From positions 64,001 to 128,000 of the forward strand of contig CAXXFK010000018.1 of the NCBI GenBank assembly GCA_963663965.2: a DNA stretch of 64,000 nt. Direction: 5' to 3'. Origin of the DNA: Sedimentisphaerales bacterium (GTDB lineage Bacteria > Planctomycetota > Phycisphaerae > Sedimentisphaerales > SM23-30). Below the pieces are notes generated by a model. The model was not told where the DNA came from. It saw nothing but the letters and a program-made list of their open reading frames with translations, and searched no databases. Position 1 is the stretch's first letter; each line of letters opens with the position of its first letter. Shown here piece after piece: positions 1-64,000 of this stretch. The translations under genes and the position numbers were made by a program.

Positions 1-2
1 TC

Positions 3-935
3 CTGGTCTGGAATCGTTTTTTCTGGGTATCTCCTCTGATTTGGGCTTTATTGATCTCAATTGGTTTGCTGGTTCTGGTATTACTGGTCGGCGAAGAACT
101 GTGCGGCTCAAAACGCTGGCTTAAAATCGGACCGATTAAAATGCAACCCAGTGAACTGGCGAAATGGACGACCATCATGTTCATTGCAGCGTTTGCCGCC
201 CGCCGTGATGAAAAAATCAACCGGTTCTGGACCAGTTATGTTCCTGCCTGCTCCATCCTTCTGTTGGTGGCGGCCCTAATCGGATATGAGGATCTGGGAA
301 CCGGTGCATTGGTTGCAGTTGTTGGATTAGCCGTTCTTTTTATTGCCGGGATGCGCTGGTGGCACCCTTTGACATTACTGCCATTAATTGCGGCAGGGGG
401 CTATTTTCTGATTTTCAAGGTGCCTTATCGCTGGGCGCGAGTTATGGCATTTATCAGTGGTGAACAGAGTGGCTTTGAAGAAACCCGTTATCACGCTGAG
501 CAATCGATTATGGCGATTGGCTCAGGTGGATTATGGGGTGCGGGTTTAGGAACCGGCCGCATTAAACTGGGTTGGCTGCCTGAAGATACGACTGATTTTA
601 TTTTTGCCGTGATTGGTGAAGAATTGGGCTTTTTTGGCTGTACCCTGGTAATTTTTCTCTATCTTAGTTTGCTACTAGCCTGTACTCAGGCTGTTATCCG
701 TTGTCGGGACCGGTTGGGTAAACTGCTGGTTCTGGCTATCGGTTCAACCATCGTTACCCAGGCTGTAATCAATCTATTTGTCGTAACGCGCATGGCTCCT
801 ACCAAGGGAATCGCCTTGCCCTATATCAGCGCCGGTGGATCTGGTCTGCTGGTCACAGCGTTCGCCACAGGGGTTATGCTCAATGTCGCCCGGCGGATGG
901 ATTTCGATTTGCCGGCATTGGAGAACCAATCTTAA
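3..935 (+). CDS. ftsW: FtsW/RodA/SpoVE (SEDS) peptidoglycan polymerase, 5' end outside window
   Basis: Motifs 'GSKRWL..MQPSELAK', 'GSGGLWGAGLG', 'LPEDTTDFIFAVIGEELG', 'KGIALPYISAGGS'; frame open from base 3. Confidence 0.88.
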   Translation: MVWNRFFWVSPLIWALLISIGLLVLVLLVGEELCGSKRWLKIGPIKMQPSELAKWTTIMFIAAFAARRDEKINRFWTSYVPACSILLLVAALIGYEDLGTGALVAVVGLAVLFIAGMRWWHPLTLLPLIAAGGYFLIFKVPYRWARVMAFISGEQSGFEETRYHAEQSIMAIGSGGLWGAGLGTGRIKLGWLPEDTTDFIFAVIGEELGFFGCTLVIFLYLSLLLACTQAVIRCRDRLGKLLVLAIGSTIVTQAVINLFVVTRMAPTKGIALPYISAGGSGLLVTAFATGVMLNVARRMDFDLPALENQS

Positions 936-937
936 TT

Positions 938-964
938 CAAATTTGCAATTGGAACGGCCGATAG
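938..964 (+). promoter_or_regulatory. Sigma28(FliA)-like promoter CAAA-N15-GCCGATAG
   Basis: Match to TAAA-N15-GCCGATAA, 43 bp upstream of the small ORF at 1008. Confidence 0.5.
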
Positions 965-1007
965 GTATAATAGGAGTTAGTAAATATTAATAATTTCAGG
1001 TACTAAA

Positions 1008-1166
1008 ATGTCTAAGTTAGGTATATTAAAAGAGTTCTGGGATTTTCTCAAAGTCCGCAAAAAATGGTGGCTGATGCCGATCGCGATTTTCATTGTTCTA
1101 CTGGGAGCGCTTTTAGTCTTATCCCAGGGTTCGGCAATTGCTCCATTCATATATACACTCTTTTGA
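1008..1166 (+). CDS. DUF5989 (SxtK-like) small membrane protein, 52 aa; absent from the ORF track
   Basis: Manual translation MSKLGILKEFWDFLKVRKKWWLMPIAIFIVLLGALLVLSQGSAIAPFIYTLF; RKKWWL and APFIYTLF signature. Confidence 0.85.
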   Translation: MSKLGILKEFWDFLKVRKKWWLMPIAIFIVLLGALLVLSQGSAIAPFIYTLF

Positions 1167-1310
1167 TCTTAATTATTTCTGATATCACCAGTTACAGATT
1201 GATAGTCAGAATACAGATAGCATTATTTTAATTGTCAGGCCGAAAACCGGGTTTTAATACCAGTTTATCGGCCTTTTTCATGAAAATTTGTCCAGAAATT
1301 CAGGTACTGA

Positions 1311-1772
1311 ATGACAACGCTGAAAGATTCCATAACCATTCAGGCTCCCCCGGTAAAAGTCTGGCAAATTCTTTCAAATCCAAACGCCATGGAACTATGG
1401 AATCCCAAGTGCGTTCGCTGTCGAACAGAACTCCAATCGGTTAAAACGGGCGATCAATACCAGGCCACCTTTAAAATGACAGGCCCGGAATATGAATGCC
1501 AATGTGATGTGATCGAAGCGTTGCCGGAACAACGTTTAATCACTCGATACCATGGCGGTCTGGTATTCAAACCGGATTGTTATGTTGATGAAATATTCCA
1601 GATCGTTCCCAAGGAGCAAAATACGTATTTATCGCAAACTGTCGGTCTGAAATACTCCGGAATCCCCCTATGGGCCAGATTGATCATGGGTTTCATTAAT
1701 CGTTTCGGATATCAAGCTGGAACGGGTCCGCTGGATGGCATAAAACAACTAAGCGAAAATAATATTTATTAA
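1311..1772 (+). CDS. SRPBCC (polyketide cyclase/START-like) family protein
   Basis: N-terminal 'SITIQAPPVKVWQILSNP..WNP' pattern, 153 aa. Confidence 0.75.
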   Translation: MTTLKDSITIQAPPVKVWQILSNPNAMELWNPKCVRCRTELQSVKTGDQYQATFKMTGPEYECQCDVIEALPEQRLITRYHGGLVFKPDCYVDEIFQIVPKEQNTYLSQTVGLKYSGIPLWARLIMGFINRFGYQAGTGPLDGIKQLSENNIY

Positions 1773-1966
1773 ATCATATACATACAAACAGCTATTTTAT
1801 ATTGTCTTTTTGACGATATCTTGATAAATCCAAATTTAAAAATTATCCGCTCAGGTAAAATTCATTTGAATTTTTCACCAAATTCGAGAAAATGGGAATC
1901 GGTAGCCCCAGGCAATCTATATAAAATACATTTAAAGATATTTCTAAATCGTTAAAGGATTTCATT

Positions 1967-2749
1967 ATGGATATTAAACAAGCAGCTATTCAGCTTATTC
2001 GCGATGGTTTTATCCTGGTTTTTAACCGAGACGATATTGATATTGTTAAAACCGCTGAATCACTGGCTCAGGCAGGGATTTTTAATATGGAAGTTACCTG
2101 CCGTATTCGACAACCGCTGGACAAAATGTCTCGGGTGAAAAAGGCCATGCCGAATTTTGCGGTTGGATCTGCCAGCCTGGTCGATTATGCCGGTATGCTG
2201 GAACGTTATAACCGGCGGCATGGCGATGATCCATTGCCATCGGTTGACGATGTGGTGAATGCCGGCGCGGATTATCTGGTTTCATCGGTCAATTTCAGCG
2301 ACCATACCTATAGTCGTTATGCCGGCCGAAAACTCCTGATCCCCGGATGCGGATCTGCCTCAGAAATTGCGGCTCAATTCAGTAAAGGAGCCAATTTCTG
2401 TAAATTGTTCCCGGCAGGCGATCTGGGTGGCCCAAGTTTTATCAAAGCGATAGACGCTCCCTTGCACCGGGTTATCAGTATTGTGCCTACCAGCGGTACC
2501 AATCTGGCCAATATTCCCTCATACATTGAAACCGGTGTATTAGTCATGGGCGGATCGTTTAGTATGATTGACAAAACCGTTATGCAGCAAGTCGTTCAAA
2601 ATGGAGCTTATGATTTACTGGCGAAAGAATTTGGCAAGATCAAGCAAGCCATTGACGAATGTCGCATTAAAAAATGGCCTGACCTGGATTTAAAAACCGC
2701 AACGATAGACGATATTCGCATGCAAACCGGTCGAATATTCAATTTGTAA
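1967..2749 (+). CDS. eda: KDPG/KHG aldolase family protein
   Basis: 'MEVT', 'AGADYLVS', 'IPGC.S.SEI', 'KLFPA..LGGPSFIKAI..P' class I aldolase motifs. Confidence 0.75.
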   Translation: MDIKQAAIQLIRDGFILVFNRDDIDIVKTAESLAQAGIFNMEVTCRIRQPLDKMSRVKKAMPNFAVGSASLVDYAGMLERYNRRHGDDPLPSVDDVVNAGADYLVSSVNFSDHTYSRYAGRKLLIPGCGSASEIAAQFSKGANFCKLFPAGDLGGPSFIKAIDAPLHRVISIVPTSGTNLANIPSYIETGVLVMGGSFSMIDKTVMQQVVQNGAYDLLAKEFGKIKQAIDECRIKKWPDLDLKTATIDDIRMQTGRIFNL

Positions 2750-2799
2750 TTGTTATCGACCAACAAGCTCCCAATCATCCTGATTAAAATAGTCTTAAA

Positions 2800-3996
2800 A
2801 TGGACGAACGCTCCGACCTGACACTATCGCAAGATCGAAAAAAAAACAGTGCTATTCCACGCATTCTGTTGCTGGTGGAAACTTCCCGCAGCTTTGGACG
2901 TGAACTACTCTATGGTATTGCACGTTATTCCCGTATTCATGGGCCATGGGTGTTTTATCGGGAGGTTGGCGCCTTGGAACAATCAGCCCGCAAACTGCTG
3001 GGGTGGGACGCAGATGGTTTTATTACCCGCAATCCCGTTGATGTGAGTGTTCTGGACGATCTGACGATTCCCGGCATCCTGGTTATCCACCATGAAAATA
3101 AACTTCCTACTCATTTTCCAACTATTGTCACCGATTCACCCGCCATAGGCAAAATGGCCGCCGACCATTTGATGGAACGCGGTTATAAGCATTTTGCCTT
3201 TTGTGGTCTGGATCAGCTTCGCTGGTCGAATGAACGCTGTCATCATTTTGTCCGCCGGTTGCACGAGTGTGGTCATCAAGTTCATGTTTATCGCCAGTCT
3301 CGAACGCGCATGAAGCAATCCTGGAAGTATGAACAGAAATATATGGCAGACTGGATATCCTCGCTGCCTCATCCGGTCGGCATTCTGGCATGCAATGATG
3401 ACCGGGGTCAGCAGGCCATAGAAGCCTGTAAAATAGCCCGTATCCGCGTCCCGGATGAAGTGGGTGTTCTGGGTGTTGATAACGACGAATTGATTTGTGA
3501 GCTGTCTGATCCCCCGATGTCCAGTATCGCTCTGAACATTCGCATGGCCGGATATCAGGCGGCTGAACTACTGGAAAAGCTGATACGAGGGGAAGCCATG
3601 ACAGGCCAACGGATTGTTGTGACGGCTACGCACATACAAACCCGGCAATCTACTGATATTATGGCCGTTAGTGACCGTGAAGTTGCTGATGCCATTCGTT
3701 TTATTTATCAGAACAGCAATCGAAGTATCCAGGTCATGGATGTGGCGAATGCCGTTGCATTATCCCGCAGTGCGCTGGAAAAACGATTCCGCAAAGCCAT
3801 TAACACAACGATCCATGAAAAAATCCGGCAAATACGAATCGAGAAAATTACCCGGATTTTAATTGAAACGGATCTGGCCATATCTCAAATTGCCCAACAG
3901 ATGGGTTTTCCGGGCATTGAACATATTGCCCGCTATTTTCGCACGGAAAAGGGCATGAGTTTGCAGGCTTATCGCAAGAAATATGGTTCAGTTTAA
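2800..3996 (+). CDS. XylR-type regulator (periplasmic-binding-fold sensor + AraC HTH)
   Basis: 'RELLYGIARY', 'ACNDDRG', 'VPDEVGVLGVDND', C-terminal AraC double HTH. Confidence 0.88.
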   Translation: MDERSDLTLSQDRKKNSAIPRILLLVETSRSFGRELLYGIARYSRIHGPWVFYREVGALEQSARKLLGWDADGFITRNPVDVSVLDDLTIPGILVIHHENKLPTHFPTIVTDSPAIGKMAADHLMERGYKHFAFCGLDQLRWSNERCHHFVRRLHECGHQVHVYRQSRTRMKQSWKYEQKYMADWISSLPHPVGILACNDDRGQQAIEACKIARIRVPDEVGVLGVDNDELICELSDPPMSSIALNIRMAGYQAAELLEKLIRGEAMTGQRIVVTATHIQTRQSTDIMAVSDREVADAIRFIYQNSNRSIQVMDVANAVALSRSALEKRFRKAINTTIHEKIRQIRIEKITRILIETDLAISQIAQQMGFPGIEHIARYFRTEKGMSLQAYRKKYGSV

Positions 3997-4095
3997 TGCC
4001 ATCAGCCATTCGATAGTAATTGAACTATAGGATTGAATTTTATACTATCCCCCGTTTCCTGTTTCATTTAAACGTTAATTACTGGAATTTAACCA

Positions 4096-4980
4096 TTGCT
4101 AACCCTGATAAAACTCACCCTGACCTCCCTGTTCTGGGCTGGCACCTTTATCGCCGGCAAGAAGCTGGGAGGCTATGTTACACCCGCACTTGGCGCGTTC
4201 ATGCGATTTCTGGCGGCATCACTATGTTTGTTGCCACTATTGCTGAAAGTTTCTGCGGGCAAACGCGTTGGCAATCTGCCCACCATGGCCTGGATTGGGA
4301 TCGCGGGCATTGCCAGCACCTATTTATACAATATATTTTTTCTCAAGGGTTTGCAATTAATCGAGTCGTCCCGGGCTTCCCTGATTGTCGCAACCTGCCC
4401 GATCTTTATTACGATAGTCTCTGTCATTTTTACCCGTGAAAAACTTCATATGCTCCAGATACCAGGAATTCTACTGGGAGTAATTGGCGCAATCATAGTC
4501 ATCACTCGTGGTCAACTCGATCAGATTTTTTCCGGTTTGGGCCGAGGTGAATTACTGATCTTCGGTTGCGTTACCTGTTGGGTAGTTTACACCATGATTT
4601 CACGCCGGATTGCTGACCGGGTTCCACCCGTAACTGTCGTTGCCTGGTGTTGTATGATTGGGACGGTCTGTTTACTGCCGGGCGCCTGGTCTGAATGGAC
4701 TGCCGCCGGCCGGCCAATAATTCCATTTTATGCCTGGCTTTATGCAGGGTACCTGGCAGTTTTTGGCAATGCCCTGGGATTTATCTGGTATAATGAAGGC
4801 CTGGAAAAAATCGGCCCGACACGTACTGGAATATTTATCAATCTGATCCCGCCTTTTACTATGCTGCTAAGTTATCTGATCCTGAAAGAAACGATCGGTT
4901 TGCCTACCCTGATTGGCGCCCTGCTCGTTCTGGCCGGATTATTTCTGACGAACCGACCGGTATCTGTTCCCAGAGAATAA
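4096..4980 (+). CDS. DMT/EamA family transporter
   Basis: About 10 TM segments, 'LFWAGTFIAGK', 'IGPTRTGIFINLIP', 'LILKE'. Confidence 0.88.
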   Translation: MLTLIKLTLTSLFWAGTFIAGKKLGGYVTPALGAFMRFLAASLCLLPLLLKVSAGKRVGNLPTMAWIGIAGIASTYLYNIFFLKGLQLIESSRASLIVATCPIFITIVSVIFTREKLHMLQIPGILLGVIGAIIVITRGQLDQIFSGLGRGELLIFGCVTCWVVYTMISRRIADRVPPVTVVAWCCMIGTVCLLPGAWSEWTAAGRPIIPFYAWLYAGYLAVFGNALGFIWYNEGLEKIGPTRTGIFINLIPPFTMLLSYLILKETIGLPTLIGALLVLAGLFLTNRPVSVPRE

Positions 4981-5003
4981 TCTCATCTCGGATTATGACT
5001 TTA

Positions 5004-5181
5004 GGAACCATTCATCCATAAATACTCCATTTTTCATCCCATCTGGCCGCCATTTTCAACCGCTTCTCAATCGCAATATCCTCGACATAAAACAGTTATG
5101 CCTGCGGTTTCGCTCAATCGACGCGGCTGAATCTGACGACACGCTGTGCGGTAAATACAGCATTTATTTATGGACGGCTCC
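5004..5181. mobile_element. MITE-like element
   Basis: Imperfect TIRs GGAACCA(ttca)TCCATAAATA / TATTTATGGACGGCTCC, flanked by TTA..TTA; internal ATCCTCGACA...GCCTGCGG core. Confidence 0.55.
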
Positions 5182-5228
5182 TTAGTCTATCGATAAGAAG
5201 TTTTTCAGTAGAGTGAATGCAATAATTC

Positions 5229-7034
5229 TTACATATAACCGCTGGCCAGTCCTCCAAACGCTTTAATGATACGTACCGCGATCCATTTAGGCGATAATTC
5301 CATGCGAGGAAACATGCCGACATCCTGATAACAATCATAAAAATCCGGTTGGTTTGGAGCCACCGGCTCACAGCCTTCACGCAGATCAAAATTGCTGCTG
5401 TATTCAAACGGCCACAGGTCGAACAACGGCAGGCTACTGGAGACGCCAGCGATCGATTCGCTGACATTGCCGATTACCGGCAATTTCCATCGGCGCGCGA
5501 CCACCCAGCTATTGGATGGAGCGGTATCCCGTTCGAATATTTTCTTTATGATCGTTGCCACAGTATCATCCCAGATAATCAGTGCACATTCCGTATTTAG
5601 GTTGCGCGCTCGAGGATCGAAATTGTGCGAACCAACAAACGTGATATGGTTATCCACAACAAAGAATTTTGAATGTATGATCAAACGGGGACCGTTGGCA
5701 TCGATCGGAAGCAAATTGCCGTTTTCAATATTTTCGGCAGTTGAAGGATCCTCGGTCAACTGCCCGTACCTGGGTATCATTTCCAAAATATCGCCGGGAA
5801 TGGGCTTAAACTCAAACAGTTGGGCCTTTAAATCTTCCAGATAAAATTGACGTTGTTTAAAGCAAACGGCGTAAACATAAAAATGGTCCGTTGATGCCAG
5901 GCTATTCGTCGACAATGAAATGGCAAGTTCCGGTTTGTCAATTCTCAGTTGTTTCAGAAAAAAGATTCCCCCCCAATCCTGAATCAGGTACGGCGTCTGT
6001 GCGATGATCTCGCGCTGAGCCTGGCCAATGATTTCGAGCAGGCGCGCCGTACTATTCCAGCGTTCTTTTTCCGATACTTTGTTTTTATCCGGCCAGTCAG
6101 CTACAAATTCGATTCTTTCAACGGGATAAATTTCCAGTTTTGGCCGGCTTTCGGCTATGACAAATTGATTGGCCTGTCGGCGCAAATTATCCAAAGGCGA
6201 CAGTTGCGGATTATTGGCAGTCAGGATGGCATGCTCATCATGTAAACGAATGGCTTCAACCGCAATATCTTTCAGACTCAAGGCTTTTTTTGACAGTTTG
6301 CTTGACCAATATTGTTCGAATGATTCCAGAATACGCTGGGTTACCGGACCAATAGCTAACAACCCCAAATCCTTGTAGCAAAAGCTATGACCATAGTCAT
6401 AATAATGATTTTTAATGTTTCGTCCACCAACAATACCAATCCGGCCATCTACCAGAAAGACTTTGTTATGCATCCGCTGATTCAACGTCTGGCCATCCGC
6501 AAAAAGGGTTCCAATTTCTCTTAAGGGTGATTTCCCTCCACGAGCCATAATCGGGCGGAATAATCGAATTTCGATATTTGCATGGGCAGATGCCATTTGG
6601 GCCAGGATTCTGGGTGAGATTTGGGTGCCGTATTGATCGATAATCAATCGGATCTTTACGCCGCGCCGCGCTGCGATGAGCAATTCTTCAAAGATGGTAT
6701 TGCCGACTAAATCAGACTCCCAGATATAGGTCTGAATATCAATGCTTTTACGCGCCGCCCTGATTAAATGAATTCGGGCCAGCAGGGCATCTTCACCACT
6801 ATCCAGCACACTGACAAAATGAGATGGCCATTCATTCTGGTCTTCCAGGGTCCAATCGGCCAGTTCCTGATACAAGGAACGGATCGCACAACGGTTTTCT
6901 TCACCCTCAGGACAATAAACACGCTTATCCCGCTCAAGGGCCAGCGCTTCCCGTACAGCACGGTTTTCACACCCTCCTGTCAGCAGCAAGCATACTGCGA
7001 ACAAAATGATCAGATAACTTTGCCAATGTCTCAT
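5229..7034 (-). CDS. Phospholipase D family lipoprotein (ClsC/YmdC-like)
   Basis: Two HKD motifs 'RMHNKVFLVDG' and 'IHSKFFVVDN'; lipobox-like LLTGGC. Confidence 0.85.
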   Translation of the reverse strand: MRHWQSYLIILFAVCLLLTGGCENRAVREALALERDKRVYCPEGEENRCAIRSLYQELADWTLEDQNEWPSHFVSVLDSGEDALLARIHLIRAARKSIDIQTYIWESDLVGNTIFEELLIAARRGVKIRLIIDQYGTQISPRILAQMASAHANIEIRLFRPIMARGGKSPLREIGTLFADGQTLNQRMHNKVFLVDGRIGIVGGRNIKNHYYDYGHSFCYKDLGLLAIGPVTQRILESFEQYWSSKLSKKALSLKDIAVEAIRLHDEHAILTANNPQLSPLDNLRRQANQFVIAESRPKLEIYPVERIEFVADWPDKNKVSEKERWNSTARLLEIIGQAQREIIAQTPYLIQDWGGIFFLKQLRIDKPELAISLSTNSLASTDHFYVYAVCFKQRQFYLEDLKAQLFEFKPIPGDILEMIPRYGQLTEDPSTAENIENGNLLPIDANGPRLIIHSKFFVVDNHITFVGSHNFDPRARNLNTECALIIWDDTVATIIKKIFERDTAPSNSWVVARRWKLPVIGNVSESIAGVSSSLPLFDLWPFEYSSNFDLREGCEPVAPNQPDFYDCYQDVGMFPRMELSPKWIAVRIIKAFGGLASGYM

Positions 7035-7320
7035 TACGAATAAATGGGTAAATATAATTTTGGGCTTTATTTCACAGACAGTTTTAATTAAATAGTTATC
7101 TTAACTCGCCATGTATTCAATTTCAATAATTATTGACAAAAATGAGGCATTGATATTTCAAAATTATTTCATAGTCTGGATTTGAATTCTATCGTTGGAT
7201 TTGTTGTAAGAATGTCCTATTAAACCAGTTAGGAGCCTTTTCGTGTATATATCAGTCTGTCGAATCAGCAATAATCACTCAGCGCTAAACCCTATATTTG
7301 ATGTATACAGTAGAAGCAGA

Positions 7321-10300
7321 TTAACCTCCGATGGTTACTTTTAACATTTCCTGACTTTCAACCAGAACGTTACCCACTTTGAAGGGTTTGATCGCGGTGG
7401 CGGCGAACAGGCCGAATGGTTCGTCATTTGTATAATTGATCTGGCCAAACTTAACACTGCCGATAGCGCCGGTTGGGGCGAACCAGGGTGCGCTTAACGC
7501 ACTGTTGGCGATCAGGCTTACTTCCGGTAACGCACCGGCCAGCAGATAGCTGGAGGCAAAGACGCCCGATACCGCTACCGAGCCGATATCGCCGCCGGAA
7601 CCAGCATCATCACTGCTGAAAACCAGATCACTGCCCAGATCCAATCCGGCCATTAGCCAGCTGTCGGTCATATCCCCTTTCAGACTCACCTTGCCGATAT
7701 TGCCGCCGGCGCTGAGGATGGCCGACATTGAACCGGCCGACACACCGGAAATCATGTTTTCCGCACGGATTACACCGGATAAATCCCCCTTGGTTCCCAG
7801 TGAGCCAAACGAGCCGGCAATGGAGGCCTGCAGATCAATGTCGCCGGCGGCTTTGATCGATTTGATATCGCCGCCGGTGGTGACCAGGGTCAGATCGAGG
7901 ATATCCCCTTTGCCGGCAATCGAGCCCACCGAGCGGGCATTCAGGGTCGCGCCTTCAATGGTCAGCGCCGAGACTTTGCCTATCGCGCCGGATGCGGTCA
8001 GTGAGGCTTTCAGGGCGCCGGCCTTGACTGCCACGGCTTTAATCTCGCCGGCAGCCGTCAAACTGCCCAGCAGATCGCCGCTGCTGCCAACGGATCCGAT
8101 ATCACCACTGTCTGCGGTGATATCCACCTCCACCAGGCCGGACTTGATGGCAAACTTGCCGAGGCTGTCACAATCTACCCGGCCGGAGGCATAGGTATTG
8201 GCGGAAAAAGATTTAATGCTGTCGGCAATATCGAAGGTGACATTGTCGCCGATATTCCCCGCCTTTAAACTGAAACCGCTGCCGGACTGGCCGGTTTCAA
8301 TGGTGATATTGTCGCCCAGATCCCCCCAACTCAGCGTGGACAGGCTGCCGCTGGTTTGCAGGTTACCGGCCAGCACGACTCCTTTGCCGGAGAGGGACTT
8401 GATTTCGCCCCCGGTAATGGCGCCGATGGTGGCCTCATTGTCGCTGCCACCTTTGGCGCCGATGGACAGGGCCGCGATCCCGGTACCATCCAGAACGATG
8501 GACTGTAAAAACAGATTGGTTCCGGTTACCACTACATTTTTTGTTCCAGTGGCGGTAATATCATCACCGGTAAACCGTAATGTGCCGCTGTCTCCCTTGA
8601 GACTGACGGTAACCAGGGTATTATCGGCATCGGTATAACTGATCCTGCCGGCCGCCCCGGTCCCGATCAAGATATCCGTTAATGCCTGGGACGCTTCGAT
8701 TTCGATTGGTTCATCATAATAGCTGGCCGTGGGGATGTTGTTTCCATCGCTGATCAAGCCATAGACATAATAGGCGCCGGCGGCGACGGAGGAGGTGTCC
8801 CAGTCGAACTGCCCGGTATTGTCCGCCTGGCCCATCAAGATTCCATCCGCGCCACTGTGATCATCATCGTAATAAAAGGTGATCTGGCAGCCGGTCAGGT
8901 CGGAGTCGCCGGAATAGGCAATAGCGCCGGACTGGCTATACGGATTGATACTGATTTCATCGATTGTCAATTGCGGCAGGGTGGTGTCCTGATAGCCATC
9001 GAAGGTCAGGCCTTCCAGGGGTTCATCCGAAGCCACTTGCAGGGTCCAGGTTCCGGGGGTGGGCGATTCAATGAATAACGTGGTGGTAGTGTCATCGGAC
9101 AATTCCGGAACGACCGCGATAAAATCACTGTTGGTAATCGCGGCCAGATCATAGACCACGCCATTCGGATCGGTCAAAGAAATCTCGCCCGCCGCGGCGT
9201 TGTCCCACTGCGCGTTGATCATCAGCCATTCCTGACCTTCTGTGGCATAAAACGTTTCGGAGTTGGTATAAGCCGTATCTTCTATTGGATCGGATTCAAT
9301 CGATTTTTTATTTACGACTTCATCAGACAAGAGTGGCGATGTCTGACCGGCCTGTAGCCGGGCAGCTGTTTTGCCACCCAGGAATGAGTAACTGCCATCA
9401 AAATTAACACGAATACCGGCCGTCATACTATAAACTTTGCCAAAAGCAGTGATTGAGGTACTGCCCCATCCTGCAATATAATCATTAGTATAGTTATCAT
9501 CATTAGTAAAATTAAGAACGGTAGTGCCGTTAGCCAGCGATTTACCTCCCCAGATCGGGATTATGGTTGGAATGCCCACCGTACCGGTTCCATTAATGCT
9601 GATATTCATATTGGAATCGGCCTTCATGGCGCCATTGATCCCCAGCAGATTATTCAGGGCGGTCAGCTGGCATTGAGCATTGAGGGTGTTCTTTTCCCAA
9701 TTTAATGTTGCGGTAGCCGCACCTTCAGCCAGCCCGCCGGCCACTTTAACCGTTCCACTTCCAGTCAACTCCTGAAAGGTAAAGCCACCTTCTACTCCAA
9801 ATTCAGCCAGTGCGCCTTCCAGGTCGCCCCCGGCCCAATCTGGAAGACTGAGTTCAATTTTCTTACCGGCAGTAAATCCTAATCCACCGCCAAATTGAAT
9901 TTTAGTCGCATCAGGATCGGCGATATTGTTGACATATCCATTAATGCTCTGCAGGAAAGCGCCGGTTGTTCCAATAGGCAATTCAATTTCATCTACTCCC
10001 AGCCTGACATAATTCAGTTCTTCATTGACAAAGCCCAGTCCGCAGATGATATCCATACCCGGCGGTACGGTGAAAATGCCATCACCCTGAACACTCATGC
10101 CAACACCCGGAACATCTCTGACTTCAAGCGACGCCTGCTTGATAACCCAGCGATCTTCTACGATCACAATTTCTTCAACCGACAGTTTACCATACCATTT
10201 TATCTCGCCATTCGCGTTGATTTCGATATAACCGTCTGTCCCGGCAAAGGTATCGGTGGTAAAATCTGCTGTCGCATTGAATACCTCAGGCAGGATCACC

Positions 10301-12696
10301 TTGCCCCGAAAACGTAATGCTTCAGGCTGAGTACCCGCAGCGACGATATACTCGATGGACATCTGTTCTGCCGTAAGATTCAGGTATTCCAGATCGATTT
10401 CGATGTCTTCCAAAGCCATCGTTGCACCGGTCAGGGTCTGGCCTGCGGATGTTAACTCCAGGTATTGGCTGCCGGTCATGGTAATCGCATTAAATCCAAA
10501 TTCATCCGGCAGTTTAATGTCGCCCTGCAACAATAATTTCCTGGTCCCGTTTTCCGCGGTCAATTTCATGCTTCGGTAGCGCAGGTCAAGGCCTGCCAGG
10601 GATATCTCCGCGCTGACGGTACTGTCATTATCGTCCAGTACATAGGTTTCATCTTTGTTCAGCAAAATCTCAAAGCTGCCATTGAACACACCCTGACTGC
10701 TTCCTGTGGCAGTGGTTGTTACCGTACCGGTTGCGCTGAGTTTTTCCGCATCCAGAGCCAATTCTCCATTAACCGTTATCAGCGGGCTGAGTGTACCGCC
10801 GGTCAGACTGCTACCAGGGCCAATTGAAATAGTACCTGTATATTCAAAGCGTTGATCGGCGCTGTCCCAGGTAAAATCCGCAGGCGTTTTATCAGTTTCC
10901 AGCAGGGTTAAGGTTGGAAACGAATCAAAGTTTGTTGTGGTAGCGACATTGGCTATACCCCGATCATTCTCGAAGGTTCCGGCGGGAATATTGACGGTTA
11001 CCGGTCCGCCGGAAAATTCGCCGGTCAGCATATAGCGATAAATGGAATTCGCAGCATCAATCAGCGTGGGTTTGCCTTTAACTGATACACTCTGGGCGCC
11101 TTCCCCGGACAATACCAGCTCATCCCCGGTTACACTGCTTTTGGCCGCGCCGTTCAATGCCAGATCAAGATAGCCCTTTTCGTTGATCTCGTCGGTATAG
11201 ACATAGCCGACTTCATCGTAATTGTCGGCCAGTGATCCGGAAGGCGCCGAGACATTATCCATGCGAACGATCCGGGATTTGTAGATATAGCTGCTGGTAT
11301 AACCCATGATGACATCGCCATCAGGCTCAACCGCCATATAATTGGGACTCATGGTCACCGTTCCCCAACCACTGTGTTCAACATTCAGATCGGGCACATA
11401 GGTACTGAATTTTAAGGAGCCGCTGGAATCGAACCGTGCGATAAAATGTTGATCGTAACCATTAAACTCTGTATATAACGGATCTACCAGCGTCAAATCA
11501 CTTGAGCTGGTTCGTCCCAATACGGTTACATTGCCATCATTATCAACCCCCACTTCAAAGGGATAGCCCATTTCATCGCTGCTGCCGCCAAAGGTCTGGG
11601 CCCAGATTTTGTTGCCGGCGGTGTCATATTTTGCCAGATACAAATCGGAGTTCAACATCCCGGTCAGATAAATAAAGCCATCCCGTCCGAACGTGTAACT
11701 ATCGCCGGGAATGTCTTTGCTGCCCACCGGAGTGATGCCGTCGGTGGTCAGGCGATAGACGATTTCATCGTTATTAAAGATGGTCAACTCATCGGTGGCG
11801 TTCATCTGAAGCAATTCGACGTCAAAGGGATTGAAGTCGCTCCAGTAATAATCGAATACGGTCGCTTCGCTGGGTGTTCCCGTATCGGTATCGATCGAAA
11901 AGGTCGCGTTATACCGTTCGATTTTACGGTAGCCATCGGATACTTTTTTGACGGCCGCGGTATCGTTAAACCAGACGGTGTTATTGTTGAGGTACGAAAA
12001 GGAAGGATCATTGCCGGGCGCGACTGTCAGGGCAAAAGTAATGCTGCCGGAGGAGTCTTCATGCAGGATCGTTTCACCGGCGGGGGTCTGCCATTCGTAG
12101 GCGGTCGGATTGCTTTGGACCTGGATCTTAACCAAAGCGATATATTCTGTCCGGACACCAAAACCATAAGGGTTCTGGTTGATCGTATCGTAACAGGCGG
12201 TATCCTGAATTCGATATTGCACGCCGGAGGTTGTCGCGCTGTCATAGCCGGAGTTATCTGAGATATCCCAGTCAAAAGACCAGTCAAGATATCCATCACT
12301 GCTGAACAGGGAATAAGTGCTGGGACGAATACTACCATCGGATTCGAGTATTAGGTCGCCGGCATTGCTTTGGAAATTGATCCAGTCCGCTTTTATTTTG
12401 TTTAAATCGACATTGGCAATAAAGGATTCGTAGGAACCCGGCTGGTCGCCGTGTAACGCGAAGGTCCCATAATCGCTGCTATATATACTACAGTTGCCGC
12501 TGATAATCAAATCACCTTGCTCATTTATTTCGGCGCCAAAAATATTGCTCAGATTCAGTTCTCCCGGGTCGATATATCCCAGTAATTCGAAACCGGACGG
12601 TAAATCGCTGCTTAAAAGTATTCTGTTTTCCAACGCTTCTAAATTTAAACGCGACTTACCCAATGAACGACTTGAACTCAGATGTTTGTTTGTCAT
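7321..12696 (-). CDS. Large extracellular protein with LEPR-XLL (planctomycete extracellular) motif, SBBP-like repeats and C-terminal Gly/Ser/Ile-rich beta repeats
   Basis: 'LEALENRILLS' near the N-terminus; 'LAKYDTAGNKIWAQTFGG'; repeated 'GDIGSV/GNIGKV' units; start placed at MTNKH with GAGG RBS. Confidence 0.75.
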   Translation of the reverse strand: MTNKHLSSSRSLGKSRLNLEALENRILLSSDLPSGFELLGYIDPGELNLSNIFGAEINEQGDLIISGNCSIYSSDYGTFALHGDQPGSYESFIANVDLNKIKADWINFQSNAGDLILESDGSIRPSTYSLFSSDGYLDWSFDWDISDNSGYDSATTSGVQYRIQDTACYDTINQNPYGFGVRTEYIALVKIQVQSNPTAYEWQTPAGETILHEDSSGSITFALTVAPGNDPSFSYLNNNTVWFNDTAAVKKVSDGYRKIERYNATFSIDTDTGTPSEATVFDYYWSDFNPFDVELLQMNATDELTIFNNDEIVYRLTTDGITPVGSKDIPGDSYTFGRDGFIYLTGMLNSDLYLAKYDTAGNKIWAQTFGGSSDEMGYPFEVGVDNDGNVTVLGRTSSSDLTLVDPLYTEFNGYDQHFIARFDSSGSLKFSTYVPDLNVEHSGWGTVTMSPNYMAVEPDGDVIMGYTSSYIYKSRIVRMDNVSAPSGSLADNYDEVGYVYTDEINEKGYLDLALNGAAKSSVTGDELVLSGEGAQSVSVKGKPTLIDAANSIYRYMLTGEFSGGPVTVNIPAGTFENDRGIANVATTTNFDSFPTLTLLETDKTPADFTWDSADQRFEYTGTISIGPGSSLTGGTLSPLITVNGELALDAEKLSATGTVTTTATGSSQGVFNGSFEILLNKDETYVLDDNDSTVSAEISLAGLDLRYRSMKLTAENGTRKLLLQGDIKLPDEFGFNAITMTGSQYLELTSAGQTLTGATMALEDIEIDLEYLNLTAEQMSIEYIVAAGTQPEALRFRGKVILPEVFNATADFTTDTFAGTDGYIEINANGEIKWYGKLSVEEIVIVEDRWVIKQASLEVRDVPGVGMSVQGDGIFTVPPGMDIICGLGFVNEELNYVRLGVDEIELPIGTTGAFLQSINGYVNNIADPDATKIQFGGGLGFTAGKKIELSLPDWAGGDLEGALAEFGVEGGFTFQELTGSGTVKVAGGLAEGAATATLNWEKNTLNAQCQLTALNNLLGINGAMKADSNMNISINGTGTVGIPTIIPIWGGKSLANGTTVLNFTNDDNYTNDYIAGWGSTSITAFGKVYSMTAGIRVNFDGSYSFLGGKTAARLQAGQTSPLLSDEVVNKKSIESDPIEDTAYTNSETFYATEGQEWLMINAQWDNAAAGEISLTDPNGVVYDLAAITNSDFIAVVPELSDDTTTTLFIESPTPGTWTLQVASDEPLEGLTFDGYQDTTLPQLTIDEISINPYSQSGAIAYSGDSDLTGCQITFYYDDDHSGADGILMGQADNTGQFDWDTSSVAAGAYYVYGLISDGNNIPTASYYDEPIEIEASQALTDILIGTGAAGRISYTDADNTLVTVSLKGDSGTLRFTGDDITATGTKNVVVTGTNLFLQSIVLDGTGIAALSIGAKGGSDNEATIGAITGGEIKSLSGKGVVLAGNLQTSGSLSTLSWGDLGDNITIETGQSGSGFSLKAGNIGDNVTFDIADSIKSFSANTYASGRVDCDSLGKFAIKSGLVEVDITADSGDIGSVGSSGDLLGSLTAAGEIKAVAVKAGALKASLTASGAIGKVSALTIEGATLNARSVGSIAGKGDILDLTLVTTGGDIKSIKAAGDIDLQASIAGSFGSLGTKGDLSGVIRAENMISGVSAGSMSAILSAGGNIGKVSLKGDMTDSWLMAGLDLGSDLVFSSDDAGSGGDIGSVAVSGVFASSYLLAGALPEVSLIANSALSAPWFAPTGAIGSVKFGQINYTNDEPFGLFAATAIKPFKVGNVLVESQEMLKVTIGG

Positions 12697-12755
12697 GGAT
12701 GCCTCTGCCGTGATTACTGAATCAATGAAACGACAATCGTTTCTATTTGTATCTA

Positions 12756-12783
12756 TCATCGGCAGTTCATACTGTTGTATTTA
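12756..12783 (-). promoter_or_regulatory. Sigma28-like promoter TAAA-N16-GCCGATGA
   Basis: Minus-strand match about 60 bp upstream of ATG 12696. Confidence 0.45.
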
Positions 12784-12934
12784 TGAAAAATCGGCTTTAC
12801 AATACTAATACGGGCCTTCCAATTCCCTTGTCGCAGTCAAATTATTCAATCTGCCATATCAAGCATTTGTTAGGTAGAATCTTTGCTTTTTGACATTGGA
12901 GCCGGATCAGCACTAAAAGGTTCGGATTTCATTC

Positions 12935-12972
12935 AAGAACCCGTCCGAAGGGTTTGCTTCGGACGGGTTCTT
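12935..12972. terminator. Intrinsic terminator / strong hairpin
   Basis: 16-bp perfect stem AAGAACCCGTCCGAAG / CTTCGGACGGGTTCTT downstream of the 13027 gene. Confidence 0.7.
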
Positions 12973-13026
12973 TATTATTACAAGATTTTATATAATTATA
13001 ATCAGATTAATAGTGCCTGACGGGAC

Positions 13027-14862
13027 TCAGAATTCCGATACCTGAGGCACGATCAATGATTCAAATGATCTGTCCAGTTGATTCAGTTGCTGGGTTCCAT
13101 CCAGGAGTTTTTTCTCGGTGATCTGGATTTGTAATCTGATATCCGTTTCGTATTGATCCGCGATTTCCAGCAGGTTACTTTCTCTAATCTGTACTAGCTG
13201 TTTCGCGATAAACTCCAGTCGTGCCGCGTTTTCCGCATTTGTAATCGTCATATCCGAGAGCATACTATTGAATTTTGCCAGTAACTCGCCGCCGGTATCC
13301 TTGCGGACCGATTCGATATGATTGGCCAGTTCAGCCTTGGCCTGGGCCAACCGGATGCGTGCGTCGCTCAGATCTTTTTTAGATATCGAAGGCTGGGGGG
13401 CGCTACCATATCCACTGTGTCCGCCCGGCATTCCCATTTCCATACCTCCGCCCAGCATGCCCCCAAAGCCACCGCCGCCCATACCCGCTCCCATAGGATT
13501 CATTCCACCACCCAATCCAGACATCCCCATACCCATTCCCCCACCGCCGGGCATCATGCCCATTCCGCCGGGCATTCTACCGGTGCGTAAGTTACGGAGT
13601 TCCTCCTGTTCCATAATATCCCGCGCAGTAGATATTACAATCACGCCTTCATCATCAATTTCATAGGTGATCGTCTCTTTTGACTGAGCAGTCAGGCCAG
13701 ACATGTAACGACAAAGCAATTCGATTATTTTCTTGATAGACGCTTTTTGTAAGTCTATTTTAACGAGACAATCCGATGTGATTCCGTAATTGTCGAGCAT
13801 GCTCCAGTTGACAAAAATATTGAGATTGCTCTCTTTGCCCCCGGCTTTTTTTAACATAATAATTACTTCTCCAAATTCGATATCGTTAACCGTAAACTGA
13901 ATTTCCTGTTCCAGGATTTTGAGGGTATTTTCCCTGGGTGATAATTCCCGAGTCGCTGTGGTACGGACTCTTGCCGACTGGGAAGGGAGGGTATCTTCAC
14001 CTATTGTCGTCGGTGTGGCCGGTATCGTGGGACGGGGAACTACCGGTAATGGGGGGGCCTGTCCGGTACTACGAGTTGAAGTCGCCGACGGTCGAGCAGG
14101 AGCGGTGGATGTTGTTTCTGATAATTCATTCAATGTTTCCAAGCCGGCCAGTTCTTCGGCGCGCATATTTACAATTTCCTGCAATTGTTCAACCACCGGA
14201 TCATTGGCAATTTTATTTTCTGTTATATTTTTAGTTTTGTCGATTTCTAACAATATTGCCTGCTGACGGGCCTCGTTACCGGTCTGGTCCATCAATAACT
14301 GACGTTGTTCTTTTTCAAGCGATTCAATTTCACGGAGAATATTATCACGGCTCAGATCGCTGCGCCCGGCTTTTTCGCGTAAATCCCTGACTTGAGCGTT
14401 GAGCATATGCAGAACCATTTCACTTTCTTTAATATTTTGGGTCAGACGATCGTATTTTTTTTCCAAATCTTGCCTTGTAATCGCATATTCAACCTTCACG
14501 ATTTTATCCAGCCAACGCACCACCTCATCGGCAATTTCATCCGCTTTGGCCGGGAGCGCTTTGTTGTGGATCCAGATTTGGAGAGTTAAGATGACATCAT
14601 CGTTACTGCTGGATGATACCGTGGAGCAATCCATTTGAAATACATCCTGGACGGAATCATTAAGATTCAGGAACTCCTTACCCAGCCGGTCTTTAAGAGA
14701 TGAATTAATCACATTGTTCAATATGTTTACATTCATCGGGCAGTGAGAGATTTTGATGGTACGGGCGGCGGTCCAGGATTCCACGGGTTTTTCCTGGGCC
14801 AATCCGGTTAAGCAGTACCTTGCGAAACACAGAACGACTAGTATAGAAATGATTTTTTTCAT
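13027..14862 (-). CDS. Secreted coiled-coil protein with STN-like inserted domain and Gly/Met-rich tract
   Basis: Signal peptide MKKIISILVV after AAAGGAG RBS; long heptad segments; 'IFVNWSML..YGI....VKIDL' segment; GGMGM repeats. Confidence 0.65.
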   Translation of the reverse strand: MKKIISILVVLCFARYCLTGLAQEKPVESWTAARTIKISHCPMNVNILNNVINSSLKDRLGKEFLNLNDSVQDVFQMDCSTVSSSSNDDVILTLQIWIHNKALPAKADEIADEVVRWLDKIVKVEYAITRQDLEKKYDRLTQNIKESEMVLHMLNAQVRDLREKAGRSDLSRDNILREIESLEKEQRQLLMDQTGNEARQQAILLEIDKTKNITENKIANDPVVEQLQEIVNMRAEELAGLETLNELSETTSTAPARPSATSTRSTGQAPPLPVVPRPTIPATPTTIGEDTLPSQSARVRTTATRELSPRENTLKILEQEIQFTVNDIEFGEVIIMLKKAGGKESNLNIFVNWSMLDNYGITSDCLVKIDLQKASIKKIIELLCRYMSGLTAQSKETITYEIDDEGVIVISTARDIMEQEELRNLRTGRMPGGMGMMPGGGGMGMGMSGLGGGMNPMGAGMGGGGFGGMLGGGMEMGMPGGHSGYGSAPQPSISKKDLSDARIRLAQAKAELANHIESVRKDTGGELLAKFNSMLSDMTITNAENAARLEFIAKQLVQIRESNLLEIADQYETDIRLQIQITEKKLLDGTQQLNQLDRSFESLIVPQVSEF

Positions 14863-14926
14863 GATAAGGCTCCTTTCAAAATTCATTTTTTCTAGCAGAC
14901 TATCTGGATAACCTGTATCGGGCAGG

Positions 14927-15577
14927 TTATATTTGTTTTTCTAACTTGATTTGTTCCAGCATTTTGCCGGCTTCCTGAGCCCCGTGGGTTTCGGGATAGT
15001 TCTGGATTACACGCTGATAATCCCTGGCGGCCTCGGTGGTCAGGCCCAGTTCGCGATATTTGTAATCGGCCTGGCGATACATGATCCAGGCCGTGCGCTG
15101 GTATTCGAGCCGGTTCTCGATCATGGGTTCCAACTGCTTATCCAATTGGCTATTAAGCCGGGCCAACTGGGCTTCCTGCTGGCGACTGGTCAGCATATCT
15201 TCGACGATTTGCATGCGATAATTAAGTTCATAGCGCAATTGCATTACTTCGGATTCGAGTTGTGCGATCCGTTGGCGGTTTTGAATCTCTTGCGATGGTT
15301 CCTGGGCCGAATCGATTTGCGGTTCATCTGGTATGGCCACATCAATGCTGGCAACTGCATCAATCGGTACAATGGCTTTGTTTTGCGGCTGGTTTGAAGA
15401 CCAGGCGATTGAGAGTCCGATTACAATGGCGATGCCTGCGGCGGCCAGTGACCAGCGGGTAACGCATTGGTGGTACATGGCCTGGCGGCGACAGCGGGCC
15501 GCCAGATTGTCGGTCAGTTGGGGTTGGGGAAGGCTGCTTTCGGCGTTTCGTAATAGATTTTCAAGTTGATCTGACAT
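14927..15577 (-). CDS. Putative membrane-anchored anti-sigma factor with coiled coil and TPR-like C-terminus
   Basis: Directly downstream of the ECF sigma; one TM 'WSLAAAGIAIVIGLSIAW'; 'YQRVIQNYPET' TPR-like end. Confidence 0.6.
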   Translation of the reverse strand: MSDQLENLLRNAESSLPQPQLTDNLAARCRRQAMYHQCVTRWSLAAAGIAIVIGLSIAWSSNQPQNKAIVPIDAVASIDVAIPDEPQIDSAQEPSQEIQNRQRIAQLESEVMQLRYELNYRMQIVEDMLTSRQQEAQLARLNSQLDKQLEPMIENRLEYQRTAWIMYRQADYKYRELGLTTEAARDYQRVIQNYPETHGAQEAGKMLEQIKLEKQI

Positions 15578-15586
15578 AAGTTTCCT

Positions 15587-16183
15587 TTAAATAGTGTCTT
15601 TTATACAGGCCCCCAGGTATTCCCGGAGCTTCTGGCGCGCGCGGTGCAATCTGACTTCCACGGTATTGGGTTCGATTTTCAAGATGCGGGCGATTTCTTT
15701 GATGTCGAGCTGTTCCAGATATTTAAATACGGTCACCTCACGGAGTTTGAGTGGTAATTTGCCCACGGCTTGCCGGACGAGGCGGCCGGTTTCCTGATCC
15801 ATCAGACTGGCGTCGCTGGGTTCGGCCAGAGGGGTATGGTCAAATTGTTTGAAAAGCTTCAGGTTCAATAATCGTTTGCGGTGCCAGCTGCGGCACTGGT
15901 TGACAGCGATGGTGGTGAGCCAGTTGGCCACGTTGCCGCGGGCGTTAAACTGGCTTTGTTTTTTCAAGGCGGTCAGGAAAGTATCCTGGACGATATCATC
16001 CACTTCAGAATTCCGCCAGCCGGTGAGGCGCCAGACCAGGCGGGTGATGCGTTCCTGATGAAGATGTACCAGCTCTTCATAGGCGCAGGTTTCCCCCTGA
16101 CCAAAACGGTGGGTCAGCTCACATACCGGCTTGACATTTTCAGTGGGCAGGCCAGCAATGGTATCGGACAAACAGCTTTCCAT
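15587..16183 (-). CDS. ECF RNA polymerase sigma-70 factor
   Basis: 'DDIVQDTFL', 'WLTTIAVNQC', region 4 'IKEIARIL....NTVEVRLHRAR'. Confidence 0.9.
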   Translation of the reverse strand: MESCLSDTIAGLPTENVKPVCELTHRFGQGETCAYEELVHLHQERITRLVWRLTGWRNSEVDDIVQDTFLTALKKQSQFNARGNVANWLTTIAVNQCRSWHRKRLLNLKLFKQFDHTPLAEPSDASLMDQETGRLVRQAVGKLPLKLREVTVFKYLEQLDIKEIARILKIEPNTVEVRLHRARQKLREYLGACIKDTI

Positions 16184-16770
16184 ATTCGCTATATATGATG
16201 TACGAGTGGGGAAAAACTTACAAAGAAAATCAGAATTGGGTTCGTTTCTACCAGCGAGGTGTATGGAGTAATTGGTTGGGTGGTATACCAATTCCGATGC
16301 CAATGCCTTAACGATGCCAGACCAACAATCAAGCCGCCGAAGCTGGATATTGGCAGATGAGGAGAGATTGGAGAGATGCGGGGAGGTAGCTTTCGGCGAA
16401 CATTGGGTTTGTTTGGCATGGTTTATAAGTATTTTATTTATAAATGGATGATTTTAGTTCTAATGGTTAGTTAAACTACACGTCGGGAATGCAACGGTCT
16501 TATGGGCTGCCCACATTGTATTGAATTGCTGTCAACAAAATAATAAACACTTTGTTTAATAGATTTCGGGGAGTGGCTGGATTAGGGGTTTCAATGGGGG
16601 GAGGATTGACTTATAATGAGCCGCTTGAGCGTTATACCCAACAGGTATGGGAAAGCCTGATCGATCGCAATCTAAGTAGTTAATATTAAAAGACTTATAT
16701 TATGGCCAGTCTGGCATTTTTAATCGTAAAGGGTATATGAATTGTAAGATCATGAAAGGAAATGAGTTAG

Positions 16771-18210
16771 ATGGCAAGTGATGTGCAGCAAGTTTCACCG
16801 GGGCCGGTGGGGCCGGAGTTACCTCCTGAGGGGATGGCTGGACCAGTTGATGGTCCGGTCTCGAGTGGTAATATGGATGACTTAACTACCCCAGAGGGAA
16901 TCCAGAGTACTATCAGCCGGATTACCGGCCTGGATGGCCAGCCGCCGGAACCCCAAACCCTGATGGAGCGTTACGTGCACTGGCTGGGTGAACTGGGCGG
17001 GGGGCAGCGGTTTTGTGTCTATCTGGCGGCGGCGGGTGGTATGCTGCTGCTGGCGTGGCTGGCGAATCTGATTACCCGAAAAGTGTTGCTGGCTATCATT
17101 AAGAAGCATGTCGCGCGCACCAAGGTTCACTGGGATGACATTCTGTTGCAGCAAAAGGTGTTTCACCGTATTTCGCACCTGGCCCCGGCGCTGTTGATTT
17201 ACTATCTGAACGATTATGTTTTTGCCGGGTTGGATACGGTTATCGGGGCGGTGGAAACCGCGTCGCTGGTCTATATGCTGCTGGTAGCCATTTTGACGCT
17301 GGACGCTTTGTTAAACGGGTTTATCGAAATTTATCGTGGATTCAGCTTTGCCCACGCCTTTCCCATCAAAAGTTTTGTTCAGGTTGTCAAAATCATCATC
17401 TACTTTATCTGCGGGATCGTTGTCCTGTCGATGTTGATCGATAAAGACCCAACCCGGCTATTCGCGGGGATGGGGGCGATGACGGCGGTATTGATGCTGA
17501 TTTTCAAGGATTCGATCCTGGGTTTTGTGTCGGGGATACAGCTGACCACGAATAAAATGGTGCGGTTGGGGGACTGGATCGAGATGCCCAGGTTTGGGGC
17601 TGATGGCGATGTAATCGATATCTCGCTGACGACGGTGAAGGTGCAGAACTGGGACAAGACGATTTCGACGATTCCCACCTACGCGCTGGTGAGCGATTCG
17701 TTCAAGAACTGGCGGGGGATGTCGGAATCGGCCGGGCGGCGGATCAAGCGTTCGGTCTGTATCGATATGAACAGTATCCGTTTTTGTGACGAAGGGATGC
17801 TGGAGCGGATGCGGCGGATTCAGTATATCGCCGATTATCTTGACGCGAAGAAAGCGGAACTGGCCGCGTGGAACAGCGAACGGAAGGTGGATGACTCGAC
17901 CCTGGTAAACGGGAGGCGTCTGACCAATATCGGGACGTTTCGGGCTTATGTTGAGGCCTATCTCAAGCATCATGAACTCATTAATCAGAACATGACATTT
18001 CTGGTGCGTCAATTGCAGCCGACCGAACATGGCCTGCCGCTGGAGATTTATGTCTTTTGCAGCGATAAGGTCTGGGCCCATTATGAGGCGGTGCAGGCGG
18101 ATATTTTCGATCATATGCTGGCAGTGTTGCCGGAATTTGATTTGCGGGTATTTCAGAATCCGACGGGTGCGGATTGGGGGCGTATGATTCAAGGGGGGGG
18201 AAATGGGTGA
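16771..18210 (+). CDS. Mechanosensitive channel, MscS family (YbdG-like)
   Basis: 'LIFKDSILGFVSGIQL', 'GDWIEMP..GADGDV', 'KVQNWDKTI', 'FKNWRGM..S.GRRIKRS'. Confidence 0.92.
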   Translation: MASDVQQVSPGPVGPELPPEGMAGPVDGPVSSGNMDDLTTPEGIQSTISRITGLDGQPPEPQTLMERYVHWLGELGGGQRFCVYLAAAGGMLLLAWLANLITRKVLLAIIKKHVARTKVHWDDILLQQKVFHRISHLAPALLIYYLNDYVFAGLDTVIGAVETASLVYMLLVAILTLDALLNGFIEIYRGFSFAHAFPIKSFVQVVKIIIYFICGIVVLSMLIDKDPTRLFAGMGAMTAVLMLIFKDSILGFVSGIQLTTNKMVRLGDWIEMPRFGADGDVIDISLTTVKVQNWDKTISTIPTYALVSDSFKNWRGMSESAGRRIKRSVCIDMNSIRFCDEGMLERMRRIQYIADYLDAKKAELAAWNSERKVDDSTLVNGRRLTNIGTFRAYVEAYLKHHELINQNMTFLVRQLQPTEHGLPLEIYVFCSDKVWAHYEAVQADIFDHMLAVLPEFDLRVFQNPTGADWGRMIQGGGNG

Positions 18211-18389
18211 AGTTTTTGTCAAAAACGCGGTTATAATCGGTATACCTTACCTGAATTACGGCCGGAAAAGTAAAGGAAAGTAGATATCCAGTCTTGAAAT
18301 ATCGCTTTGATTATGGTATAATAACCGTATTATTTTGTGTTAATGTGTAGTGTACAAAGTGATATTTAGCAAAACCGAAGGAGTTGAAA

Positions 18390-18989
18390 ATGCTGAAAAA
18401 ATGTCTATCGGTCTTATTGTTGATGGCGCCATTTGCGATGGGAAATGTGACCTTTCAGGATGATTTTGAAGGGGACCTTTCGCAATGGATCGGAAAAACA
18501 AATCAGGTCCATCATGGCGTGATTGCTGACGATCCGCTGAATTCGGGCAATAGTGTCTTGAAGTTCTCGCGCACGAATTCGAGTGGCGATATATTTTCGA
18601 CGCCCCTGTTGAGTTATCAAGATGGTCCTATTACCTTGTCGTTTGATTATCTGGGTATTTCGGATAATGGCGGCGCGGTGGCTGATTCGGGCGGCTTTGT
18701 GGGCTTTTCCTATGGCCTGGCGGGCACTCATTACTGGAAACTGGCCACCCAGGGCAGCTATTCGGGTGTGGAAGAGCATCTGATTGACGATGGCAAATGG
18801 CACAGCTATTCACTGGTTATCAATCCGACGCAGGATTTTCATATTATGATCGAAGATTTTGTCAATCCGGCCGGTGACGCTTATTTCGATAATATCAAGA
18901 TCACCAATGCCGCCGTACCGGCGCCGGGCGCGTTGATCCTGGGTTCGCTGGGGACAGGACTGGTTGGCTGGATCCGCCGCAAGAAATAA
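18390..18989 (+). CDS. Secreted protein with PEP-CTERM-like (VPAPGA) sorting signal
   Basis: Signal peptide; C-terminus VPAPGALILGSLGTGLVGWIRRKK. Confidence 0.8.
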   Translation: MLKKCLSVLLLMAPFAMGNVTFQDDFEGDLSQWIGKTNQVHHGVIADDPLNSGNSVLKFSRTNSSGDIFSTPLLSYQDGPITLSFDYLGISDNGGAVADSGGFVGFSYGLAGTHYWKLATQGSYSGVEEHLIDDGKWHSYSLVINPTQDFHIMIEDFVNPAGDAYFDNIKITNAAVPAPGALILGSLGTGLVGWIRRKK

Positions 18990-19015
18990 GTTTTGTTGTT
19001 AATATTAGAATCAAG

Positions 19016-19043
19016 AAAGCCGTCCTGAATGGGCGGTTTTTTT
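19016..19043 (+). terminator. Rho-independent terminator
   Basis: AAAGCCGTCC-TGAAT-GGGCGGTTT followed by T run. Confidence 0.75.
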
Positions 19044-19132
19044 ATGCGCGGGGATGATACTAATGTGTTGATATTGGTTGGGCGGGGGTATTCCAGGGTG
19101 GACAAGCCGCAACCCAAAGAAAAAATCGATCA

Positions 19133-19560
19133 CACAAAGCCACAAAGGCACAAAGATATATACAGCCATTTAGACAGGATTACAGGATCAACAGGATAAA
19201 AAGTTCGGGACCATTAAATTATCTGGTAAGATGAAGTCATTACTTTGCTTATAAAGCATAAGAACAAAAAGCTTGCTAAGAAAACAAAGAAATGAGGGAT
19301 TGTAGTACGGAAAGGGAAAATAAAATACATTTTCACCGTGTAGTAAGTGAAGGGAGTTAAGGAATGGCCGGAGAGATGAAAAAAAACAGCCTTTTTAGAC
19401 AGGATTACAGGATTTACAGGATTTAATGGGAATTCATATAAAATATAACAGCCTTTTGAACCGCAGATGGACGCAGATAGACGCAGATAAAAACCGATTT
19501 AAGTAATTATAATAAAATAACTTAGAACCACGTAAAAACGCGGAAAGCCACGGAAGAAAA
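19133..19560 (+). repeat. Cluster of five short triple tandem-repeat units
   Basis: (CACAAAG)x3; (ACAGGAT)x3 twice; (CGCAGAT)x3; degenerate (CACGGAA)x3; periods 8-10 bp. Confidence 0.75.
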
Positions 19561-19777
19561 CAGGTATAAAATAGTTTAATTAAAGAAGATATGATTTTGA
19601 TAATGAATAAATGCCAGAAATCGGGAAATAAAACTAATTTTACTAAAGAGAAAGTGGTGGAACGGCTGGAGAATGGTGGGAGGGGGAAATTGGTTGATCG
19701 GGGGGCGGGTTGAAGTACCATAATCGGGTTGTTGATTTTGAGGTGATGACGCATCGTGCAGACTGGGGGCCGAACGG

Positions 19778-20518
19778 ATGGCTTGTGAAAATAATCAGTT
19801 AAGTGACGACGGGAAGGCGCGGCATCGGGGGGCGGATCCGCGGGACGCGGGGTTGTTTGGGGAAGCATGGGCAGCAGTGCTACGGGAGGCGGCGGGGGAC
19901 CTGGCGTGGCTGCTGGGGCGGGGGTACAGCGAGAAGTCGGGATTGAAGCTGGTGGGGGACCGGTACGCACTGCGGCAGCGGCAGCGGCAGGCGCTGATGC
20001 GGGGGGTGTGTACGGCGGCGGCGGGGCAGGCGCGGCGGGCGAAGCGGGTGAGGGCGGCGGCGCTACGAGGCGAGGTGGTGGCGATCGATGGGTATAATGT
20101 GGTTACGACGCTGGAGACGGCGCTGGGGGGCGGGGTTTTGGTGCGCGGGCTGGATGGGTGCTGGCGGGATGTGGCCGAGCTGCATGGCAGTTACCGGCCG
20201 GTGGCTGAGACGGAGGGGGCGCTGGAACGGGTGGGGGTGTATCTGGCGGGAGCGGGAGTAAAGGAGGTGCGGTGGTACCTGGACCGGCCGGTGTCGAACA
20301 GCGGGCGTCTGAAGGGATGGATGGAGGCGCTGGCCGGGCGGCGCGGCTGGGAGTGGGAGGTGGCGCTGGAGTATAATCCGGACCGGATGTTGATAGAGGC
20401 GGATGAGATTGTGGTGAGCAGTGACAGTGTGGTTCTGGATGGGTGCGGGCGGTGGTTTGACCTGGTGGGGGAGCTGATTGAGGGGCTGGATGGGGTTTGG
20501 CGGGTGGATTTGGGGTGA
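19778..20518 (+). CDS. DUF434 domain-containing protein
   Basis: 'DLAWLLGRGY', 'LVGDRYAL..RQR', 'IDGYNV..TLE', 'LDRPVSNSGRL', 'SSDSVVLD'. Confidence 0.8.
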   Translation: MACENNQLSDDGKARHRGADPRDAGLFGEAWAAVLREAAGDLAWLLGRGYSEKSGLKLVGDRYALRQRQRQALMRGVCTAAAGQARRAKRVRAAALRGEVVAIDGYNVVTTLETALGGGVLVRGLDGCWRDVAELHGSYRPVAETEGALERVGVYLAGAGVKEVRWYLDRPVSNSGRLKGWMEALAGRRGWEWEVALEYNPDRMLIEADEIVVSSDSVVLDGCGRWFDLVGELIEGLDGVWRVDLG

Positions 20519-20653
20519 GGGGAATGACTTTGGGAAATATACAAGTTAACTTTGAGGTTAGGATATAAGCTTACGTATCATTTCGAATAAATATTCAAGC
20601 ATTGAATTTACGAAATTTTCATTTCTTATGGCGGCAAATCAATTTTCTTAAAA

Positions 20654-20669
20654 TCAGACTATAGTCTGA
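20654..20669. promoter_or_regulatory. C-box-like operator, perfect palindrome TCAGACTATAGTCTGA
   Basis: 16-bp palindrome with GACT..AGTC core upstream of the XRE gene; degenerate second copy TTACTTTAGTCTG at ~20691. Confidence 0.6.
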
Positions 20670-20761
20670 AGACAGTCGGATAATAAATGTTTACTTTAGT
20701 CTGCAAGCGAGAATCAGCAGCAGAAAGCTTGCTTATCTATTCAATGAAAGGACTTACTAGC

Positions 20762-20977
20762 ATGCTGGGAGATACTTTACGTTACTACCGTAAAAAAGTT
20801 GGTTTAACGCAAGAGCAATTAGCTGAGAAAGCAGGCATCCATCGAACTTATGTAAGCCTGCTTGAACGAAACCTCAAATCACCAACAATAGACACTTTAT
20901 TTCTCATATGTAATGCGCTTCATGTGAAACCCAGTAGTTTGATCAAAGCATTAGAAACTGAACAAGAAAAGAAATAG
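20762..20977 (+). CDS. XRE-family HTH regulator, RM controller (C) protein-like
   Basis: 'GLTQEQLAEKAGIHRTYVSLLER....PT' typical of C proteins; directly upstream of the methyltransferase. Confidence 0.85.
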   Translation: MLGDTLRYYRKKVGLTQEQLAEKAGIHRTYVSLLERNLKSPTIDTLFLICNALHVKPSSLIKALETEQEKK

Positions 20978-20996
20978 AGTGCTCTTGGATATAAAT

Positions 20997-22529
20997 ATGA
21001 AAATACCAATAATAGATTTATTTGCGGGGCCGGGAGGATTAGGGGAAGGCTTTTCGGCATATCAAAATAAAGAAGCTGAACAACCATTCGAAGTCATAAA
21101 ATCGATTGAAAAAGATCAGATTGCACACAAAACATTATTATTAAGGTCTTTTATTCGTAAATTCCCTTCAGATAAAAAGCCAGAAAAATACTTTAAATTT
21201 ATTCAAACAAATTGGAATCTGAATAAGTTTAATAATTTGCTTGATTGTAAGGAAGGGGCGGAAGCACGAAGAGAGGCATTATGTCTTGAACTTGGTAAAG
21301 ATAATGAAGTAATTGATGAAGAAATAAACCAATCCTTATCTGAAATAATACTAAATAATAGACATTGGGTTCTCATTGGTGGTCCACCCTGCCAAGCTTA
21401 TTCGCTGGTTGGCAGGTCAAGAAATAAGGGTAAACAAGGTTGGACATTAGATAATGATTATAGGTCGCATCTATATCAAGAGTATTTGAAAGTTATAGGT
21501 AGATATCAGCCATCAGTATTTGTCATGGAGAATGTGAAAGGAATTCTATCAGCACGATTGAATGAAGGATTAATATTTGAAAAAATAATAAAGGATCTGG
21601 AACGACCAAACGAAGTCAAGTTAGAGGGAATTGTTGAACCAATAACGGGAAAAAAAATAACATATCGATTGTATTCATTCGTGAAAGAACCCGAATTATT
21701 TATAAACCTTAAACCAAAAGATTATATAATTAAGTCTGAAGATTATGGAATACCACAAAATAGACATCGAGTTATTTTGTTAGGCATCAGAGAAGATCTG
21801 AATGTAAAATTAACCCTTTTAAAAAAGAAAGAAAAAAAAATAACCGTATGGGAAGCTATTGGTGATCTACCTTCGGTGATGAGTGGGATTTCTAATAGAA
21901 ATATTAATTTGTCAGAGTTTGATCAACAGCTGAAAAAGTACGCTGAAATACAAGAAATGTTATCAAGTGAATTCAAAAAACTAGTCTTAGATAACGATGT
22001 GTCGAAGGTAATAAAAAAAAGAATATATCAAATTAATAAAAATAATGGCAGAAAACCTTCGGTGTTTAATAAAGAATGGTTTCTTTGTGAAGATTTAAAT
22101 GGTCATATTTGTAATCATGAGTCACGTAACCATATTCGTTCTGATTTGCTGAGATATTTTTTCGTTTCGTGTTTCGGGGAAGCAAAAGACAGAACGCCTA
22201 AGCTGAGCGAATGGCCAGGTGAATTATTTCCAGATCATAAGAATGCGAAATCCGGACATTTTGAAGATCGCTTCAGGGTGCAATTAAGGAACGAACCTTC
22301 AACTACAATTACCTGTCATATAGCAAAAGATGGTCATTATTATATTCATCCGGATCCAAGGCAATGTCGAAGTTTAACTGTTAGAGAAGCAGCAAGATTG
22401 CAAACATTTCCTGATGATTACTTTTTTTGTGGTAATAAAACGAGTCAATATCAACAGGTTGGTAATGCTGTTCCTCCATTATTGGCCTATCAATTGGCTG
22501 ATGTAGTATTCAAAGTATTAGAAGATTGA
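20997..22529 (+). CDS. dcm: DNA (cytosine-5)-methyltransferase
   Basis: Motif I DLFAGPGG, IV GGPPCQ, VI ENV, VIII Q.RHR, IX/X 'LTVREAARLQTFPD..QVGNAV'. Confidence 0.96.
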   Translation: MKIPIIDLFAGPGGLGEGFSAYQNKEAEQPFEVIKSIEKDQIAHKTLLLRSFIRKFPSDKKPEKYFKFIQTNWNLNKFNNLLDCKEGAEARREALCLELGKDNEVIDEEINQSLSEIILNNRHWVLIGGPPCQAYSLVGRSRNKGKQGWTLDNDYRSHLYQEYLKVIGRYQPSVFVMENVKGILSARLNEGLIFEKIIKDLERPNEVKLEGIVEPITGKKITYRLYSFVKEPELFINLKPKDYIIKSEDYGIPQNRHRVILLGIREDLNVKLTLLKKKEKKITVWEAIGDLPSVMSGISNRNINLSEFDQQLKKYAEIQEMLSSEFKKLVLDNDVSKVIKKRIYQINKNNGRKPSVFNKEWFLCEDLNGHICNHESRNHIRSDLLRYFFVSCFGEAKDRTPKLSEWPGELFPDHKNAKSGHFEDRFRVQLRNEPSTTITCHIAKDGHYYIHPDPRQCRSLTVREAARLQTFPDDYFFCGNKTSQYQQVGNAVPPLLAYQLADVVFKVLED

Positions 22530-22531
22530 TA

Positions 22532-22939
22532 ATGACTGATAATGTAAGTAAAGAAAAGCGTAGTTGGAATATGTCACGCATCCACTGCAAAAATACAAAG
22601 CCTGAAAGGCAAGTGAGGTCGATTTTACATATGATGGGATTTCGTTTTCGTTTACATCGAAAAGACTTGCCTGGCAAGCCAGATATTGTATTACCAAAGT
22701 ATAAAACGGTTATATTTGTACATGGTTGTTTCTGGCATAGGCATAAAGGGTGTAAATATGCTTATACACCTAAAAGTCGACAGGAATTCTGGAAAAAAAA
22801 ATTCGAAGATAATTCAAAAAGAGATAAAGACGTAATAGATGAACTTAAAATGCTGGGGTGGAAAGTCATTATAATCTGGGAATGTGAAATTAAAAAACCG
22901 GATATTATTGTTGGTAAATTAGCCACTATTGCAACATAA
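22532..22939 (+). CDS. vsr: Very short patch repair endonuclease
   Basis: 'RSWNMSRI..KNTKPE', 'LPGKPDIV', 'FVHGCFWHRH', 'WECE'. Confidence 0.95.
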   Translation: MTDNVSKEKRSWNMSRIHCKNTKPERQVRSILHMMGFRFRLHRKDLPGKPDIVLPKYKTVIFVHGCFWHRHKGCKYAYTPKSRQEFWKKKFEDNSKRDKDVIDELKMLGWKVIIIWECEIKKPDIIVGKLATIAT

Positions 22940-22940
22940 A

Positions 22941-23672
22941 TTAATTTTTTCTAAACTTTTCAAATTCTTCCGGTAAAAGAGTTAAAATCATATCTGGAGT
23001 CATGAAATACAGATCCCAAGTTAAGTTGAATTGATCGATTATATCAGCGAGTCTTCTTGGACTTCCACCGCCTTTGCCTCCCGATCCTTTTTTGTTACTT
23101 CTTGTTTTTGGATTATAATATAAGGTGTATGTTGCTTCAATCAGTGATTTATTAGTAATTAATTCTTGTCTTGATGCTATTTGTTCGTGAAGATCTCCCA
23201 ATTTATCAATATCACCTGATAACAATGCCATAGCTCTTTCTGGTTTGTCTTTATGAAAATTATAAATAAGATATGGGCCTCTTAAAAGATGGCGATAGTA
23301 TGTTTGAAAATTGGATATTTCAGGAACCCATCTGTATCTTTTACCTGGTTTATAGCGATTACCATGCGTTTTTGGGCATAACTGATCAAAAAAGAAGAGT
23401 GATAACCATGCCCAGATTCCTTTATCTTTTAAGACAAGTGGATAATCTAGGTCACAAAAAAGATCATGAAGGTATCGAGCCATTTCCAACTTATTGGTAA
23501 ATGTTACTTTTTTGACGAAAGAATTCGAAACACCATCTGAATAATCTGGATTATTCAGGATATGGACTGGGGGTGATTCGGGATTATCAGTATCTAAACT
23601 ATCTAAGAATTCATGAAACTTGAGAATGCCAGAGTCTTTAAGTTTTCTAAGTTTGATGTTTTGCATAGTCAA
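22941..23672 (-). CDS. Hypothetical protein (243 aa), last gene of the ATPase operon
   Basis: Overlaps the upstream gene by 4 bp; conserved-looking 'WAWLSL.FFDQLCP', 'YRHL', 'EQIASRQ', 'GKGGGSPRRL'. Confidence 0.75.
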   Translation of the reverse strand: MTMQNIKLRKLKDSGILKFHEFLDSLDTDNPESPPVHILNNPDYSDGVSNSFVKKVTFTNKLEMARYLHDLFCDLDYPLVLKDKGIWAWLSLFFFDQLCPKTHGNRYKPGKRYRWVPEISNFQTYYRHLLRGPYLIYNFHKDKPERAMALLSGDIDKLGDLHEQIASRQELITNKSLIEATYTLYYNPKTRSNKKGSGGKGGGSPRRLADIIDQFNLTWDLYFMTPDMILTLLPEEFEKFRKN

Positions 23673-24433
23673 TCTCCATTCTGAATGAAGTCGCAGTAGA
23701 TATCAGAAATTTTGTATTTTCTTGCAAAAGCAATGACAACACCATCTACCCATTCATCGAAATCTTCATTATTATTATCCAAATCAAATTCAGGGATTTT
23801 ACCTGTACCTGGTAATGATTCGGCAAATAAAAGCCATTTCTTTTTCCATATATCATTATCGTTTTCTTCATCTTCTGGTGGATTACTTGTAATATATTGC
23901 AGAACACTTCTAATTATTGCCGGGTAAACCAGTGTAATAAATTCCTTAGAGCAACAAATTTGATCACGACTACCTGCTTTACTGTTTATCAATAGTATGG
24001 GGTAATTATTGTCAAATTCAACTTTCCATATTTCTTCAATATCATCAACGGATTTTACTGGTAAAATGCACTCTCTGTTACTTTCAAGTTCATCAAATTT
24101 GTATGGTTTCAGGCGGTCTGCAAATGCAAGCAATTTGCCTGAAGTGTGTTGTGTATCCGTTACTTTAACTCGAAATAGTATGCCCTCTATGTCATCGAAT
24201 TCATTAAGCTCACAATTATTTGGTTTAGTGATATTTGATATTGTGCCAAAGGGATATCGCATCCATAGGCAACGCCTATATGCCTCTATAAAAACATACG
24301 CATCTTCAGGTAAGTTGTATTTGGATAGTGAGAGATCGGCATCAAAATTCAGATGATTACCTTTTTGGGATACGACAATTGAAATATCGTTACGATTTAA
24401 TTTTTTCCGACCAGTATAGTTAAGCCGTGGCAT
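23669..24433 (-). CDS. Hypothetical protein (254 aa)
   Basis: Translationally coupled on both sides; 'MPRLNYTGRKKL' N-terminus; no recognised domain. Confidence 0.75.
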   Translation of the reverse strand: MPRLNYTGRKKLNRNDISIVVSQKGNHLNFDADLSLSKYNLPEDAYVFIEAYRRCLWMRYPFGTISNITKPNNCELNEFDDIEGILFRVKVTDTQHTSGKLLAFADRLKPYKFDELESNRECILPVKSVDDIEEIWKVEFDNNYPILLINSKAGSRDQICCSKEFITLVYPAIIRSVLQYITSNPPEDEENDNDIWKKKWLLFAESLPGTGKIPEFDLDNNNEDFDEWVDGVVIAFARKYKISDIYCDFIQNGD

Positions 24434-26351
24434 TTTCTAAACCTCCTTCATTTTCTGTAATTGACGGTTTTACAAGCAAATCGCGGTTAGGATCAAAACC
24501 GATTAGCTTTAAGCGAAAATCGCAATTGAGAATTTCGGCGATAATAACATTGCCCCTAGTCTGGATAATTTTAAGACCTTTAGATTCAGGCTTCATTTTT
24601 TCAATGCGAAAATCGTTGATATTATATTTCGGTTTACGGTCTCTACGATCATAAAATATTTTAATCTGCATTTGCGCGGGCAGATTTAAACTACCTTCGC
24701 CCTTGGTAAGTGTAAAGCCGCCATTGATTTTGTTTAAACGATACCGCTTTGGCTTGTGGGGTATTTCTAAATGGGGCGGTCCGGTTCTATCGCCACGATC
24801 TTCTTTTTTCTTTCTTTTTTCTGGTCGTGATATGGTAATATCAGATGATGGTATTGAAAAGAAATCCAAGAGTAAATTATGGTCTTCCTGCTTAGCACTT
24901 TCTTCAGAAATGCCAATGATTTCACTTACGCTTTTCTTGATAAAAGTGAGGGTTTTTGAGCCATAGGTGTACCTGTTTTTGAAGTTATCAGATGTTGTTG
25001 ACCATTCGGTGTGTGATGGGTTTTCAGCATTACCGAGAAAGTCTGCTATATGTGGTTCGTCAGCGATTACTAGTGAAACCACACTTCGATTAGTCGGTAT
25101 TCTTTTTTCATCTGGTATAATCAGGCCTTTTCGAATAAATACGGGATAACCTTTAGAGTAGCTTGGGTGTCTTTGTATGAAGACTTTGAAATAAGTCTCA
25201 TGTTCCACTTGTTTTATTTTGTCTTTGATGTATACCGGCACTTTAATGGCAATATTTTCTTCACTAACTAAGCGCTTACGAATAATATTTTGAATCTCAG
25301 CAGGTACTAATTTTTCGGACCATTCTGGTGCTGCAGTTGATACTGGACATATTGTTTCAAGGCATTCATCACTAGGCAACTTGTTGGCCCATTTAGCGAG
25401 TTCAATTTTCGCATGCAATTCTTTGTTGTCGCTTAGGAAGTCTGAATTAAGAATAGCTTCTATTGAACCAGATTCAATTCTAGTATTATTGTCGGGAGTA
25501 GCTATATCAACATATAATTCACCTGTTATAATTGGCCAAAAGTAATGTGAAATCAGTGCCTGCAGTATTGATTGTTCATTAATGTCATCATCTATAAATG
25601 GCACAATTAATGAAAGGCCGGGTTCACTTGAACGTGCCAAGTGAAAATCATTGCAGAATCTAGTGATTTCGTCTGAGTGGCCATTATCATCAAGAGGAAC
25701 AGGTATATAATCGTTTTGTATTGGAATCTGTTTTGCATACCAACCATCTGATGTAAAATCTTCGCTATTAACTTTATGAGACCTCAATAAACATTGTCCA
25801 AAGAATATTTTTTGGTTATCTTCCGAACGAACTGACAGGCCGAAGAATGCTTTGATATTGCTGGCCTTTGGGAAAACAATTTTTCCAATTCCATGTCTGC
25901 CTCTATCTGAATCATGTTTACCCGATTGACCTTCTGCTCTGAAAAAGTAATAAAATGGATTTGAATCTTTTTCCTCTGGTTCAGAATATTCTATTAAATT
26001 ACCATTCAATCCAGATGTATTAAAATCCTCAATAACAACATATTTACATGGTTGGTTTCTGTCCGGGCAATCTTGTAATCCGTTATTTTTTGCATTTAAA
26101 TGATTCCATAGTTCTTCAGTAAAATAAAATCGAGCTTTTTCGGGTTGCAAAGCACCATTATCATTAGATAAATAAATCCTTATTCCAACCGGATTGTTCA
26201 AATCAATTCTGGCATCTAAGGAATTTTGGATTGCTTCTCGAATCAAACTTGTCGAGATAGAGTTGTCTGACTCAAAAAATTTGCTGTGCATTGGTTCCCT
26301 TTTTTTGCCCTGTGGCAAAATACGATCAAAAAACCAACCAAAACCGGACAT
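24420..26351 (-). CDS. GHKL (HATPase_c / MORC-like) ATPase domain protein
   Basis: N-box 'LIREAIQNSLDA', G1-like 'EDFNTSGL', G2 'GRHGIGK'; AAGGAG RBS. Confidence 0.75.
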   Translation of the reverse strand: MSGFGWFFDRILPQGKKREPMHSKFFESDNSISTSLIREAIQNSLDARIDLNNPVGIRIYLSNDNGALQPEKARFYFTEELWNHLNAKNNGLQDCPDRNQPCKYVVIEDFNTSGLNGNLIEYSEPEEKDSNPFYYFFRAEGQSGKHDSDRGRHGIGKIVFPKASNIKAFFGLSVRSEDNQKIFFGQCLLRSHKVNSEDFTSDGWYAKQIPIQNDYIPVPLDDNGHSDEITRFCNDFHLARSSEPGLSLIVPFIDDDINEQSILQALISHYFWPIITGELYVDIATPDNNTRIESGSIEAILNSDFLSDNKELHAKIELAKWANKLPSDECLETICPVSTAAPEWSEKLVPAEIQNIIRKRLVSEENIAIKVPVYIKDKIKQVEHETYFKVFIQRHPSYSKGYPVFIRKGLIIPDEKRIPTNRSVVSLVIADEPHIADFLGNAENPSHTEWSTTSDNFKNRYTYGSKTLTFIKKSVSEIIGISEESAKQEDHNLLLDFFSIPSSDITISRPEKRKKKEDRGDRTGPPHLEIPHKPKRYRLNKINGGFTLTKGEGSLNLPAQMQIKIFYDRRDRKPKYNINDFRIEKMKPESKGLKIIQTRGNVIIAEILNCDFRLKLIGFDPNRDLLVKPSITENEGGLENATA

Positions 26352-26363
26352 ATGAAACTCCTT

Positions 26364-26606
26364 TCATAATTCAAAATTTCGTTTTGATTTTGAAAACGTG
26401 AACCTCATTTTAGAAATTTTTATTTCTTTTTCTAATGCCGAAAAAATTTTATTGATATCTTGCTCTGAATATTCATACGAGCTTTTGTTTGAACAATTAC
26501 CAAGTAGTCTAATCTTTTCAATTATCTCATTAGTTCTTCGACTTGCAATACGTACAAAACGATCTTTGCGAGACTCGTCTTTTTTTGAAATATTACTAAT
26601 TTTCAT
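26364..26606 (-). CDS. Small basic helical hypothetical protein (~80 aa), first gene of the ATPase operon
   Basis: 'RKDRFVRIASRRTNEIIEKIRLLGNCSNKSSYEYS'; ends 12 bp before the ATPase start. Confidence 0.7.
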   Translation of the reverse strand: MKISNISKKDESRKDRFVRIASRRTNEIIEKIRLLGNCSNKSSYEYSEQDINKIFSALEKEIKISKMRFTFSKSKRNFEL

Positions 26607-26772
26607 AATATGTATTCTTAAATATGGAAATATATGTAATATATTCAAAATGCTACATGTGTCAAGACGGTTTTTTGAAAATAATATTAAATATTGTTCA
26701 AAATATTGTAAAAGCTTCAATATAAAACATTTGCATTATTATTAAAAGTGCTACTTTCAGCAAAGAATTATT

Positions 26773-27066
26773 ATTAATGTGAAATTTCATTATCTCTATC
26801 GTGACGCCAGCAATTATTAAGATATTTCATGATGAAGTATTGGCAGGAGAATTGAAGTTGGAGGATATGGAGCCTTATTTGTGGGAGGGAGAATTTTTTG
26901 TCCCATCGGAAGTTGGTTTAAAGATTTGCAACCGGAAGTATTTACGGTCGATGATCATATCTGGCATTCGATTGAAGGAGTTGAACCAACCGATGATTTA
27001 CCAACTTGTGATGTAACTGCGGAAGAATTCAAGAATCGGTTTCGGAGTGCATCTTTGCAGGATTAG
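26773..27066 (+). pseudogene. Hypothetical-protein remnant with two frameshifts
   Basis: Joins into 'KFHYLYRDASNY/KIFHDEVL..FVPSEVGL/KDLQPE..DHIWH' if single-base indels at ~26818 and ~26921 are corrected. Confidence 0.5.
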
Positions 27067-27101
27067 AATCAAGGGCAAGTGTTTCGGTGAAAGGGATTAT
27101 T

Positions 27102-27218
27102 ATGAGTGCGGTTGAGAGGCGGGGGTGGACTCGGGATGAGTTGATTTTGGCGGTGAATTTGAATTGTAAGACGCCGTTTGGGCGGATTCATGATCAGGTT
27201 CTCAAAAAGCCACGCTGA
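27102..27218 (+). pseudogene. 5' remnant of an HNH-type putative restriction endonuclease
   Basis: MSAVERRGWTRDELILAVNLNCKTPFGRIH resembles the WTREELILAFNLYCKxPFGxIH N-terminus; truncated at a REP/MITE. Confidence 0.6.
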
Positions 27219-27219
27219 A

Positions 27220-27463
27220 GGGCCTGTTGCCCAAAGACAGATCAAGCAGGGTTGCTTGACCAGTCTGACTGGCCCAAGTATTTCTGTCGTCCCTGCGGGA
27301 CTTGTTCTGAGTGGGTTTGGCCTGAATCCCCCCAATGAATTGGGGGGCTACGCACTGACAGCCCGCCTGAGGCGGATCTTCGACCCTGCGGGCTTCAGGG
27401 GTATCCGCCGGGCGGCAGATGGTATTTTTCGTGACGCTCGACCTGTATTTGTGCAACAGGCCC
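27220..27463. mobile_element. MITE (244 bp) inserted into a REP-like palindrome
   Basis: 21-bp TIRs GGGCCTGTTGC(C/A)CAAA(G/T)ACAG with 2 mismatches; TGAA duplicated on both sides; target CCACGC-TGAA-GCGTGG. Confidence 0.75.
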
Positions 27464-27602
27464 TGAAGCGTGGGCTCCGTAGGGGCGCTATCTGCGGTTT
27501 GGCTCAACCGTCCGTACGAGGGAGGGCCGATAATCGTGAGGGTTAAGGAAGGGGTGTGTAAAAAAGGGTGAAAATAAGTGAAATTATATGTGGTAGCGCT
27601 GT

Positions 27603-27629
27603 TAAGGCGGTTATTGATTGTGACGATAA
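27603..27629 (+). promoter_or_regulatory. Sigma28-like promoter TAAG-N15-GACGATAA
   Basis: Upstream of the MCP start at 27703. Confidence 0.55.
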
Positions 27630-27702
27630 AGTTAGCGTTATTTTAGCGTATCTGTTCAAACGAATCAGAGAATGTGATAGTCACTGTTTTGAAGGAGTCG
27701 TC

Positions 27703-29661
27703 ATGAGGCTGAAGATCAGAGAGAAGTTTTTGTTCCCCACGATTATTCTACTGGTTATCGGAATGAGTATCGCCGGGTATGTTTCGTATCGAATAGCCCG
27801 TAACGCGCTGGCCGAGTCGGTGCTTTCCGAAAAGACCCAACTGGTGAAGTCAACGAACAACATGCTCAAATCGTGGCTGGATACCATGGTGATCACCTTG
27901 CAGAGTTGGAGAGTCGACGACCTCTTTGCCAGGTCTCTGGACGGGTCCGTTGAGGGGCAGGCGGCGCGAGAAGCCGCCAACGCCAAATTGGTCAACTATG
28001 TGAAATCGTACGGGTGTTTTGAAACCCTGAATGTTGTCAACAAGGCCGGTGATATTGTCGCATCCAGCGAACAAAGCATTATTGGTAAAATCAATCTGGC
28101 CGACCGGGCGTATTTTGGCGAGTCGATGAATGGCAAGACTGCTGTCACCGACGCGTTGATCAGCAAAAATACCGGGAATCCGATTGTGGTGATTTCCGCG
28201 CCGATAGAGGTAAACGGGAGCATCACAGGGATTATCATTTCGGTGATCGATCTGGCGGTATTCAGCCAACAGTTTATTGAGCCGATAAAAATCGGCGAGA
28301 CCGGGTATCTGGCGTTGATGAATAGCACCGGCAAGCTGATCGCGCATCCCAAGAAAGAGTGGATTCTCAGTAAGGATTTTACCGACCAGGACTGGTATCA
28401 GGCCATTTTGCAGAAGAAAAGCGGGCATATTTATTATAATTTGTCCGGGACTGATAAAGTGGCCGCGTTTGAACATTATCCGGAACGTGACTGGTACCTG
28501 ATCGCCACGGCCAATCAGGATGAAGCCTTTGCCGCGATTAAGGAACTGGCCTATTCCAGCCTGGGCGTGAGTGTTGGCCTGGTGGTGGTCATGCTGGCGG
28601 TGATCGGGATTCTGACCAGCCTTTTCATTATCAAGCCGATTTCCAGAATGAGTGATCGATTGCAGGATATTGCCCAGGGAGAAGGGGATCTGACCCAACG
28701 ACTGGAGGTGAAGTCGCAGGATGAGATCGGTGAACTGGCCGGCTGGTTTAACCGTTTTATTGAAAAGCTGCAAGGGATTATCCGGCAGATTGCCGAAAAT
28801 ACCCGGACGCTGACCGAATCGTCCATGGCGCTTTCTACGACGGCCAGTCAACTTGCCAGCGGGGCTGAAGAGACCACGAATCAATCCAACGGGGTGGCCG
28901 CGGCCGCGGAAGAGATGTCGGTCAATATGAATACGATGTCGGCATCAACGGAACAGATGACCGCGAACATGAAATCGGTGGCCGCGGCGGTTGAAGAAAT
29001 GACCGCCAGCATCAGCGATGTGGCCAAGAATGCCGGGCAGGCCTCCCAGATTGCCAGTCAGGCGACCAGTCTGGCAGACGCCTCCAATGAGAAAATTGGA
29101 TACCTGGGGGCAGCGGCTGATGAGATCGGCAAAGTGATCGAAGTGATTCAGGACATTGCCGAACAGACCAATCTGCTGGCATTGAACGCCACCATTGAAG
29201 CGGCCCGGGCCGGAGAAGCGGGAAAAGGATTTGCCGTTGTTGCCACGGAGGTGAAGGAACTGGCCAAACAGACTGCCGAGGCGACGGAAGATATCAGCAA
29301 GCGTATTACCGCCATCCAGAACACCACGGGGGATTCCGTGGAATCCATCAGTAAAATCAGCGAAGTGATCAGACACGTCAATGAGGTTTCAAACGCGATT
29401 GCCTCGGCGGTTGAAGAACAAAATATTACGACGCGGGAAATCGCCCAGAATGTGGCCCAGGTTGCTTCTGTGTCAGAAACCGTGGCCCTGGGGGTTTCTG
29501 ATTCCGCTACCGCCAGTCAGGAGATTACGCGTAATATTGCCGGGGTGGACAGTGCCGCCCGGCAAACTGCCCAGGGGGCCACTCAAACTCAGGCCGCCGG
29601 CGCGGAACTCTCGAAAGTGTCTGAAGGGCTGCAGGCCCTTGTGGGGCAATTTAAGTTCTGA
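27703..29661 (+). CDS. Methyl-accepting chemotaxis protein (dCache + HAMP + MA)
   Basis: '[30 protein letters not shown]'; 'GEGDLT' HAMP; AAGGAG RBS. Confidence 0.95.
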
Positions 29662-29704
29662 TTTCGCGCGGTTTCCAAGTAAGATTCGAAGGCAATGTAA
29701 CTTG

Positions 29705-29736
29705 ATGGCTGACATGACGATGTCGGCCATTTTTTT
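29705..29736 (+). terminator. Rho-independent terminator
   Basis: ATGGCTGACAT-GACG-ATGTCGGCCAT plus T run. Confidence 0.7.
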
Positions 29737-30001
29737 AGCAGACGCCCCCGGGCTTATCCGTCGTCTGGATTTTTCCATGAATTAGAGTCGGCCAGCAATG
29801 AAGCACTACGCGGTCATCCAATTCGACTGGAATCCTGGCAGTTATCGCGGTGTCCTCAGTTGGAATCATGCCCGATAAACCTATTGGCGGTCAATATAGC
29901 GCCACGGGCGGATTTTGCTTGTATTGGGTCTCTCGATGGGTTATAATGATGGTTTGCATTGGAGACCCGAAAGAAGAATACTATTATTATTGAAGGAGAA
30001 A

Positions 30002-30721
30002 ATGATGAAGAGAATGTCTGTATGTGTCGGTATGTTTTTACTGGCGGCGATATTGTGTCCGATAAGTATGGCCCACGCGGGTGTTACGTATTATTGGACG
30101 GACTGGACGGACGCGACGACCGGTCTGGCGGGATCGGCAGATGGTTCGATCGCAACCGGGAGCGAGACGATTGGTATCAGTTATACTGGTGAGGTTAATT
30201 TTGCCCAGACCAATAGTGGGACCAATTACTGGACCGGTCTGAAAAATGGCGGCAGTACGCCGGCCACAACTTACACGGCCGCCGGCCTGGTGGATAACGG
30301 CCCGGTCAGCAGCGATATTATCAGCCTCAAGGGCGGTAACCAGATTGTTAATACAATTACCTTTTCACAGGCAGTTGTTGATCCGGTACTGGCCATTATG
30401 AGTATGGGACAAAATTCTGTACCGGTTAAATATTACTTTGACACACCGTTTGATGTGTTAAGTTTTGGCCAGGGTTACTGGGGCAACGGCACGTTGGCCG
30501 AAGATGCCGGTAATGTGTTATTGGGTTATGAAGGTCATGGTATTATCCAGTTAAAAGGGACTTATACCGCCATCAGCTGGACCTGTCCGACATTTGAAAA
30601 CTGGCACGGCTTTACCGTGGGTGTCGCGGGCGCGGCTATGCCGGCGGTTCCGGCACCGGGCGCTTTGATCCTGAGCGGACTGGGCTCTGGCCTGGTAGGC
30701 TGGATACGTCGCAAGAAATAA
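30002..30721 (+). CDS. Secreted protein with PEP-CTERM-like (VPAPGA) sorting signal
   Basis: Signal peptide ending AHA; C-terminus VPAPGALILSGLGSGLVGWIRRKK. Confidence 0.8.
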   Translation: MMKRMSVCVGMFLLAAILCPISMAHAGVTYYWTDWTDATTGLAGSADGSIATGSETIGISYTGEVNFAQTNSGTNYWTGLKNGGSTPATTYTAAGLVDNGPVSSDIISLKGGNQIVNTITFSQAVVDPVLAIMSMGQNSVPVKYYFDTPFDVLSFGQGYWGNGTLAEDAGNVLLGYEGHGIIQLKGTYTAISWTCPTFENWHGFTVGVAGAAMPAVPAPGALILSGLGSGLVGWIRRKK

Positions 30722-30755
30722 GAATCGCATTAAGTTACGTTCAGAAACAATGATC

Positions 30756-30782
30756 AAGCTCGTCTTTTTGGCGGGCTTTTTT
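30756..30782 (+). terminator. Rho-independent terminator
   Basis: AAGCTCGTC-TTTTT-GGCGGGCTT plus T run. Confidence 0.65.
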
Positions 30783-31091
30783 AATGCGCGAAGAATTCCG
30801 GCAATATTGGGCGGCCCATGCGAATATATTGTGAAATGATGGATTATTCGTGTTATTTTCGCATGGGAAACAGTCACTTAGGCTATGAGAAGCCCAGAGC
30901 AGTGGAAAAACAAAGGATGGCATCGAATTTTCGGTAGATCATGGATTGATAAAAGTCGATGAGATTGCTATAATAATTTATTCCAACAGGATTTGAAGAG
31001 AATCAATCATGCCTTATTCCTGCTTAGCCTGCCTCATCATGAGTCCCCCCTTAGATTTAATCTCCCTTATTGATCTCCCGAGGAATGAACA

Positions 31092-34000
31092 ATGACGTTA
31101 ACTTTGAGAACTATTCTGACGGTTTTATGTTTTGTGTCTGCCGGTATGCCATTGTGCGCGGCGCCCTATTTTGGCGAAGAGACAACGGCGTTACAGCCGG
31201 ATGGGACGTCGGTGACGGTGGTGTTGTGGGGAGATGAATATTATATTCGGGCGGAGACACCGGATGGGTATACGGTGGTGCGCGATCCGGAGACCGGGTG
31301 GATCTGTTACGCGGAGTTGAATGCAGATGGGAGCGACATGTTGTCGACAGGATTGCCCTATGAAGGGGAATCGCTGGAGAGTGGGGTGACGACGGGGAAT
31401 GGGGCCGTGGGCAGTCAGGCACAGATCAAGATTCAGGTGCGGCGCGAGCGGATGCGGGGTGTGGGTAAGAAGATCGATTTGAAACGGGACGCGCGTCTGG
31501 CGAAGGTGCAGGAGAACCGGCGGTTATTGATGGGTGAGCGTTATGACGAGGAGACAGGCATGGTGCTGGCGGCGCCGGGTGATGAGTCGGGCGTGATCAT
31601 ACTGGGAGAGGCGCCAGCGATTGAACCGGCATTGACCGGGACGATGACCGGGTTGACACTGCTGGTGGATTTTCCGGATTTACGCGGGACGATTCCCCGG
31701 GAGGCTATCGATGATTATTGCAACACGCCGGGCTATACCGGCTATAGCAACAACGGCTCGGTGCGGGATTATTTTTATGATATTTCCAATGGGAAACTGA
31801 CCTATCTCAACACTGTGACTGAATATTATACCGCCAGGAACAGCCGGTCTTATTATACAGATGAGTCGATTGGTTATGGCACCCGGGCGCAGGAATTGAT
31901 TAAAGAGGCGCTGGATTATCTGGAGAGTCAGAACTTTAATTTTTCTCAGATTACGGTCAAGAATGGCCGGTTTCAGGCTTTGAACGTCTTTTACGCGGGC
32001 AACGCGGACAATAACTGGGCCAAAGGGATCTGGCCGCATAAAGGATATTATGGCAATTGGGTGTCGCAGAATTATGGTATCCGGACCGGGGATTATCAGA
32101 TTTCCAATATCGGGTCCAACCTGCGTCTGGGTACATTCTGTCATGAGAATGGCCATATGATTCTGGGATTGCCGGATTTGTATGATTATGGCGGGGAATC
32201 GCGGGGTGTGGGTAATTATGACCTGATGGCCGGGGGCGGCAGTTCGACCAATCCGGTACCGGTTAATCCGTATTTCCGGGCGTTGAACGGCTGGGAAAAT
32301 GTGGTTGATATCACCGAAAGCGGTGGAGGGGTAGAATATTCCCATACCTCCAATTCGTTTACAACGTATAAATATACGAACGCGTCCTATACGAATGAAT
32401 ACTTCATGATCGAAAGCAATATCAAGACGGGGCGGCGTTCGGCCATGCCGGATGAGGGCTTATTGATCTGGCATGTTGATACCGCCGGCAGTAACGATAA
32501 TGAACAGATGACGGCAAGTTCGCATTATAAAGTATCCGTTGAGCAGGCGGACGGTCTGTTTCAGTTGGAAAACAATAATAACAGCGGCGGATCAAACGAT
32601 TTGTTTCATGCCGGGAATGCTGACCAGTTCAGCGCCACTACGACACCGGATTCGGATTGGTGGAGTGGTGAAGAATCGGGCCTGTTGATCAGTAATATCA
32701 GTGCGGTGGGGACACCGATGACCTTTATCGCAGTGAATGTCAACAATGACTTCTGGGTGACACCCGGTGGTGCCGGTGTGCGGTTTACCCGTCTGGAAGA
32801 CGGACCGATTGTGCCTGGGAGCCAGGCGCTGACATTACATAATAATAACTCCTCGCGTACCGTTTCGTTTACGGCTCAGACGGGTTCGAGCTGGTTGGGT
32901 CTCTCGCCGACCAGCGGTCAAATCAGTCCGCAATCGACCGCAACGATTACGGTGGTTCCACAGGGAAACCTGTCGACACTGGATCCTCAAGCCCTGACGG
33001 GAACGATTACCGTGACGGATCTTGGCACCAGTATTCAATATTCACGAAACGTGGTTCTGTCGATTAAAAACCGCCTTGGGGTAGCGTACTGGACGCTGGA
33101 TGATACCGGCACAGATGAAGCGCTGGATGCGACGGGTAGCGGTTTCAATGGTATTTTGTCAGGTGGACTATCCTACGCGACCAATAAAGCGGAGGGACGC
33201 TTTGGCGATTGCCTGCAATTTGACGGGATTAATGATTATATCGATGTTCCCAATGGATTTGAGGATTTCAGTGTGGGGTATACCATTTCATTCTGGGCCA
33301 ATCCAAGCGCGGCAAAAACCTGGGCACGGTTTATCGATTTCGGCAATGGCGCACCCAGTGATAATATTCTGGTTACGCGGCGCAGTAGTTCCAAAGATCT
33401 GCAAGTCGACGCATATAAAGGCGCCACCCGGCTGGGGACACTGATCGTGACGGATGCTATTGAGTTGGATGTCTGGCAGCATTTTGTCGTGGCGGTTGAT
33501 GATGCCGGGCAGGCTGTTTTGTATAAGAATGGCCAGTCGATCCAGACGGGGAATCTGGGGATCCTGGAGAATATTACCCGAGGTAACAATTATATCGGGC
33601 GAAGCAACTGGGCCGCGGACGCTTACTATGAAGGGTATCTGGATGATGTGCGGATTTATAACTACGCGCTGACCGGGGAGGAGATTGGTGATTTATATGC
33701 CAATGGCGGAGGGAGTTTTAATTTAAGCCCGGCCAAGGCCGCTTCCGGTGTCTACTGTGACGCGCAGCTGGAGTGGATTCCGGGACCGCTGACCCAAAGG
33801 CATCTGGTTTATTTCGGGCAGGATGAGACCCTGGTTGATACCAGCGATCGTTATGGCGGCGCTTATTTGGCGGTGAGTGAAACCAACCGTTTTGATCCGC
33901 CGATGCTGGCCACCGGCCAGGATTATTACTGGCGGATAGACGATGAACTGATTAACGGACAGGTTGTCAAAGGTGTGACCCGTCGTTTTCATACGACCGG

Positions 34001-36230
34001 GTCGATTACTTATGAAGTATGGAAAGGAATCTCCGGAACGGCGATCTCCGCCCTGACCGATTCTCCGGCGTATCCGGATCATCCGGATATCCGGGAGCAT
34101 GCGTTATCGTTTGACGCTCCGGTTAACTGGGAGGATAATTATGGCACGCGGATGCGTGGCTATCTGATCCCCAAGACCAGCGGCCGGTATACGTTCTGGA
34201 TTGCCGGTGATGACAATTGCGAACTGTGGCTCAGTGAAAACGCCGATCCCCGCTACGCGACCCAAATTGCCTATGTGCCGGGATGGAGCGACTGGCATCA
34301 ATGGGTGAAATATAGCGAACAGGCATCCAATTCGATCGATCTGAAGGCGGGCAAGCGATATTATATCATGGCCTTGCATAAAGAGGGAGGCGGCGGAGAT
34401 AACCTATCGGTAGCCTGGCAGGGGCCGGACAGTCCGAGTCGCAGTGTGATTGGCGCGGAATTCCTACAGCCGTATTATGGCAATAAACGTCCACAGTTTG
34501 CATTCGCGTATGAAGAAAAAGCAAAGGTGGCAGAAGGAGAGACATTGCTAGATTATTTAAACAGCCAGGCAGAGGATCCGGACGGCGACTGGATTACGTA
34601 TCGTAAACTTGGCGGGCCGGCCTGGCTGTCGGTGAGAGCGGACGGTACCCTGGGTGGCACACCTGACTGGCAGGATGGCGGCGATAACTATTTCCGCATT
34701 GGCGCTGTCGACAACCGGGGCAGCCAGGGTGAAATGCGATTGAAGATTCCAGTGGCCAATAAGCATGGAGGGGAACGGGGCCGTCGCGATCTGGCGGATC
34801 TGGCAACAAACTGGCTGGCCGATGATCCGTCGGGAACTGGCGTGAGTGAGATTTCGGATCTGGATTTGGATCACACAGTGGATATGCAGGATATGGGGAT
34901 TATGACCGGGCGCTGGCAAACGGGTATTGTCGATGGTCTGGTTGCCTCTTACTCGATGGATAACCAGGGCGGGACCGTGGTGCATGACGGCTATGGCGAT
35001 CATGACGGCCAGCTCTTGAACAGCGGTGAGTTTAACTGGACAAGCGGTGTTCAGGGCGATGCCTTGCGGTTTGATGGTTATGATGATCTGGTCGATTGCG
35101 GCTCAAACAATGAGGTTACGAATCTGAGTGGCGACTTCAGTGTTTCGTTGTGGATGAAAGTTGACGCCATCTCATTGACCAAGACCATGCATATACTGGG
35201 TCAGCGGAATAGCAACCAGCATATCTGGAGCTTGCAACTCTGGGGCGCCCAGGATGGGCATTTAACCGGATTCGTGAACAGCAGCGGTAACTGGGCGCTG
35301 ACTGAGACGAATGTTACTCCTGAGCCTGGCCGCTGGTATCATGTGGTGATGAATTATGCCGATCGGGGAGATCGAAAAGTACGCATCTATGTTGATGGGA
35401 CCGAAGCCGGGACTTTACAGCAGTCGACCGCCAGCGGTAGCAAGCAGGTCAGTACTTCGATCCCCCTGACGATGGGTGACCGAGTTGGCGGTGACCGGAC
35501 GTTCGCCGGTTTGCTCGATAATGTGGCTGTTTACAATAAAGTGTTATCCAGCAATGAAATTCACGAACTGGGCCGGCAGGACGCGTATGTTGCCCATTGG
35601 CCATTCGATACCGATGCCACTGACAGTCAGGGTGTCAATCATGGAACGTTTAAGAATGGAGCTGGAATTGTCGTTGAAACGGGAGAGGTTGTAATTGGCG
35701 CCGGCGCTTTAAAGCTGGATGGTGTAGATGATCAGGTATCCTGTGTTACGGGCGCCGATATTACCCAGCAGGGCGATTTCAGTGTCTCTTTATGGATCAA
35801 GCCGGATGATATTTCTTTAAGCAATACCATGCACCTGATCGGCCAGCGAGACGCTTTCAATCATATCTGGAGTTTTCAGTTATGGGGCGCCCAGAGCGGG
35901 CATCTGACCGGTTTTGTCAATAGCAGCGGCGGCTGGGCGTTAACCGAATCAGATTTTACGCCCGAGGTTGGGCACTGGTATCATATCGTGATGACCTACA
36001 GCGATTCCGGGGACCGGAAGGTCTGGCTTTATGTGAATGGCGTGATGATGGGGACGATGCAGCAATCCGCGGCGGCGGGTGACCGGCTCGTGAGTCAGTC
36101 TATTCCTCTGACGATTGGAGACAAGACCGGTGGCCAACGGGCCTTTGCCGGGACCATCGATGATGTCAGAATTTATGGCAAAGTGTTGAGCGCTGAAGAT
36201 GTTCAGGCACTGGCCAATGGCATTTATTGA
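31092..36230 (+). CDS. Secreted M6 (immune inhibitor A-like) metalloprotease with BACON-like, LamG x3, PA14, Ig-like and dockerin-like modules
   Basis: 'GSVRDYF', zincin 'CHENGH..LGLPDLY', 'GLLIWHVD'; LamG 'G.LDDVRIYN.AL'; PA14 'YTFWIAGDDN..LWLS'. Confidence 0.88.
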   Translation: MTLTLRTILTVLCFVSAGMPLCAAPYFGEETTALQPDGTSVTVVLWGDEYYIRAETPDGYTVVRDPETGWICYAELNADGSDMLSTGLPYEGESLESGVTTGNGAVGSQAQIKIQVRRERMRGVGKKIDLKRDARLAKVQENRRLLMGERYDEETGMVLAAPGDESGVIILGEAPAIEPALTGTMTGLTLLVDFPDLRGTIPREAIDDYCNTPGYTGYSNNGSVRDYFYDISNGKLTYLNTVTEYYTARNSRSYYTDESIGYGTRAQELIKEALDYLESQNFNFSQITVKNGRFQALNVFYAGNADNNWAKGIWPHKGYYGNWVSQNYGIRTGDYQISNIGSNLRLGTFCHENGHMILGLPDLYDYGGESRGVGNYDLMAGGGSSTNPVPVNPYFRALNGWENVVDITESGGGVEYSHTSNSFTTYKYTNASYTNEYFMIESNIKTGRRSAMPDEGLLIWHVDTAGSNDNEQMTASSHYKVSVEQADGLFQLENNNNSGGSNDLFHAGNADQFSATTTPDSDWWSGEESGLLISNISAVGTPMTFIAVNVNNDFWVTPGGAGVRFTRLEDGPIVPGSQALTLHNNNSSRTVSFTAQTGSSWLGLSPTSGQISPQSTATITVVPQGNLSTLDPQALTGTITVTDLGTSIQYSRNVVLSIKNRLGVAYWTLDDTGTDEALDATGSGFNGILSGGLSYATNKAEGRFGDCLQFDGINDYIDVPNGFEDFSVGYTISFWANPSAAKTWARFIDFGNGAPSDNILVTRRSSSKDLQVDAYKGATRLGTLIVTDAIELDVWQHFVVAVDDAGQAVLYKNGQSIQTGNLGILENITRGNNYIGRSNWAADAYYEGYLDDVRIYNYALTGEEIGDLYANGGGSFNLSPAKAASGVYCDAQLEWIPGPLTQRHLVYFGQDETLVDTSDRYGGAYLAVSETNRFDPPMLATGQDYYWRIDDELINGQVVKGVTRRFHTTGSITYEVWKGISGTAISALTDSPAYPDHPDIREHALSFDAPVNWEDNYGTRMRGYLIPKTSGRYTFWIAGDDNCELWLSENADPRYATQIAYVPGWSDWHQWVKYSEQASNSIDLKAGKRYYIMALHKEGGGGDNLSVAWQGPDSPSRSVIGAEFLQPYYGNKRPQFAFAYEEKAKVAEGETLLDYLNSQAEDPDGDWITYRKLGGPAWLSVRADGTLGGTPDWQDGGDNYFRIGAVDNRGSQGEMRLKIPVANKHGGERGRRDLADLATNWLADDPSGTGVSEISDLDLDHTVDMQDMGIMTGRWQTGIVDGLVASYSMDNQGGTVVHDGYGDHDGQLLNSGEFNWTSGVQGDALRFDGYDDLVDCGSNNEVTNLSGDFSVSLWMKVDAISLTKTMHILGQRNSNQHIWSLQLWGAQDGHLTGFVNSSGNWALTETNVTPEPGRWYHVVMNYADRGDRKVRIYVDGTEAGTLQQSTASGSKQVSTSIPLTMGDRVGGDRTFAGLLDNVAVYNKVLSSNEIHELGRQDAYVAHWPFDTDATDSQGVNHGTFKNGAGIVVETGEVVIGAGALKLDGVDDQVSCVTGADITQQGDFSVSLWIKPDDISLSNTMHLIGQRDAFNHIWSFQLWGAQSGHLTGFVNSSGGWALTESDFTPEVGHWYHIVMTYSDSGDRKVWLYVNGVMMGTMQQSAAAGDRLVSQSIPLTIGDKTGGQRAFAGTIDDVRIYGKVLSAEDVQALANGIY

Positions 36231-36272
36231 TCCCAGTCAGGATCGATTAAAAACTGCCAGGCATAACTGTTA

Positions 36273-37310
36273 TCAGGTGAGAAATTCCGCCCAGTCCGCT
36301 TTGAATTCGCCCTGGGTGGCGAGTTCGATCAGGTATTGGGCCAGGCGCCGACCGTTGAATTCGCGGTGGCAATGTTCCATGCCGGCCCGGGCGATCGTTT
36401 TGCGGGCGGATTCATCCTTAGAGAAGCGTTCGGCGAGTTCGAGGCATTGTTCGATGGTATGGAAATAGCAAAGATGTTCCTGATCGCGGAACAGGCATTC
36501 GGTGTTGGGGACATGGCGTGCGAGGGTAAAGGCGCCGCAGGCGAGCAGGTGGGTGAGGCGGTCGGAATGGTATTTGGAGATGGTATTGAAGGCGTTGATG
36601 GATAACGCCATTTTCGCGCCCCGGATGGCGTCGAAATATTCTTTTCCGACCAGGCCCGGACGCGACAAACAGCCCCAGACGGTCATATTGTGTTTCTCGA
36701 CCAATTGGTGAATCAGTTCGGGGCGCATGGTATCCTGGCCGATGAGATGGTGAGATAACTTGCCGACAAAAAGCAGATTGCTTTGCCATTGCGAGTCGAC
36801 CGGAGCGGGATGTTCGGTATCCGGGTCACAAGGGTTGGGCAGGAAGGCGATCCGCTTCAGGCCGGCCTGTTGATATTTTATGAGGTCTTCTCCAGCTCCG
36901 GATGGGATAAACCAGTCGCAAAGCCGGCCAATCGGCATGACTTGTTCATCGTGGCAATGCAGGGCGTCGCTGTAACGAAACAGGAAAACCGCATGAGGCG
37001 CTTCGGCGCGCAGCATTTCAACCGTCTGATGATCGAGCAACTTGTAAACCATTAAGATGATGATATCGGGCTGATAATGGCGGGTGAGTTGCGCCAGGGC
37101 CTGATCCGTGCGTTTACGGGCTAATTTCAAGGCCAGTTTACGGGATTGAAACGGGCTGAATTGCAGCAGCATATTGGGATAGCTGAATTCAAGGACATCA
37201 TGGCCCAGGCGCTGGAAGCCTTTGCTGAATTTCCGCAGATTACTCCAGAGCGTTCCCGGATGGCCATGGCGAAAATCGCCGATCAACAGAATTTTCATCG
37301 ATGCAGTCAT
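36273..37310 (-). CDS. Glycosyltransferase (CgeB / Glyco_trans_1_2-like)
   Basis: 'LFVG', 'SDRLTHLLACGAF.L', 'RKTIARAG'. Confidence 0.75.
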   Translation of the reverse strand: MTASMKILLIGDFRHGHPGTLWSNLRKFSKGFQRLGHDVLEFSYPNMLLQFSPFQSRKLALKLARKRTDQALAQLTRHYQPDIIILMVYKLLDHQTVEMLRAEAPHAVFLFRYSDALHCHDEQVMPIGRLCDWFIPSGAGEDLIKYQQAGLKRIAFLPNPCDPDTEHPAPVDSQWQSNLLFVGKLSHHLIGQDTMRPELIHQLVEKHNMTVWGCLSRPGLVGKEYFDAIRGAKMALSINAFNTISKYHSDRLTHLLACGAFTLARHVPNTECLFRDQEHLCYFHTIEQCLELAERFSKDESARKTIARAGMEHCHREFNGRRLAQYLIELATQGEFKADWAEFLT

Positions 37311-37315
37311 AAACG

Positions 37316-38359
37316 TTAGAGTCGAGCGAGGCTGTCGTCAAAAAAGCGGGTCAGTGTTTCGCGATAGGTTTTCCGGTTGTTCAGATAGGGTTCGAAGGGG
37401 GCCGGGTCTTGATTAAGAATACGTTGAGTATATCGAATCAATGCGGGATAGAGTCCGTTACGAAATCCTTCGATATTCCAGTTTTCACCCTGGTAGGTCT
37501 GGACAAAGGCTTCGCCGCGTAAATCAAATGAGACCGGAATGAACGGTGTGCCCAGTGACAGTGAAATAATCGTGGAATGCAACCGGAAACCGACCACATA
37601 ACGCGCCTGGTTATATAAGTCATAATAAGGCTGGGTTTCGAGCGAATGCACGACCGGGCAGGCGGGGGCCAGTCTGGCGGCCAGCGGCAGATCCCGTTCG
37701 TGGTGGCAACTCAGAACGACTTCAAAGCCCTGCTGCCGGCAATGCCGGATATATTTTTGTACAGACCGTGTCAGGAAAAATGCCGCCAACCGCTTCTTTT
37801 TGCCAAACTCAGCGGAGGGTACTGAAATAGCGACAGGACCTTCATGGCGGAAACAAAACGGTTGATCGAAAACGAAGGTGGCGGGGCAGCCGGTTAATAT
37901 CATATTCCGGATGCCAAACGCTTTGAGATATTCGACCGTCGGCCGGTCACGAACCGATGAGCCGATGGCTATCTGATTCAGCGCGATCATTTCCGCGCGG
38001 CTTTGATCGGAGCAGGTACGAATGGTATTGAAACTGGATCCGCAACCGATCCCAACCAGCAACACCGGTTTTTTAATCTGTTTGATACTATCCAGATCGG
38101 TCACGACGCCCCATTGACCATTTTTGCGGCACTGGTAAAGATTGGAGCCGCCAATGACGATGAGATCCGCCTGGCGGTTTGAACGTTCCAGATTGGGGCC
38201 CCGCAAGCCGTAATATTCGGCCGGGATATGGGGCCGGTTTACCGGAATCAATTCAATGGTCGCATCGGGGAAATGGCGGCGCAGCTGTTTGTGGATTCCG
38301 TTGATAACGAAATCGTCGCCGATATTCTTTCTGCGGGGACAATAATGGTGAATGATCAT
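37316..38359 (-). CDS. Polysaccharide pyruvyl transferase family protein
   Basis: 'NIGD', 'VIGGSN', 'SVRD', 'GCPA', 'GFRLHS.I.S...GTP'. Confidence 0.85.
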   Translation of the reverse strand: MIIHHYCPRRKNIGDDFVINGIHKQLRRHFPDATIELIPVNRPHIPAEYYGLRGPNLERSNRQADLIVIGGSNLYQCRKNGQWGVVTDLDSIKQIKKPVLLVGIGCGSSFNTIRTCSDQSRAEMIALNQIAIGSSVRDRPTVEYLKAFGIRNMILTGCPATFVFDQPFCFRHEGPVAISVPSAEFGKKKRLAAFFLTRSVQKYIRHCRQQGFEVVLSCHHERDLPLAARLAPACPVVHSLETQPYYDLYNQARYVVGFRLHSTIISLSLGTPFIPVSFDLRGEAFVQTYQGENWNIEGFRNGLYPALIRYTQRILNQDPAPFEPYLNNRKTYRETLTRFFDDSLARL

Positions 38360-38582
38360 GAAGGTATCGAGATTTAAATTTTTATAGCTAGCCGGTTCGG
38401 GTTAAAAGACGCAATCCTGAGGATTCCGGGTAACATTATGCATAAATAGCCCGGACTGTCAAGACTGATGGCTGTTGGCACACGGGCAGTATCCTAGTCA
38501 GGATCGCTTCGATTTAGTATTTTCAATTAGTTAGCGATGGTGTATAGTATTCTACGGGCCGAAACGGCCTTTATGGACAGTT

Positions 38583-39716
38583 ATGCGAATCTGTTTATTG
38601 ACATCGACTTTTTTGCCCAAACTGGGCGGCGCGGAGTTATGCGTCGATTACCTGGCGCGTGAATTTCATTCGGCGGGTCATGACGTCGTGGTGGTGGCCC
38701 CGGTTTCGGATTCGCCGAATTCAGTCATTGACCGGCCTTATCCCATTTATCGCTATCAGAAACCGTTCAGTCAATATGGCTGGTATGGGGCGGCAAAGCG
38801 GTTGTTAATACGTTTACAGCGGGAAAAGCCGTTCGATCTTGTCAATGCTCATATGACCTATCCGGCCGGTTATCTTGGTCGATGGATGGCGGTCCGGTTT
38901 GGCATCCCGCTGGTGATAACTCCACATGGCGGCGGTTTGTTTTACCGATCACGTTTCCGCCGGCGCCGGTGGATCTGGTCGCGCATTATTAACGCTCTGG
39001 AACAGGCTGATGGTGTGATCGCGCTCAGCGGCTATTTTGAGACCTTGCTCCGGGAAGCGGCTCCCGGCCAGCGGCAGATCGTGCGGATTGGTAATGGCGT
39101 TGACAATAGCGAATACGCAGCGATCGAATCGGCATTTACCGGACCGCTGGCATTTCTGAATGGATGTCACTATGTGATGGGAATCGGGCGCCTGGTGGGA
39201 CGCAAAGGGTTCGACACCGCGATAAAAGGATTTGCGCGGGTCGCCGCTGACTATCCTGAGTTGCATCTGGTATTGGCGGGTGATGGCCCAAAGCGGGACG
39301 AGTTAGAGGCGCTTGCCCGGCAAAGCGGCGGAGGTGAACGGATCCATTTTGTCGGCGCTCAGACCGGGCGGATTAAAGTGGCGTTACTGCAACGGGCCCA
39401 GTTGGTTATTATCCCGTCAGTGGAAGAAGATAACATGCCGCTGGTGGTGCTGGAAGCGATGGCCGCGGGCCGGCCGGTGCTGGCCAGCCGGTTGGGTGGG
39501 ATTCCTGATGTTGTGGTAGATGGTGAAAACGGCAGGTTATTTGAACCGGGCAATGATCAGGAACTGGCCACAGGCTTAGGAGAGATGATGCAGCAGGGTA
39601 AGAAATTGGAGCGGATGGCTCATCTTGCCCGACAAACAGCCGATAACCTGGATTGGTCTGTCATATCGAAACAATATTTACAGATGTTCCAGCAAATTAC
39701 CCAGCAGAACACCTGA
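38583..39716 (+). CDS. Glycosyltransferase family 4
   Basis: 'GGAE', 'IGNGVD', 'GRLV.RKG', 'LVVLEAMAAGRPVLAS..GGIPDVV'. Confidence 0.9.
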   Translation: MRICLLTSTFLPKLGGAELCVDYLAREFHSAGHDVVVVAPVSDSPNSVIDRPYPIYRYQKPFSQYGWYGAAKRLLIRLQREKPFDLVNAHMTYPAGYLGRWMAVRFGIPLVITPHGGGLFYRSRFRRRRWIWSRIINALEQADGVIALSGYFETLLREAAPGQRQIVRIGNGVDNSEYAAIESAFTGPLAFLNGCHYVMGIGRLVGRKGFDTAIKGFARVAADYPELHLVLAGDGPKRDELEALARQSGGGERIHFVGAQTGRIKVALLQRAQLVIIPSVEEDNMPLVVLEAMAAGRPVLASRLGGIPDVVVDGENGRLFEPGNDQELATGLGEMMQQGKKLERMAHLARQTADNLDWSVISKQYLQMFQQITQQNT

Positions 39717-39734
39717 TTGTTACAATCAGGTTTG

Positions 39735-40958
39735 TCAGGACAATTCTGGACCCAGACCCTGAATTGTAAATGATGCCATTTGATACTGTTCCAGGACTGT
39801 CATGACATCATCCCGGCTGACTTTTTCGAGTAAGAGGAGTTCTTCTGCCAGGGGAATGTTTTCGTGTCGATAGGTCCAGTCGAAACCCAGGGGCACCAGG
39901 CGGCCCATGGGCAGTTCACCGTGAAGCGTAAGCGCTGATGCGATTTTATTTTTATTAGCGATCAGTTCATTGTCCCGGATCCCGTCCTGCATGAGTTTGG
40001 TATAGACGGATCGAACGGTATCCAGAACTTTTTCGGTGTTTTGCGGGTCGCAGGAGATATAGGTAAAAAACGCGCCGGTTCCATCCATGGCGTCGTAATC
40101 CATATCGGCGCTATCGGCCATTGCATTATCGACCAGGGCCCAATATAAGCGGGAATTGGCGGTATCGCCAATAATGTTGGATAGGATCAGGGCGGCGCGT
40201 CTTAAATCATCCTGGGAGGAAGGACCGGCATTGATCAGGCATAAATGCTGGCGGACGATATTGGCACGCGATTCCATCCGGATCTGCCCGGTACCAGAAA
40301 AATGGCTGAGTGAACGCTGGGGGTTGGTGGGTTCCCAATGGCCGCAAAATCGATGGGCCTGTTCCACCAGACGATCCCAATCGATTTTGCCGCAGGCAGC
40401 CAGCACCATATTATCCGGCGCGTACCGGCGATGGAAATAATCCCGCATCTGATCGGCGGTGAGGGCTGTAATGCTTTCATCGGTACCGAGTACGGAATTG
40501 CCACAGCTATGGTTGCCGAAATGCAGTTGCCGGCAGCGGTCCATGACATCGAAATGCGGCATATCCTTGTACATGGCAATTTCTTCCAGGATCACGTTCT
40601 TTTCCATGTTGAAATCATCATCGCGCAAGGCGGGTCTCAATAGGTCGGCCCATAATTCGATGATTTGATTCTGATATTCCGGCAGAATGGCCGCGTAAAA
40701 AACGGTATTTTCTTCAGAGGTAAACGCGTTATATTTGGCGCCCATCCGGTCGAACTCCAGATTCACTTCGAGCGCGGATCGTTTATGAGTCCCTTTAAAC
40801 ATCATATGTTCCAGAAAATGGCTGACTCCGGCCACTTCGGGCCATTCATCGCGTGATCCGGTTCGGGTAAAAAAACCCAGCGCCATGGACCGGGCGGAAG
40901 GCATTTCTTCGGCTATTATGGTTAAACCATTATTTAGAATGGTTTTATGGAATTTCAT
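39735..40958 (-). CDS. M16 (pitrilysin-like) zinc peptidase
   Basis: Inverzincin 'SHFLEHMMFKGT', 'NAFTS.E'. Confidence 0.92.
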   Translation of the reverse strand: MKFHKTILNNGLTIIAEEMPSARSMALGFFTRTGSRDEWPEVAGVSHFLEHMMFKGTHKRSALEVNLEFDRMGAKYNAFTSEENTVFYAAILPEYQNQIIELWADLLRPALRDDDFNMEKNVILEEIAMYKDMPHFDVMDRCRQLHFGNHSCGNSVLGTDESITALTADQMRDYFHRRYAPDNMVLAACGKIDWDRLVEQAHRFCGHWEPTNPQRSLSHFSGTGQIRMESRANIVRQHLCLINAGPSSQDDLRRAALILSNIIGDTANSRLYWALVDNAMADSADMDYDAMDGTGAFFTYISCDPQNTEKVLDTVRSVYTKLMQDGIRDNELIANKNKIASALTLHGELPMGRLVPLGFDWTYRHENIPLAEELLLLEKVSRDDVMTVLEQYQMASFTIQGLGPELS

Positions 40959-41091
40959 ATTGGTTCCTTAGTTAGGGACATTTGATATAACAGGGTATTA
41001 TTTCAGGCATTATAGTGATACGTACCTGATGCATCAATGAAATGATTGGTACTTTTCAAAGAGGTTAAATGTCATAGCTGATTCAGTTGAT

Positions 41092-41127
41092 AAAAAAACA
41101 CCGGTCATTGATCAATTTACCGGTGTT
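41092..41127 (-). terminator. Rho-independent terminator
   Basis: AACACCGGT..ACCGGTGTT stem preceded by an A run (T run on the minus strand). Confidence 0.6.
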
Positions 41128-41152
41128 CGTGATGTTAGTTGTATTTTGAGAA

Positions 41153-41926
41153 TTAAGGGACAACAATATCCGTTCTTGGTTCAAAACCTTTATGCCATGA
41201 CAGGGTCCACAAATCAGCTAATTTGACTGCCTCCGCATGGCCATCCAGGAATGAAACGGTAATGGCTTTATTATGACGGTTCAGCCAGAACCGGCCCATA
41301 TTGGTGTTCATACCACCCTGATAATATCCTGTTTCCAGGTAAGATTCGGTTTTAGTAAATGTTGGATTGTCAGTGTCCAACGGCCAGCCATCCACCCAAA
41401 CGCAATCGGCAAACACGGGCACCTCTGCACCATGCTTGACACTTTCAGCGTTGTTACCGAAATCTCTGGTTTGATAAGATGCGGCATATGGATCATCCGG
41501 GCCATACAGCCAGCCGTTAATACCGTAACTACCATGACTACGAACGCCGCCGCTTGGATTCCAATCCCATGGACGTTTTACCGTTCCAATGTAATCATTT
41601 TGGGGATTATTGGGCAAATCGATGTTTTCATAAGGTGCTTTGGTACAGAATCGGTTTGCAGATACCTTATCAATAGACTGGGCTATCGAATTCATCCATA
41701 AGTTTTTGGTGTTATAGCTGTCCTGATAGGGCAGAAGCTTGCCATCATAGTTGGCAAAATAAAGTTCCAGCGCCTGTCTTAATGTGCGGTTATTATTTAA
41801 GCAGACTTGAGTTTTTGCCTGTTCCCTGGCTTTACCCAGCGCCGGCATTAAGATTGCCACCAGCAAGGCGATGATCGATATGACCACGAGTAACTCAATT
41901 AACGTAAAGGCTTTTTTGTTTTTCAT
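41153..41926 (-). CDS. Prepilin-type N-methylation / H-X9-DG domain protein (DUF1559-like)
   Basis: '[25 protein letters not shown]'; '[14 protein letters not shown]'. Confidence 0.88.
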
Positions 41927-42214
41927 TGGATTTGTCCATAAAATAACATAAGAATTATTTATTTAACCGAATTCTTCAGATCAGTTGTTATATGAAATTT
42001 ATTTTGGCCAGGATTACAAATTATGTGACATAATAAATTGATCAACTCTCTCTATTTTTTTCGATGATTTCCTGGGATTTTAAAGTTTTTGGTTGCTTAA
42101 TTGTATAATATTTCTATTTTGTTGCTTTTTGGGCTAATATTATCGCGTTCAGGCGTATGTTTTATTATTTAAAAAATATTGAAACTTACTCAGATTGAAA
42201 TAGGTAATTTGATG

Positions 42215-43042
42215 CTATTTGAGCAGGCTGGCGAAATTGGGGTAGCTGGTCAGGATGTCGTTGGCAGGGCGTACCTTATAGCCTCGATGCCAGGGTAAAG
42301 TCCATAATTCCGCCAGATCGATCCGTTCGACATGGGCATCCACAAATCCAACATTGATTTTTTTGTTATGCCGGTCGATACAGATTCTGCGCATGCCATT
42401 ATCGAAATTGATGTAGCCATCATCGTCAGTGATTGAAACCGGAGGGGCATTATTGGAAAGCGGCCAGCTATCAACCCAGATGCCGTCCATGAAAATGGGG
42501 GTGTTGGAGCGGACCTTGGAAAATTTCTTTCCATAATAATAATTATCATAGGGGTCGCCTTTGGGGCCGTAATAACCTGGTTGTTCCACCCAGGCGTTGA
42601 TGGTATAGGAGCCGGTTGAACTGCTCAAGGCGCCCAATCCGGAACTGAAATTGGCTTTCCAGGGGCGATTAAAAGAGCCGTAATAGGTAGTGGCTTCCTT
42701 GATCACTTTGGGGCAATGAAGGATTTCCATGACCCCTTCACGGTATCTTTCCGGGTCGCTTTTATAGCCTTTTACGCCCATGTATTCAGCCAGTTCGTCA
42801 TACCAGTAGTATGAAACGGCGCCGCCTGGATTGTTGCCACCGACTACCAGAACCGCATCGTCGTTGGCGTCGGCATAATAGATCATGCCGAAGACCATTT
42901 GCCGGATTCGATTGGAACAAACCGAAGCCCGACTCTGGTCACGCGCTTTGCCCAGCGCCGGCATCAGTATGGCTACCAATAAGGCGATAATGGAAATAAC
43001 GACCAATAATTCAATCAAAGTAAAGGCTTTTTTATGGTTCAT
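42215..43042 (-). CDS. Prepilin-type N-methylation / H-X9-DG domain protein (DUF1559-like)
   Basis: '[14 protein letters not shown]'; 'RHNKKINVGFVDAH'; tandem paralogue of the 41153 gene. Confidence 0.88.
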   Translation of the reverse strand: MNHKKAFTLIELLVVISIIALLVAILMPALGKARDQSRASVCSNRIRQMVFGMIYYADANDDAVLVVGGNNPGGAVSYYWYDELAEYMGVKGYKSDPERYREGVMEILHCPKVIKEATTYYGSFNRPWKANFSSGLGALSSSTGSYTINAWVEQPGYYGPKGDPYDNYYYGKKFSKVRSNTPIFMDGIWVDSWPLSNNAPPVSITDDDGYINFDNGMRRICIDRHNKKINVGFVDAHVERIDLAELWTLPWHRGYKVRPANDILTSYPNFASLLK

Positions 43043-43606
43043 GCTGAGAAGTCCTGATATTTAATTTAAAAGTTTCGTTATCAATATCCACACCCGGGCT
43101 GGAAACTGGTACAAATTCGAAATTTCACAATATATTATTGAGATGTAAAAGCGAACAAAAAAGCAGTCAGGTATATTAATTCTCCCCATGCTACTACTGC
43201 GAAAATCAAAGACACTTGATCAGAGCGTTGGCGAATGATACAAGAAAACGGATCATAAAATCTTATCGGTTATTTCCAGAAAACGTGAACTTGATCCTTT
43301 AATTATAGCCTACCGGAAAAATTTTTGGAATTGATGAGGGTAAGCTAATAATGGATAATAGTAATTTGTCTCCTTTTACGCATGAGCATGATATTTCTTG
43401 GGGAATTTCTTCATGGTCTGCCAAAGAGATGTAAGGGAAGGCAAGGGGTTTGTATTTTGTAAGTCTATTTAAAATAGTTAATTACAGTTTATTTTGGGCA
43501 CATTCTTCATTTTGGATAATGTTCTTGCCTTAATTTAAGCTAATTTGGCATCAAATATCGGTCGATCTGAAGATTGTAAATTACAGCTTCAGGAGATGGA
43601 TTTCAT

Positions 43607-44014
43607 ATGTCATATTTAGAATGGACTGACACGCTTTCTGTGGGTGTGACCAAAATCGATCAGGAACATCAGCAGTTAGTTAAAATTGTCAATACGCTTT
43701 ATGAAGCGGTAATGGCCCGTAAAAGTCAGGAAATACTCAAGCCGATCCTTTTTGAAATGGCCAAATATGCAGCCAGCCATTTCTGTACTGAAGAAACCTA
43801 TATGGATCATTACGGGTATCCGGCGATGGATGCTCATGTTCAGGAGCATCAGAATTTTGTAAATAAAATTGAGCAGTTTGTTCAGCAATTTGAAGCTGGT
43901 AAGCTATTTCTTACTACCGAAATAATGGATTTTCTAAAGAACTGGCTTATCAATCATATTCAGGGAACAGACAAAAAATACACAGCATTTTTTCATCAAA
44001 ATGGTTTGCACTAG
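43607..44014 (+). CDS. Bacteriohemerythrin
   Basis: 'IDQEH', 'HFCTEE', 'HVQEH', 'WLINHIQGTD' di-iron ligands. Confidence 0.93.
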   Translation: MSYLEWTDTLSVGVTKIDQEHQQLVKIVNTLYEAVMARKSQEILKPILFEMAKYAASHFCTEETYMDHYGYPAMDAHVQEHQNFVNKIEQFVQQFEAGKLFLTTEIMDFLKNWLINHIQGTDKKYTAFFHQNGLH

Positions 44015-44053
44015 TATAAAAAATTCACCTAACCCTTGAGAAAGGAGCAAATT

Positions 44054-44467
44054 ATGGCATTTTTTCAATGGACACCTGAGTTATCTGTCGGCATTCAGGA
44101 TATCGATCTACAGCATAAGAAACTGGTTGATCTGATCAACCGGCTTTATGATGCGATTAAAAGCCGTCAAGCCGGCCAGATCCTCGAAACGATTCTGGCG
44201 GATCTGGTTGATTATACGGTCACCCACTTTACTTATGAAGAAATGTTTCTGGATAAAAATGGTTATCCAGAATTGGCGGCCCACAAACCCAAGCACAACA
44301 ATTTTGTCGCAAAGATAAAACAGTATATGGAAGATCATAAATCCGGTAAACTGTTTCTCTCGACTGAAATTATGGATTTTCTGAAAGACTGGCTGACCTC
44401 TCATATCATGGGGACAGACAAGGAATATGCCAAGTACTTTAGTGAGAAGGGTTTGGTTGCAGTATAG
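44054..44467 (+). CDS. Bacteriohemerythrin
   Basis: 'IDLQH', 'HFTYEE', 'HKPKH', 'WLTSHIMGTD'; AAGGAG RBS. Confidence 0.93.
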   Translation: MAFFQWTPELSVGIQDIDLQHKKLVDLINRLYDAIKSRQAGQILETILADLVDYTVTHFTYEEMFLDKNGYPELAAHKPKHNNFVAKIKQYMEDHKSGKLFLSTEIMDFLKDWLTSHIMGTDKEYAKYFSEKGLVAV

Positions 44468-44500
44468 TATCGCGGCTTCGATCCATTCGGTTGTAAAATC

Positions 44501-44529
44501 AAAGGGAATCCATAGTGATTCCCTTTTTT
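44501..44529 (+). terminator. Rho-independent terminator
   Basis: AAAGGGAATC-CATAGT-GATTCCCTTT plus T run. Confidence 0.75.
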
Positions 44530-44659
44530 AATATTTTTTAAAATTATTGCTGGTATCGGTTGATATCCTGCGTATAAAATTTGTGAGAAACCTTCCTTCA
44601 ATTTATGTTTACATAACATAACTCACTATTTGACAAACCTTTTGATAAGGAGCAGTTTT

Positions 44660-45619
44660 ATGAAAACCCGTATTAGCATTGCGTTAATTATCGTGGTATG
44701 CCTGGCAATGACCGGTACTGAAATATATGGTCAAGGTTGGGGTGGGCCTCAAGGTGGATGGAATCAGCAGCAGGACCAGCAGAATCAGCAGGGTAGCTGG
44801 GGTCAGCAGCGGGGCCAGGGCGGTGGTTGGGGTAACCAGGGTCAGGGCCAGGGTGGCGGTTGGGGTGGGCCTGGCCAGGGACAACAAGGCGGCTGGGGCG
44901 GCCCCGGTCAGGGCAATATGCAACAGCGTGGCGGTTTTGGCCAGCAGGGTGGCGATCGCATGCAGCAGATGCAGGACCGCATGCAGCAGATGAGTGAGGA
45001 ATTGATGAATTTTCTGAATAAATATGCTCCCAATGCCGCTCGCGAAGTCAATGCCCTGCGTAATCAGGATAACAACCAGTATATGCAGAAGATGATGGAA
45101 TACCGCCGCAGTTATGGCCAGGTATTGTCTTATTCCGATACCAATCCGGAACTCTGTAAGGCTTGTGTCGCCCGAGTTGCCTTGCAGGATCAAGTGGATG
45201 CCACGGTGGATTCTCTGAGCGCCAACGCGAATAACGCGACCGCTTTGCAGCAGTCGCAACGTACCCTGTACAATCAATTGGGTACCCTTTTTGATGCCAT
45301 CGTCAAGGAGCAGCAGGGATTGTTGTTTGAAATGAAAAAAGAGCTGACCGCCAATAATGGCAATAACAACAATCAAATGGCACAACAGGATCAGCAACAA
45401 CAGCAAGGCCGTGGTAATCGTGGCAACAATATGATGGGTAATTTTGGTCAACGTGGCGGCTTTGGCGGTTTTGGCCGTGGACCGGTTACTCAGGAACGTT
45501 TGCAACAGCGTGAAGCGGATATCAAGAGTTGGGCAACCAATAAAGAAAAACTGGTTAAGCTTCGCTTTGATGAATTGACCATCAATGTGTCCAGATTCCC
45601 ATGGGATTCCGGCTTCTAA
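44660..45619 (+). CDS. Secreted Gln/Gly/Asn-rich low-complexity protein
   Basis: Signal peptide; GGWG repeats; AAGGAG RBS. Confidence 0.75.
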   Translation: MKTRISIALIIVVCLAMTGTEIYGQGWGGPQGGWNQQQDQQNQQGSWGQQRGQGGGWGNQGQGQGGGWGGPGQGQQGGWGGPGQGNMQQRGGFGQQGGDRMQQMQDRMQQMSEELMNFLNKYAPNAAREVNALRNQDNNQYMQKMMEYRRSYGQVLSYSDTNPELCKACVARVALQDQVDATVDSLSANANNATALQQSQRTLYNQLGTLFDAIVKEQQGLLFEMKKELTANNGNNNNQMAQQDQQQQQGRGNRGNNMMGNFGQRGGFGGFGRGPVTQERLQQREADIKSWATNKEKLVKLRFDELTINVSRFPWDSGF

Positions 45620-45653
45620 AAATAATTTGGGCCATATCGTTTTAACCATCCGG

Positions 45654-45685
45654 AAAGCCCGGTCAGTAAAGACCGGGTTTTTTTT
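45654..45685 (+). terminator. Rho-independent terminator
   Basis: AAGCCCGGTC-AGTAAA-GACCGGGTTT plus T run. Confidence 0.75.
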
Positions 45686-45696
45686 AGTTATTCTCA

Positions 45697-45896
45697 GAGC
45701 CCCTACCTGAATGAGTTTTCTACTAAGACCGGCTGCACAAGTCGTCCGCAGTGTTCTCGGGACCCAACATCCTCGACAATCCATAGAAGGGTGGCCTGCG
45801 GGTGTTTGATCCCTGCGGTTTGCTTGAGGCGGATCTTCGACCTTGCTGACCACTTTTTCGCCCGGTCTCGCCACAAAAACATTTTGTCAGGCACTC
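45697..45896. mobile_element. MITE, copy A of the GAGTGCCTGAC family (left TIR degenerate)
   Basis: Colinear similarity to 55098-55274; right end CATTTTGTCAGGCACTC. Confidence 0.65.
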
Positions 45897-45918
45897 TGAA
45901 AAGCCCGGAAAGACCAAG

Positions 45919-46099
45919 GGGAACCGCTAAAAATTCATTCTGGGCTGCAAGCAGGCACTCCGCGTGCAGCGAAATAGTGTTTCCCTCAGGGCAGTGTCAC
46001 AAAAAACCATAAATAGAGTCACATGTGCTCGGATCATGGATTCTTTACAGAGAAAAACCATCTTTGCTTTTGCCGCTAAAGCCATTTTTAGAGGTACCC
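45919..46099. mobile_element. MITE with GGG(A/T)ACC(G/T)CTAAAAAT TIRs
   Basis: 16-bp TIRs with 2 mismatches; internal similarity to the element starting at 47835. Confidence 0.6.
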
Positions 46100-46100
46100 T

Positions 46101-46136
46101 AAAAAAAAGCCCATGGTTGATTTAACCACGGGCTTT
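46101..46136 (-). terminator. Rho-independent terminator of the histone-like gene
   Basis: AAAGCCCATGGTT..AACCACGGGCTTT stem with an A run on the plus strand. Confidence 0.7.
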
Positions 46137-46177
46137 GCGGACAATGATATTTTCCTTTCGCGAAAAAATACCAGTCC

Positions 46178-46429
46178 TTAAATATCCTGGGGTTTCAGAG
46201 TCGAACGGCGATTGGCCTCAACACGCTGAAGGGCCTTGTCCAGAGCGCAATACAGACTGTCAGAGATCGCCTGAATCGCGTCTGAACTGCACATGCAACC
46301 TTTGGAGCGAACATAAGCTTTGACTTTGCTGGCAACTACCAGAACTTCTTTGGGAGAAGCACATTTTTTAGTACCACAAGACTTGGCGGCAGCTTTTTTG
46401 GTTGCTTTTTTGGCGGCTTTCTTTGCCAT
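46178..46429 (-). CDS. Bacterial histone-fold protein with Lys/Ala-rich N-terminal tail (83 aa)
   Basis: 'EVLVVASKVK' and 'RSTLKPQDI' (RxTxxxxD) resemble Bdellovibrio Bd0055-type histones; GGAGG RBS; own terminator. Confidence 0.85.
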   Translation of the reverse strand: MAKKAAKKATKKAAAKSCGTKKCASPKEVLVVASKVKAYVRSKGCMCSSDAIQAISDSLYCALDKALQRVEANRRSTLKPQDI

Positions 46430-46942
46430 GTTTGAATCCTCCATGAAAGTAGGAAGTTAATAAGAACAATTAATCCATTAAGGGGAATTTTCTATCTTTC
46501 AATCGGCAATTTCAACAAAAAAACATCGAAAAAACAGAGAAATTGTCTGAAAAGGGCCATTTAGGGGCTTTTTGGGGCAGTTTCAGGATTTTGTAACCAT
46601 AAAAATGATCTCGAAATACTAATTTAAGGCGTTTTTATGGTACTTTCAAGGTGTTTACCAAAGCCTGTTAACCATGAACCAGGGCTTTTAATGGGGATTG
46701 ACGCGTCAATTGGGCTTTCAAAGACCGGATTGAGATACGAAATTCACAGTATTTTTGTTTGATTCCCAGTGAAAATGACTTTAGGCGGTGGCCTCAAGGC
46801 ATAAATTAACATTTTTCTGATAAAATTACTAAAAAACGCTTGCTGATTTGGACGAAAGAGGTAAAAGATTTATCTAGCAAAGGTGGCACACGTTGTTTTA
46901 CCGGAGTAATACCATGATGAGCAGTTATATAAGCTGGAGGGC

Positions 46943-47329
46943 ATGAGGTTGTTTATGAGCTCAGATAACTATGTAACCTTGATTGTAGCAAAGGACCCGG
47001 AAGAGGCTGAATACTATCAGACACTTCTGGAAGATCATGATATCGACGTCTACGTTGATGAAGATGCTGTCGATGAAGAAGGCGGTATTGCCGTGATGGT
47101 GCCAGATGACACCCTGGAAGACGCGCAGCATATTCTGGAACAGCGTGACACGATTGATGAGGAACTGGATATGGAATATGATGACGAATTCGAAGATGAA
47201 GACGAAGAGGATGAAGATTTTGACGGTTATGAGGAGATTGATGAGGATGAGGAAGATGACGAATATTACGATGATGAGGAAGAAGAAGAGGATGACTATT
47301 ATGAGGATGATAGTGACGAATATTATTAA
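46943..47329 (+). CDS. DUF2007-like domain protein with very acidic D/E/Y tail
   Basis: 'EAEYYQTLLEDHDIDVYV..VMVP....EDA..IL' then ~55 residues mostly D/E. Confidence 0.65.
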   Translation: MRLFMSSDNYVTLIVAKDPEEAEYYQTLLEDHDIDVYVDEDAVDEEGGIAVMVPDDTLEDAQHILEQRDTIDEELDMEYDDEFEDEDEEDEDFDGYEEIDEDEEDDEYYDDEEEEEDDYYEDDSDEYY

Positions 47330-47405
47330 TCAAGTCACCCCCGTTTTCGACGGATAATATATATGTAGTCAAAATAATTTGGAACCCGGATAAAAGAGAA
47401 TAAAG

Positions 47406-47834
47406 GTGTTACCCATGATGGATCAAAATGACCTGCTTGTCGATGAGCAGGAGGGGATTTTTGACGAGACACAGCAGCGCCAGAACGATCAGGATCGCCG
47501 CGCCAGTTCTGAGCGGCGTTGCGGTTTGGACCGGCGATCGATGCAATTGCCTTATGAAGGCCCGGATCGCAGGCAACAGGATGAAGAACGACGCAGCAGT
47601 TGGGATCGCAGGCGCGGTCCCGGACGCCGACGGACGGATGAGCGCCGCTCGGCCGAAGAAGGCGAAATGAGTGACGAGCAATTCGAATATCTCAAAGCGA
47701 TCGAGGAGTATAAAAAGGTCAATCGCCGGCCATTTCCATCGTTTACTGAAATCCTGGAAATTATCAAAGCAATGGGGTATCGTAAGGTTGAAGAAGCCGT
47801 GCCCATAAGTACTCTCAAACGGGTAGAAGATTAA
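47406..47834 (+). CDS. Hypothetical protein with ERR/DRR repeats and conserved-looking helical C-terminus
   Basis: 'ERRCGLDRR', 'ERRSAEEGEMSDEQFEYLKAIEEYK...RPFPSFTEILE....MGYRK'. Confidence 0.7.
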   Translation: MLPMMDQNDLLVDEQEGIFDETQQRQNDQDRRASSERRCGLDRRSMQLPYEGPDRRQQDEERRSSWDRRRGPGRRRTDERRSAEEGEMSDEQFEYLKAIEEYKKVNRRPFPSFTEILEIIKAMGYRKVEEAVPISTLKRVED

Positions 47835-48020
47835 GGGTGCCTCTGAAAATTAATTCAGGGTTGCAAGCGGGCATTCCGCGTGCAGCGGGACAAGCATTTC
47901 TTTCTAAACGGCATCATAAAAAACCGTGAATATTTACAAAACTGATTGGGCGGTCCATGATTTGTTTTTAAATTCTTTATCTTCATAAGATTTTGACGTT
48001 GCGGTTCTATTCACTTTTTG
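47835..48020. mobile_element. Degenerate MITE copy (family of 45919-46099); right end uncertain
   Basis: Starts GGGTGCCTCTGAAAAT directly after the stop codon; shares TGCAAGC(A/G)GGCA(C/T)TCCGCGTGCAGCG. Confidence 0.5.
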
Positions 48021-48183
48021 AATGATATCAGCCATTCGCGAGAATGGTATATTTTATATCTATATGATATATGGCTAGTTATGTTGTTTTTTGTAAAACT
48101 TGTTGGTTATCATTCTTAGCTAATTAATGATCTGGCGATTGGCGGTTGAATTTTCGGTCCTGTATCGGTTGTAACGATTAAAT

Positions 48184-48210
48184 TAAGTACGGTAATCCGT
48201 TCGCCGATAT
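48184..48210 (+). promoter_or_regulatory. Sigma28-like promoter TAAG-N15-GCCGATAT
   Basis: Near-consensus match 44 bp upstream of the DUF4956 gene. Confidence 0.6.
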
Positions 48211-48254
48211 TAGAGGGGTGAAAGGATCAATAAAGAAATGAAAGGCCAAGAGAG

Positions 48255-48998
48255 ATGAATGGGCAAACGGCCACTGAACAAATTATGAATTCAGACAAGG
48301 TTCAGGGAACTCAACTCTGGATCGAACAGATTCTCAAAGATTCCATTGGCTCAGGTTTTCAGCTGACGATGCCGGGCTTTATCTTCAATCTCATCCTGGG
48401 GGCGATCTTAAGCTATTTCCTGGGATGGTTGTATATCCGGTTTGGCAAAACGCTTTCGGACCGGCGGACCTTTGCCCGGCAGTTTATTATGCTGACCCTG
48501 ATCACGATGTTGATCATATCCATTGTCAAATCGTCCCTGGCGCTTTCGATGGGGCTGGTGGGCGCTTTATCGATTGTTCGATTCCGGGCCGCAATTAAAG
48601 AACCCGAGGAACTGATCTATTTGTTTTTTGCAATTGGCATCGGTCTGGGATTGGGAGCGGACCTTTGGATGTATACGGTTGTTGCATTTGTTTTTATCGG
48701 GTTGATTATTGTTTTGCGCGGCATGCGACACGAAAAAGACGATCACCAGAATTTACACATCGTCATCCGCAGCCGACTGGATGACGGGATTTCTCTCAAA
48801 CAGATCGTCGATACCTTGAAACCCGCGTGTGAGGGATTGGATCTAAAGCGCTACGATGAGACGGGGACCGGTCTGGAAGCCGTATTTCAAGTGGAGTATA
48901 AAGATTTCGCTCAGCTTGACCAGAGCCGGGAATCATTGTTAAAACTGGGGCAGGACATTCGGCTGGCTTTTGTTGATCAACAGGGATTATTGCATTAG
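48255..48998 (+). CDS. DUF4956 domain membrane protein
   Basis: 'SLALSMGLVGALSIVRFRAAIKEPEEL.YLF..I..GL..G'. Confidence 0.88.
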   Translation: MNGQTATEQIMNSDKVQGTQLWIEQILKDSIGSGFQLTMPGFIFNLILGAILSYFLGWLYIRFGKTLSDRRTFARQFIMLTLITMLIISIVKSSLALSMGLVGALSIVRFRAAIKEPEELIYLFFAIGIGLGLGADLWMYTVVAFVFIGLIIVLRGMRHEKDDHQNLHIVIRSRLDDGISLKQIVDTLKPACEGLDLKRYDETGTGLEAVFQVEYKDFAQLDQSRESLLKLGQDIRLAFVDQQGLLH

Positions 48999-49000
48999 TT

Positions 49001-51676
49001 ATGAAGCTAAAGCGCTCCGAACATAAAACGGTTCTGCGTCGCGGATGGTCCTGCTTGCGGAACATCCGCCTGCGATTATTCGTTCTGATAATTGTTGGAC
49101 TGGGACTACTGGCGGGGTTGTTCGTTTCGGGGGTATGGGCCGGTTATCGACTGAATCTCTGGTATTCCCGTAAGGGGTTTACCGTCAAAGCCTGGGGGCG
49201 CAGCTTATTAGTCCATCAATTGGGATGTGTCAAACATTTCTTTCAGGGATTATCCGTTCAGCCGGAACGTATCGATATCGACATCAAGGCCAAAGATATG
49301 GCCATCCTGGAAGCGATCCGTCAGGATGCTCTCAACAAGGGCAATCTGTTTTCCACCCCGGATGACTGGGTCTCGGCCCGGATACGGTATCAGGGCCAGA
49401 GTTATGATGCCGCCGTGCGACTTAAAGGAGATATGCCGGACCATTGGTATGAAAAAGATGGCTGGTCGTTGAAAATCAAATTGAAAAATGATCAGACCTT
49501 GTTTGGTATGCGCCGTTTTTCCATTCAACAACCCTGGACGCGCTGGTTTCTGGCCGAATGGATAACCCATCGCTGGCTGGCCTATCATGATCTCATCGCG
49601 ATGCGTTATCAGTTCATTGAAGTGGGGATTAATGGGAAAAATCAGTCCATCTTTGCCGTCGAAGAAAATTTCGATAAATATTTAATTGAAAACAATTGTT
49701 TTCGCGAAGGGCCCATTTTAAGGTTTAATAACGATTTATCCTGGTCGCTGGGGCCGGATAACCCACTTTATTTCGATAATTTTCTGGATGCTTCGATCGA
49801 GCCGGGTTTTCCTGAATCGGCGCTAAACGATCCCGCCATGAAAGTTATCTGGCAGAAAGCGGCTACGTTACTGGAGCAATTGCGCACGGGACAGCTGGCA
49901 GTTGAACAGGTGATTGATGTCGATAAGATGGCGTTATATTTCGCACTTTTTGAGCTTTTCAAGAGCGACCATATTGTTTCGCTGGATAATATGAGACTTT
50001 ATTACAATCCCATTACCAGCCGAATCGAGCCGGTGGGTTATGATTGTGAAGATATCCAGACATTATCCTATGTTGACGGTAATTCAATCAGTGGTTATTA
50101 TCCGGAGCCGGGACTGTATCCATCTCCCAATGCCTGGCGTCGCCTTCTGTTTTGTAACCGGGCATTTTATTCGGCCTACCTGCGTGCTCTGGAGCGGATA
50201 TCCGCCCCGGGTTATCTGGAAGCCTTTTTCAAAGCAATTGAGAATGATCAGCAAAAAGCCCTGGCGATCCTTTACAAGGGCAATCCATGGTATTTCTATG
50301 AAGATGAAAACCTGCTTAAAACCAATCGAGATTTTATTCGATCGGTTCTCAAAACCCCGATCGGACCGGTATGCTATTTAAAATCCTGCGATCTGGAGCG
50401 ACGGCAATTAACCTTTCAGATCAGAAACCTTGGGATTTTACCGGTTGTGCTGGACAGTTTTCAGTCAGGTAATATTCAAATCCGCCCCAGTCAGGAGATT
50501 CTCCTGTATAGTCACACCCCCGGTCCGGCAAAGCGATATCATGAGATTACCGTTGCCATTTCACCCGATATTGAGCCGGCCGGGCAGGACTGGACCAATG
50601 CTTTGACAGTTAGATGGCACAAAATGGGGCTGACAGAAACTCGGGAAACCAAGGTACATAACTGGCCGGCAGTGACGGATGAATTTTCCGGACCGGATGC
50701 CTTGAGGGTGGATTCAACCGTCGAAAAATTTGATTTTATCATTGGCGATAAGGATGGCAACTATCGTATTCAACCCGGGCGCCATACTCTGACTGAACCT
50801 TTAATTGTCCCAGTTGGGAGAAAGCTGATCTGTGGTCCGGGTACGGTTCTGGATTTGACCACCCAGGCCATGTTGATCAGCCGTTCGCCTCTGGAATTTA
50901 TTGGTTCTGCAGAAGACCCCATTGGCTTGATCAGTTCAGATAAAAAGGGAATGGGATTGATCGTCATGGATGCCGGCGGGATCTCTCATCTGGAACAGGT
51001 TTATTTTAATGGACTATCCAATCCTCAGAATCACGGATGGTCAGTTTCGGCTGCTGTTTCGTTTTATCAATCGGATGTCGATGTCCGGGATTGTGTTTTC
51101 CGGGCCAATCGTTGTGAAGATTATCTGAATACCATACGATGTCGCTTTTCCCTGGAACGCACTCGTTTTGAACATACGGCCGCCGATGCGTTTGATTCTG
51201 ATTTCAGTCAAGGATCCATGAAACAGGTTGGGTTTATTCAGTGTGGCAACGATGCCGTTGATGTATCCGGCACGCAGATCGAAATCGATGATATCGTTAT
51301 TGAAAAAGCCGGGGACAAAGGCCTCAGCGCCGGCGAACGCAGTCGTATGTCTGTTCAAAACGCTTATCTCACCGATTGTGAGATTGCCGTGGCATCCAAA
51401 GACGATTCCGAGTTAACCATAGCCAAGGTTGCCATTCACAAGAGCCGGGTTGGTTTTACGGCGTTTCAGAAAAAATCAGAATATGGTCCGGGCATCATCC
51501 GGGCCACCGGGATTTTCTGTAACGATAGTCTGGAAGCCATCATGCTCGAACAAGGTTCCCTGATCGAAATAGAGGGCCAGAAACAAGCGTGGACCCACGA
51601 GAAAATCCGCGATCTGTTCTATGGGGAGCTCTATGGACGTAAGAGCGGTATACTTATGCTCGACACCGATCAGTAA
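49001..51676 (+). CDS. CotH kinase family protein with C-terminal parallel beta-helix
   Basis: 'VRLKGD..DH', 'N.RLYYNPIT...EPVGYD'; 'DAFDSDFS', 'GNDAVDVSG', 'GDKGLSAGE'. Confidence 0.8.
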   Translation: MKLKRSEHKTVLRRGWSCLRNIRLRLFVLIIVGLGLLAGLFVSGVWAGYRLNLWYSRKGFTVKAWGRSLLVHQLGCVKHFFQGLSVQPERIDIDIKAKDMAILEAIRQDALNKGNLFSTPDDWVSARIRYQGQSYDAAVRLKGDMPDHWYEKDGWSLKIKLKNDQTLFGMRRFSIQQPWTRWFLAEWITHRWLAYHDLIAMRYQFIEVGINGKNQSIFAVEENFDKYLIENNCFREGPILRFNNDLSWSLGPDNPLYFDNFLDASIEPGFPESALNDPAMKVIWQKAATLLEQLRTGQLAVEQVIDVDKMALYFALFELFKSDHIVSLDNMRLYYNPITSRIEPVGYDCEDIQTLSYVDGNSISGYYPEPGLYPSPNAWRRLLFCNRAFYSAYLRALERISAPGYLEAFFKAIENDQQKALAILYKGNPWYFYEDENLLKTNRDFIRSVLKTPIGPVCYLKSCDLERRQLTFQIRNLGILPVVLDSFQSGNIQIRPSQEILLYSHTPGPAKRYHEITVAISPDIEPAGQDWTNALTVRWHKMGLTETRETKVHNWPAVTDEFSGPDALRVDSTVEKFDFIIGDKDGNYRIQPGRHTLTEPLIVPVGRKLICGPGTVLDLTTQAMLISRSPLEFIGSAEDPIGLISSDKKGMGLIVMDAGGISHLEQVYFNGLSNPQNHGWSVSAAVSFYQSDVDVRDCVFRANRCEDYLNTIRCRFSLERTRFEHTAADAFDSDFSQGSMKQVGFIQCGNDAVDVSGTQIEIDDIVIEKAGDKGLSAGERSRMSVQNAYLTDCEIAVASKDDSELTIAKVAIHKSRVGFTAFQKKSEYGPGIIRATGIFCNDSLEAIMLEQGSLIEIEGQKQAWTHEKIRDLFYGELYGRKSGILMLDTDQ

Positions 51677-51690
51677 GTTAACCGGATAGA

Positions 51691-52584
51691 TTATACCTGA
51701 TTTTTTCTGCGATAGCGGTATTTTAAAGGGCAAAAACCGGTTTTTTGTTTAAACTGCTGGGAGAAATAAAAGACAGAACTGAAACCCAGGCGATCGGAAA
51801 TCTGATTGACGGGCAAATCGGTGTGATCCAGTAATTCGCGGGCACGTTGAAATCTAAACTCCAGTTGATACTGTCGCGGGGACAGTCCGGTATGATTTTT
51901 GAAATGTTTACGAAACCAGGAATAACTGACGCAAAGCTGTTCCGCCAGTTCCCTCAAATCGATATTTTCCGTCATGCGGTCGATCAGCGTTGCTTTCGCC
52001 TGGTTAATAATCTGGATTTTTTCGTTATCGAAATCTTCCTGCCCTTTATTGGCCAGCAAATGGGCCAGAATCGTAATGGTATGGCTGGCTAACAGATATT
52101 GGAATCCTTGAGGTTCATGCCGGGCAGTTTCAACTAACTGAATAAAATGATCCATCCAGACGTCGGAGGCACGCAAATTAATAACCGGTTTACCTGGATC
52201 GAATTCCGGACAATTCATAAAGCGTTCGGCAGTATTGCCGGTCATTTCGATCCAGTATTCATCCCAACCGGTCTGGATGTCCGGACGATAACGATGCCAG
52301 ATATGGGGATAGACAATAAAAAGGCAATTTTTCTCAATGCGAATCAAACCGCTCTCGGTGGATTCAAAAGTGCCTGAGCCATTGGGAATATAAACCAGTG
52401 TGTAGGTATCCAGAATGCGGCCTTTGCGCCAGGTAAAATTGTGGTCATCAGGATGCTTGGCAGGGGGGTAGGGATGCTGGGGAGGAATTTTGGAGTTGCC
52501 TACGCTGACCACGGTGAAACCCCAGGTGCGATTGGGATCTGTTATCGGGAAATATTTGAAAAAAGTATAGGCGGGAGCGGTCAT
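51691..52584 (-). CDS. AraC family transcriptional regulator
   Basis: Cupin N-terminus 'WHRYRP....GWDEYWI'; C-terminal AraC HTH. Confidence 0.92.
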   Translation of the reverse strand: MTAPAYTFFKYFPITDPNRTWGFTVVSVGNSKIPPQHPYPPAKHPDDHNFTWRKGRILDTYTLVYIPNGSGTFESTESGLIRIEKNCLFIVYPHIWHRYRPDIQTGWDEYWIEMTGNTAERFMNCPEFDPGKPVINLRASDVWMDHFIQLVETARHEPQGFQYLLASHTITILAHLLANKGQEDFDNEKIQIINQAKATLIDRMTENIDLRELAEQLCVSYSWFRKHFKNHTGLSPRQYQLEFRFQRARELLDHTDLPVNQISDRLGFSSVFYFSQQFKQKTGFCPLKYRYRRKNQV

Positions 52585-52775
52585 ATCATATCCCTTAAAA
52601 AATATGCCATAAAACGCATTTATAATATAATAACCTGCTTATTATAATATCAAAAGTATAAATTTTTAGAAGTATGCACAGGTAAACACGAGATGGTTCA
52701 GTTATGGTTGAATGTGCATATAACTGGTTGATATTGTTAAGGTAAGAATCATTGCGATAACAGGGAGCTGAATAT

Positions 52776-53939
52776 ATGAACGAGTATCTGACACCTCGTG
52801 AACGGGTATTAAAAGCGCTGAATCATCAGGAACCGGACCGGGTACCCATTGATCTGGGCGGGTTTCAAACCGGAATTCATAAAAAATCTTATGAAGCATT
52901 GATACAACATCTGGGCTTGAGTGAAGAGATTATTATTATGGATCCGGTTCAACAACTGGCTCAGCCCAGTGAAGCCGTTTTACAACGTTTTCGGGTTGAT
53001 ACTCGCTATGTCTGTGCCAACGGACCGGATGGTTTTGATGGATCGATTAAACAGCATACGCGTAAAGGCAGGTTATGGCACGACCTGACTGATGAGTTTG
53101 GCGTTGTCTGGTCGATGCCGGATGATCAACAATTGTATATGGATATTAGTCATCATCCTCTCCGGGATGCGTCGATCAGAGATATAAAAGATTATCAATT
53201 TCCCAATGGCAGGGATCCCAGCCGGTTCGCAGGATTGAGAGAGAAAGTGGCCAAACAGCGTCGCGAAACAAGCTACGCCTTATGTACAGGAATCGGCGGT
53301 GTGATCTATGAATATTGCTGGTACATGCGTGGTCTGGAGCAATGGTTTATCGATATACTGGAGCAGCCGGCGTTTTGTGCGGCATTGCTGGATTGTACCT
53401 TGACATACTGGAAGGATTTCTATACCGGCTTTCTGGGGCAAATTGGCGATCTGGTCGATGTGATTATGATTGGGGATGACCTGGCCGGCCAATCCGGTCC
53501 CCTTTTTGCTCCATCTTTTTACCGTGAATTTGTCAAACCACGTCAGAAAGCGCTGGTTCAGCATATTCGTTTCATGACCGGCGCAAAAATCTGGTATCAT
53601 ACCTGTGGCGGCTGTAAACCGTATATCCCCGATCTGATTGACAATGGCGTCGATATTCTTAATCCTATTCAAACTAGCGCGGAAGGTATGGATCCCACTC
53701 AGTTAAAACGTGAATTTGGTTCAGATATTACGCTATGGGGTGGCGGTATCGATTCTCAACATATATTCCCGTTTGCCACCCCAGATGAAGTACGTGAGCA
53801 CGTTCGCGCCAATCTGGCAATCTTCAAGCCTGATGGCGGTTATGTTTTTAACAATATCCATAATATTCAGCCTGGTATTCCAGTGGAGAATATTGTTGCT
53901 CTTTATGATGCAGCATATGAATTTGGATTCTATCAATAG
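52776..53939 (+). CDS. Uroporphyrinogen decarboxylase-like (URO-D/MtaA superfamily) protein
   Basis: 'EPDRVPID', 'DEFG..W', 'GDDLA.Q', 'WYHTCG', 'WGGGID.Q', 'HNIQ'. Confidence 0.85.
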   Translation: MNEYLTPRERVLKALNHQEPDRVPIDLGGFQTGIHKKSYEALIQHLGLSEEIIIMDPVQQLAQPSEAVLQRFRVDTRYVCANGPDGFDGSIKQHTRKGRLWHDLTDEFGVVWSMPDDQQLYMDISHHPLRDASIRDIKDYQFPNGRDPSRFAGLREKVAKQRRETSYALCTGIGGVIYEYCWYMRGLEQWFIDILEQPAFCAALLDCTLTYWKDFYTGFLGQIGDLVDVIMIGDDLAGQSGPLFAPSFYREFVKPRQKALVQHIRFMTGAKIWYHTCGGCKPYIPDLIDNGVDILNPIQTSAEGMDPTQLKREFGSDITLWGGGIDSQHIFPFATPDEVREHVRANLAIFKPDGGYVFNNIHNIQPGIPVENIVALYDAAYEFGFYQ

Positions 53940-54031
53940 TGCCGAGAGTATTCATTATTTTGTTCCTAAAAGGCAAAATCGATTTAGCATTGGCCTTTAT
54001 ATAACACGAAGTTGTTTGGGGATTTAAGACT

Positions 54032-54823
54032 ATGAAAAAACGAACAGGTTTTACTCTGATTGAGTTATTGGTAGTTATCTCAATTATTGCCTTACTTGTA
54101 GCGATTCTGATGCCGGCGCTGAATAAAGCGCGAGAGTCCTCCAAGCGCGCCTGGTGTGTCAACAGCGCCCGGAGTCTGACATTGGCCTGGATGATGTACG
54201 CTGACGATAATGAAGGCCGGTTGTGTGGTCCACGCGGGGTGTTGCCCGCGGATACTCCATATGGCTGGGTCATGGGCGTGCTGGACGATGATACCGGACA
54301 ATTCAGCCAGTATCCGGTGGATCAATCCGAGCAGTCTCAAATTGAGGCGATCCGGGGAGGGAAACTGTATCGTTATACCAATACGGTCGAAGTTTACCGT
54401 TGCCCGGTCGCGAAACCACAGGAGATGCGCACCTATAGCTGTAATTTCGTATTGGGGGTTGACAGTGATCAGAATGGCCGCTGCCGTAAGTTAGAAGATA
54501 TCAAGCATGCGAGTGAACGGATTGTTTTTCTGGATGACTATGGCAATAACTGGGACGCGCAATGGGTCGTTTGGTATGATCAACCCCGCTGGTGGAATCC
54601 CATTCCGGCCCGCCATGGTCCCGGAACCGTGACTTCATTCGCCGATGGGCATGCGGATTACTGGCGCTGGACCGATCCGCGTACGATCGAATGGAGCAAT
54701 TTAACCTGGCTGGAAGCTGAAACGCAAAGAAACTCCGGCAATACCTTGCAATCCAATAATATGGATTTAATGACGATCCAGCGTGGCATATTTGGTAAAC
54801 TGGGTTACGTTGTAATCGATTAA
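54032..54823 (+). CDS. Prepilin-type N-methylation / H-X9-DG domain protein
   Basis: '[14 protein letters not shown]'; 'RHGPGTVTSFADGH'. Confidence 0.88.
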   Translation: MKKRTGFTLIELLVVISIIALLVAILMPALNKARESSKRAWCVNSARSLTLAWMMYADDNEGRLCGPRGVLPADTPYGWVMGVLDDDTGQFSQYPVDQSEQSQIEAIRGGKLYRYTNTVEVYRCPVAKPQEMRTYSCNFVLGVDSDQNGRCRKLEDIKHASERIVFLDDYGNNWDAQWVVWYDQPRWWNPIPARHGPGTVTSFADGHADYWRWTDPRTIEWSNLTWLEAETQRNSGNTLQSNNMDLMTIQRGIFGKLGYVVID

Positions 54824-55097
54824 TTCACCCCCCCATGGGGATGAATCCTGAGGATATGATCCGTGTCAACCTGGCGAGGCGGGATCGAGCCAGAGAGAGT
54901 TTGCCGGTTGGAATGATCCTGGATTTATATATCATACTTTAGGGGATTCAACTGTCTTGAGTGGATTTCCAGGTTCATAATGATGAGATTGGCTGTTTCC
55001 GGTCCTGATCACCTTGGCAGGGAGGGTAATAATTCCGGGAAGCTTTCACAGTAAACACTTGATCTCTGGGGACTGGATATTAAAATGGAATAATTTA

Positions 55098-55274
55098 GAG
55101 TGCCTGACGAAATGAATTTACTACTGTGACCGGCTGCAAAAGTGGTCCGCTACGTTCTTGGGACCCAATATCCTCGACAACTTATAGAAAGGTTGCCTGT
55201 GGGGGTATGAACCCTGTTGCATTGCTGATTACTTTTTTACTCGGTCTTGCTATAAATCATTTTGTCAGGCGCTC
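55098..55274. mobile_element. MITE, copy B of the GAGTGCCTGAC family
   Basis: TIRs GAGTGCCTGACGAAATG / CATTTTGTCAGGCGCTC; flanks TTA and TGA. Confidence 0.7.
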
Positions 55275-55321
55275 TGAATGAAGGAAATATTGCCAATTAA
55301 TTTTATCCTGGAGTTATTACC

Positions 55322-55948
55322 TTGGAAAGTTCATTTGATGCAAAGGCTAAAGAGTGGGATAGCGACCCTCAGAAAGTTGAACTGGCTAGAAAATTCACAG
55401 ATTGTCTTTTGAAGACCATAGACTGGAGGAGTTCATTTAAAGTTCTGGAATTTGGTTGCGGTACCGCCCTGGTTAGCATGAACCTGGTTGATCGAACCGA
55501 TCGTATCTATTTGTCTGATACTTCAAATGGTATGCTTGAGGTTGCCAGGGCCAAGATTGACCGTTGTGGGATAAAAAATGTGATACTCTGCCCCGGCGAA
55601 TTAAATGAAAATGCTAATACACTTCCCCCTTTGGATGTGGTTTATTCCCTCATGGCATTTCATCATATCCGGGATATCGATCGTTTGGTCGCAGTGATTG
55701 CCCGGTTGCTTAAACCGGGCGGGATGTTATGTATTGGCGATCTTGAAGCGGAAGATGGCAGTTTTCATCAAGGAGATTTTGACGGGCATCACGGTTTTGA
55801 TTTGATCGCTCTGGAGCAAACACTGGAACAGGCAGGATTGAATGTCTGTCAAGTCACTCGTTTTCATCAAATCAGCAAGCCCGATAAGGAGGGTGAGTTT
55901 AAAGACTATCCCTTGTTTTTTATGGGGGTAAGGAAGATGCTCGCTTAA
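55322..55948 (+). CDS. Class I SAM-dependent methyltransferase
   Basis: 'FD.KA..WD', 'VLEFGCGT', 'AFHHI', 'LKPGG', 'EDGSFH'. Confidence 0.88.
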   Translation: MESSFDAKAKEWDSDPQKVELARKFTDCLLKTIDWRSSFKVLEFGCGTALVSMNLVDRTDRIYLSDTSNGMLEVARAKIDRCGIKNVILCPGELNENANTLPPLDVVYSLMAFHHIRDIDRLVAVIARLLKPGGMLCIGDLEAEDGSFHQGDFDGHHGFDLIALEQTLEQAGLNVCQVTRFHQISKPDKEGEFKDYPLFFMGVRKMLA

Positions 55949-56178
55949 AGCATTATAAATCGCACTATATAATTAAGTCGAAATTGTTGGCATATTTTTT
56001 GTTTGTAGACTTTGGCTTACTGATTTTAGGATATAAAAGGCCGGGTATTTATTTCAAGCCCCCAGGGATAAGATTCGATCTCACTATCAGGTAATGTAGC
56101 GTTGTGTTCACGTATTATCGGCCGTTGTGGCCGAATACGTAATATGACAAATCAACTTATAGACTGGAGAGTAGATCG

Positions 56179-57177
56179 ATGAAAAAATGGACAGGTTATA
56201 TCGTTATGGCTTTTATTTTCCTGGTATCAGTATCAGGTTGGTCTAAAGATTATAAAGTTGGAGTCGCATGGTATGGGAAATCAGGCATGGCCGATACCGT
56301 TGCCAAAGGCCTGGAGGAATCGATTAAAGCTTCCATACCCGGAGTCCAGTTAGAATGTCACCCGTCGCTCAAGGATGCCGAAGAATTGGATGGTGTCGTC
56401 AAACAATTTCAGCAGGACAAGGATGCCATGGTTATATTGCGTTCAAACGGAGCTCAATATCTGATTGAAAATCCCCCCACCATACCGACATTTATCGGGG
56501 CTTGTAATAATCCGGTTGATCTTGGGGTTATCAAAAATCTCAAGTCACCCGAAGGGAATATCACCGGGGTGACATATTCCTTATCGGTTGAAACGCAGTT
56601 TGAAACATTTCGGGCGATTGTCCCTAAAATCAAGTCCATGGTTCTGCTGTTGGAAGAGGGACATCCCAGTTCGGCAATTGATCAGGCCGGTACCAAAGAA
56701 TTATGTAAAAAGCTCAAAATTGAGTATCAAGAAAAGTTCTGCAAGGTCTATAAAAACAAAGAAGGCAAAGTGGATGATGAAACAAGACAGAAGACCTTTC
56801 AGGAAGTGACTGCCGCAGTTGAAGAATTTAAAGGCAAAGTATCCATCATTGTGCTGGGTAATCAGGCATTATTTATCGATAATGCCAAAGTGGTCATGGA
56901 CGCCGCCGGGAAAACCCCGGTTCTGGCCTATTCCGCCAAGTCGGTAAAAGACGGCGCATTATGCGGCTTGTCCGCTGACGATCTTAAATTAGGACGGATG
57001 CTGGGGGATTCTATTGCTGAGGTGCTGGTCAAAGGGAAAGCCATTAAGGAGGTCCCGGTTAAAGTTGATCTCAAACCCCAGTTGTATATTAACGTAAAAA
57101 CGGCGGAGGCGCTCAAACTGGAAATTCCTTATGAAATTCTCAGTGTGGCAAAATGTGAAGGCGTTGAAAAAATGTAA
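56179..57177 (+). CDS. ABC-type substrate-binding protein (ABC_sub_bind family), no permease alongside
   Basis: Signal peptide; 'NPVDLG...L..PEGNITGV', 'INVKTAEALKLEIP'. Confidence 0.8.
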   Translation: MKKWTGYIVMAFIFLVSVSGWSKDYKVGVAWYGKSGMADTVAKGLEESIKASIPGVQLECHPSLKDAEELDGVVKQFQQDKDAMVILRSNGAQYLIENPPTIPTFIGACNNPVDLGVIKNLKSPEGNITGVTYSLSVETQFETFRAIVPKIKSMVLLLEEGHPSSAIDQAGTKELCKKLKIEYQEKFCKVYKNKEGKVDDETRQKTFQEVTAAVEEFKGKVSIIVLGNQALFIDNAKVVMDAAGKTPVLAYSAKSVKDGALCGLSADDLKLGRMLGDSIAEVLVKGKAIKEVPVKVDLKPQLYINVKTAEALKLEIPYEILSVAKCEGVEKM

Positions 57178-57243
57178 CTTGATTCGTCAGTCATGATCTA
57201 CCAGGTAAAATCTTTTACCCGACAATTAAGGATTATCAGTTTT

Positions 57244-59202
57244 ATGAAGTTAAAAATAAGAGAGAAGTTTTTATTGCCTTGCATCGTTTTGTTGATAACC
57301 TGCCTGTCCATTACCGGTTATATCACCTATAAAACATCCAGGTCTTCCATGGAGCATGCCGTTCAAAACCAGGCGCAACTGCAAGCCTCCTTTGGCAAGC
57401 GATCGATAGCCGCCTGGATCGATAATCGACGAGTGGATCTGGAAAACATGAGCCGTCAGAAGATTTATCATAATGCCATCAGTGATGATTTTATGGGCAA
57501 GGCAGCACGCAAAGCGCTCAATGTCGAATTGGCGGAAATCATCAAAGAATATGGCTGGTATGAGAATATCATTCTGGTTGATGTTAACGGGAATATTATC
57601 TCCAGTGGCGATGAGACGGTGATCGGTAAGATTAATGTTGCCAGTCGAAACTATTTTCTGGCATCAATAAAGGGCGAATACTATATGTCGCCGGTTATGA
57701 TCAGCAAGGCCTCCGGATTACCCGTTTTTGCCATGTCCACCCCCATTAAGGAAGATGATGCCATAGTTGGTGTTCTCAGTATGATTGTCAGTATGGAATA
57801 TATTCAACAACTCTATATTGATCCGATTAAGATCGGCGAACATGGTTATGCCTATATAACCGATTCTGAAGGGCTTTTGCTGGCCCATCCCAAGAGGGAG
57901 TATATCCTGGAAAAGAACCTGGGTGAAAACGACTGGTTTGGACAAATGGCGCAACAGGAGAATGGCGTTATCCGCTACACTTTTGAAAGAGTCGGCAAAT
58001 TTGCCGCCTTTGAGAGCGATCCAGAGCGCGGTTGGATTTTTGCCGTTACAGCCAATACCGATGAGATTTATGCACCGATCACAAAAATTGGTCAAACGGC
58101 CTTTACTTCCGGCATTGCAACGATTGCATTAATCATAACAGCCATCATCCTGGTCACACAAATGGTTGTAATTCGGCCGCTAAAAACCGTTGGTTCGCGT
58201 CTTCGTGATATTGCCGAAGGCGAAGGTGACCTGACGATGCGTCTGGATGAAAGCCGTAAGGATGAAGTGGCGGATCTGGCCCATTGGTTTAATGTTTTTG
58301 TCGGCAAACTACAGGATGATATCCGCCAGATGGGGATCCAGGCCGACCGGATGAATCAAGCGTCCAGGCGCCTGGGTCAGAATGCCCAGCAGTTAACCGC
58401 CGCTTCCGACGCCATGGGCCAGCAATCTAACAGCGCTTCCCAGGCTGTCGATCAAATGAATGAGACGATGAATTCCGTGGTAAGCCGTAGTGAAGATATG
58501 GCCGCGCGGATCAATTCCGTGGCCACTGCGGTTGAGGAAATGTCCGTCAGTATTACTGAGGTTGCCCGCAATACTGAAGAAGCCGCGAAAAAGGCCGGAA
58601 ATGCTTCAAGTCAAACCCAAGCCAGCAATGAGAAGATTGGACAGCTTAATCTGGCTGCGGAAGAAATCGGCAAAGTCATTGAAGTGATTCAGGATATCGC
58701 CGAGCAAACTAACTTGCTGGCTTTAAATGCTACTATCGAAGCGGCGCGTGCCGGAGATGCCGGTAAAGGATTTGCGGTGGTCGCTACTGAGGTCAAAGAG
58801 CTGGCGCGTCAGACCGCTGAAGCGACCAGTAACATTGCCCAGCGTATTACGGCTATCCAGCAGACAACCGGTGAAACGGTCGAAGCAATCAGCGGGATAG
58901 GGCAGTCCATTGTACAAGTCAATGATGTTTCGCAGTCTATCGCATCCTCGGTTGAGGAACAGAGCATTACTACGCGTGAAATCGCTCAGAATGTTTCCCA
59001 GACGGCAGATGCTTCCCGAAATGTCACCGCCAGTATCAATCAGACGGCTGAAACTTCAAGACAACTTCACGATAATATCGCATCGGTTGATCATGCAGCC
59101 AAAGAGCTGGTTCAGATTGCGGTTGATACTGAAACAGCAGGTCAGGAACTCGACAGTCTGGCCAGCAATCTGGCGCAGTGGGTCAGTAGATTTAAGGTAT
59201 GA
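57244..59202 (+). CDS. Methyl-accepting chemotaxis protein (dCache + HAMP + MA)
   Basis: '[30 protein letters not shown]'; paralogue of the 27703 gene. Confidence 0.95.
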
Positions 59203-59225
59203 CCTTCAAGGCAATGCACATCATC

Positions 59226-59257
59226 AGGCTCGTGTCGTATTGACGCGGGCCTTTTTT
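59226..59257 (+). terminator. Rho-independent terminator (intron target)
   Basis: AGGCTCGTGTC..GACGCGGGCCT plus T run, directly before GTGCG. Confidence 0.8.
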
Positions 59258-61151
59258 GTGCGCCGGGCATGATATCATGCTCATGGGGTTAAAGTCCCCT
59301 GCGGGCCGTGATGAGCGGAACCGCGAGCCGAAGGCAACTGCGGTGCAGTGATGCATCGTGGGAAGGAAGCCTCAGGTCAAAGTTGGACTCGACGGACAGG
59401 AACCGGATAGCAGGCCGGTGTCGTCTGGGTAAGGGAGCAATGGATTCCGATGCCCGATACTCATTCGGAGACGACAACGGTAAATTCGGCGAGGCCCAAC
59501 GGGAAGCATGATATCTTACCCCGGGAGATCTGCAAGGCAGTCCTGTTGGACACTGTGCTATCAAGACTATAACGCTCAAGATGGCACGGATTCTTGCAGA
59601 AGTCAGCAGAGGTCATAGTAGGGGGCTTCCTTTAAGCTCCCAAAGGACCGAATTTTATGGACAGGCTCGTTGCGAGCGAGACACTCGATGGCCAACCAGG
59701 CACCGACAACTCAAGGCGATTTGAACCCCGGCCGGGGCGGCGAGAGCGGTACTCAAGCTGTCCGGCCCGAGGCGTGTAGTTGCGCTGCGGCGATCTCGAC
59801 ACCCCAACCCCTGACCGACCATCTGATGGAACAGATTGTTGCCAAAGACAATCTGCGCCAGGCTTATCGGCGCGTCGTGGCCAATAAAGGAGCGGCCGGT
59901 ATCGACGGTATGACCGTTGAAGACCTGTACGCATGGTGCCGCGCGCATATCAGCGAACTGATCGAACACCTGTTGACCGGCCGGTATCGTCCGGCACCGG
60001 TGCGCGGAGTTACTATTCCCAAGCCCGGCGGCGGTCGGCGGCAACTGGGCATTCCCACCGCCGTGGACCGGATGGTACAACAGGCGATCCTACAAGTCCT
60101 GACTCCCATTTTTGAGCGAGAATTCAGTAACGCCAGTTATGGGTTTCGGCCCGGCCGAAGCGCTCATCAGGCCATTGGCAAGGCGAGCGAGTATGTCCGG
60201 AACGGCTACAACGTTGTAGTCGATATGGACTTGGAGAAGTTCTTTGACCGGGTCAATCACGATATGCTGATGGCCCGAGTGGCCCGCTCTGTCAAAGACA
60301 AGCGGCTGCTGAAACTGCTGCGAGCCTTCTTAAATGCGGGCTTAATGCAGGATGGCGTGGTGCAACCGCGCGAAGAGGGCACTCCGCAAGGCGGCCCCCT
60401 GAGCCCATTGCTGGCGAATGTGTTATTGACAGACTTCGACCGGGAGATGGAAAAGCGCGGCCACCGATTTGTGCGTTATGCGGATGACTGCAATATCTAT
60501 GTGCAGTCGATTCGGGCCGGCGAACGGGTGCTGGACAGTGTGACTCGTTTCCTGCAAGTCCAGCTGAAACTCAAAGTGAATCGGGAGAAATCGGCGGTAG
60601 GCCATGTGAGTGAGCGCAGCTTTCTCGGCTACCGCCTGTTTCGACGACGGGAGCCTCGGACTGTCCCAAAAGAGTGTCTCCCGTTTTAAGGACAAGATTC
60701 GCGAGTTGACCCGGCGCAACAAGCCGGGGCGATACGCGGCGATTATTACGCGCGTAAACCGTACGCTGACCGGATGGCTCAATTATTACCGATATATCCG
60801 CAGCGATGCGACACTGAAGAAGCTGGACGGCTGGATTCGCCGCAAGTTGCGAGCCATCAAACTCAAACAACTCAAGCGGAACTATACGACTGCCAAGTTC
60901 TTTATTCGCCACGATGTCGCCGAATACCAAGCCTGGCTCGGCGCATTGAGCGGTGTGGGGTACTGGCGGAAAAGCGCCATGCCTGAATCGCACCAAGCCA
61001 TGAATTTGCAATGGTTTAAAGAACAAGGATTGATCAGCCTGTCTCGCAGATGGCGGGATTTAAAAGAAATTCCATAGGAAACCGCCCGGTGCCGAGCAGG
61101 CACGCCGGGTGGTGTGAGAGGTTGGGGCTGCAAAGCCCCCGCCTACTCGAT
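59258..61151 (+). mobile_element. Group II intron, class IIC
   Basis: 5' GTGCG; domain V GAAACCGCCCGGTGCCGAGCAGGCACGCCGGGTGGTGTG with CGC triad; domain VI ending CTACTCGAT; sits after a terminator. Confidence 0.92.
59688..61077 (+). pseudogene. ltrA: Group II intron reverse transcriptase/maturase, frameshifted at ~60640
   Basis: 'NKGAAGIDG', 'RQLGIPT..DR', 'GTPQGGPLSPLLAN', 'RYADD', 'FLGY'; the X domain continues in another frame (60610..61077 ORF). Confidence 0.85.
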
Positions 61152-61204
61152 ATGTAATAAACAGGATGGTTATCTTATGCCGGCAGTATTAGCTGGCCAT
61201 AGGA

Positions 61205-62119
61205 TTATTCCTGCTTAATTGATTGAGAGGTCATTCGAAAATCCCTCGGGGTCATCCCTGTCCGATTTTTAAAAACCCGGTGAAAATAGTAACTGTTTTC
61301 ATATCCCACTCTCGTTGCCACTTCATTACAGCGCAAAGACGTGGTTCGTAACAGGGTGCGGGCGGCTTCAATGCGTAATTGCTGTTGATATTCCAAAGGG
61401 GTCATTTGATATTCCCGCTTGAAGATGCGAAACAAGTACCCTCGTGAAATACCACAATTGTCTGCCAGTCGGTCGATATCCAGAGGCAGGTGAAAGTTCT
61501 GGCGGATTGCTTCGCGAGCCTTGATCAAGGCGTCATGTTCGGTTGGAGTGGCTGTTTCGACATTTCCGATTGTAATCAGCAGTTCAAATACGGTCATCAA
61601 AGCCCGTTGTTCATAAAAATGGGATAGCGGACTGGCCTGATCGGCAAAATCGACGATTTCAATTAATACAGACTTAAGTTGACGGGTTTGCTGGGCATTG
61701 AGTTGAACAGGGCCTGCCAGATTGGTGTTGATTCCAAATAATTCCAAAATCAATTGCTCAATCGCCAGATCCAGAAAAATGCCTTGATCAGTCTCGTAGG
61801 TGAAAGTGACTTCTGAATAAATGGTATCAGCCCGGTCAGTAACAAAATCATGTGATTGGCCGGGTGATATGATTGCCAGCGATCCTGGTCCGGCCTGGAA
61901 TTTCTTGCCATTTACCCGATAGCCGCCCTGATTTGCAGTGTATAATACCAGATGATAAACTGGATGGGCGTGTTCCCGAAAGGTTTTCTGGTCACCATAA
62001 GGCCGGTTTTGATCGATAGTTGCATGATGCAGACAGGGATAATATTTGCCCTGAGGCAGATGTAAAGCCAGCCATTGGGCCTGTACTGGACGTCCGGAAG
62101 TACGGATATAACTTCGCAT
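61205..62119 (-). CDS. AraC family transcriptional regulator
   Basis: Cupin 'HAHPVYH' and C-terminal AraC HTH 'VGYENSYYFHRVFK'. Confidence 0.92.
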   Translation of the reverse strand: MRSYIRTSGRPVQAQWLALHLPQGKYYPCLHHATIDQNRPYGDQKTFREHAHPVYHLVLYTANQGGYRVNGKKFQAGPGSLAIISPGQSHDFVTDRADTIYSEVTFTYETDQGIFLDLAIEQLILELFGINTNLAGPVQLNAQQTRQLKSVLIEIVDFADQASPLSHFYEQRALMTVFELLITIGNVETATPTEHDALIKAREAIRQNFHLPLDIDRLADNCGISRGYLFRIFKREYQMTPLEYQQQLRIEAARTLLRTTSLRCNEVATRVGYENSYYFHRVFKNRTGMTPRDFRMTSQSIKQE

Positions 62120-62236
62120 AAGTCACTATTGTATAATAAAAGGTGATGATTATGTATTTGATTTAATGGCCAGATGATTATAATACATATAATAAATTGA
62201 TTCAAGTCTCGTTTTACTTATAAGTATCGTGAAGCA

Positions 62237-63282
62237 ATGAAAAACAAACACTGGAATGAATTGTTAAAGCTGATCGCTGGTGAGCCGCTGGAGATGTTAC
62301 CGACCGGACTGATTATCGATAGTCCCTGGTTGCCTGGATGGGCTGGCATTGACACCCTGGATTATTTTACCAGTGATGAACTCTGGTTTCAGGCGAATTT
62401 AAAAGCGGAAGAGGTATTTGAAGACCTCTGGTTCCTGCCCGGTTTCTGGGCTGAATATGGGATGTGTACGGAACCGTCGGCTTTTGGCGCCCGTTGCAGC
62501 TGGCATCGGAATGAGTTGCCGTTTGCACATAAAACCATTCATAGTCTGGAAGAAATCGACCGGCTTGTCGTACCAGACCCGGCAGTAGACGGCTTGGCGC
62601 CTTTTGTGATAAAGCGGTTAGAGAGGTATCGTTCCCGGATCGAGCAGGCCGGACATTCAATACGCTTTGCCGTGGCGCGCGGCCCGCTTAATGTGGCCTC
62701 TTTTATGATGGGAGCGACTGAATTTTTAATGGCATTGCGTGATGATTCCCTTAGAATTCACAAGCTGTTACGGGTAATTACGGACTACCTGATACAATGG
62801 CTCGACCTGCAAATCAAAACATTTGACAGTATTGAGGGGATTTTAGTTCTGGATGATATCGTTGGATTCTGTGGGGAGCCGGATTTTCTGGAATTCGCCC
62901 GGCCTTATCTGACTGAAATATTTCAGGCTTTCAATGTTCCAGTCAAGCTCTTTCATAACGATGCTGATGGCCGTGTTTGTGCCGGATACCTTCATAAGAT
63001 GGGGGTCAATATTTTTAATTTCAGTTTTCTGCACAACCTGGCGGAAATGCGAGAGTGGGCAGGCGATAAGTTACGCTGCTGGGCAATATTCCGCCGAGGG
63101 ATATTCTGGCCCAGGGCGAACCGTCCGATGTCAAAGCCGCCGTGCAATCCGCACTGGCCGGCTTAAATGATTATCGCAATATTATCATGTCCTGTGGCGG
63201 GGGTACGCCCGATGGAGTATCGACTGAAAACATTCAGGCCTTATTGGAATCGACACAGGAGTTCCAAAAAACTTTGGTTTAA
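62237..63282 (+). pseudogene. Uroporphyrinogen decarboxylase-like protein with one frameshift at ~63069 (possibly a sequencing error)
   Basis: 'IIDSPWLPG', 'RGPLN.AS', 'LDDIVG', 'FHND'; continues as 'TLLGNIPPRD...SCGGG' in another frame to TAA 63282. Confidence 0.75.
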
Positions 63283-63296
63283 TTTTGGGGGCATTT

Positions 63297-64000
63297 ATGC
63301 GCAATCTTTTTGCAGTGTGTTTGATGGGAATTTTCATGAGCCAGTTACTGGCTGCTGATCGTAAAGAGTTTACCGTCCGTGGCGGGGAGTCGGACTGGCT
63401 GAATATGCCGGTTGCTGTCAGTCTTGATGGGCTGCGTCCTTGTGGCGACGATGAAATGATCTTGCTTGAACAAGTGATTGGAACCCGTCGATTTAGTGTG
63501 CCCTGTCAGGTCGAACCCGGACCAAACGCGCAACTCTGGTTTATTCCCTTAGAACCCATCCCATCCGGGAATATCGTTTCTTACGAAATAAGTTTGAAAT
63601 CCGCCGAGGCCGTTACGCCGGTCGTGATAGTTGAGCGAACGGATAAAGAGTTTAAACTGTTAACTTCACAAGGGCCTGTTTTGGATTATTACTATGCACT
63701 GCACGATGTGCCCGCGGGAGTCGATCCGGCTTTTCGGCGCAGCGGTTTTATTCATCCGCTCTGGTCGCCCGGAGGACAGGTGCTCACAGAGATCCAGCCC
63801 AAAGACCATTATCATCATTATGGGATCTGGAATCCCTGGACCAAAACCCATATCGAAGGCCGCGAGATCGATTTCTGGAACCTGGTCAAGAAACAGGGTA
63901 CCGTTCGGTTTGCCGGTTTGCTGGCCATTGAAACCGGGCCGGTTTTTGCCCGTTTGGCGGTCAGGCAGGAACATGTGATGTTTGAGTCAGATGGCCGTGA
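63297..64000 (+). CDS. Secreted PmoA-like (DUF6807) family protein, 3' end outside window
   Basis: Manual translation open to the window end: signal peptide, 'RSGFIHPLWSPGG.VLT..QPKDHYHHYGIW.PW', 'IDFWN'. Confidence 0.75.
   Translation, partial: MRNLFAVCLMGIFMSQLLAADRKEFTVRGGESDWLNMPVAVSLDGLRPCGDDEMILLEQVIGTRRFSVPCQVEPGPNAQLWFIPLEPIPSGNIVSYEISLKSAEAVTPVVIVERTDKEFKLLTSQGPVLDYYYALHDVPAGVDPAFRRSGFIHPLWSPGGQVLTEIQPKDHYHHYGIWNPWTKTHIEGREIDFWNLVKKQGTVRFAGLLAIETGPVFARLAVRQEHVMFESDGR

Follow-up and report, generated by a model that had tools for sequence, protein, structure and literature searches.

A GHKL ATPase operon facing a C5 methyltransferase and Vsr in a Sedimentisphaerales bacterium: a probable divergent sister of the phage defence candidate PDC-M33

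The window analysed here is a stretch of 64,000 nucleotides from a Sedimentisphaerales bacterium, which contains a block of seven genes in two convergent operons (Table 1). An earlier note, made from the sequence alone, had described this block as AT-rich, with operon stop codons 1 bp apart. Both points were confirmed: the GC content of 20520-27065 is 34.3% versus 48.6% for the genome, and vsr ends at 22939 while the last minus-strand stop lies at 22941. All seven ORFs of the block are open and present, and a contig from a public run, possibly from the source sample, covers 20387-27301 with zero differences. The cassette is horizontally acquired. The block edges showed neither a tRNA nor clear attachment repeats. 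Excision candidates from long joints were not accepted, because they had fewer than 30 letters on one side and involved multi-copy repeats. Searches with Pfam, NCBIfam and PADLOC recognised no helicase and, Vsr aside, no nuclease in the block, in agreement with the earlier reading.

Table 1. Genes and sites of the cassette (positions in the window)
Feature	Position	Strand	Evidence
Perfect 16-bp palindrome	20654..20669	.	Inverted repeat I14, arms 8+8, 100%
Degenerate C-box-like site	20693..20703	.	Direct repeat D4, 91% identity to first site
XRE/HTH_3 controller (C) protein, 71 aa	20762..20977	+	PF01381, PADLOC Control_protein
C5 cytosine methyltransferase, 510 aa	20997..22529	+	PF00145 E 4e-49; TIGR00675 above cut-off
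Vsr T:G mismatch nicking endonuclease, 135 aa	22532..22939	+	TIGR00632 E 2e-44 (above cut-off); PF03852
Subunit C, 241 aa, basic (pI 9.0), mostly helical	22941..23666	-	Remote DUF6339/PDC-M33C homologue
Subunit B, 254 aa, acidic (pI 4.8), without family	23669..24433	-	Weak link to PDC-M33B
Subunit A, 643-aa GHKL+S5 ATPase	24420..26351	-	PDC-M33A match, fold, motifs
80-aa basic protein (pI 10.0)	26364..26606	-	Recurrent companion of trio

The plus-strand operon was confirmed as XRE controller, C5 methyltransferase (MTase) and Vsr by matches to PF01381, PF00145 and TIGR00632. For the controller, the longest ORF starts at 20687, and this 96-aa form was scanned (PF01381, E 2e-17; PADLOC Control_protein, E 6e-12); the ATG at 20762 is preceded by an AAGGA-type RBS. 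The palindrome upstream, whose first letter is the coordinate 20654 at which the earlier note began the locus, contains a C-box core. Its 10-bp core is identical to that of the C-protein operator OM (Table 1 of PMC9803871), and its 12-bp form occurs as a single copy genome-wide. Judged from its sequence, the palindrome is probably the operator (C-box) that the controller would bind, and the degenerate site 35 bp downstream may be a secondary operator. The MTase contains the motifs FAGPGG, PPCQ, ENV and QVGNAV, falls into group D2 of this analysis (DrmMII-like) and is the sole PF00145 gene found in the genome. The genome-wide observed/expected ratios were 0.85 for CCWGG and 0.48 for CTAG, neither of which is specific to a recently acquired MTase gene.

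The minus-strand operon encodes A, B and C, which we call the trio. The three ATPase motifs reported earlier (REAIQNSLDA, EDFNTSGL and GRHGIGK) were all found in the 643-aa subunit A, and its GHKL identity was borne out by structure comparison. The predicted model (pLDDT 90) resembled SMCHD1 (Z 16.2, rmsd 3.7, 312 aligned), MORC3 and MutL (Z 14.7) and topoisomerase VI-B (E 4e-13). It has a Bergerat fold bearing the N, G1 and G2 boxes and an S5 transducer, followed by a linker of low confidence (about 505-527) and, towards the C-terminus, a beta-sandwich (about 533-636). Residues E39, N43, D46, D109, G151/154/156, K157, E443 and H447 were invariant in 119/119 sequences, and motif IV read G-L-S instead of G-T in 111/119. 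By sequence and predicted fold, A is thus an intact GHKL+S5 ATPase. No relative of A was found on viral contigs, and comparing the sequences of A, B and C with those of solved structures yielded no informative match.

The B gene overlaps the A gene by 14 bp and is separated from the C gene by 2 bp. The earlier note had regarded both smaller proteins as unknowns, which holds for B: no Pfam, NCBIfam or PADLOC match was found, and its Atlas matches were unnamed clusters only. The predicted A-B complex, a weak support, scored 0.50 versus 0.07 for the best control, with at least 72% of contacts shared between runs and a partner pLDDT of at least 77. In the benchmark, the score mark was reached by 116/157 solved pairs and 2/215 mismatched pairs, and scores from the mark up to 0.60 comprised only 18 of the 157 solved pairs and both mismatches. 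B is probably an adaptor that binds A.

C would be 243 aa long if started at an upstream TTG. It is not wholly without family, for PF19866/DUF6339 is present on its homologues, while the window's C lies below the reach of that model. R125, H126, R204, R205, Q212, D218 and E234 are conserved. The structure search that had been proposed was run for C (AlphaFold2 model, pLDDT 93). Neither Foldseek against the PDB and viral libraries (E <= 0.001) nor VIA-align (best Z 4.0) gave a match, a result that is evidence neither for a new fold nor against a nuclease. No nuclease family matched C, and we infer that it is a DNA-binding subunit. The 80-aa gene was found in 9/80 own-clade and 11/80 M33-clade loci (the clade of PDC-M33, below), and in 3 of the 5 plasmid loci read (10 found) an M33-type trio immediately follows it. 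PHROGs gave just one weak, unnamed match to its product, which may be a regulator or DNA-binding accessory.

The order of the trio is fixed: A-B-C was present in 55/80 related loci and A-B in 63, and A-B-C also in 9/12 loci of an evenly drawn phylum sample. These gene orders showed that A, B and C travel together as one operon, in support of the multi-gene module claimed before. At least 465 trio loci were found in the species-genome collection, and the C profile was matched by 1,880 clusters at 50% identity. The trio is sporadic, occurring in 12/300 other genomes of the phylum and in 0/20 nearest relatives. The long branch of the window's ATPase makes its placement in the tree unsure.

The module had been called undescribed, which was not borne out. 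PDC-M33, a PADLOC phage defence candidate (models PDLC04582-04587; Payne et al., bioRxiv 10.1101/2024.01.29.577857), has the common gene order GHKL ATPase, middle protein, DUF6339. Each consists of three adjacent co-oriented genes (627/289/250 aa in the PDC-M33 models versus 643/254/241 here), and dcm, vsr and the 80-aa gene are neighbours common to both. A matched PDLC04582 with E 9.6e-26 (best stretch residues 32-303), compared with 1e-93 to 1e-134 for true members. In contrast, none of the 36 aligned members of B matched PDLC04583 (E <= 0.05; 0/5 genomes), and none of the 118 aligned members of C matched PDLC04584-04587 (E <= 0.05; PDLC04584 in 0/5 genomes). The match to a named system is therefore partial, and the PADLOC models would not call the own-clade trio. 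Profile-profile comparison related A to M33A at 99.9%. A comparison using 3 M33 sequences was too shallow for B and C, and a deeper one showed both links: C with M33C by hhalign at 94.7% (E 6e-8, 183 columns), and B with M33B, a weak link, at 48.9% (E 2e-4, 159 columns; cross-gene controls E >= 0.018). For 4 loci, membership of the M33 set was verified with the PADLOC models. These comparisons indicate that the own-clade trio is a divergent sister of PDC-M33, with A and C homologous and B probably so. Unlike in PDC-M33, the methylase of the window belongs to a convergent operon that is placed under a controller protein. The main text of Payne et al. does not mention PDC-M33 by name, and we found no paper on PDC-M33, DUF6339 or the trio, of which an earlier mention in supplementary tables is possible.

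MORC-Z1-DUF4420 (Mza-type) systems have a Z1 helicase and a DUF4420 nuclease in the operon. The block contains neither gene and thus falls outside this type; at a single distant locus (L116), Z1 and DUF4420 precede a trio on its upstream side. In MutL-Vsr very-short-patch repair, a GHKL clamp works with Vsr and Dcm, all represented here. A differs from MutL in carrying a C-terminal beta-sandwich of its own, in having two dedicated partners and in being both sporadic in occurrence and mobile. The paraMORC neighbourhoods of Iyer, Abhiman and Aravind 2008 (PMC2292703) place a GHKL+S5 ATPase beside Dcm and Vsr, as here. The paraMORC2 mark described there, ExxxH late in S5, corresponds to E443-H447 and is invariant here (119/119); ExPxH is also kept in 56/56 M33-clade and 7/9 third-clade ATPases. 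The SFII/Z1 helicase and DUF4420 nuclease of paraMORC systems are neither in the window nor among the recurring neighbours of 80 loci, and the accessible text of PMC2292703 contains no description of B and C partners. Rakesh et al. 2024 (PMC10853773) describe a DNA-scanning core of ABC-ATPase and DndE that recruits phosphorothioation enzymes or cytosine methylases. This DndD/CxC core is ATPase-centred and paired with such writers like the trio, but consists of an ABC ATPase and ribbon-helix-helix proteins rather than GHKL, so the two are analogous rather than homologous. The main text of that paper, as far as accessible, mentions neither GHKL nor MORC nor Vsr.

The association of the trio with C5 methylases and Vsr greatly exceeds chance, as the earlier note had expected. 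A C5 MTase lies within 3 kb of 19/32 well-flanked own-clade trios and is lacking there in 13/32, a looser linkage than in the M33 clade (14/15). In the latter, 68/80 loci have a C5 MTase, 65 of those within 53 bp of the trio, which usually lies between dcm and vsr. Vsr was in the fetched region of 21/80 and 38/80 loci and absent beside 18/32 well-flanked trios. The MTase groups D1, D2 and D3 are each paired with both clades, and sister ATPases have differing groups (L002/L033, support 100; L015/L066; L044 vs L054/L073). Among the D1-type partners, 8/9 have their own EcoRII-C or MvaI/BcnI nuclease. No such nuclease was found in the own-clade loci with D2 or D3 methylases (n=18), and an EcoRII-C or MvaI-type nuclease was present in just 1/80 M33-clade loci. 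Beside the window's MTase, no cognate restriction endonuclease of a known family was recognised by sequence. In a third clade, a PP-loop enzyme was found in 9/9 loci and Dcm in 0/9, and no Vsr was seen in these nine; this enzyme gave weak matches to SspD (E 7e-7 and 2e-6) and BrxP (E 5e-6). Two third-clade loci have a cysteine desulfurase and four have GmrSD_N-like genes. As judged from gene neighbourhoods, our results showed that the DNA-marking partner of the trio is exchangeable.

Trios without a methylase are conserved. Among ten tested genomes with intact methylase-free trios, five have no PF00145 match at all, including G704 (98% complete) and G428 (100%). The dN/dS of methylase-free trios was 0.03-0.32 in unsaturated pairs, which indicates purifying selection, and the N-box, G2 and ExPxH motifs are intact in each of the 28 full trios that have no Dcm within 5 kb. 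In a Planctomycetaceae-rich clade of 28 rows, Dcm is absent from the fetched flanks, and A-B and A-only forms occur, also under purifying selection. Among the genes near methylase-free trios are hsdM, Mrr, SIR2-TIR, AbiEi/AbiEii and an SNF2-PLD helicase. The methylase-free trios and genomes, the selection on them and the swapped methylase families weaken the proposal that a restriction module uses 5mC as its self mark.

We suggest, with a probability of about 0.4, that A-B-C is an ATP-driven DNA-scanning core serving exchangeable DNA-marking enzymes in defence loci. MutL, MORC and topoisomerase VI-B dimerise in an ATP-driven manner into a DNA clamp. A would likewise dimerise upon ATP and clamp DNA, with B as adaptor on A and the basic helical C touching DNA. 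Such a core would have no fixed sequence specificity and would work with the neighbouring writer, a member of the C5-methylase families or an SspD-like PP-loop enzyme. The mark would be coupled to the fate of incoming unmarked DNA, which may be stalled or passed to a nuclease. We propose that the trio is non-lethal after methylase loss because recognition depends on the partner. In the window, the MTase under the controller protein would be this partner, and Vsr would mend the T:G mismatches arising from 5mC deamination. Since the marking partner is swapped and the trio persists without one, it resembles a DNA-scanning core more than a classical restriction enzyme. The conserved methylase-free trios mean that the core must have a task even where a C5 writer is lacking, and the model can account for this only if a partner is encoded at another site of the genome. 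Type II C5 methylases are not known to require an ATPase helper, which also counts against the model.

The trio could instead be a multi-subunit ATP-dependent restriction enzyme with an unrecognised nuclease in B or C that would cleave at unmethylated sites, with 5mC from the adjacent MTase protecting self, a role proposed for paraMORCs by Iyer et al. 2008 (PMC2292703). Its position between dcm and vsr in the M33 clade is the usual place of a restriction gene, EcoRII-C and MvaI-type nucleases are rare there and absent from the 18 D2/D3 loci, and the window has a controller protein and C-box and no other recognised restriction gene. We consider this unlikely, given the methylase-free trios and genomes, the motifs kept in 28/28 Dcm-free trios, the swapped MTases and the residues of C, which matched no nuclease family and whose conserved positions are mostly occupied by Arg, His, Trp, Tyr and Gln, like a binding surface. 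The same stand-alone trios under purifying selection would suit an anti-phage sensor-effector that works on its own, without reading the mark, and that travels with modification loci as cargo or steps in as a backup once a phage blocks the restriction-modification system. The defence genes adjoining methylase-free trios are consistent with this, as are 8 loci adjoining complete Type II systems and the origin of the PDC set, which, according to the accessible text of Payne et al. (bioRxiv 10.1101/2024.01.29.577857), was built from genes that lie inside BREX, DISARM and Type I RM loci. It is somewhat improbable: the coupling to writers (dcm within 53 bp in 65/80 M33 loci; PP-loop enzyme in 9/9) is too tight for passive cargo, and no toxic effector domain was recognised.

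A MutL-like repair helper, loading or activating Vsr at T:G mismatches or clearing lesions caused by the marking enzymes, with no direct defence role, seems quite unlikely. The fold of A is near MutL and MORC, MutL acts with Vsr in E. coli (Iyer et al., PMC2292703), Vsr recurs in the fetched regions, and the selection on the Dcm-free Planctomycetaceae-rich clade is as expected of a domesticated housekeeping gene. Against it, Vsr is missing beside more than half of the well-flanked trios and from the PP-loop loci, and the sporadic spread and AT-rich composition here are like those of mobile defence genes.

For the DNA-scanning core, the change from a cytosine methylase to a PP-loop enzyme suggests that the core is reusable, and the module is widespread, with B and C in the window's clade escaping the PADLOC models. 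A defence role for MORC-like ATPases with methylases was proposed in 2008 and is still a proposal in a 2026 preprint; since the cassette is small, intact and helicase-free, it makes this question directly testable. More speculatively, and with low confidence, the GHKL trio could be the common engine of an unrecognised modification-based immune class, in which a MORC-like clamp and a swappable writer (a sulfur mark in the third clade, 5mC in the other two) would restrict foreign DNA with no nuclease of a known family and with C as a new mark reader or nuclease. If true, the trio would be a bacterial model for the reading of DNA methylation by MORC/SMCHD1-type ATPases.

The earlier note described an AT-rich block with two convergent operons, and our analysis bore this out in the gene set and in the 1-bp spacing between the stops of the two operons. 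The trio, encoding the GHKL ATPase (A) and proteins B and C, is tightly packed, with A and B overlapping by 14 bp and B and C separated by a 2-bp gap. A perfect 16-bp palindrome was found upstream of the XRE controller gene, and its core is identical to the C-protein operator core given in PMC9803871. The window methylase was the sole gene found by the PF00145 search of the source genome (94.6% complete). A search of the 20 nearest relatives with the PADLOC model PDC-M33A gave no match, and among 300 other genomes of the phylum the A alignment found a match in 12; this patchy distribution is sporadic and mobile-cassette-like.

Features of the window and of other loci
Feature	Location	Strand	Remarks
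AT-rich block	window ~20520-27065		GC 34.3% versus 48.6% genome-wide
XRE controller, C5 methyltransferase, Vsr	window	plus	methyltransferase 510 aa, motifs intact
80-aa basic protein, A, B, C	window	minus	A, 643-aa ATPase; B, 254 aa; C, 241 aa
Two short overlapping frames	window 26801-27066	plus	block edge; resemble one small frameshifted gene; single copy in genome
DUF434 + DUF5616 gene	window 19778-20518	plus	very high GC, strong G skew; immediately upstream of block
Multi-copy intergenic repeats	window 19150-19560, 27200-27480		~6-27 genome matches per segment; bracket region with DUF434/DUF5616 gene and cassette
1712-aa protein	window 31092-36230	plus	by eye, M6-like protease start, PA14-like and laminin-G-like repeats
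Distant trio	L116:1595-8651		directly downstream of Z1, DUF4420 genes and dcm-vsr
Plasmid operons headed by 80-aa protein	L225:5995-9320; L228:5983-12138		800+229 aa; 621+461 aa, ATP-binding protein, UvrD
Trio beside hsdM-type or N6/N4 methylase gene	L060:8424-9935; L072:13211-14128		in place of C5 methylase
HATPase_c_3 + HATPase_c protein, two uncharacterised genes	L051:13548-17153		between trio and vsr-dcm
Third-clade loci	L106-L112, L117, L118		genomes G425, G342, G095, G256, G176, G029, G326, G086
Planctomycetaceae-rich loci, A alone or A-B	L017, L022, L025, L032, L035, L036, L041-L043, L045, L055
Same, second list	L013, L021, L026, L028, L038, L040

The PDC-M33A match covers the N-terminal half of A, and the M33 models matched 0/36 B homologues and 0/118 C homologues. 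True M33 loci were therefore collected, four of them verified against the PADLOC models, and deep profiles were compared. The comparison gave 99.9% for A, 94.7% for C (E 6e-8) and 48.9% for B (E 2e-4, cross-gene controls at least 0.018). The M33 clade also shares gene order and neighbours with the window clade; its usual layout is dcm-A-B-C-vsr, with a C5 methylase in 68/80 loci, within 53 bp in 65 of these. On these sequence comparisons, the window cassette is a divergent sister clade of the listed candidate PDC-M33, so the earlier label of an undescribed system did not hold. Payne et al. (bioRxiv 10.1101/2024.01.29.577857) describe all 145 PDCs as untested, and the main text of that preprint does not name PDC-M33. 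The cassette is real, intact and not previously characterised, but of the PDC-M33/paraMORC-type kind, a variant whose B and C escape the PADLOC models.

The model of A showed a GHKL plus S5 fold (pLDDT 90); a linker of low confidence and a beta-sandwich come after it. The model matched SMCHD1 (Z 16.2, rmsd 3.7, 312 aligned), MORC3 and MutL (both Z 14.7), and A matched topoisomerase VI-B with E 4e-13. The catalytic positions and the ExxxH motif, the mark of paraMORC2 according to Iyer et al. 2008 (PMC2292703), were invariant in 119/119 aligned homologues. B is acidic with no family assigned; the basic protein C is largely helical, and DUF6339 is present in some C homologues. The A-B complex prediction (score 0.50, best control 0.07; contacts agreeing by at least 72% between runs, partner pLDDT at least 77) weakly supported binding: the mark it reached was reached by 116/157 solved pairs and 2/215 mismatched pairs, but among those that reached it, scores of 0.60 or below belonged to just 18 of the 157 solved pairs and to both mismatched ones.

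A species-genome collection yielded at least 465 related loci. Among the best 80, B came next after A in 63 and C followed in unchanged order in 55, while the fetched region held a C5 methylase in 27, Vsr in 21 and the 80-aa gene in 9. The large proteins of the plasmid operons headed by the 80-aa protein gave no match to the trio ATPase profiles. An evenly drawn phylum sample contained the full trio in 9/12 loci, and Dcm plus Vsr in 3 of 6 with long flanks. A C5 methylase lay within 3 kb in 19/32 full trios with at least 3 kb on both sides (16/27 at 5 kb), and 13/32 had none within 3 kb. These cut-offs undercount slightly, as the methylase was 4.2 kb away in L051 and ~6.6 and 19 kb away in two genomes. 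The arrangement in L116 ties the trio to MORC-Z1-type systems.

The trio had been proposed to use 5mC as its self mark. Ten genomes were chosen for a trio without adjacent Dcm, and a PF00145 match was absent from five: G704 (98% complete), G428 (100%), G640 (93%, with its trio close to the end of a contig), G824 and G825. Methylase-free trios retained the ATPase motifs, and their dN/dS was 0.03-0.32 in five unsaturated pairs (two further pairs were saturated, and most have short flanks on one side), similar to the 0.08-0.27 of methylase-linked pairs. Partner methylases fell into several groups, with differing groups on sister ATPases in a quick tree with SH-aLRT only. D1-type methylase loci carried their own EcoRII-C or MvaI/BcnI nuclease in 8/9 cases, and M33-type plasmid copies adjoin nuclease genes that the annotation assigns to the Sau3AI and AlwI types. 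These methylase-free genomes, purifying selection, methylase swaps and D1 nucleases suggested that 5mC is not strictly an obligatory self mark. In favour of the earlier note, EcoRII-C and MvaI/BcnI, the two families surveyed throughout, were absent from the 18 loci with D2 (the window's group) or D3 methylases and present in only 1/80 M33 loci.

A third clade of nine loci has weaker M33A matches but the same trio (B 99.3% and C 68.1% against M33 profiles). A PP-loop enzyme, weakly matching SspD and BrxP, adjoins the trio in 9/9 of these loci, and Dcm in 0/9. Neighbours include cysteine desulfurase (2 loci), a GmrSD_N-like gene (4 loci) and sometimes HNH genes. We infer that this clade is a candidate sulfur-mark version of the system. 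The pattern resembles that of the DndD/CxC-DndE core, a DNA-scanning apparatus recruiting either phosphorothioation or cytosine methylases (Rakesh et al. 2024, PMC10853773).

A 28-row clade, nearly all from Planctomycetaceae-like genomes, occurs as A-B-C, A-B or A only, with no Dcm seen in the fetched flanks. A is under purifying selection there, and domestication of the reduced forms is possible. That C was lost ahead of B is consistent with binding of B to A. A conserved 326-aa gene often adjoins A or A-B.

In conclusion, the trio is fixed, its ATPase is intact, and its writer is exchangeable and dispensable. We tentatively propose, with a probability of about 0.4, that A would act as an ATP-driven clamp, B as an adaptor and C as the DNA contact, and that the trio would couple a mark to the treatment of foreign DNA. 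A further, rather doubtful reading is that the trio may be a mark-reading immune engine common to 5mC and sulfur systems. That the trio is a self-sufficient cargo with predicted anti-phage activity seems rather doubtful, that it is an ATP-dependent restriction enzyme blocked by 5mC unlikely, and that it is a Vsr-linked repair helper very doubtful.
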